A DNA stretch of 64,000 bases from Magallana gigas. Its lineage: Eukaryota. The stretch is taken from assembly GCF_963853765.1 (NCBI RefSeq), contig NC_088854.1, forward strand, positions 23,560,001-23,624,000, written 5' to 3'. The position numbers and the translations under genes were made by a program. This document shows positions 1 to 64,000 of this stretch, in pieces. Under the pieces are notes generated by a model. It saw only the letters and a program-made list of their open reading frames with translations, did not search any database and was not told where the DNA came from. Each line of letters opens with the position of its first letter. Positions within the stretch are counted from its first letter, which is position 1.

Positions 1-38
1 TATGTTTTCTGCTAATTAGCAAATATTTGTGTGTGTAG

Positions 39-3000
39 ATTGCGGAGCTTGATGACAGACTTCAGCAGACCCAGTCAGAGCTAGGAGAGATGACCCTTCA
101 GTATCAACACGCCGACCAGCTGTGTAAAAAACAGAACCTGGAGCTACAGGCAAAGACAGCCAAGCTACAGGAGCTAGAAAAGGTAAGATATAAATGTACA
201 AAAGCAATCTACATGAGCTAGAAAAGGTATACGTAAGATAGAAAAATTAAAATAAGTATTATGAGGTGAAAATTTGGTTGGGGCGTGATCAAATCCATTA
301 AAGCCTGAAGGGCTTTATTATAGATTTGATCATGCCCCGACTGAAATTATAACCTTATAATATTCAAAGAATAATCCCTTGTTACTAAAAGTTATAAAAT
401 TTTCAGCAGTTGTACGATTAAATATTAGAATATTGATTATGCAAACCATGCTTGCGCCGCAACAATGCGTCATTTGAATTTATTGGACTGTATTGTACAA
501 AATCCATTTGTTGTGTTATCACAGAAAAAGACACCGAAAAATGTTAATATTTACTACTGATATTAACCATTTCCTTTACAGACAGTGGAAAGGCAGCACA
601 TGAAAATGGAGGAACAAAAAGACGAGAATGTGGAAGTCACTCAGGAGCTGAGACTGACCAGGTATGATCCTTGAAAAATAAATTGGTCTATTTCTCTCTA
701 AACATACATGTTTTATAAAAGTCTCATATCAACTGTATGAGTATTTGTCAGCAAAATTTTCACACCTACAAATTGTTTGACAGAGAGCAGCTACAGCAAC
801 AGCACTCAGAATTTATGTCCACGAGACGTCAGCTAGCTCAGGTGAACAGGGAGAATGAACGTCTCAGTCGGGATGTGGAGGAAATAAATATGGTTAAAGA
901 GGTATGATATTGAGTGTAAGCATATGTACTATTAAAGGTAAATGTATTTATTTACAGAGTACGTAAAAATATTTACTACCATTACCAGGATAAAAAACTT
1001 GTTTTGTCAAAAACTGTGTTTTATTGTAAAATCTGTTTGCATGTAGCTACACTTTTTGCAATTTAACAGTTGAAGTTAGAAGGACTTTGATGATTATGAT
1101 TAAAACGTGAACTTTACCTTTTCCCTTCACAGACAAGAGAAACAGATACAGCTCGTCTTGAGGAGGAGCTGGGAGCCACTAAAGCTCGCGAGGTACAAGC
1201 TGAAACTCGATTGAAAACAGAAATACGCCTCAGAAATGAGGAAATGGAAAGAGTCAGGGAAGAGCATCAAATTTTGGTGAGTTTTTTAGTCAGTCCAACA
1301 GCCATAAACCGTGACTACTTTACATTATCTATAACTAAACGTACAACCACTTCAGAGTGAACGTAGTCTTTTATTCAAGCAACTTAAAAAGAAAACTGTT
1401 CTGACTGATTTTTTAAGTTTTGGTTACAGCATATTTCTCCTATTTATGTGATGTTCATACATGTATATTAATAAATGTAAAAAAAAGTGTGCATTATTAA
1501 GTGTAAACTCTGTGATTCAGGTGGATGAACTACAGCGCTCCATCAGCCACATCAGTGAAGACAAGGAGCGTGTGGAGAGAGACCTGGAGAAGAAGATGAT
1601 CCAGATCAAGGAGCTGGAGATCCACTACCAGGCCCAGTTTGACCTCCTCCAGAAGGAGCTGGAGAATATCCAGGAGGAGATGATAGCCAAGAAACAGCTG
1701 GCTTCGGTGGCCAATGAATCACTCATTATCAAGGTAAGTGTACCCACAGAAAAACTAACTCACTGAATCGTTTAGATAATCTCTAGGGTCCAGGGCCATA
1801 AAACTCAGATGAGCTTGCTTTTGATCTCAGTCTCACTTTTCCACTCTATATTTCTTGTTTTAAAGTGAGACTAACATGTAGATCTAAAGAGAGCTCATCT
1901 GAGATTTATTGCTGCAGGGCCTATTTTAAGCCTCTTTGTTTCTTTATTGTGAATTTACATTTAAATCGTGTCCTTTATTGTGAATTGTTATGAATAACAT
2001 TACAGGGGTTAATGTACTCATATTATCATTATGTATTTTTGAGATAGTATGCAATAAATGTTTATATTTATGTAAAATAACAAAAACTTTTATTACAGGA
2101 TTCTGAAATAGCTAGATTAAGGACTAAAATCTCTGGACTAGAGAGAACAATCGCCTCATTGAACATGTCTCTGAACAACAATACAGACTCTGTGTATCAT
2201 AGCTCAATGATTGGTGGAGCTGAAGTGGTTAAGCGCAGACATGGGTCAGAAAATGCGAGCGAGGTTGATTCACAAGAGTCCCGAAGTGCACCTGTGTCAC
2301 CCGCTGCACGACGGAAAATTCTTAGGGAACCATATTCAACAGCAGGAAAACTGCACGGAGAATTCCAGGAACCTGAAGATGAAACTGCCCTTTACATGCT
2401 GCCAGTGCCAAAAGATAGTAAATCTATGGAATCAAAACGGACTCAACAAGTGCATTTCAAAGATGGTGATGTTGATGATGAATTCGATGAAGTGTTGAAC
2501 GAAGAAGAAGACAAATGGAGGAAAAGTAAATTGGGGATGAACAATGGAATGAATAAAAGTCCACTGAAGAGTAAAGGTGTACCTAGACTTAGTAAAAAAA
2601 TGAACTCTAAAGATTCTCAGAATTTGGCAGCACAGAAAGGACGAGGAAGGAAATCTGACCACTTTCCGGGAGAATTTGAGATAGGTAAAGACGAAATGCT
2701 TGTATTGCCTTTTTAGCTCACATGAGCCAAAGCCTCAAGTGAGCTGTTCTGATCAAACTTTATGTAGTGTAAATTGTGGATAGAGATGACTGCATTGTCC
2801 TTACTTTAATTACTTTCTCATCATAAACATTAACTTAAAATTATAAAGTTTAGACATAGGGCCAAGCCCCTTGCCATAATAGATTCTTAGTAATAAGGAA
2901 ATTATAAAATCTAATGTATGATGTTTTCATTTTCTCCAAAACTAAATGACCATTTTATCAAATTTCTTTTATATGATAGATTCACATTTGTTCAAACCTC

Positions 3001-3897
3001 GGAGTAGGGATTCTCAAAGGAGTGCCTCAGAAGGGGTTCAATTTTGACACAGCAATATGTTACATAAAAACCCAATACTTATGAATGTGTAGGCTTGTTA
3101 TAGATATTTCAAGCTGATTATCTTTAAATGTTAATTGCATATACATGTAGTTGAATGTGTGTATTGTAGTTGCTGTTGAAATTTTAATTGATATATAATC
3201 TGTTATACAGAGCCCTTGACCGCTGTCAGAATGTACAAGAGTCCACACCTCACAGGCCGCGGTGTCACAGACACAGATTCTGCTCAAGGGTAGGTAAACA
3301 ATGGCAGAGATTTTGATTGGTGTATCTTCTTAACAAATTTAACACCAGTATAAAATGTTTATATCAAGTGTGACCCTGCATGTTCATTTACAAGATTATA
3401 GATATTCTGAAAGCTTTGTCTATAAGAGAAAGTTGAAACTACATATATTTTAATTTCATTCTGTTTACAAGTAAAGAACCTATATATATTTTGAACTTAC
3501 TGGGTGTATATTTTTTTAAAGATATTTACAGTAAAAAAAATTAATGTATTATACTAGTCAAACTTCATCATTCGAACTAGTTGGGGCTGTTTATAACCTT
3601 CGAGATATCCGAGACATTTACGGTAAAATACATGTACTTAAAATTAAGTGGTTGGTACTTACAAATCACTTTGATATATCCATTGTATTCGAGATATCAG
3701 TGTTTCAGATATCAAAGTTCAACTGTAGTTTTTAGAATTGTTTGAATGTAAGAAATTTGAAAAAAACTAACTTTCGGAACTTTATTTATTTTAATAGAAT
3801 TTATGAACTACAGGAGAGATTACGAGCCAATGAACTGAGACAACAGCTGATCGACCAACAACTCAAGAACCTGGATGATGGGGCTGTCCATTCCTAG
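39..3897 (+). CDS. 3' part of a multi-exon coiled-coil protein gene (5' end lies upstream of the window)
   Basis: Phase-consistent GT-AG exons 39-182, 582-661, 784-901, 1133-1276, 1521-1733, 2099-2684, 3211-3289 and 3798-3897 (stop TAG 3895-3897). Translation is E/L/Q/K-rich heptad sequence (IAELDDRLQQTQSEL..., VDELQRSISHISEDKERVERDLEKK...), then a low-complexity region, ending GIYELQERLRANELRQQLIDQQLKNLDDGAVHS*. Family not recognised. Confidence 0.85.
257..363. repeat. Imperfect palindrome, dispersed repeat family (related copy at 41431-41578)
   Basis: Arm tattatgaggtgaaaatttggttggggcgtgatcaaatcc..aaagcc pairs with ggcttt..gatttgatcatgccccgactgaaattataaccttataata; the same motif recurs at ~41.4 kb. 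Confidence 0.7.
1786..1921. mobile_element. Palindromic MITE in intron (same family as 27141-27274)
   Basis: Inverted arms ggg..ccataaaactcagatgagct / agctcatctgagatttattg..gggcc, TA on both flanks, internal tctcagtctcacttt/aaagtgagact. Confidence 0.65.
2712..3050. mobile_element. Helentron/HINE-like fragment
   Basis: Starts tttttagctcacatgagccaaagcctcaagtgagctgttctgatca, the reverse complement of the terminal hairpin motif at 40915-40960. Confidence 0.5.
3552..3727. mobile_element. Degenerate Tc1/mariner-like MITE
   Basis: Ends tactagtcaaactt / aaagttcaactgta, internal repeated (c)gagatatc motifs, TA ends. Confidence 0.4.
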
Positions 3898-5748
3898 CTG
3901 TTAGCAGTGTAGTATAGCATCAAGTTTACCAAAGACTTCATCATAACAAGACAGACTAATGCTTTGACCCAGCCCTCTGCCTGGGCATTAAATTATTCTC
4001 TGAACAATCATTAACAACAAAGATTGGTATCCCTATTAAATAAATGAGATTTTTATACTTTTATGTCAGTGCTTTTCATTGAAATCCATGTTGTGATCAA
4101 TTTGAAAAATGTGCTTTAAAGAAAACTGGTATTTTTACATATATATGAAGATTAAATGCTAGAGAAGTTGCCATATATGTATGTACTTATAGAAACCCAT
4201 GCTATCATGTATGAAAAGATGATGTCACACACAGTGTAATTGATAGTGTTGGTGCACCTTTTCATTTTGCAGCATTTCATTGTGATCTGAGAACTGAGTT
4301 AGCTCTTTTATACATGTATTTGATTTTATTGCACTACTGTCTACCTGTATTTGTATCAGCTATAGAGAGTTTATTTATTGTTGAAAATTGATTTTTACAT
4401 GTATACCAAGAATACAAATAATTTTACTAGTCATGGGTGTTGTTATCTTATGAATTAGTTTATGAGAGTTTTATAAAATCTTCATATCCATTTGACGAAT
4501 ATAGATTTACTAATTACCGGTAAATTACCAGAAAATACTAGCGCATGCATTGTTCAGATATATTTTTATAGAAATCCTACAAATGTATATTACTATTTGA
4601 TAGAAAATAAAGCTAATCAACTTCTCTACATTTAAAAAATATTTTTATTGAGTTAATTAGGTTTAAAATTGCATATTCAAAGATTATTTCAAATATCATA
4701 ACTTTACCATGCGTTATGAGTCAAAATTTGGCAGACTTTGGCTTTCAACTTTGACTATATAAGTGTTTTGTTTTTTGTCCTTTGTGGTATTTACATTTCT
4801 AGTGTTTGCGATAACACTACGAATCAAAATTGTAACGCTAAGTTCAATACATTGAGGTATAGAATAGGGTACTTTTTATATCCCATAACCAGGCACTATA
4901 ACCAGGATGTGCGCATGCGTGAACCAACTTTCCATCGGGATCGGTAAAATATTGGGAGGAAATTCGAAAGCTATTTGGAGGAACTTCGAACTGATATATG
5001 TGCAATTTAAAAATGCGATTTTTATATGAAAAATATGATTAGAAGTGATAAAAATGTTATGTACATTAGATTTTACACCAAAAAATTAAATAAATAATTG
5101 AGAGAACAATCAAAATCAATGTTACAGGAAAACAACAGGCACTTAGCATCGGAGGGGGGGGGGGGGTTGGAATGGGGGCAGGGACAGGGGGACGGGACTG
5201 CCCCCCTCCAGCACACGTTTTCTCGCAGCAAATATTTTTCTTGAATTTACTTATAAAAAAGTAAATTAACATACAGTTGCACCCCCCCCCCAATGTTTTT
5301 GGGACCATGTAAAATTTGAAATGAAAGAGAGGAAATAAACTGTGAAATTGAAGTTAAAGGTACACTTAACCCCCTACCCCCACGGATTAGGATTTTCAAT
5401 TATTTAAAAAGTATTTTTGAGTTGTTGTTTTTTTCAAGGCAAGATTGGATTAGTCTGCCCTCAACCCACTTTGCTACGATGCTAGGTGCCAGAACAAAAT
5501 ATCATGGTTTCATTACATACATGTATGCTAGTATAAAGACTTTATGTAAACCAATATTATCTCGTGCATTGTTCCATTCACCAGGTTCTACAAACACCTT
5601 AGTCCAAAATAAATAAAAAATGCAAGACTAGGAGGGGAAGAAAGAAGAAATCTATTTTCCTTTTTTTTTTTACTCAGGAGCTATTTTGTTGGGGGGGGGG
5701 TATTAGGGGTGAACAGGTCACTGACCCCTTGTAGATCTACCCATGACC

Positions 5749-8471
5749 TATCACCAGGGTCTGTATACACATAACCAGGGTCAGTATACCCATCATCATG
5801 GTCTCCAGGGTCAGAGTACGTATCACCAGAGTCTGTGTGCCCATCACCAGAGTCTGTACACCCATAACCAGGGCTAGTATACCCATCACCAGGGTCTCCA
5901 TACCTATCACCAGGGTCAGAGTACGTATCACCAGAGTCTGTGTGCCCATCACCAGAGTCTGTACACCCATAACCAGGGTTAGTATACCCATCACCAGGGT
6001 CTCCATACCTATCACCAGGGTCAGAGAACGTATCACCAGAGTCTGTGTGCCCATCACCAGGGTCTGTACACCCATAACCAGGGCCAGTTTACCCATCACA
6101 GGGTCTCCATACCTATCACCAGGGTCAGAGTACGTATCACCAGAGTCTGTGTGCCCTTCACCAGAGTCTGTACACCCATAACCAGGGCCAGTATACCCAT
6201 CACCAGGGTCTTCATACCTATCACCAGGGTCAGAGTACGTATCACCAGAGTCTGTGTGCCCATCACCAGGGTCTGTATACCCATAACAGGGCCAGTATAC
6301 CCATCACCAGGGTCTCCATACCTATCACCAGGGTCAGAGTACGTGTCACCAGAGTTTGTGTGCCCATCACCAGGGTCTGGATACCCATAACCAGGGCCAG
6401 TATACCCATCACCAGGGTCTCCATACCTATCACCAGGGTCAGAGTACGTATCACCGGAGTCTGTGTGCCCATCACCAGAGTCTGTACACCCATAACCAGG
6501 GCCAGTATACCCATCACCAGGGTCTCCATACCTATCACCAGGGTCAGAGTACGTGTCACCAGAGTTTGTGTGCCCATCACCAGGGTCTGGATACCCATAA
6601 CCAGGGTCAGTATACCCATCACCAGGGTCTCCATACCTATCACCAGGGTCAGAGTACGTATCACCAGAGTCTGTGTGCCAATCACCAGGGTCTGGATACC
6701 CATAACCAGGGCCAGTATACCAATCACCAGGGTCTTCATACCTATCACCAGGGTCAGAGTACGTATCACTAGAGTCTGTGTGCCCTTCACCAGAGTCTGT
6801 ACACCCATAACCAGGGCCAGTATACCCATCACCAGGGTCTTCATACCTATCACCAGGGTCAGAGTACGTATTACCAAAGTCTGTGTGCCCATCACCAGGG
6901 TCTTTATACCCATAACAGGGCCAGTATACCCATCACCAGGGTCTCCATACCTATCACCAGGGTCAGAGTACGTATCACCAGAGTCTGTGTGCCCTTCACC
7001 AGAGTCTGTACACCCATAACCAGGGCCAGTATACCCATCACCAGGGTCTTCATACCTATCACCAGGGTCAGAGTACGTGTCACCAGAGTTTGTGTGCCCA
7101 TCACCAGGGTCTGGATACCCATAACCAGGGCCAGTATACCCATCACCAGGGTCTCCATACCTATCACCAGGGTCAGAGTACGTATCACCAGAGTCTGTGT
7201 GCCCATCACCAGGGTATGTATACCCATAACCAGGGTCAGTATACCCATCACCAGGGTCTCCATACCTATCACCAGGGTCAGAGTACGTATCACCAGAGTC
7301 TGTGTGCCAATCACCAGGGTCTGTATACCCATAACAGGGTCTCCATACCTATCACCAGGGTCAGAGTACGTATCACCAGAGTCTGTGTGCCCATCACCAG
7401 GGTCTGTATACCCATAACCAGGGCCAGTATACCCATCACCAGGGTCTCCATACCTATCACCAGGGTCAGAGTACGTATCACCAGAGTCTGTGTGCCCATC
7501 ACCAGGGTCTGTATACCCATAACCAGGGCCAGTATACCAATCACCAGGGTCTCCATACCTATCACCAGGGTCAGAGTAGGTATCACCAGAGTCTGTGTGT
7601 CCTTCACCAGAGTCTGTACACCCATAACCAGGGCCAGTATACCCATCACCAGGGTCTTCATACCTTTCACCAGGGTCAGAGTACGTATCACCAGAGTCTG
7701 TGTGCCCATCACCAGGGTCTGCATACCCATAACCAGGGTCAGTATACCCATCGTCAGGGTCTCCATACCTATCACCAGGGTCAGAGTACGTATCACCAGA
7801 GTCTGTGTGCCCATCACCAGAGTCTGTACACCCATAACCAGGGCCATTATGCCCATCACCAGGGTCTAAATACTTATCACCAGGAATAGTTTACGAATCA
7901 ATAGGGTCTGTGTGCCCATCATTAGGGTCAGTATATCTATCACAACAGTCAGTGCACTTATCATCAGGGTTTGTACATCCATTACCTTGATCAGTAGACT
8001 TTCACCAAGATAACTGTACCTATTACCTATCACCAGAGTTAGTTTACCTAACGGCCGTGTCAGTGTACGCATCCGTGGGTCTGAGGCCCCATCTCCAAGG
8101 TCAGTATACCTATCACAAGAGTCAGTACATTTATCACCAGTATATCTATCACATTCTCTATCACCAGGGTCAGTATACCTATCGACAGAGTCAGTGTACG
8201 TATCACAAGGGTCTGTAGCCAATCACAGGGGTCAGTATGTATCCATCACCAGAGTCGGTATACACAAAAGTGTAGATATTATAAGGTCAGCATACGTAAC
8301 ACCAGAATCTCAAAATCTATAACCAGGGTAAGTATAACCATCACCTGAGTCAGTATACCTATCACAAGGGTCATGAGTGTACGTATCACCAAGGTATGTG
8401 TAATCTTCACCAGGATCAGTATACCTATCACCAGGGTCACTCTACTTATCAACAGGGTCAGTATTACCTGA
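5749..8471 (+). repeat. Left-arm satellite: 105-bp unit made of five 21-bp subunits, degenerating toward the centre
   Basis: Unit ataaccagggccagtataccc-atcaccagggtctccatacct-atcaccagggtcagagtacgt-atcaccagagtctgtgtgccc-atcaccagagtctgtacaccc. Homogeneous to ~7866, degenerate 7866-8471. Confidence 0.95.
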
Positions 8472-8472
8472 C

Positions 8473-11400
8473 TCAGGTAATGGATATACAAACCCTAATG
8501 ATAAGTGCACGGACTGTTGTGTTAGATATACTGACCCTGGTGATGGGCACACAGACCCTATTGATGCGTACACTATCCTGTTGAAAAATATTAAGACCCT
8601 GGTGAGGGGTAAACTGACCTTTGTTATGAATATACAGACCATGATGATGGGCACACAGACCCTAGTACTACGAACACTGACCCTACTAAAAGATATAATG
8701 ACCCAGGTAATATGTTTACAGTTCTGGTGATACGTACTCTGACTCTGGTGATAGGCATTATGACCCTGGTGATAGGTATTGAGACCCTGGTGATGGGTAT
8801 ACTGACTTTGGCTACGGATGTACAGACCCTGGTCATGAGCACACAGACTCTGGTGAGACGTACTCTGACCCTGGTGATAGGTATTGAGACCCTGGTGATG
8901 GGTATACTGACCCTGGTGATGGGTGTACATACCCTGGTGATGGGTATACTGACCCTGGTTATGGGTGTACATACCCTGGTGATGGGTATACTGGCCCTGG
9001 TTATGGGTGTACAGACTCTGGTGATACGCACTCTGATCCTGGTGATAGATATGAAGACCCTGGTGATGGGTATACTGACCCTGGTTATGGGTGTACACAC
9101 CCGGGTGATTGGTATACTGACCTTGGTGATGGGTGTACAGACCCCGTTGTTAGGCACACAAACTCTAGTGATGGATATAATGACCATGGTGATAGGTATG
9201 GAGACCCTGGTGATGGGTATACTGGCCCTGGTTATGGGTGTACAGACTCTGGTGATGGGCACACAAACTCTGGTGATACGTACTCTGACCCTGGTGATAG
9301 GTATGGAGACCCTGGTGATGGGTATACTGACCCTGATTACGGGTGTACAGACTCTGGTGATGGGCACACAGACTCTGGTGATACGTACTCTGACCCTGGT
9401 GATAGGTATGGAGACCCTGGTGATGGGTATACTGGCCCTGATTATGAGTATACAGACCCTGGTGATGGGCACACAGACTCTGGTGATACGTATTCTGACC
9501 CTGGTGATAGGTATGGAGACCCTGGTGATGGGTATACTGGCCCTGTTATGGGTGTACAGACTCTGGTGATGGGCACACAGACTCTGGTGATACGTACTCT
9601 GACCCTGGTGATAGGTATGGATACCCTGGTGAAGGGTAAACTGACCTTGGTTATGGGTGTACAGACTCTGGTGATGGGTACACAGATTCTGGTGAGACGT
9701 ACTCTGACCCTGGTGATAGGTATGGAGACCCTGGTGATGGGTATACTGGCCCTGGTTATGGGTGTACAGACTCTGGTGATGGGCACACAGACTCTGGTGA
9801 GACGTACTCTGACCCTGGTGATAGGTATGGAGACCCTGGTGATGGGTATACTGACCCTGGTTATGGGTGTACAGACTCTGGTGATGGGTACACAGATTCT
9901 GGTGAGACGTACTCTGACCCTGGTGATAGGTATGGAGACCCTGGTGATGGGTATACCGACCCTGGTTATGGGTGTACAGACTCTGGTGATGGGTACACAG
10001 TTTCTGGAGAGACGTACTCTGACCCTGGTGATAGGTATGGAGACCCTGGTGATGGGTATACTGGCCCTGGTTAAGGGTGTGCAGACTCTGGTGATGGGCA
10101 CACAGACTCTGGTGATACGTACTTTAACCCTGGTGATAGGTATGGAGACCCTGGTGATGGGTGTACTGGCCCTGATTATGAGTATACAGACCCTGGTTAT
10201 GGGCACACAAACTCTGGTGATACGTACTCTGACCCTGGTGATAGGTATGGAGACCCTGGTGATGGGTATACTGGCCCTGGTTAAGGGTGTACAGACTCTG
10301 GTGATGGGCACACAGATTCTGGTGATACGTACTCTGACCCTGGTGATAGGTATGGAGACCCTGGTGATGGGTATACTGGCCCTGATTATGAGTATACAGA
10401 CCCTGGTTATGGGCACACAAACTCTGGTGATACGTACTCTGACTCTGGTGATAGGTATGCAGACCCTGGTGATGGGTATACTGGCCGTGATTATGAGTAT
10501 ATAGACCCTGGTTATGGGCACACAAACTCTGGCGATACGTACTCTGACCCTGGTGATAGGTATGGAGACCCTGGTGATGGGTATACTGGCCCTGATTACG
10601 GGTGTACAGACTCTGGTGATGGGCACACAGACTCTGGTGATACGTATTCTGACCCTGGTGATAGGTATGGAGACCCTGGTGATGGGTATACTGGCCCTGT
10701 TATGGGTGTACAGACTCTGGTGATGGGCACACAGACTCTGGTGATACGTACTCTGACCCTGGTGATAGGTATGGATACCCTGGTGAAGGGTAAACTGACC
10801 TTGGTTATGGGTGTACAGACTCTGGTGATGGGTACACAGATTCTGGTGAGACGTACTCTGACCCTGGTGATAGGTATGGAGACCCTGGTGATGGGTATAC
10901 TGGCCCTGGTTATGGGTGTACAGACTCTGGTGATGGGCACACAGACTCTGGTGAGACGTACTCTGACCCTGGTGATAGGTATGGAGACCCTGGTGATGGG
11001 TATACTGACCCTGGTTATGGGTGTACAGACTCTGGTGATGGGTACACAGATTCTGGTGAGACGTACTCTGACCCTGGTGATAGGTATGGAGACCCTGGTG
11101 ATGGGTATACCGACCCTGGTTATGGGTGTACAGACTCTGGTGATGGGTACACAGTTTCTGGAAGGACGTACTCTGACCCTGGTGATAGGTATGGAGACCC
11201 TGGTGATGGGTATACTGGCCCTGGTTAAGGGTGTGCAGACTCTGGTGATGGGCACACAGACTCTGGTGATACGTACTTTAACCCTGGTGATAGGTATGGA
11301 GACCCTGGTGATGGGTGTACTGGCCCTGATTATGAGTATACAGACCCTGGTTATGGGCACACAAACTCTGGTGATACGTACTCTGACCCTGGTGATAGGT

Positions 11401-13428
11401 ATGGAGACCCTGGTGATGGGTATACTGGCCCTGGTTAAGGGTGTACAGACTCTGGTGATGGGCACACAGATTCTGGTGATACGTACTCTGACCCTGGTGA
11501 TAGGTATGGAGACCCTGGTGATGGGTATACTGGCCCTGATTATGAGTATACAGACCCTGGTTATGGGCACACAAACTCTGGTGATACGTACTCTGACTCT
11601 GGTGATAGGTATGCAGACCCTGGTGATGGGTATACTGGCCGTGATTATGAGTATATAGACCCTGGTTATGGGCACACAAACTCTGGCGATACGTACTCTG
11701 ACCCTGGTGATAGGTATGGAGACCCTGGTGATGGGTATACTGGCCCTGATTACGGGTGTACAGACTCTGGTGATGGGCACACAGACTCTGGTGATACGTA
11801 CTCTGACCCAGGTGATAGGTATGGAGACCCAGGTGATGGGTATACTGACCCTGGTTATGGGTGTACAGACTCTGGTGATGGGCACACAGATTCTGGTGAG
11901 ACGTACTCTGACCCTGGTGATAGGTATGGAGACCCTGGTGATGGGTATACTGGCCCTGTTATGTGTGTACAGACTCTGGTGATGGGTACACAGACTCTGG
12001 TGATACGTACTCTGACCCTGGTGATAGGTATGGAGACCCTGGTGAAGGGTAAACTGACCTTGGTTATGGGTGTACAGACTCTGGTGATGGGTACACAGAT
12101 TCTGGTGAGACGTACTCTGACCCTGGTGATAGGTATGGAGACCCTGGTGATGGGTATACTGGCCCTTGTTATGGGTGTACAGACTCTGGTGATGGGCACA
12201 CAGACTCTGGTGAGACGTACTCTGACCCTGGTGATAGGTATGGAGACCTTGGTGATGGGTATACTGACCCTGGTTATGGGTGTACATACTCTGGTGATGG
12301 GTACACAGATTCTGGTGAGACGTACTCTGACCCTGGTGATAGGTATGGAGACCCTGGTGATGGGTATACTGACCCTGGTTATGGGTGTACAGACTCTGGT
12401 GATGGGTACACAGTTTCTGGTGAGACGTACTCTGACCCTGGTGATAGGTATGGAGACCCTGGTGATGGGTATACTGACCCTGGTTATGGGTGTACAGACT
12501 CTGGTGATGGGTACACAGTTTCTGGTGAGACGTACTCTGACCCTGGTGATAGGTATGTAGACCCTGGTGATGGGTATACTGGCCCTGGTTATGGGTGTAC
12601 AGACTCTGGTGATGGGCACACAGACTCTGGTGATACGTACTCTGACCCTGGTGATAGGTATGGAGACCCTGGTGATGGGTATACTGACCATGATTATGAG
12701 TATACAGACCCTGGTTATGGGCACACAAACTCTGGTGATACGTACTCTGACCCTGGTGATAGATATGGAGACCCTGGTGATGGGTATACTGGCCGTGATT
12801 ATGAGTATACAGACCCTGGTTATGGGCACACAAACTCTGGTGATACGTACTCTGACCCTGGTGATAGGTATGGAGACCCTGGTGATGGGTATACTGGCCC
12901 TGATTCCGGGTGTACAGACTCTGGTGATGGGCACACAGACTCTGGTGATACGTACTCTGACCCTGGTGATAGGTAATGGAGACCCTGGTGATGGGTATAC
13001 TGACCCTGGTTATGGGTGTACAGACTCTGGTGATACGTACTCTGACCCTGGTGATAGGTATGGAGACCCTGGTGATGGGTATACTGACCCTGTTATGGGT
13101 GTACAGACTCTGGTGATGGGTACACAGATTCTGGTGAGACGTACTCTGACCCTGGTGATAGGTATGGAGACCCTGGTGATGGGTATACTGGCCCTGGTTA
13201 TGGGTAAACAGACAATGGTGATGGGCACACAAACTCTGGTGATACGTACTCTGACCCTGGTGATAGGTATGAAGACCCTGGTGATGGTTATACTGACCCT
13301 GGTTATGGGTGTACAGACTCTGGTGATGGGCACACAGACTCTGGTGATACGTACTCTGACCCTGAAGACCATGGTGATGGGTATACTGACCCTGGTTATG
13401 TGTATACAGACCCTGGTGATAGGTCATG
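8473..13428 (-). repeat. Right-arm satellite: same 105-bp (5x21) unit, inverted, with a 1154-bp higher-order duplication
   Basis: Reverse complement of the left array. ORFs 9548..10504 and 10702..11658 are nearly identical at offset 1154. Confidence 0.95.
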
Positions 13429-15030
13429 GGTAGATCTACAAGGGGTCAGTGACCTGTTCACCCCTAATACCCCCCCCCCCCCCCAACAAAATAGCTCCTG
13501 AGTAAAAAAAAAAGGAAAATGGATTTCTCCTTTCTTCCCCTCCTAGTCTTGGATTTTTTTATTTATTTTGGACTAAGGTGTTTGTAGAACCTGGTGAATG
13601 GAACAATGCACGAGATAATATTGGTTTACATAAAGTCTTTATACTAGCATACATGTATGTAATGAAACCATGATATTTTGTTCAGGCACCTAGCATCGTA
13701 GCAAAGTGGGTTGAGGGCAAACTCATCCAATCTTGCCTTGAAAAAAACCCCAACTCAAAAATACTTTTTAAATAATTGAAAATCCTAATCCGTGGGGGTA
13801 GGGGGCCAAGTGTACCTTTAACTTCAATTTCACAGTTTATTTCCTCTCTTTCATTTCAAATTTTACATGGTCCCAAAAACATTGGGGGGGGGGGGTGAAA
13901 CTGTATGTTAATTTACTTTTTTATAACCATTCCAACCCCCCCCCCCCCCCCCCCCCCCCGATGCTAAGTGCCTGTTGTTTTCCTGTAACATTGATTTTGA
14001 TTGTTCTCTCAATTATTTATTTAATTTTTTGGTGTAAAATCTAATGTACATAACATTTTTATCACTTCTGATCATATTTTTCATATAAAAATCGCATTTT
14101 TAAATTGCACATATATCAGTTCGAAGTTCCTCCAAATAGCTTTCGAATTTCCTCCCAATCGTTTACCGATCCCGATGGAAAGTCGGTTCACGCATGCGCA
14201 CATCCTGGTTATAGTGCCTGGTTATGGGATATAAAAAATACCCTATTCTATACCTCATACATTCCATCAATGGCGGAAATGACGTACTGTTGGTTTATAA
14301 GCGGAGGTTTGCATACGTAATTATGCAAAATGAAAATAACGTCAAATGTCAATACATGTAATTAAAATTATCTTATCGTGCAATTACCGAAATAAGGAAT
14401 CATTACCTAGGTGTAAATTCTCACAAAGGTTTAAGATTTTGAATGCCATGGGCTGTTTCTTAAAGAACGCGACGGTCAAATTTATGATGGCATAATCAAC
14501 CCACCAATTTTGGAATGTTCGTTTTGGGTTTTTTTTTTATTTTGGCCACAGATACAGATCATTCTCAATCCGATGAATATAATTTATATTTTCACGATTT
14601 TTAAAACTATGATTAACAACTCCCAACTATAGTTAACGAAATTCAAAATAAACAATACTCTACAGATGTGGATCTATTTTTAATAAATACGTTTATCTTC
14701 AGACAAATAAATTTGATTAGCACTGTTTAACTAAATGGCTTACAGCCATTAAACTTGTGTATGAGTTTACAGTGAAATAAATGGTTAACAAATCGTTAAC
14801 TTTAGTTCCGATTCGTAAACTATAGTTTATAGTCGATAAACTTAGTTTATCAACTATTATTTAAAACTATGTTTGGCTCATTTATATGAATTTGGCGCAC
14901 CATTAATATGATATGATACCGGGTTGATTCGCACTGCCGTTTCAAACTACATACAGTTCGGTGAAAAACAAGGAACAACATATGTGCAATTCAAAAATTT
15001 ACTTGTAAATAAAAAAAAAAGCAGAAACGT

Positions 15031-16943
15031 TTATCCTAGATGGTGTCCATGTCCGTGAAGATGAGCGAGATCATGTAGAATCTATGAAATAAGATTTTAA
15101 GCATGTATCGGCGGGGAAAAAAATCGTTCACACATGTGGATAATATATCATATTAATTGATATCAAAGATTCAGTTTTAATTTGCAAAACAATGACACCA
15201 ACCTGGTTCCAAAAATTGTAGAAATCGGTTTTGCTTACGGTACCATCTCCTGGAAAGTGATTTCGAAAACGATATAACAGCTATCAACAATTTGAAGTAC
15301 ATTATTTACCGTAAGGTGACAGAATCGTTATATTACCATCAATATCCATTTTTGCGTAGAGTTCATCAAGATCTTGCATCCCTAGATGGTGGTCACCATC
15401 AGCATCATAAATATCATAGAGCGCATGCGCATAGCTCAAAAGCTCTGGTGTCTGTGCACTCAAGAAAGTTGTGTATTCGTGGCGTGTGATCGTTCCATCC
15501 TCTTAAATAAGTATGTATATTAAATAATTTATATTATCATTATTTAATAATTTTATCTAAAATCAAAGGAAAAACAACTCAAGTCTGGTACGCACTGTTT
15601 AGGTCATAGTAGGCAAGTATTGTGTGGAGTTCCGCCACCGAGAGGACGTCATCGTTGTCGGTGTTACTGCTCGTCCAGTATTTGTCTATGTGCTCTTGGT
15701 ATTGATCCTCTGTAAGCCCCTCATGGTGTCCATGGTTCTGACTTTAAAACAGCAAACATAAATTATGGCCACTGCAATATTACACCCCCCCCCCCCCCCC
15801 ATTACCCCAACATACTCACATTTTCAGTCTATGGACGGCAAAACTTTCTTTCTTGCTTTAAGAGGTTATTTTTTAAAAGACTTTATTATTCTCATTGAAA
15901 AGAAAAATTCTGTATACAATTTTTAAACAAAATTAAAACTAAACTTTTTGGATTTGTTCCCTCTTTTCTGGGTTTTGATATATCAAAATATTATATTGAT
16001 TTTGTTTAAGCTGGTCTGTTTCGTATTTTAGCATTTTTTTGAAAATAAGTTGTTCGTCGTGCATTATTGTCTTTTTTACCCTTCCCCCCATAGGCGTGTC
16101 ATGATTTTGACCCAAGATTATTTAAGCAAGTTTAAGGTCATTGAAAAAATAAGTTACTAATTTGTGTCTGCTTTATACTTTTCTTACGGAGAAACATTAC
16201 ACGTTCTTACTTCATATAAAGATTGCTTATGACATGAGGATATGTTAGGAACTTTACCCCGGGTCAGTTGTGCAAGTTCATGGTCATTGTTTAAAGAAAC
16301 GCATAATTCATGTCTAAGCTATTATAATATCTTGTTATGGAAAATGATTAAAGGCTAAAATTTGACACAAAGATTGCCTGTGACCTGTAATATCTGTATA
16401 ACCCCTTGGTTATTTGTGCAAGTTCAAGGTTACTATAGGATGAGAGGTGTATCAATTACATTCTTGTAGAGAAATACTTGAGTTATTCTATTTTTTAGCG
16501 GGAGTATCATTTGTGAGCTTGCTCACAGCACATCTAGTTAATAGATTTATAAATAGATTTATGAATTTTGTTGTAAAAATAATAATGGTGTGAGATTTTT
16601 TTCAGCTAATGTTAACTACGGAGAGATTTGGGGTTTGAATTCAGTGTGTTTTTATAAATCTTTTTTTTTCCGAACTATTTAATATTGAGAGGAAATAAAC
16701 TAATCTTGACCTGCAGACCTAACCCCGTAAAGAAAATAAGCATGGTACCGTCAGTTGGTTTTTAAAATCTGTATGTTTGACTGTGTGAAAGTTTCCGAAT
16801 GATATAAGAATTAGAAGTATAACTAAAAAAAATGATTGAAATTTTGAAGGTAGACCTAATATAGCTGATTACAGTTAACTTTTGAGAACTTACCTATAAG
16901 CAGGTGTGCTTGCAACAAAAACAATAAGCAAGAAGGAAATCAT
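15031..16943 (-). CDS. Secreted His-rich EF-hand protein, paralog 1 (resembles bivalve insoluble shell-matrix EF-hand proteins)
   Basis: Exons 16894-16943, 15596-15741, 15337-15501, 15203-15249, 15031-15081, all GT-AG and in phase. Signal peptide MISFLLIVFVASTPAYS, loops DLNKDGTITRHE, DADGDHHLGMQD, DIDGDGTVSKTD, C-terminus ILHDLAHLHGHGHHLG*. Confidence 0.9.
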
Positions 16944-17789
16944 GATCACATAGAAGCTGGCAAATTCCAGAGCAACGACGTCTATGAAACGTGCATTGAC
17001 AATGGGACTGGAGCCTTTTTGAAGGTTGACGCATATTTATACGAGTACCAGCACATTGCACTTCTCAGCGATAACTTTAGAGTTTTCATTCTATGGATAA
17101 TAATAGGTTGACAAGATATGAATATCCTACATATTGTTAATACAGTAGCAAAATTATCTAAGGGTCATCCTAATATAGGTTGTATCGTTTTACAGAGAAG
17201 GAGAGAGAAAGAGAAAACGTAAAAGATGCCATATTCAGATAACCTCTATTCAAGGTTTATTGTGCCCAATATACTTATATAACATTTCACCTGAGGCCAG
17301 GATTACCTTTGCTCAGTTTGGATTTTAAAAAACAATTTTTATACGTTCAACGTTTTAATTAAAAAATTGTTCTATACTAAAAACTATGCTTTTAATAATA
17401 TTACGTTTTATATCCATATTCTGTGTATTAAAGGAAGATACGCAACGACCAAGAAAGATTTACATTGAAACCGAAGAAATTTGAACTAACTTTTTTTCAC
17501 ATATTTTTCATATTTTTGAAGCAATTATGAACAAGAAGTAAGTTCAATGATATTTAAAATATTATTTTGCAGATTTTGTGTCATTAAAATATTGGTTGCA
17601 TTTTGAGTCCTTGTATTATCCTAACAAAATAGGTCGAATTAAGAAAATTGGAAGAAGAAATTCGAATAACATAAAAATTAAAACTTTGACAATGAATTAA
17701 TATTTATAATATATAATATAATGTATAATAGGAAGCGTCCTCATTATTTGGTTGTTCTCCTTCTCTCTGCTCCATATAGCAATATAATG

Positions 17790-19600
17790 ACTTCCTATTG
17801 GAGTTGAGGATCTGCAGTTTATCCGAACCTTGAGGCCCAGATGTTCTTAAGCATGGTAAATGCAGCACTTGCCTTGCCAATTTTTGGCTTGATGTCACGG
17901 TCTTGGCCACTTTGCGTGCCAACCATACTTCCCGGGTAGATGAAGGGTTCAACTTTGATGGGCTCATCAACATTTGCGACTGGTGTTTGGGAAGTGGTGG
18001 TGATCTTCCATTTTCTGTTGTCTACTTTGATCTTGATTCCCGCTCCTGTTGATGCTGTTTTTGTCCTGCATTTGTTTTTGTGATGCGAAAGGAGAGCCAA
18101 ATCATCGGCAAAGTCGAGATAATTGATTTGCACCAGGACTGTCCAAAATAATGAAAATATACCATTCTTCCTGCCTGATGCGGCAGTCCTCATGATATAG
18201 TCAATAACCCAGAGGAAGAGGTATGGTGACAGTTAACATCCTTGTCGAATACTGTCATGACATCAAAATTATCGGACCTCTCACCAACATCGGCAACTTT
18301 GTAGGTCATGCGATGGTAGGTGTTGCAAATCAGGGAGATGAGCTTCTCGGGTACTCCATATTGCCTCAGCATCCTCCACAATGTATCTCAGTCCACTTTG
18401 TCGAACGTTTTCTCATTTTCGATGACGTTGATATTTAGGGGGTATTTCCAAACTGAACAGCGCTCGTAAATAGACACTGATCGCCATATTTTTCTTTCAA
18501 CACTATCCCTACAACCCCTATATTACCCACAGACATCTTAACAGTTCAAAATATTTCGCTGTATAGAGGTCTCACCTGTTTAGGAGTAAATCTTGCTCCA
18601 ACGTGTTTCTCAGTCGCGACGAAATTATTAAATTTTCGCATTTTTTTTCAAGCCAGAAGAATACTAGCATTAAATGAACAGGCCAATCCATTATTTACAA
18701 ACAGAATATGCACATAAAAAGGAAATGCATGTATAAAATACTACACGCCAGCCACGAGTTTCAGGTCTGCAATCGGATGTAACGAAAGTTTATATACCTG
18801 TGTGACGATGCCTATTGACAAGCGGTGTTCACCATCTTAAAAGCTGTTTCTGTGTCAGCTTTGACGGCCTATCTGTTATTTTCCGAGATTTGGCAATTGG
18901 TTTTCTAATCTCTGTCGTAGATATAGCTTGTTGCAGTCGTATCATCTTTGTTTGGTGTTGGTCTGTTTGATAGCTCTCCGAAGTGATCTACTCATCTCAC
19001 AAATTGTTCCTCTGTTGTTGTGAGAGGGTTCCCGTTCTTGTCCTTCATTGGCTTGTCTGTCCACTAGAACCTGTTGGAGAGCTCTTGGTGATCATATACA
19101 GTTCTTTAAAGCTTCCTTGTCATGCAGCTTCTTTAGTTTGTTTTGACATGTTGTCAGTGTGATCCCGATTATACCGGGTATTTCCTGAAGCTTTTTGAAT
19201 ATCTTTCTCTGTTGTTGTGTACTACAGCTATTCTCGAGTTTTTGCATTTACTGTCCTTGCCCAGCTTCCGTTCAATCCCGCCTTCTTTTCCTTCCAGTTT
19301 ATTTCTTTCCAGTTTCCTCATGGTATCTTCAAAGATTCACTAACGTTGAGCCTTTCTCCTGTCAAGGACTTCCTCAGATGTGTCTCACCAGATTTATTTG
19401 ACGTGCTGCCATTGTGTATCATTTTTTGGCATTATCGTTTTCTAACAGGTATTGTAGGGATTGAAACCTGTTGGACAAAATGAAGTAGAATGCTGTATTG
19501 ACTTTATTTGTTTTGGGCGCATTTAGGTTGTATCTGGTCCCCGTGTTTGTCGTGTTTTTTTTTTAATACTTTTTGAGGCGTAGACTTGCTGGCATCATCA
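17790..19600 (-). mobile_element. Decayed non-LTR retrotransposon (RTE-like) ORF2 remnant
   Basis: Frameshifted RT motifs WRMLRQYGVPEKLISLI, INYLDFADDLALLSHH and KIGKASAAFTMLKNIW. Linker motifs KDKNGNPLTTTEEQ, DHFGELSNRPTP and KADTETA at ~18.8-19.1 kb. Stops and indels present. Confidence 0.85.
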
Positions 19601-21212
19601 GAAGGTTGTGGTCTGATAAAATCCTCTCTCATCACCCCGACCTAAACTGATCATTAATGTTGCAGCAAAATTTGATTTGGCACACTAGGGATTTTCACTC
19701 TGACTATTTTATAAGAGTATTTTTAATTACTATAGTACTTTTTGAAGATTTATTTTCAAAGGCCTTCAGCAATAAGTATTAAGTTCAATGATTACTTTCC
19801 AGGACCACTTGGTTGCAGATCCAGTACAGTCCGTTCTTGTGCAGTGTTATCTTTAGGGACAGCAACTGCTATTTTACAAGGATACTAGTATATGCCAATT
19901 TCCTTTGGAGGAGTTACCAAGGTATTTCACAAATGGTTTAATAAGTCTTTTATGTGAAACCTATGATTCCCTTTTTTTGGATCACTCGGTTCAAGACCCT
20001 GCAGGGCAATCCGTTCCTTTTCAGAGTTAACTGCGCGTTAATGTTTTATAGTATTCAAGGCCTCATAGTTTTCCACTTCTTTAGATTCACATATAAGAAA
20101 AAAATCCCACAATGAATACAATTTATACTGAAGAGAAATTTGTGGGAGAGAAAAAAGAAGAAAACTGTTTTGAATATCATTCGATATCAGAAATAAATAT
20201 ATCACATTATTCTGAAAAATCTTTGCACGACTACAAATGGAAGTGTCTTATGGCTTTTTACTTTAAAATTTCACAAAGAGCAGACGACTCTTTTAAAAAG
20301 TTTTAAGTGCAAAAATTTCAATGAAGTGACTTCATACATACACCAGAGTTTGGTTTATGTCAGCCACATACATGTAATAGCTTTAAAATACGTAGTTGAT
20401 GTAGTCTAGTTAAATTTGCCTTAGTTATGGATGGACTACCTTAAAAAGATACTACCAAGAATGTAAAGATTTCTAAAGCTTGTGAAAATATGATATGAAG
20501 CACTTTTAAGAAATCATTTTTATTGAGAAACAAGTTCTGGTCAGGGTAAGCGACGATCCACTTCTTCAAGGTGAAAACATGATCAAACACCATGTTAGAG
20601 TTCTGATGATGACGACAAAAGCACATATGCACGTATGCATTATTTCTGCATAGAACCAGGTTTCTTTAGATATAACTTATATTCACATACACATTTACTT
20701 GCAGCTTCATTTAGCTTATCTCCTGTGCAGTTGCCGTAAACTAGAATGTGCGGCCATCTTGTACATTTGTTTTGCTTTTTTTATCTTTTGGAAACATTTT
20801 TGGCCAGTTTCGGACAGAAACAAGCCAGTTCAAGAAATGTTTACATTCTTATCCTCAAATGTTTAAGATGGCCGCACATCCCCTTTAAATCTACATGCAT
20901 GTGATATTTCAATTTGTTTTATTGTAAGGGGTGTTAGAATGAGATTTTTTGTTTATGAAAAAAATTGATAATTCCAAAAACCTAAACCATATTTCAATGA
21001 CCTTTGTTTGAAACAGATTTCCTGTTGTTGTGTTGAGACAAAATAAGTACACAAAAACAGAATGGATTTCTTGATTTCTAAATACTAGTATAGTAATACT
21101 GGTCCAATTGCAGTATTTTTTTAAACACGTAATTACTCTCCCAGAGCTAGCTTGGTGACATATACAGGAAAAACAAATGTAAGATTTAAATATTTATTGC
21201 TAATTAAAATTT

Positions 21213-22090
21213 CTATCCAACAAGATGTTGTCCGTGCCCATGTAGATGAGCGAGAGCATGCAGGGTCTGTAAAAGATGGATATATACAATGTACATGCAC
21301 CGGAAGAGGAAATAATTCTTAATAGTTTTAATTTTTCCCTTTTGAATGATATTAACCACCGACCTGGTTCCAAAACGTGTAGAAATCAGTTTTGCTTACA
21401 GTACCATCTCCTGAAATGTGATGTCGAAGACGTGTCACAGCTATGTAAAATTAGTATTTGCTTTAAGCTAACAGAAAAATTGTATTACCATCACTATCCA
21501 TTTTGGAGTAGAGTGCATCAAGATCTTGCATCCCTAGATGGTGGTCACCATTGGCGTCGTATATATCATAGAGCGCATGCGCATAGCTCGACAGATCTGG
21601 TGCCTGTGAACTTATGAGATTTGTGTATTCGTGGCGTGTGATCGTTCCATCCTCTAAAATATGTACATTTGAAATAATGCTCAGTCGAAAAGCAAGCATT
21701 AAATCTAACAAAATGGTTTTTAGTTGGATTTAAGATTGGAACGCACTGTTTGTGTCATAGTGGACAAATACGTCATGGAGTTCCACCAGTGAGAGGACGT
21801 CATTGTTGTCATAGTTACTGCCCGTCCATAATTCGGTGATGTGTTGTTGGTACTGGGCCTCTGTAAGCTCATGGTGTCCATGGTTTTGACTTGTGATTTA
21901 AAAGAAATTAAGTGTTGCCAGAAACCACTACAACCTCAACAATCTATTCTAGCCATTTGGAATAAAAATGTCAACTTTGCAAAACTCTATTTTGCTTTAA
22001 ATATGCAGTTACATGTAATATATTTATTTTGAGGACTTACCAGTAAATAGTTGTGCTTGCCCCCAAAATAACAAGCAAGGATGAAATCAT
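21213..22090 (-). CDS. Secreted His-rich EF-hand protein, paralog 2
   Basis: Exons 22041-22090, 21747-21889, 21489-21653, 21364-21410, 21213-21266. MISSLLVILGASTTIYC-QNHGHH..., loops DTNKDGTITRHE, DANGDHHLGMQD, DSDGDGTVSKTD, end TLHALAHLHGHGQHLVG*. Confidence 0.9.
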
Positions 22091-22661
22091 GATCGTTTAC
22101 GTGTAGTTTTCAGAGCAATGCCTTGGAAACGTGCTTTGATAAGGATTGGAAGTCTTATGACTGGCGGAGTCCCTTCATTGCACAACACAGCGATAAATAC
22201 TAGCAAGTTAAAGTTTATGATTTTCATCTTAAATAATTAAATAATTTACTAGAATTTGTTAACATGATAGTTTTTACCGAACTGGTATCAAATGTGTGAA
22301 ATATGAAAATATATTTCTGTTTTTGCTTTCATTGGGTGAAATCACTTACATGTATATAATTATATCATCGTTTGTCCTGATTTTCTTGAAAAGGAAATTA
22401 GTATGAAATGATATAGGCCTACATGTAGGTCTATGATGCACAGAACACGGAATGAATGAAAAGGCAATGATTAATGCCTCATAAGATACACACACAAAAA
22501 TCTTTTATTAACTTGGCAAAAACAAAATAAATCAGAAGCATTCTGTTGATTTTTTAAAAATTACAACTGAATACAATTAATTGTGAGCTTTATGTAACAG
22601 TCTTATCAATACGTGTGCGCTTTATCAGTTCAAATGGTTGAACATCATTGAGTTCCCCCGA

Positions 22662-22667
22662 TATAAA
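22662..22667 (+). promoter_or_regulatory. Candidate TATA box of paralog 3
   Basis: TATAAA about 55 nt upstream of the ATG at 22723; the TSS is not known. Confidence 0.35.
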
Positions 22668-22722
22668 GATAAGACTCAAATCAAGACCTCTTTATATTCC
22701 AATTACTAGTACCTACGGCAAT

Positions 22723-24245
22723 ATGGAGCGTCTTTTTTTGGTCTGTGCTCTCTTTGGTGTGGCCTTCTCGGTCCAGTAAGAAACATATTTATTTGTATTA
22801 TTTATAATTATCAATAGTTTAGTTCAATTCATAGGCTTATTTTCAATATTCGGTTAATCAAAGTGACTGAACATTTATTTTCTTTTGTTCGATCAATGAT
22901 ACATTTATGTCTATCAAAGGATTCATATTCTAGTTAATTAATTTAGCATATGACAAAACTACGAGGAAATTAAACAAAGTATCAAAAGTCAATAATTGAC
23001 TGACGGATGCGCCCCTGGGGCATCTTTGACATAGTCTGTGTTGTCGCTCGACAAGGAAGAGGTGCTTTGACGAGAGCAGAACAAAACTTTTTTGTCTCAA
23101 GTAAATTGGTTATGTTAGCATACGTCATTTAGGCTCCTAACCTGTATGTTTATTTCCTGAATAGAGTCGACTTCCGCCCATACGACCAGTCCGCCCTGCT
23201 GCTTTTCCAAGGATCTGACGCCGATCATGACGGAATCTTTTCCCGCCAAGAGCTGGACAACGAATTCGTGAAATATGACGCTAATGGTTAAAAATATTTA
23301 AGTTCATAACAATCGTTTTAATGACATAAAAATAATAGATTAAACAAAAAGATATCTGTTATAATATTGCTGATGTATCAATAGCAATCATGTGTTTAAA
23401 CCTTTTAATCTACAGGCGATGGCCGCGTTTCCCGCCACGAGTACACAGAGTACGTCACTCTGTCCACACCGTCACTTCATGAATTTTCGCATGCGCTGTA
23501 TGATGATTATGACGTTTCCGGTGATCATCATCTGGACAAACACGATTATGATATGTACTACGCCAAACTTGATGCTGACGGTAAAACTTGTTCTATATAA
23601 CATTCATAGTCTAAATGTTTTACTTTTTCAGTGATCAGAGCTAAACAAAAGGAATATTGAAACAGGGAAACAATGAACACATATACAAACCATGCTATGC
23701 AAAATTGTATTTCATGTACATGACATGCATGCATATATTCACATTCTTGGTAAACATAAAGACACGTGATTTGGTTGATTTTAACATTCGGTGATTCGTT
23801 TTCCCACAAAGTACAGATGTTTGAGGGGGAAAAAAGCAAATAATTTGTAAACAACTCATTTCGATGATGAACATATCTGGTTCATACGTACAAAAACAAA
23901 TATGATAAAGAAATAAACATTGGCTTCTATTTTTATTTATTTTTTCACAAGGTGATGGATCCGTGACACAAGACGAGTTTGTCAACTACTGGGTCGATGT
24001 GAGTAGTAAATGCCACCCTAAACACCCTAGCCTTTCTAAGACTCACGTCTCATTCTCCAAAAAACTATATAAAAATAATCATATTACTAAGCTATAACAA
24101 TGGGGAAAACTCCATTTCGCATCTGCTATTCTAAATTTTCCTTTCAATGATGAGATTTTCTATTCGGTATTCAATGACGTGGATATTCTTTTTATAGCTT
24201 TTTATCCGAACTGAACATCTGCATGGAGCCCAAGGAAAGAAGTAA
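22723..24245 (+). CDS. Secreted EF-hand protein, paralog 3
   Basis: Exons 22723-22775, 23165-23286, 23416-23580, 23952-23998, 24198-24245. MERLFLVCALFGVAFSVQVDFRPYD..., loops DADHDGIFSRQE, DANGDGRVSRHE, DVSGDHHLDKHD, DADGDGSVTQDE, end LFIRTEHLHGAQGKK*. Confidence 0.92.
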
Positions 24246-24980
24246 ACCCAGTGATAAATGTATCTGTGATATCAATAAATCCCAACATGGTTCACCACCA
24301 TGTCTGTTTCAATGTTTTGATACGTGTTGTTTTGTTGTTTTATCTTGCTCTATTATTGGTTAAATTGATTGTTGTCTAAATTTCTGTAGGCAGCGAATGG
24401 CAAATTTTAGAAGGCAACACGGCGAACGGAAACTTTCATTCTCCTTTTCATATAAGTCTCTAAATAAGGAGTATTATGATGATGAAATATGTTCTGGGGT
24501 TATCAAATCCAATATAGCTCGAACGGCTTTCAGATAGATTTTATGACGCCGAAGTTGATCACCTAATAATACTCAATGAATAATTCCTTATTACTTACAT
24601 TTATATACATGTATGTTTCAGCTATTGTACGATTACATGTTTAGAGAGTTTTTGATGAAATGGACTATACATTACAAAAGTTTATAGTGTTATTACAGAC
24701 AAAGATAATGTAAAATGTAAATATTCATTGATAAACAAAAGAGTTTAGCCTCGACAAAACAATTAATATTGGTTTGCTCTTTTATGCATTTTGACACTTA
24801 AGCAAATTTTGATCACTAACAAACCCAGTGAGTAATATTATACAACATACAACACGACAACTAGAGATACATATGAATGTGTCCTGATATTAGCTTATCT
24901 ATTATCTAATGCAAGAATAAAAGGAATCGTCTTCGAATTTAAGTGACAAGTATCTTATCAAAATTTCCCCAGTGAGCAGC

Positions 24981-27900
24981 ATGTGGCAGATAGTAGTTCC
25001 CGTACTCGTGTTCGGAGTGATCAACGCTGTGCAGTAAGTCATCTACAGCACGAATTCTTCTCAAATTCTGAACTAAATATCTCTCATAACTATTTTGACT
25101 ACACCTTGCCTTTGATCACTGTGGATATAAAGAATAACCGTAAATTAGTATCTGGAGGGGGGTTGGGGGGTTGGCATAGGTTCTTCTTTATCAGACGAAA
25201 GACCACAATGCACTGCGCGGGTTAAAGAAAGACTGAACTAATTAGGGAATTTTTGTAATATTAGCACGTTCTGTATTCACACAGGGTTTTTTACAATACA
25301 AAAGGGTGAGGCTTTTTGAAGTGATAATAAAAATGGATGCAAAAAACCAAAGCACATTAGGGATGAAAAGACATTCGCAGCTTAATTCTAGAATATGCTA
25401 TTCACAACTTACTTAAGGTGAATGGAATGTTTATCAGATTGCATTTGAAAAAAATGGTGTCTATAATACAGATTTTTTATTAATTTATTCTTTTCAAATA
25501 CAGTTGTTTTGTCAAATACAAGTATGTCGATAATAATCAGTCTTAGTATAATACACGTATACGACAAAGTCTTTTTTGCTAAAATATTTTGAAATATAAT
25601 TTTATTTTTCTAAGAGCCGAAAAAGTTAATTGCAATTTTACTGATTATTTCAGTAAGAGAACGCCAACGTTTTACCATCAAAATTTGTAAAGTTCTGGAA
25701 GTTTTAGAGACTTTGTCTCATGGACAATCGCCAGGGCTTTGATTTGAACCCATTGGGTGTATCTCGGCGTTCAAGGACTCTCTGCCCCTAAAAGACATTT
25801 GTCAACCGTTCCGGGGCACTAGAATCTACCAATGTTCTTTAACTGATATTGTCCAAGCTGATTCACGTCACTGCATCTTTGATAAAGGATCACGCAATAA
25901 AAAGAATTGAGAGCTCTAACATGATCGAGTGCCATTTTGTAGACGTGTCACAGTGCCGACATTTATAAGTAGTTAGTGACAAAGTTCTGTTTTTCATTGC
26001 AAATTAAGAGAGTAGAAAAACCTCATTAGATATACACGATGTGACACATAGAAGGAAACCATATAGCAAAACCGTTTAGGTCACCATGTTAACTACATGT
26101 AGAAAACACTTTTTTCATGTTTGGGAATTTTAATGAGACGTATAAAATATACATATCTGTTATCGTAGACTAGATGGAAAGGTATATATGAAACAGTTTT
26201 AATGATATCGCATCTGATTTGGTGTTATTTCATGTTGCAAAAATCTATCTAGAGGTGTCAACGGGGCAGAGATAGGAACACGACCCAACCGGCCAACCAA
26301 TGAACAGACAGCCATAGATCACGTGATACGTCTCCCCATTTCTATTGCAATATCTGGGCTCACAAACAGAAATAGGAAATTATGGCGTGCACTCTAGAGA
26401 TATCTTACTGCTGAATAGGCCTTGGACGTACCATCTATAACAGAATGCGATCTTGATTTTATTTTTTAAGTTTCAGTGATGTTCTGGTCTAACGGTGGTC
26501 GCCAAACTGTCATTGTGGCTAGCATGCATATGAATCGCATCTCAACCTAATCTTTTTTACAGACACCCTTCTTCGTGTATTTCAGGCCTAATCAATTAGA
26601 AACCAACAAAAAATAAACATTATATATTCCTATGGAACCCCCGCACCTCCCACCTTCTCCAATCTCCGCCCCTGACCTATTTGACCCATCATTCTTCCGC
26701 GTTTAATTAGGTTACCAACGAAATAAGGTGGCTTGTACACAGACCCTAATGTTCTTATCTGTATGGATATTATTGGGTCAGGTCCGTGTCCAATCTTTAT
26801 AAATACCTGTTGAGAGTGAAACTCGGTTCTACTCCGACTCAAAGCTATGGAAAAGTTTGTCGCATTCGTTTGCTTGCTAGGATTTGCTCTATCGGTGGTG
26901 TTAGTAAATTCTTTTTTCAATAACCAGTTAAGATGTACCTTTGACCATATATGATCATTTCATTAAAAAAACGCAGGATTTTTTTTTTACCTCCACAACA
27001 AGTGCTTGTTGTAATGTTTTATTTGTGTTCAGGTGGAAAACGGTCTGTTTAAATATTGAATCAGTTTCTTTTTGTTTTTTTTGCTTTTACATATTCATGG
27101 TTGAAAAACCTTTAAAACTTGTGCTGTTGGAGGCAATGACCTGGCCCTGGGGCCATAAAAGTTAGATGAGCTCACTTTTGATCTCAGTCTCACTTTTACG
27201 AAAGGAACATATAGTGGAAAAGTGAGACTGAGATCAAAAGTGAGCTCATCTAAGTTTTATGGCCCCGGGGCCAGTTTTTCAAATCACTACTTTATTATGT
27301 GAAAACCGTGCCTTACATAACATGATGCCGATGACCACTGATTTGCAGGGTGGACTTCCGTCCATACGACCACTCAGCCGAACTCCTCTTTAATGGATCC
27401 GACTTCAATCATGATGGCATCTTTTCCCGCGATGAATTAGAACAGGAATTCAAAAAATACGACGCTGACGGTGAGTGGGCTGGGCCTTTTGTTTTGGTAC
27501 TTTATTTTCTTACTTAATCACAAGAAATTTGGACTAAAACAGATCATACCGAACATGCTTGAATTTATTTTGGTTGTCATGACTGGGAGGCGGATTTTGG
27601 TATATACCGTACATATATGTACTTTTATTTCATTGATAACAACAGGTGATGGCCGTGTTTCCCGCCACGAGTACACCACCTACGTGACCACAACAACCCC
27701 CGAACTCCACGACTTTGCGCATGCTCTGTACGATGATTATGATGTAACTGGCGACCACCATCTTGATCATGTGGATTACGACCAATATTACGCCAAGCTT
27801 GACGCAGATGGTAGGTTTATTACGCGTCATATGTTCTTTAAGTTTAGAACGACCGTTTATCATAAAACTGTAAGCTTTGTGAAAAATGGTTGTCTTTTAC

Positions 27901-28281
27901 AAGGTTTAGGAAAGAGTATTTTAGAGGGAATTGATTTTCCTGTTCCGATATCAGTTTGATTAAATCGAACGCAAAAAAACAACTATAACACAATGTTCAT
28001 AAAAAGGGCCATTTTTATTCACCAACTGTTTCCTCAAATGAATTATTTCTTGTAGTTGATGGTTCAGTGACAAGAGCTGAATTCGTGGATTACTGGGTTA
28101 AAGTAAGTTTATTCGAACACGCATTGTATCTAATTTCATCCATCGAATCGTATCAGATATTCAATCTGTAATCATTATTCATGAATCAAAATGATTTCAC
28201 CATTCATGATCTTTTTCAAAAAAATTTCCACAGTTGTTCCAAGCCACAGAACACCTTCACGGCCACGGACACCACGGATAA
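24981..28281 (+). CDS. Secreted His-rich EF-hand protein, paralog 4
   Basis: Exons 24981-25033, 27349-27470, 27646-27810, 28056-28102, 28234-28281, with the same sizes as paralog 3 (53/122/165/47/48). MWQIVVPVLVFGVINAVQVDFRPYD..., end LFQATEHLHGHGHHG*. Confidence 0.92.
27141..27274. mobile_element. Near-perfect palindromic MITE in intron 1 of paralog 4
   Basis: ctggccctggggccataaaagttagatgagctcacttttgatctcagtctcactttt ... aaaagtgagactgagatcaaaagtgagctcatctaagttttatggccccggggccag; related to 1786-1921. Confidence 0.8.
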
Positions 28282-29197
28282 AAAATGAACCAATTCAATT
28301 GAAATAAATCATTCTTTAAAACTTGACTCCATCAACATTGATTTGTTTGGAGGGAAACCATTCTTTCTGTGTCATTAAAGTCAGAGGAAAACAATCCAGC
28401 TTTTACCCATCTTCTTTATTTAAATTGATTCGGAGAAAAACAAAAACACCCACATTTCTGTTGAATACCTACGCTTTTTTAAACTATAGGGGTGAATCTG
28501 GGTCTGATTTTGAGCTGCGTTAACTATCTCCTTGAAACGTAATATTTTTAAAAATGGGAAATATGAATTGGCAATATAACTATCGGATAGATAATCTTGT
28601 CAGAATCCTGACTACATAATGTCGCTGTAAAATTTGATTATTTTGATTTTATTCAAGTAAGCGTCTGTTAATCATATTGAATGATTCAGAGAGGGAAATT
28701 TCTTGCAACTATCGATATGCTTTTTTAAAAGTTCGTTTTGGTAGCTATTCAAATCGTGTTTGGAAGCTTTCCATTGGCAAAACTGTTCCCAATAAAGTAC
28801 AATGCAAATGAATTTTGTTTACAATAATTTCAATTTCTAAAAACATATTTTCTCGTGAATTCAAAAACGTGTCTTAATTGTATAATATGCTTGTTGGTAT
28901 GCCTTTGAAAGATAAATAATACAAGTTTTTAGAAATTATGATTTGGATAAAATGTATGCTTTAAAAAAAAATTCATGACGACAGAGCATAAGTTTTTAAA
29001 AATATTGTCAATATTATAAAGCATAAAATGCATTTGGTCTTCATCTATTTGAATATACATTTAAAAAAAAGAATGGAATAGGGATAAAAGACTACTAAAT
29101 AGTAAATTTTACGATTCCATCATCATTGCAAAACTTTAGTTTGAGTTACTACTAGTACATATGTTTGAAATTTTGAAACTATTTAGATCATTTCGCA

Positions 29198-30448
29198 CTA
29201 ACTAAAACAAAACATTGATTTAATCTCGTTTCGCAGTTTTTTGATACGAGAACAATATATAATAGGATTTAGAAGAGAGTTCAAATTGGCTGCAGCAAAA
29301 GAGCCAACAATGACGGACTGTGGACTGGAAAACATAAGGGAGACAATCATAGGACTTGAAAATAAAAACAGAGCCGCTAGGATCATGCTCACTAGTTTCA
29401 TGGACTTCATTATCCTCTTATTCCTCTTGTCCTCCAACTTTCTTGAATCGGAAGGTAATGTCATATTCGTGTAACGTTTTATCACTCGGTGGATTGCCAG
29501 AAAATAGAAAATCAAGGTTAGCAAAAGGAAGATGATTCCGAAAACACATATAGTGAAACGAACAACGAGGATGTGTTGGCCGTATACTGTCTTGTAGAAA
29601 CAGTGTGTGTAGTCGCCTTCTGGGGAAACGGTGGAGGAGTACAGAATGAAGAACGTCATCCATCCACCTATGTAGAGGTAATACTTCCGATTGTCGTCAA
29701 ACAAGCGACCCGCCCAGGAACTCTCGGAGAGAACGAGATATCGGTGGAGACTAATACAAAATGTTTGATAGAGTGACATTATCAAACTTGAAATAAATAC
29801 GACATTCACTACAATACACCAGCCTAACATCGTAGTTAGTGTGGGGAACAAAAGCCGAAACCCAATCATCAACATACTCAAACCCATCAGGAAGTCGCTG
29901 GAAGATAGTCCCAAGACAAGGTTGTAATTAGTATTCTCTCGTAACTTTCGGTTCCTCACGGACGCCGCTATCACCAAAATGTTTATCATTATGACAGCAA
30001 AGCCAACAATGACAGCAAACACAGATATTATTCGCGGGAAAGAAGAGGACTCGTTTGAGGAACTATTCCCCTGAAGAGGTGTCGAATTGAAGGATGAAAT
30101 CGTTTCCCCGGTTGTGTATTGTAAAAAGAACGATGAAGAAGTCGATGATTCGGAGAAAGTCGAGTCTGGTTCAGGAAAAACCCGCGATTTAGTGGAACTA
30201 TTGCAAAGGTCGGTGCTGTTAAAAGGCGTGGTGGTTATAGTTTTCTGAGTGTTTGTGGTACTCGGCTCCGACAAGTCCGTGACTGATTCTTGTGGCCACG
30301 GACGGGAGTCGGTCAGGGTTTGGTTTTGTGCTCCAGTGGTTGTTATTAGAGACGTTACAGGTGTTGATTCTTCTGTGTAAATGACAGAGAACAGCGAGCA
30401 CATTAAGAAGACTATCTTAAAAGTGTTCTCCTGGAATGCTTTTGCCAT
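29198..30448 (-). CDS. Intronless rhodopsin-like (class A) GPCR with signal peptide and Ser/Thr-rich ectodomain
   Basis: Open frame from ATG 30448 (MAKAFQENTFKIVFLMCSLFSVIYT). Seven hydrophobic segments, N1.50 (INILV), D2.50 (SDFLMG), HRY at the DRY position, NPIIY in TM7. Confidence 0.92.
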   Translation of the reverse strand: MAKAFQENTFKIVFLMCSLFSVIYTEESTPVTSLITTTGAQNQTLTDSRPWPQESVTDLSEPSTTNTQKTITTTPFNSTDLCNSSTKSRVFPEPDSTFSESSTSSSFFLQYTTGETISSFNSTPLQGNSSSNESSSFPRIISVFAVIVGFAVIMINILVIAASVRNRKLRENTNYNLVLGLSSSDFLMGLSMLMIGFRLLFPTLTTMLGWCIVVNVVFISSLIMSLYQTFCISLHRYLVLSESSWAGRLFDDNRKYYLYIGGWMTFFILYSSTVSPEGDYTHCFYKTVYGQHILVVRFTICVFGIIFLLLTLIFYFLAIHRVIKRYTNMTLPSDSRKLEDKRNKRIMKSMKLVSMILAALFLFSSPMIVSLMFSSPQSVIVGSFAAANLNSLLNPIIYCSRIKKLRNEIKSMFCFS

Positions 30449-30739
30449 CGCGTGGATCGTCTTTCGTCGATGAAATGGAATGACCCTTTGCTGCATTAAA
30501 AAAAAAATGTTTTCACCTTTTTTTTATTTCAATATTTGATAGATACCTGGTATATATCTATCATAAAAAATAACCATACATGTTATATGATCTCTGTTTT
30601 GGGGTACAAATTTTAAAAAATGCCATCTTTAGAGATAGAATTGGTTCTACTGTACAGTAAACCTTTGATGTTTATTTAACCTTAAAATAACTTTTGCTTT
30701 TATCTGACATGAAAATATCATGCATAATGGATTATATAA

Positions 30740-31280
30740 AACATAAATATTATACAAATATTGACTGGGGTTGAGGTCAACATTGATTATATTAGCCCCC
30801 GAGGGACGAAATATTGCCCGACGCGAAGCAAAAACTCGGTCAACATTTGTTTTGTTATATGAAGAAACAAACCAAAATTTAAGAAAGTAATTGAAAACAG
30901 ATCGTCGTAATTTTCTCAGCTCAACAAAGAATTCAAGAATTCAATATTGTGCAAAGTTCATTTCCAAAATATCCTCAGCATCAAACGGTCACTAGTGATA
31001 TTCCACCGCCCGTAAGAATTAACATACAGATGTTCTACCGATTTTACTTCACAATAATTCGCAAATCCTTATATCCGTTATCATAGCAAACCGTCGCATT
31101 GCGCGTCCGTTGTTTACTTGCCTTGACTGACTGTCTGTTATGACGTCACCTTGTGTTGGAGTCGCGAAGAGTTATTTACGTCATCGTTTACGAATCAACA
31201 AATCAAAAGCGATTAATTGAAATAGAGGGAATATTCTCTAGATATTCTCTAGATATTATTCCTAGCCGGTCAATATTAAA
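30740..31280. mobile_element. Non-autonomous repeat with subterminal inverted motif
   Basis: aatattgactgg (~30760) and ccggtcaatatt (~31267) are inverted; internal cccgacgcgaagc motif. Boundaries approximate. Confidence 0.4.
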
Positions 31281-31427
31281 ACAAGTTGCTGTCCTTTAAA
31301 AAAGGACTACAATACGTGGACCACTTGTATGTGTTTCCAACGAAAAAGTGAAAGCCTTAAGATTATCAAAGATTCCACCGACTCTAGCCCTCTGCTTTTA
31401 ACCACTAAATTTGTACGTTGTATTACG

Positions 31428-32483
31428 CAGAGGCGGATCCAGCAATTTTGAAAAGGGGGGGGGGGGGGTTCCAATTGATGAAAATCAATACATGCAAAAT
31501 ACATTATTTGTCAATAAACAAGGCCTTTTGAACGTTTTCCGTGCGTAAATTTAATGAACATTTATCTCATCAATATCTATTTCACATCTATTTTAATATC
31601 GGAGTGCACTGCATTATTGAGAGTTTTGGTTTAGGTAAGGAAGATTTGCATAATTTCGAGCCTTTAAAAAAAAACCCAAGTTTCCAGCAATGAGAACGTG
31701 CGTCTATGCTATAAAGGTCTAAATGATAGGATATGACAAAAATGGGGATAGTTTATCTGCTGAATAGATGGAACATGTGAAATACAATTGTACAAGCAAT
31801 AGTCGTCCCAGGGAACTTGATGTGACCTCTGTATAATGGGTGCGCCACATCACCCGGCACTTGTACAGATGCGATCTTATTCAGGAAAGTTTTGAAAAGT
31901 TGTGCATTTTCATAATGGTTTATATATAAACCCCTTACACGGTATTTTGTAACATAATTTCCGATTCTTGGAAAAAAAACAAAAAAGGGCTTTCTTTTGT
32001 GTTTCATGTGGGTATGAAGGTACGGTATAGCTAGCATTCCAGAAAAATAGCATAACTTGCATAAAATTAGCTGTAATCCATTTTTTAAAGAAATAGAGTA
32101 GACAATACATTGTAGATGTTAGAGATGTTATTATAAATCTGTGTTTTTAGCGACACTGCTTAGTTAATTTTTTTTAAATTTTCCACATGTTTACTCAAAG
32201 ATGTGAGCACTGGATGCTGATGGGGAGTGCCTTTTTCGATAAAAAAAAATTCGTTAGGGTTTTTTCATATAAGAAATACATGTACATGTAAATTACGGTG
32301 CGTTGTAAAAAATTCTTTAAATTAGCAATTTTAAAAGCATTTACTTGAAATAATTACAGTATTTATATTATAAATGGGGACAATTGCCTTTAAATAGGCA
32401 TTACAAGTTTTCAAAAAAATTTATATGTCCCAGAGAAAGAGGGGGTTCCGACCCCCGGAACCCCCCCTCTGGATCCGCCAATG
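31428..32483. mobile_element. hAT-like non-autonomous element
   Basis: Ends CAGAGGCGGATCCAG / CTGGATCCGCCAATG; 8-bp duplication GTATTACG at 31420-31427 and 32484-32491. Confidence 0.8.
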
Positions 32484-33781
32484 GTATTACGTATACATAT
32501 ATGTATAGCCCTGACTTTTTATCTCAGAATTTAAAGGATTCATACTCCTAAAATAATTATGATCTATCTATGAATGAAGTTTGCATGTACAGTATCAGGC
32601 ATTCGGTGAATTCTACTATTTGCGCACACATTACGATTCGCACTACTTTGTTAACTATGCAGTGACAGCTTTGTGTAAATTAAAAATTTCATATTCATAT
32701 AAAATTTTTCTTGAGATTTAAACTTTTATACAGTGACATAATTATTCAATCATACTTAAATGCTTAAAATATTTAATCGGGAAGTTACTATAAAAGTAAA
32801 GTTAAGTTACTTGTGTATTCTGAAAACAACATAACATTGCAAATTATGCTATTTGATGCATGTTGTAGTTTCGGCATAACATTAACTTATTTCATAATAC
32901 TGAAACCGAGCGCAGCGAGAGGGGGGCGAAGCCCGCCTCGCGAAGCGAGGATTAATGGTAACACGTATATATAAAAAAAATCAGTGAAAAATGAAAGTTG
33001 AATCAGGGGTACTAAGGCCAAAAAAAAATTCTTCCAGCCCTGGGTGCCGCCATCTTGGCAGCCATTTTGTTTTTAAAAAGTTAGTTCGATCATTGATTTA
33101 TCAGTACTTATCGATGTTTGTTGCCCCTAAACTCGATTAAATAAGTTCCAGTGTTTCAATAGAAGGTAATTCGAATTAAAAGAAATTAAAAAGGAAACCA
33201 GATAGTTTTCAATAGTGCTTCAATCAAGAAACACGACATGTTCTATGTATGTGTTATCAAATTATCAGATGGAAAATAAAAACATTAAGGTCAAGGAACT
33301 GATCTTTTAGAAGCCGAATAAAGTATTTAATTTTATTACAGCGGCATTCATATGAATTAAATTGATAAACAATGAAAGAAGAAATAAAAAAATAGTTCGG
33401 AATAACGTTACTCTCTTCGGCTATTTCCGAAGACAAAACTTGAACGTTTTACGTCTGAAATATGACGTCACAATGTTGATTGAGCACGCGACGTTTAGTA
33501 AAACTTTGGCTAATGATTTGAGTAGGCAACCAGGCGGATCCTACTGTGTGCGTTTCAAATAAATTTTATTTTACAAAAATCAAACTGCACTGTGTTAAAT
33601 CTGCGCTCGGTCCAACGGTCACACCGTTTACATATTAGTTCATATCACATGCCAATCATTTTTTAAAAGGAATACTTTGTTTCTACTGTTTACCGACAAC
33701 TTTACAATTACAGCGCCTTTAAACTTATGTGTGCATATGGCACGGAATCCCGATCCCGATTCAGATAAACGTGTGCTAGCC

Positions 33782-34389
33782 TAGTCTCGTTCAACCAGAC
33801 GCTCGGCTGTCTCCGTAAATCTCCGACGAGCAGAGAGTCTGGTAAAGCGTCACGTTATTGTTTGTAACGCCAAAACGAGGCTTACCAAAATCCTGGTATT
33901 GAATTTGATTGGTTGAAAGAAACACACCTCCTATAACATGTAAACAATGACAGAAGCAAACGATTTTGCCGTTTAAACTGAAAGATCTACGACTGGAAAG
34001 TTTAAAAACGGTTATAAATGGAAATGATTTATTTGCAGTGTTACCATACGGGATAGGGTAAAACCAATAATTAATCTATTTTAAAGCTGTCAAGGTTGTA
34101 AACAAACATTCACCGCTTCGTCGAACTTAAGTTCAGCCATGTTTAATGAGTCTATGGAAAGCGAGACTATAGTATAAGACTAAATTGACGTAAGTTCCAT
34201 AATTTTCACGGCAAGAAAATAAAAATCTGTATATCACACATATCTTTAACCGGCACACATTGACAACGATTCAAAATGAAACTAAATCAGCGCCCCCTAT
34301 CGGTAGCGGTTATCAACGTGACGCTTTACCAGACTCTCTGCTCGTCGGAGATTTACGGAGACAGCCGAGCGTCTGGTTGAACGAGACTA
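33782..34389. mobile_element. MITE with perfect 75-bp TIRs and 9-bp TSD (AcademH-like termini)
   Basis: TIR 33782-33856 is the exact reverse complement of 34315-34389 (TAGTCTCGTTCAACCAGACG...). GTGCTAGCC flanks both ends. Confidence 0.85.
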
Positions 34390-35181
34390 GTGCTAGCCTG
34401 GTTCCCTGAGCTACCCATTACGCACAGGAACAAGGCTAGCTCATGCGCAGGCTGAATTTTCCCCATAGCATCCGGTTTAACCTCGCTTATATATATTTTC
34501 TGCGTGGACCTCAGGATCCACGCAAAAATATCGACCAGTCAATATATTTTGGACGAGCTAATATTACAATTATTGACTATTCGTCTATATTATTACTTAT
34601 AAGGTTAGTTACTGACTCACTACGGAAATATATTGGGTTCCTCAATCTCATAGATGGCGAGGCGAAGTGTTTTGTTTTCCCGAGGACTATCAAGCGACAT
34701 ATTCATTCACAAATAGTGGTGATCTACGCAAAGCCATGTACAAGATGCCTTACATCTCGTCCAATTAAACTTATTAAAACTCTTTAAAAGTATCAATACC
34801 ACCTTTCAAAGACGCTTTAAAAATCTTCGCTTCACCCATATTAATTATAATTCAATTTTAAACCTCCGCAAATTTCGACGCTGCCATTTTGTTCTGCTCC
34901 AGACACAACAATGTGACGTCAATATTCAAAGGGCAACTACTCTCATTTAAAAATAATTCCAAAGGGCAACTACTCTAAATATTTTAAGGACTATTTTCGC
35001 GGCGGAGAGTTGGTGCGAGTTGGCATTTACATTCGCCGCGCTATTACTTAAACAATAAAATGCTTTCTTTGGTGATTCATTTGGGATAAGAAGGTTGCGA
35101 CATTGCAAAAATCAAAGTACTGAAGTACTGAAAGCCGGGCTCTTTTGGTGTGTCTTTATGCATATTGTGGAGTAAAGACTG

Positions 35182-35185
<4 letters not shown>

Positions 35186-35250
<65 letters not shown>
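35186..35250. repeat. (TC)n microsatellite
   Basis: Uninterrupted TC run. Confidence 0.98.
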
Positions 35251-35253
<3 letters not shown>

Positions 35254-35762
35254 GTATGTGTCCAAAATGCATAGTCTGTTTTTAAAACACGTTATTATAG
35301 TCTGTCCCAAGATATTTATGCAGCACATTTGGACGATTTTTGATAAAAATACACATACCTGTGAAAGAAGTGCAATTGAAATAGTTGAAAGGGATATTTT
35401 CCAAGATAATTTCATTGACACATTATCATCTTTCACTCGGAAAAATTCACAGGATCAAAAACAGATTCCTTACGGAGATTTATAATGGGGAATGTTTACG
35501 TCTTTTCTCCATTCGGATAACACTCGGAATGCATCGCGCAATTTTTTAACGTTATCATCCGGGCTTGCTGCAATACAAAATCTCCGTAGACATCACATTT
35601 TTTAGCATTGTATTGAAACCTGATAAGCTAACAGGGGCGTTTCGAGTAAGAAATCTTGGAAATTTTTCATACTTTTGAATGAACATCGTTTGAACCCTGA
35701 GATATTTATGAATATCAAACAATTAAGCCAAATGTAAATCCAAAATATCTTGGGACAGAGTA

Positions 35763-35985
35763 TACTGTGAAATCATTAGATTTCGTGGTGGCTTATTTTT
35801 CGTGGAATTCGTGGGTACCTCTCATCCACGAAATAACATCCTTCACGAATTGACGAATTAGGGTAATAAAGTCATATTCCCTTTTGTAGATATATATGAA
35901 TACACGAAATTACGTCCCCACGAACCTGTAAAATTTAAGTCATCCACGAAAATTGGCCCCCACGAAATTTAATGATTCCACAGTA
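35763..35985. mobile_element. Tc1/mariner-like MITE (related copy 61913-62118)
   Basis: Ends tactgtgaaatcatta / taatgattccacagta, repeated ttcgtg(g)/ccacgaa motifs, TA termini. Confidence 0.7.
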
Positions 35986-35997
35986 GTAACAAAACTA

Positions 35998-36835
35998 AAC
36001 AAGAATAGAATTCCTGGGTCCCCCGCCGGTCAAGCAGTATACTAGTATCAAGTTTATCGACCAAGGCTGATTTAGGAACTTGACCAAGGTATTAGTGGTA
36101 TAAACATTTGGTATAAATTTAATGAAAATCCGTCAAAATTTGTAGACATGAGAGCGCTTACAAGGTCAACTTTTGGATAAAACGGAGTCATTATTATGGT
36201 CAAAGTCCCATAACTCCAACAAAAAGTATCGACCAATGCTGATTTACGAACTTGACCAAAGTATTAGTGGTATAAACATTTGGTATAAATTTAATGAAAA
36301 TCCGTCAAAATGTGTAGGCATGAGAGCGCTTACAAGGTCAATTTTTGGATAAAACGGAGTCATTATTGTGGTCAAAGTCCCATAACTCCAACAAAAAGTA
36401 TCGACCAATGCTGATTTCCGAACTTGACCAAAGTATTAGTGGTATAAACATTTGGTACATGTATAAATTTAATGAAAATCCGTCAAAATTTGTAGGCATG
36501 AGAGCGCTTACAAGGTCAATTTTTGGATAAAACAGAGTCATTATTGTGGTCAAAGTCCCATAACTCGAGCAAAAAGTATCGACCAATGCTGATTTGCGAA
36601 CTTGACCAAGGTAATAGTGGTATAAACATTTGGTATAAATTTAATGAAAATCCGTCAAAATTTGTAGGCATGAGAGCGCTTACAAAAAAGTGTGACGGAC
36701 GGACGCACGGACACACGGACGCACGGACACACGGACCCACGGACACACAGACCCATGGACACACGGACCCATGGACACACGGACGGACGCCCGGCATTTC
36801 TATGTCCCCGCACCGCGTTGCAGCGGGGGACAAAA
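35998..36835 (+). mobile_element. Helentron/HINE (pearl-like) element with ~172-bp internal tandem repeats
   Basis: aacttgacc recurs at 36077, 36249, 36421 and 36599. An (ACGG)-type microsatellite follows at ~36695-36790, then a terminal hairpin ccccgc..gcgggg and an A tract. Confidence 0.8.
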
Positions 36836-37023
36836 ATAGACAATTCTCTCGAAATTAAAAAAAAGAGACAAAATGCCAACACTTTTAACAAAACATGGCT
36901 CTTTGTATAACTATTTGGTATAGCGGAAGCTTTTACTTTGACGCTGTTTGTTAGGTTTTTGTTTTTTGTTTACTTTTGAATTTGTGCTTTTTATAGTAAC
37001 ATTGGCGATTTGCCTGTCTACAG

Positions 37024-37406
37024 CCAGGGCTTCGTTCAAGATCGTAGCAGCTAGCCTAGCCGCTAGGTCGTATATATCTAGGTCTATTGAACGGACCACT
37101 AGGTTAGCCGCTAGGTATCAGATTTGAAGTTGGAAATATTCGACTAAAGACTCATTACATTGACATAATTTGTTAATTTCAAGCGGAATATACATGTTAA
37201 AATTCATTATAACTTAAAGGATGAACAAAATATCACTTACTTTATAGATTTCAAGTTTGTTACAAAGTGATAACCAAGGTGACCATCTTGAATTTGATAC
37301 TTAGCATAAAATATTTAGGCTACGAATATCTACCTAGCGGCTAGGCTAGCCTACCGTTCAACTACGTAGCCCTACGTTACAGCTACGATCTTGAACGCAA
37401 CCCAGG
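37024..37406. mobile_element. Inverted-repeat MITE
   Basis: ccagggcttcgttcaagatcgtagc pairs with gctacgatcttgaacgcaacccagg; inner gctagcctagccgctagg / cctagcggctaggctagc also inverted. No clear TSD. Confidence 0.65.
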
Positions 37407-63552: not shown

Positions 63553-64000
63553 TTTTTAACCGGGTTTTCCAACGGAAAAATCCGGTTATTAAAATGGTGA
63601 AAATGGCGGGCGGCTGCCAAAAGGGTACCCTCATTGTACGGATAACTCCTCCTACAGTTTTCAAGATAGGAAGTTGTTCTTTTGCAGATCGATTGTACAT
63701 ATATCAGAGGTGTGCATATTGCTAGGATTTTGATTTCTGATTATTTATGAAAAAAATACCAGCTTTTGAACTTAGTCATTTTTTGGCAAAAAATTGCATA
63801 TAGGATACCCTCATTGTATGGATAACTCCTCCTACAGTTTTCAAGATAGGAAGTTGTTCTTTTGCAGATCAATTGTACATATATCAGAGGTGTGCATATT
63901 GCTAGGATTTAGATTTCCGATAATTTATGAAAAAAATACCAGCTTTTGAACTTAGTCATTTTTTGGCAAAATATTGCATATAGGGTACCCTCATTGTACG
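63553..64000 (-). mobile_element. Second copy of the 180-bp-repeat HINE family, cut by the window end
   Basis: aaccgggttttccaacggaaaaatccggttattaaaatggtgaaaatggcgggcggc is the reverse complement of 48450-48512, followed by 180-bp units. Confidence 0.85.

What the first reader, a model, noticed from the sequence alone, without database searches (positions are those of the whole stretch)
4847..14263. 9.4-kb foldback DNA element whose arms are mostly satellite, with GAGG...CCTC ends and a 7-bp TSD
Seen: the whole element is one inverted repeat. Each arm is ~0.85-0.9 kb of unique sequence followed by a 105-bp satellite (2.7 kb left, 5 kb right), and there is no transposase. ATACATT is duplicated exactly at both flanks; it can also be read as a 5-bp TACAT with TG..CA ends. 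Known: foldback elements with tandem repeats in long TIRs exist (Drosophila FB, Galileo, Tetris; sea-urchin TU). Galileo/P elements have 7-bp TSDs but CA..TG ends, MULE-type foldbacks have ~9-bp TSDs, and Sola elements start with GAG but make 4-bp TSDs. Inference: this end/TSD combination fits none cleanly. It may be an unclassified satellite-carrying transposon family, distinct from the Helentrons that usually carry oyster satellites.
Basis: partly seen in the sequence, partly recalled or inferred. Interest (0 to 1): 0.85.

Follow-up and report, generated by a model that had tools for sequence, protein, structure and literature searches.

The report
Oyster foldback transposon carrying CgiSat33
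This 9.4-kb stretch is a real hairpin-shaped ("foldback") DNA transposon of the Pacific oyster with no gene of its own. About 30 young copies carry the published satellite CgiSat33, which had no known link to a mobile element, but the enzyme that moves them is still unidentified.

Summary
Window 4854-14256 is one inverted repeat with GAGG...CCTC ends, flanked by the direct repeat ATACATT. Each arm has 0.83-0.89 kb of unique sequence followed by a 105-bp (5 x 21 bp) satellite, 2.7 kb on the left and 5 kb on the right.

- **Family:** it has about 63 termini in this 564-Mb genome. About 25 are clean inverted pairs 7-14 kb apart, and the arms are about 98% alike.
- **Target-site duplication:** all 10 pairs with two intact ends have a perfect 7-bp duplication. 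The 5-bp TG..CA reading is rejected.
- **Not an artefact:** the fold point is conserved in copies on other chromosomes.
- **Satellite:** it is CgiSat33 of Crassostrea gigas (94-97.5% to the published consensus). All 100 listed exact satellite hits lie inside family members.
- **Likely polymorphic:** contigs from three other sequencing studies leave the element exactly at the junction, which suggests empty-site alleles.
- **No transposase inside:** the superfamily is unresolved. The 7-bp duplication fits the P superfamily, and intact P-like transposase genes exist in this genome. The ends and target motif do not fit Galileo, and MULE-type foldbacks make 8-10 bp duplications.

It is a new member of a known kind (FB, Galileo, Tetris). 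This scan already found another copy of the same family (s1-366383).

The parts
4847..4853 (.). Left copy of the 7-bp target-site duplication, ATACATT
   Evidence: Ten pairs in the family have perfect 7-bp TSDs. Contigs of runs X15, X3 and X6 stop matching exactly at 4853.
4854..5742 (+). Left unique arm (terminal domain). It starts GAGGTATAGAATAGGGTAC and holds two ATAACCAGG motifs at arm positions 31-39 and 44-52, plus a degenerate satellite unit at about arm 713-742.
   Evidence: 46 genome matches, 40 of them near full length at 96-98% identity. The terminus is sharply defined in 30 loci. The arm-to-satellite boundary is the same in 31 arms.
5743..7943 (+). Left CgiSat33 array: 105-bp higher-order unit made of five 21-bp subunits, about 21 units
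   Evidence: Identity to the published CgiSat33 consensus is 95-97.5%.
7944..8800 (.). Centre: degenerate satellite units (74-80% to consensus), with the strand switch at about 8465-8533 and no unique spacer
   Evidence: It aligns end to end (84-85% over about 885 nt) with the centres of independent copies L035, L044 and L045, across their own strand-switch points.
8801..13424 (-). Right CgiSat33 array, about 44 units, with internal 1.15-1.26-kb duplications that make it longer than the left array
13425..14256 (-). Right unique arm, the inverted copy of the left arm (97.0% alike, with a ~76-bp deletion and poly-G length differences)
14257..14263 (.). Right copy of the 7-bp target-site duplication, ATACATT

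Best explanation
This is one copy of a young, non-autonomous foldback DNA transposon family of the Pacific oyster.

**Structure.** Each element is a pair of long terminal inverted repeats with nothing between them. An arm has a ~0.9-kb terminal domain that starts GAGGTATAGAATAGG, followed by a tandem array of a 21-bp motif organised as the 105-bp unit published as satellite CgiSat33.

**Movement.** It moves by cut-and-paste. A transposase supplied in trans, not yet identified, binds the ends and inserts the element with 7-bp staggered cuts. There is a weak preference for C two bases outside the duplication.

**Origin of the satellite.** It most likely arose by tandem multiplication of a subterminal motif (core CCCATAACCAGG) and may act as extra transposase-binding sites, as in Galileo and Tetris. 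Array length then drifts by unequal exchange, which explains why the two arms differ (2.7 vs 5 kb) and why copies range from 7 to 14 kb.

**Shown here:** the structure, copy number, 7-bp TSD, conserved fold point, satellite identity, the satellite's confinement to these elements in the sample listed, and the absence of coding capacity.

**Inferred:** trans-mobilisation, the binding-site role of the repeats, the growth mechanism, and the present-day insertion polymorphism.
For: - **Structure:**
- **Family size:** 63 termini within 2 mismatches of a 40-mer, against 0 for the reversed control. They form about 25 inverted pairs 7.1-14 kb apart on 9 of the 10 large contigs (one search adds further pairs). 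Arms average 98.0% identity, and two arms on different chromosomes are 99.9% alike.
- **TSD:** perfect 7-bp duplications in 10 of 10 pairs with intact ends. These include three copies of a diverged subfamily and one nested insertion.
- **Target preference:** C at position -9 in 22 of 35 ends, against a 23% background.
- **Fold point:** conserved among copies.
- **Satellite identity and location:** the satellite equals the CgiSat33 consensus. It occurs 1410 times genome-wide as a 43-mer within 3 mismatches. All 100 listed places lie inside family members, + strand in the left half and - strand in the right half.
- **Motif link:** a 12-nt core is shared between arm positions 29-40 and a satellite subunit; 1 of 1000 shuffles reached that score.
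- **Polymorphism:** contigs of three other studies match the left flank up to exactly 4853, then continue for 158-1093 nt that do not match the element.
- **Precedent:** repeat-borne binding sites and the origin of repeats from the TIR are described in PMC4079207.
Against: - No autonomous relative with the same ends was found. No other family shares 18 or more of the 21 terminal bases above the background of the reversed control.
- None of the 81 MULE-domain hits lies inside an element.
- None of the places listed for the 21-base terminal pattern (up to 3 mismatches) lies near a P-like transposase hit.
- The loose letters at 4853 were not displayed, so the empty-site reading is not proven.
- Only contigs were available, so no long read spanning the element was seen.
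- Repbase and Dfam could not be searched.
Confidence: 0.9

Rival explanations
1. The family is a non-autonomous member of the P superfamily, a Galileo-like foldback moved by a THAP9/P-type transposase encoded elsewhere in the oyster genome.
For: The 7-bp TSD is the Galileo value (PMC4168063). Galileo also has long, internally repetitive TIRs that carry extra transposase-binding sites (PMC4079207). The genome has 25 matches to TNP-like_RNaseH_N; four score identically, three of them with 780-aa open frames and one with 619 aa, which suggests a young P-like family.
Against: The target sites show no GTANTAC palindrome. From my own knowledge, the ends start GAGG rather than the CA... typical of P, 1360 and Galileo. 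None of the places listed for the 21-base terminal pattern (up to 3 mismatches) lies near a P-like ORF. The short P HTH model gave no hit, though that search also rang in no control genome.
Confidence: 0.3
2. The family is a Mutator/MULE-type foldback, like Drosophila FB, Tetris or nematode Tm1, moved by a MULE transposase.
For: Most foldback elements have been assigned to Mutator (PMC4079207). From my own knowledge, G-rich GAG/GGG termini are typical of MULEs. The genome has 81 MULE-domain matches, many in long open frames.
Against: The TSD is 7 bp in 10 of 10 pairs, while Tetris makes 8-10 bp and, from my own knowledge, MULEs usually make 8-11 bp. No MULE hit lies inside or beside an element.
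Confidence: 0.2
3. The driver belongs to another or an undescribed cut-and-paste lineage that makes 7-bp TSDs. One candidate is the intact autonomous element with a 7-bp TSD that another reader of this scan noted at about C2:43.61 Mb. In this reading the GAGG end was recruited from an internal site of an older element.
For: The combination of ends, TSD and target motif matches neither Galileo nor MULE foldbacks. In the older related family the motif GATGTATAGAATAGGCTA is internal, lies on one side only, and sits between two copies of the subterminal ~60 bp. This shows that the terminus has a history separate from the rest of the arm. Note s1-385461 is an unchecked lead.
Against: There is no sequence evidence linking any autonomous element to this family.
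Confidence: 0.4
4. It is an assembly or chimeric-read artefact, or a local inverted duplication of a satellite array that is not mobile.
For: Long palindromes of satellite DNA are a known failure mode of long-read assembly. No raw long reads were available here.
Against: About 25 loci on 9 of the 10 large contigs have the same architecture, each bounded by its own 7-bp duplication. The asymmetric centre is conserved at 84-85% across independent copies. Arm depth in four independent runs is tens of times the flank depth, starting exactly at 4854.
Confidence: 0.02

Closest known systems
Tetris, a foldback transposon of Drosophila virilis (PMC4079207)
   Same: It is transposase-less. Its TIRs have an outer unique domain followed by tandem repeats, and the repeats share a short stretch with the terminal domain. 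The repeats also count as a satellite of the genome, and its autonomous partner is unknown too.
   Different: Tetris makes 8-10 bp TSDs and was assigned to Mutator. Only three complete copies exist, and it has a non-repetitive middle domain. Here the TSD is 7 bp, there are about 25-30 complete young copies, there is no middle domain, and in the sample listed the satellite lies only inside the elements.
Galileo (P superfamily) of Drosophila (PMC4168063, PMC3688188)
   Same: It makes 7-bp TSDs. Its TIRs are long and internally repetitive, resembling foldback elements, and the repeats are thought to add transposase-binding sites.
   Different: Galileo has autonomous copies that encode a THAP/P transposase, and its target consensus is GTANTAC. 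Here no coding copy was found, the ends are GAGG..., and the target shows only a C two bases outside the TSD.
Drosophila FB and sea-urchin TU elements
   Same: They are classic foldbacks whose arms are mostly short tandem repeats, and most copies are non-coding.
   Different: From my own knowledge, FB makes 9-bp TSDs and TU 8-bp TSDs, with different ends. This comparison was not tested here.
Helentron-associated elements (Cg_HINE) that carry most dispersed oyster satellites (PMC7492417)
   Same: Short-to-medium satellite arrays are spread over many chromosomes by a non-autonomous DNA element in the same species.
   Different: Helentrons use rolling-circle transposition and have no TSD and no long TIRs; their repeats sit in one orientation between conserved flanks. 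This family has TIRs, a 7-bp TSD and mirrored arrays.
CgiSat33 satellite of Crassostrea gigas (PMC8268682)
   Same: It has the same 105-bp monomer, 94-97.5% identical to the published consensus. It has the same scattered distribution, on 9 of 10 chromosomes.
   Different: The paper lists it with no TE relationship. Here it is the inner part of a transposon's inverted repeats.

Membership tests
Foldback transposons (structural class) | Long terminal inverted repeats make up most or all of the element | tested here: met
   The arms run 4854-~8465 and ~8465-14256 and the centre has no unique spacer.
Foldback transposons (structural class) | Tandem repeats inside the inverted repeats | tested here: met
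   There are 105-bp / 21-bp arrays in both arms, in mirrored orientation.
Foldback transposons (structural class) | Dispersed copies, each flanked by a target-site duplication of constant length | tested here: met
   About 25 inverted pairs were found. Ten of 10 pairs with intact ends have perfect 7-bp TSDs.
P superfamily (Galileo-like) | 7-8 bp TSD | tested here: met
   The TSD is 7 bp in all pairs. The Galileo value comes from PMC4168063.
P superfamily (Galileo-like) | Palindromic target consensus GTANTAC | tested here: not met
   No position within the TSD exceeds 0.17 bits. The only signal is C at -9.
P superfamily (Galileo-like) | An autonomous relative with the same ends that encodes a THAP/P-type transposase | tested here: inconclusive
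   P-like RNase H domains are present at 25 places. None of the places listed for the terminal pattern lies near them.
Mutator/MULE foldbacks (FB, Tetris, Tm1) | TSD of 8-10 bp or longer | tested here: not met
   The TSD is 7 bp in 10 of 10 pairs. Tetris makes 8-10 bp.
Mutator/MULE foldbacks (FB, Tetris, Tm1) | An autonomous relative that encodes a MULE transposase | tested here: inconclusive
   There are 81 MULE-domain hits, none within any element interval. The ends of those MULEs were not readable.
Helitron/Helentron carriers of oyster satellites | No TSD, no long TIRs, repeats in a single orientation | tested here: not met
   This element has a TSD, 4-5-kb inverted arms and mirrored arrays.
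CgiSat33 satellite | 105-bp monomer matching the published consensus | tested here: met
   The consensus from Data S1 of PMC8268682 matches the arrays at 94-97.5%.
Any Repbase/Dfam family | Sequence match of the 0.9-kb arm to a curated consensus | not testable with these tools
   Neither library is available. The 2021 satellitome paper found no Repbase match for the satellite part.

The most novel reading that the evidence does not exclude
The family is driven by a cut-and-paste transposase lineage not yet described for foldback elements: 7-bp TSD, GAGG ends, and a C-N-[7 bp]-N-G target. Its terminus was recruited from an internal site of an older long-TIR element. CgiSat33 is then a multimerised transposase-binding site whose copy number evolves under selection for mobility. 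That would make it a tractable, currently active model of a satellite being born and spread by a transposon outside insects.
Probability: 0.2. Interest if true: 0.65.

Novelty: new member of a known kind. Interest (0 to 1): 0.45.

Why it matters
Oysters are used as a model for how satellite DNA becomes scattered instead of forming heterochromatin blocks, and so far that pattern has been credited mostly to Helentrons. This family shows a second route. A whole catalogued satellite, CgiSat33, appears to exist only as the inverted-repeat filling of a young foldback transposon that is probably still polymorphic. Long perfect palindromes of this kind are also hot spots for inversions, deletions and assembly errors, so their positions are useful for oyster genomics. 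The step from a related older element with short 21-bp arrays to kilobase arrays with a 105-bp higher-order unit is visible within one genome.

Tried and rejected
- **5-bp TSD with TG..CA ends:** rejected, because the base next to GAGG varies and TSDs such as AGCTACG, TTCTTTG and GAATACA do not fit.
- **Autonomous partner by terminal sequence:** 21-mers with up to 3 mismatches found only this family, a diverged subfamily and an older family. The rest was at the level of the reversed control.
- **ORFs next to an old-family terminus in L043:** these turned out to be a reverse transcriptase/RNase H of an unrelated retroelement.
- **Transposase domains inside elements:** MULE none inside; P HTH no hit anywhere; P-like RNase H hits only elsewhere.
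- **Fetching more genome DNA:** I wanted the left part of the old family, the P-like elements and the 7-bp-TSD element at about C2:43.61 Mb.
- **Empty-site allele:** two small flank ORFs were not on record as genes. The 23-nt empty-site junction gave no match in metagenome contigs, which proves nothing.
- **Supplements of the 2024 five-oyster satellitome paper:** not held.
- **Marzo et al. 2008:** not held.
Full report
**1. What is in the window**

Reading both ends directly gives, on the left...gttca ATACATT GAGGTATAGAATAGGGTAC.... On the right it gives the exact mirror...CCTC ATACATT ccatc....

- The element is 4854-14256 and the 7-bp direct repeats are 4847-4853 and 14257-14263.
- The outer 0.83-0.89 kb of each arm is unique sequence. 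The two copies are 97.0% alike, and the right one lacks about 76 bp.
- Inside, Tandem Repeats Finder finds a 105-bp unit with a 21-bp sub-period, on the + strand from 5753 and on the - strand up to 13424.
- GC skew changes sign at about 8.5 kb, and inverted pairs of up to 1071 nt are reported.
- Mapping the published monomer along the element shows 94-97.5% identity in the outer parts of both arrays. A degenerate stretch (74-80%) runs from 7950 to 8800, and the strand switch lies near 8465 within it.
- There is no unique spacer. Every ORF of 100 aa or more is a read-through of the repeat.

**2. It is a family, and the 7-bp duplication is real**

The window lies at C2:23560001-23624000 of a 564-Mb genome.

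- The 887-bp arm has 46 matches, 40 of them near full length at 96-98% identity.
- A 40-mer of the terminus with up to 2 mismatches occurs 63 times, against 0 for the reversed control. Most hits fall into inverted pairs 7.1-14 kb apart, about 25 pairs on 9 of the 10 large contigs. There is also a rearranged cluster at C8:46.96-47.27 Mb, and adds more pairs.
- In all 30 fetched loci the similarity starts exactly at GAGG.
- Both ends were available for ten elements with intact ends, and all ten have a perfect 7-bp duplication: ATACATT, AGCTACG, TTCTTTG, AACTGTT, GAATACA, ATGGACG, CACTTTG (a nested insertion), and ACTACTT, GATGAGG, TCACGTT in a diverged subfamily.
- An eleventh pair (L017/L026) has a damaged end reading TAGG. 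A twelfth (L025/L019) lies in the rearranged C8 cluster and does not match.
- The duplicated 7 bp carry no consensus. However, C is found two bases outside it at 22 of 35 ends against a 23% background. Because both ends are read inward, the target is C-N-[7 bp]-N-G.

**3. Not an artefact**

Besides the recurrence with private duplications, the asymmetric centre of this copy (7950-8800) aligns end to end at 84-85% with the centres of three independent copies. The alignment crosses their own strand-switch points. The fold point is therefore inherited.

Four independent sequencing runs show flank depth of 13-40, rising to hundreds or thousands exactly at 4854.

**4. Probably polymorphic**

In three runs from three other studies, a contig matches the left flank up to exactly 4853 and then continues for 184, 158 and 1093 letters that do not fit the element (X15, X3 and X6, table 8).

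A contig entering a 60-copy repeat would either match it or stop. The simplest reading is an empty site joined to the right flank.

The loose letters were not shown, and I had only one laying call, so this remains an inference.

Arms of different elements reach 99.9% identity (L018 on C2 vs L029 on C8), which also points to very recent movement.

**5. The satellite is CgiSat33**

The 105-bp consensus printed in Data S1 of the C. gigas satellitome paper (PMC8268682) is the same repeat. That paper lists CgiSat33 as 105 bp, 0.05% of the genome, present on 9 of 10 chromosomes, and without any TE match. No other held paper mentions it.

A 43-mer of the monomer with up to 3 mismatches occurs 1410 times in this genome. 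All 100 listed places lie inside elements of this family, with + strand hits in the left half and - strand hits in the right half. This agrees with an earlier report of this scan on another copy (s1-366383), which I have thus partly re-tested.

**6. Where the satellite comes from**

The five 21-bp subunits share the pattern GTATACCC-ATCACCAGGGTCT.

- The terminal domain carries CCCATAACCAGG at arm positions 29-40, identical to the core of one subunit on the same strand. A second ATAACCAGG follows 13 bases later, and a degenerate unit sits at about arm 713-742. One of 1000 shuffles reached each score.
- This is the same relation reported for Tetris, where a 37-bp stretch is shared between terminal domain and repeat. 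In Galileo the repeats carry extra transposase-binding sites (PMC4079207).
- The diverged subfamily has 21-bp arrays without the 105-bp unit. An older family has only 0.4-0.5 kb of loosely 21-bp repeats per side. Array growth and the higher-order unit are therefore recent.

**7. The older relative**

Thirteen loci picked up by the variant terminus GATGTATAGAATAGGCTA turned out to be a different, larger element.

- A small foldback core is 75-80% similar to our arm from position 21 onward.
- It lies inside about 1.5 kb of further inverted sequence on each side.
- The right end is ...GGGCTTCCGTA.
- In the one copy with both ends in hand, the duplication is 6 bp, GAAAAG.
- The GATG motif is internal, present on the left side only, and sits between two copies of the ~60-bp subterminal segment.

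The terminus of the young family thus has a history separate from the rest of the arm. Either a GAGG-ended element once inserted into the older one and recombined with it, or the end was recruited from this internal site. I cannot tell which.

**8. Who moves it**

Nothing in the element codes for a protein.

- No other family shares the terminal 21 bases above background.
- None of 81 MULE-domain matches lies in an element.
- The short P-element HTH model found nothing, but it also rang in no control genome.
- The P-superfamily RNase H model found 25 places. Four score identically, three of them with 780-aa open frames and one with 619 aa. A young P-like family therefore exists, and P/Galileo is the superfamily known for 7-bp duplications.
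- Against a P driver, the target is not GTANTAC and, from my own knowledge, P-type ends start CA.
- Against a MULE driver, the duplication is 7 bp and not 8-10.
- Another reader of this scan noted an intact autonomous transposon with a 7-bp duplication at about C2:43.61 Mb (s1-385461).

My odds are P-like 0.3, MULE 0.2, and other or undescribed 0.4.

**9. Verdict**

The interpretation as a mobile, satellite-carrying foldback family distinct from Helentrons is supported. The claim that it fits no known superfamily is open.

The kind of element is well known (FB, TU, Galileo, Tetris). New points are the host phylum, the number of young complete copies, the link to a catalogued satellite that had no TE assignment, and the combination of ends, duplication and target. 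The same family was already reported by this scan from another window.

Noticed in passing
L031-L043 (e.g. L038:646-6417; L031:1-3277): An older, larger long-TIR element of about 6 kb contains a 75-80% diverged version of the foldback core. Its own ends are TACGGAAGCCC...GGGCTTCCGTA, and the one copy with both ends has a 6-bp duplication (GAAAAG). The motif GATGTATAGAATAGGCTA is internal to it, on the left side only.
   Followed up: partly
L008, L011, L012 (C8:46.967, 47.002, 47.068 Mb): Elements of the family are nested in each other's arm at the same site (arm position ~613-620, TSD CACTTTG) twice over. The whole structure is then repeated three times about 35 and 66 kb apart. This indicates a local segmental duplication within a 300-kb cluster of family members.
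   Followed up: partly
L031:222-815 and window 33781-33840 / 34331-34390: Most old-family copies carry a ~600-bp insert just after the GATG motif. A 60-bp piece of it occurs as an inverted pair 490 bp apart in the window, so it is probably a separate small inverted-repeat element.
   Followed up: no
window 36055-36685, 47719-48439, 63622-64000: These are short arrays of 172-bp and 180-bp tandem repeats (3.6, 4 and at least 2 units, 94-95% matches). The last one looks like the inverse of the second. They are of the size typical of Helentron-borne oyster satellites.
   Followed up: no
window 29198-30496 (-): An intronless 432-aa open frame has a rhodopsin-family 7TM receptor domain (Pfam 7tm_1, E 5e-18).
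   Followed up: partly
G000 C1:69612243, C7:38112875, C8:37956065, C9:20231602: Four identically scoring P-superfamily (TNP-like RNase H) matches on four chromosomes, three with 780-aa open frames and one with 619 aa. This looks like a young, possibly active P-like transposon family in the oyster.
   Followed up: no
L043:1003-3694: A retroelement fragment (reverse transcriptase and RNase H matches) lies directly beside an old-family terminus.
   Followed up: partly
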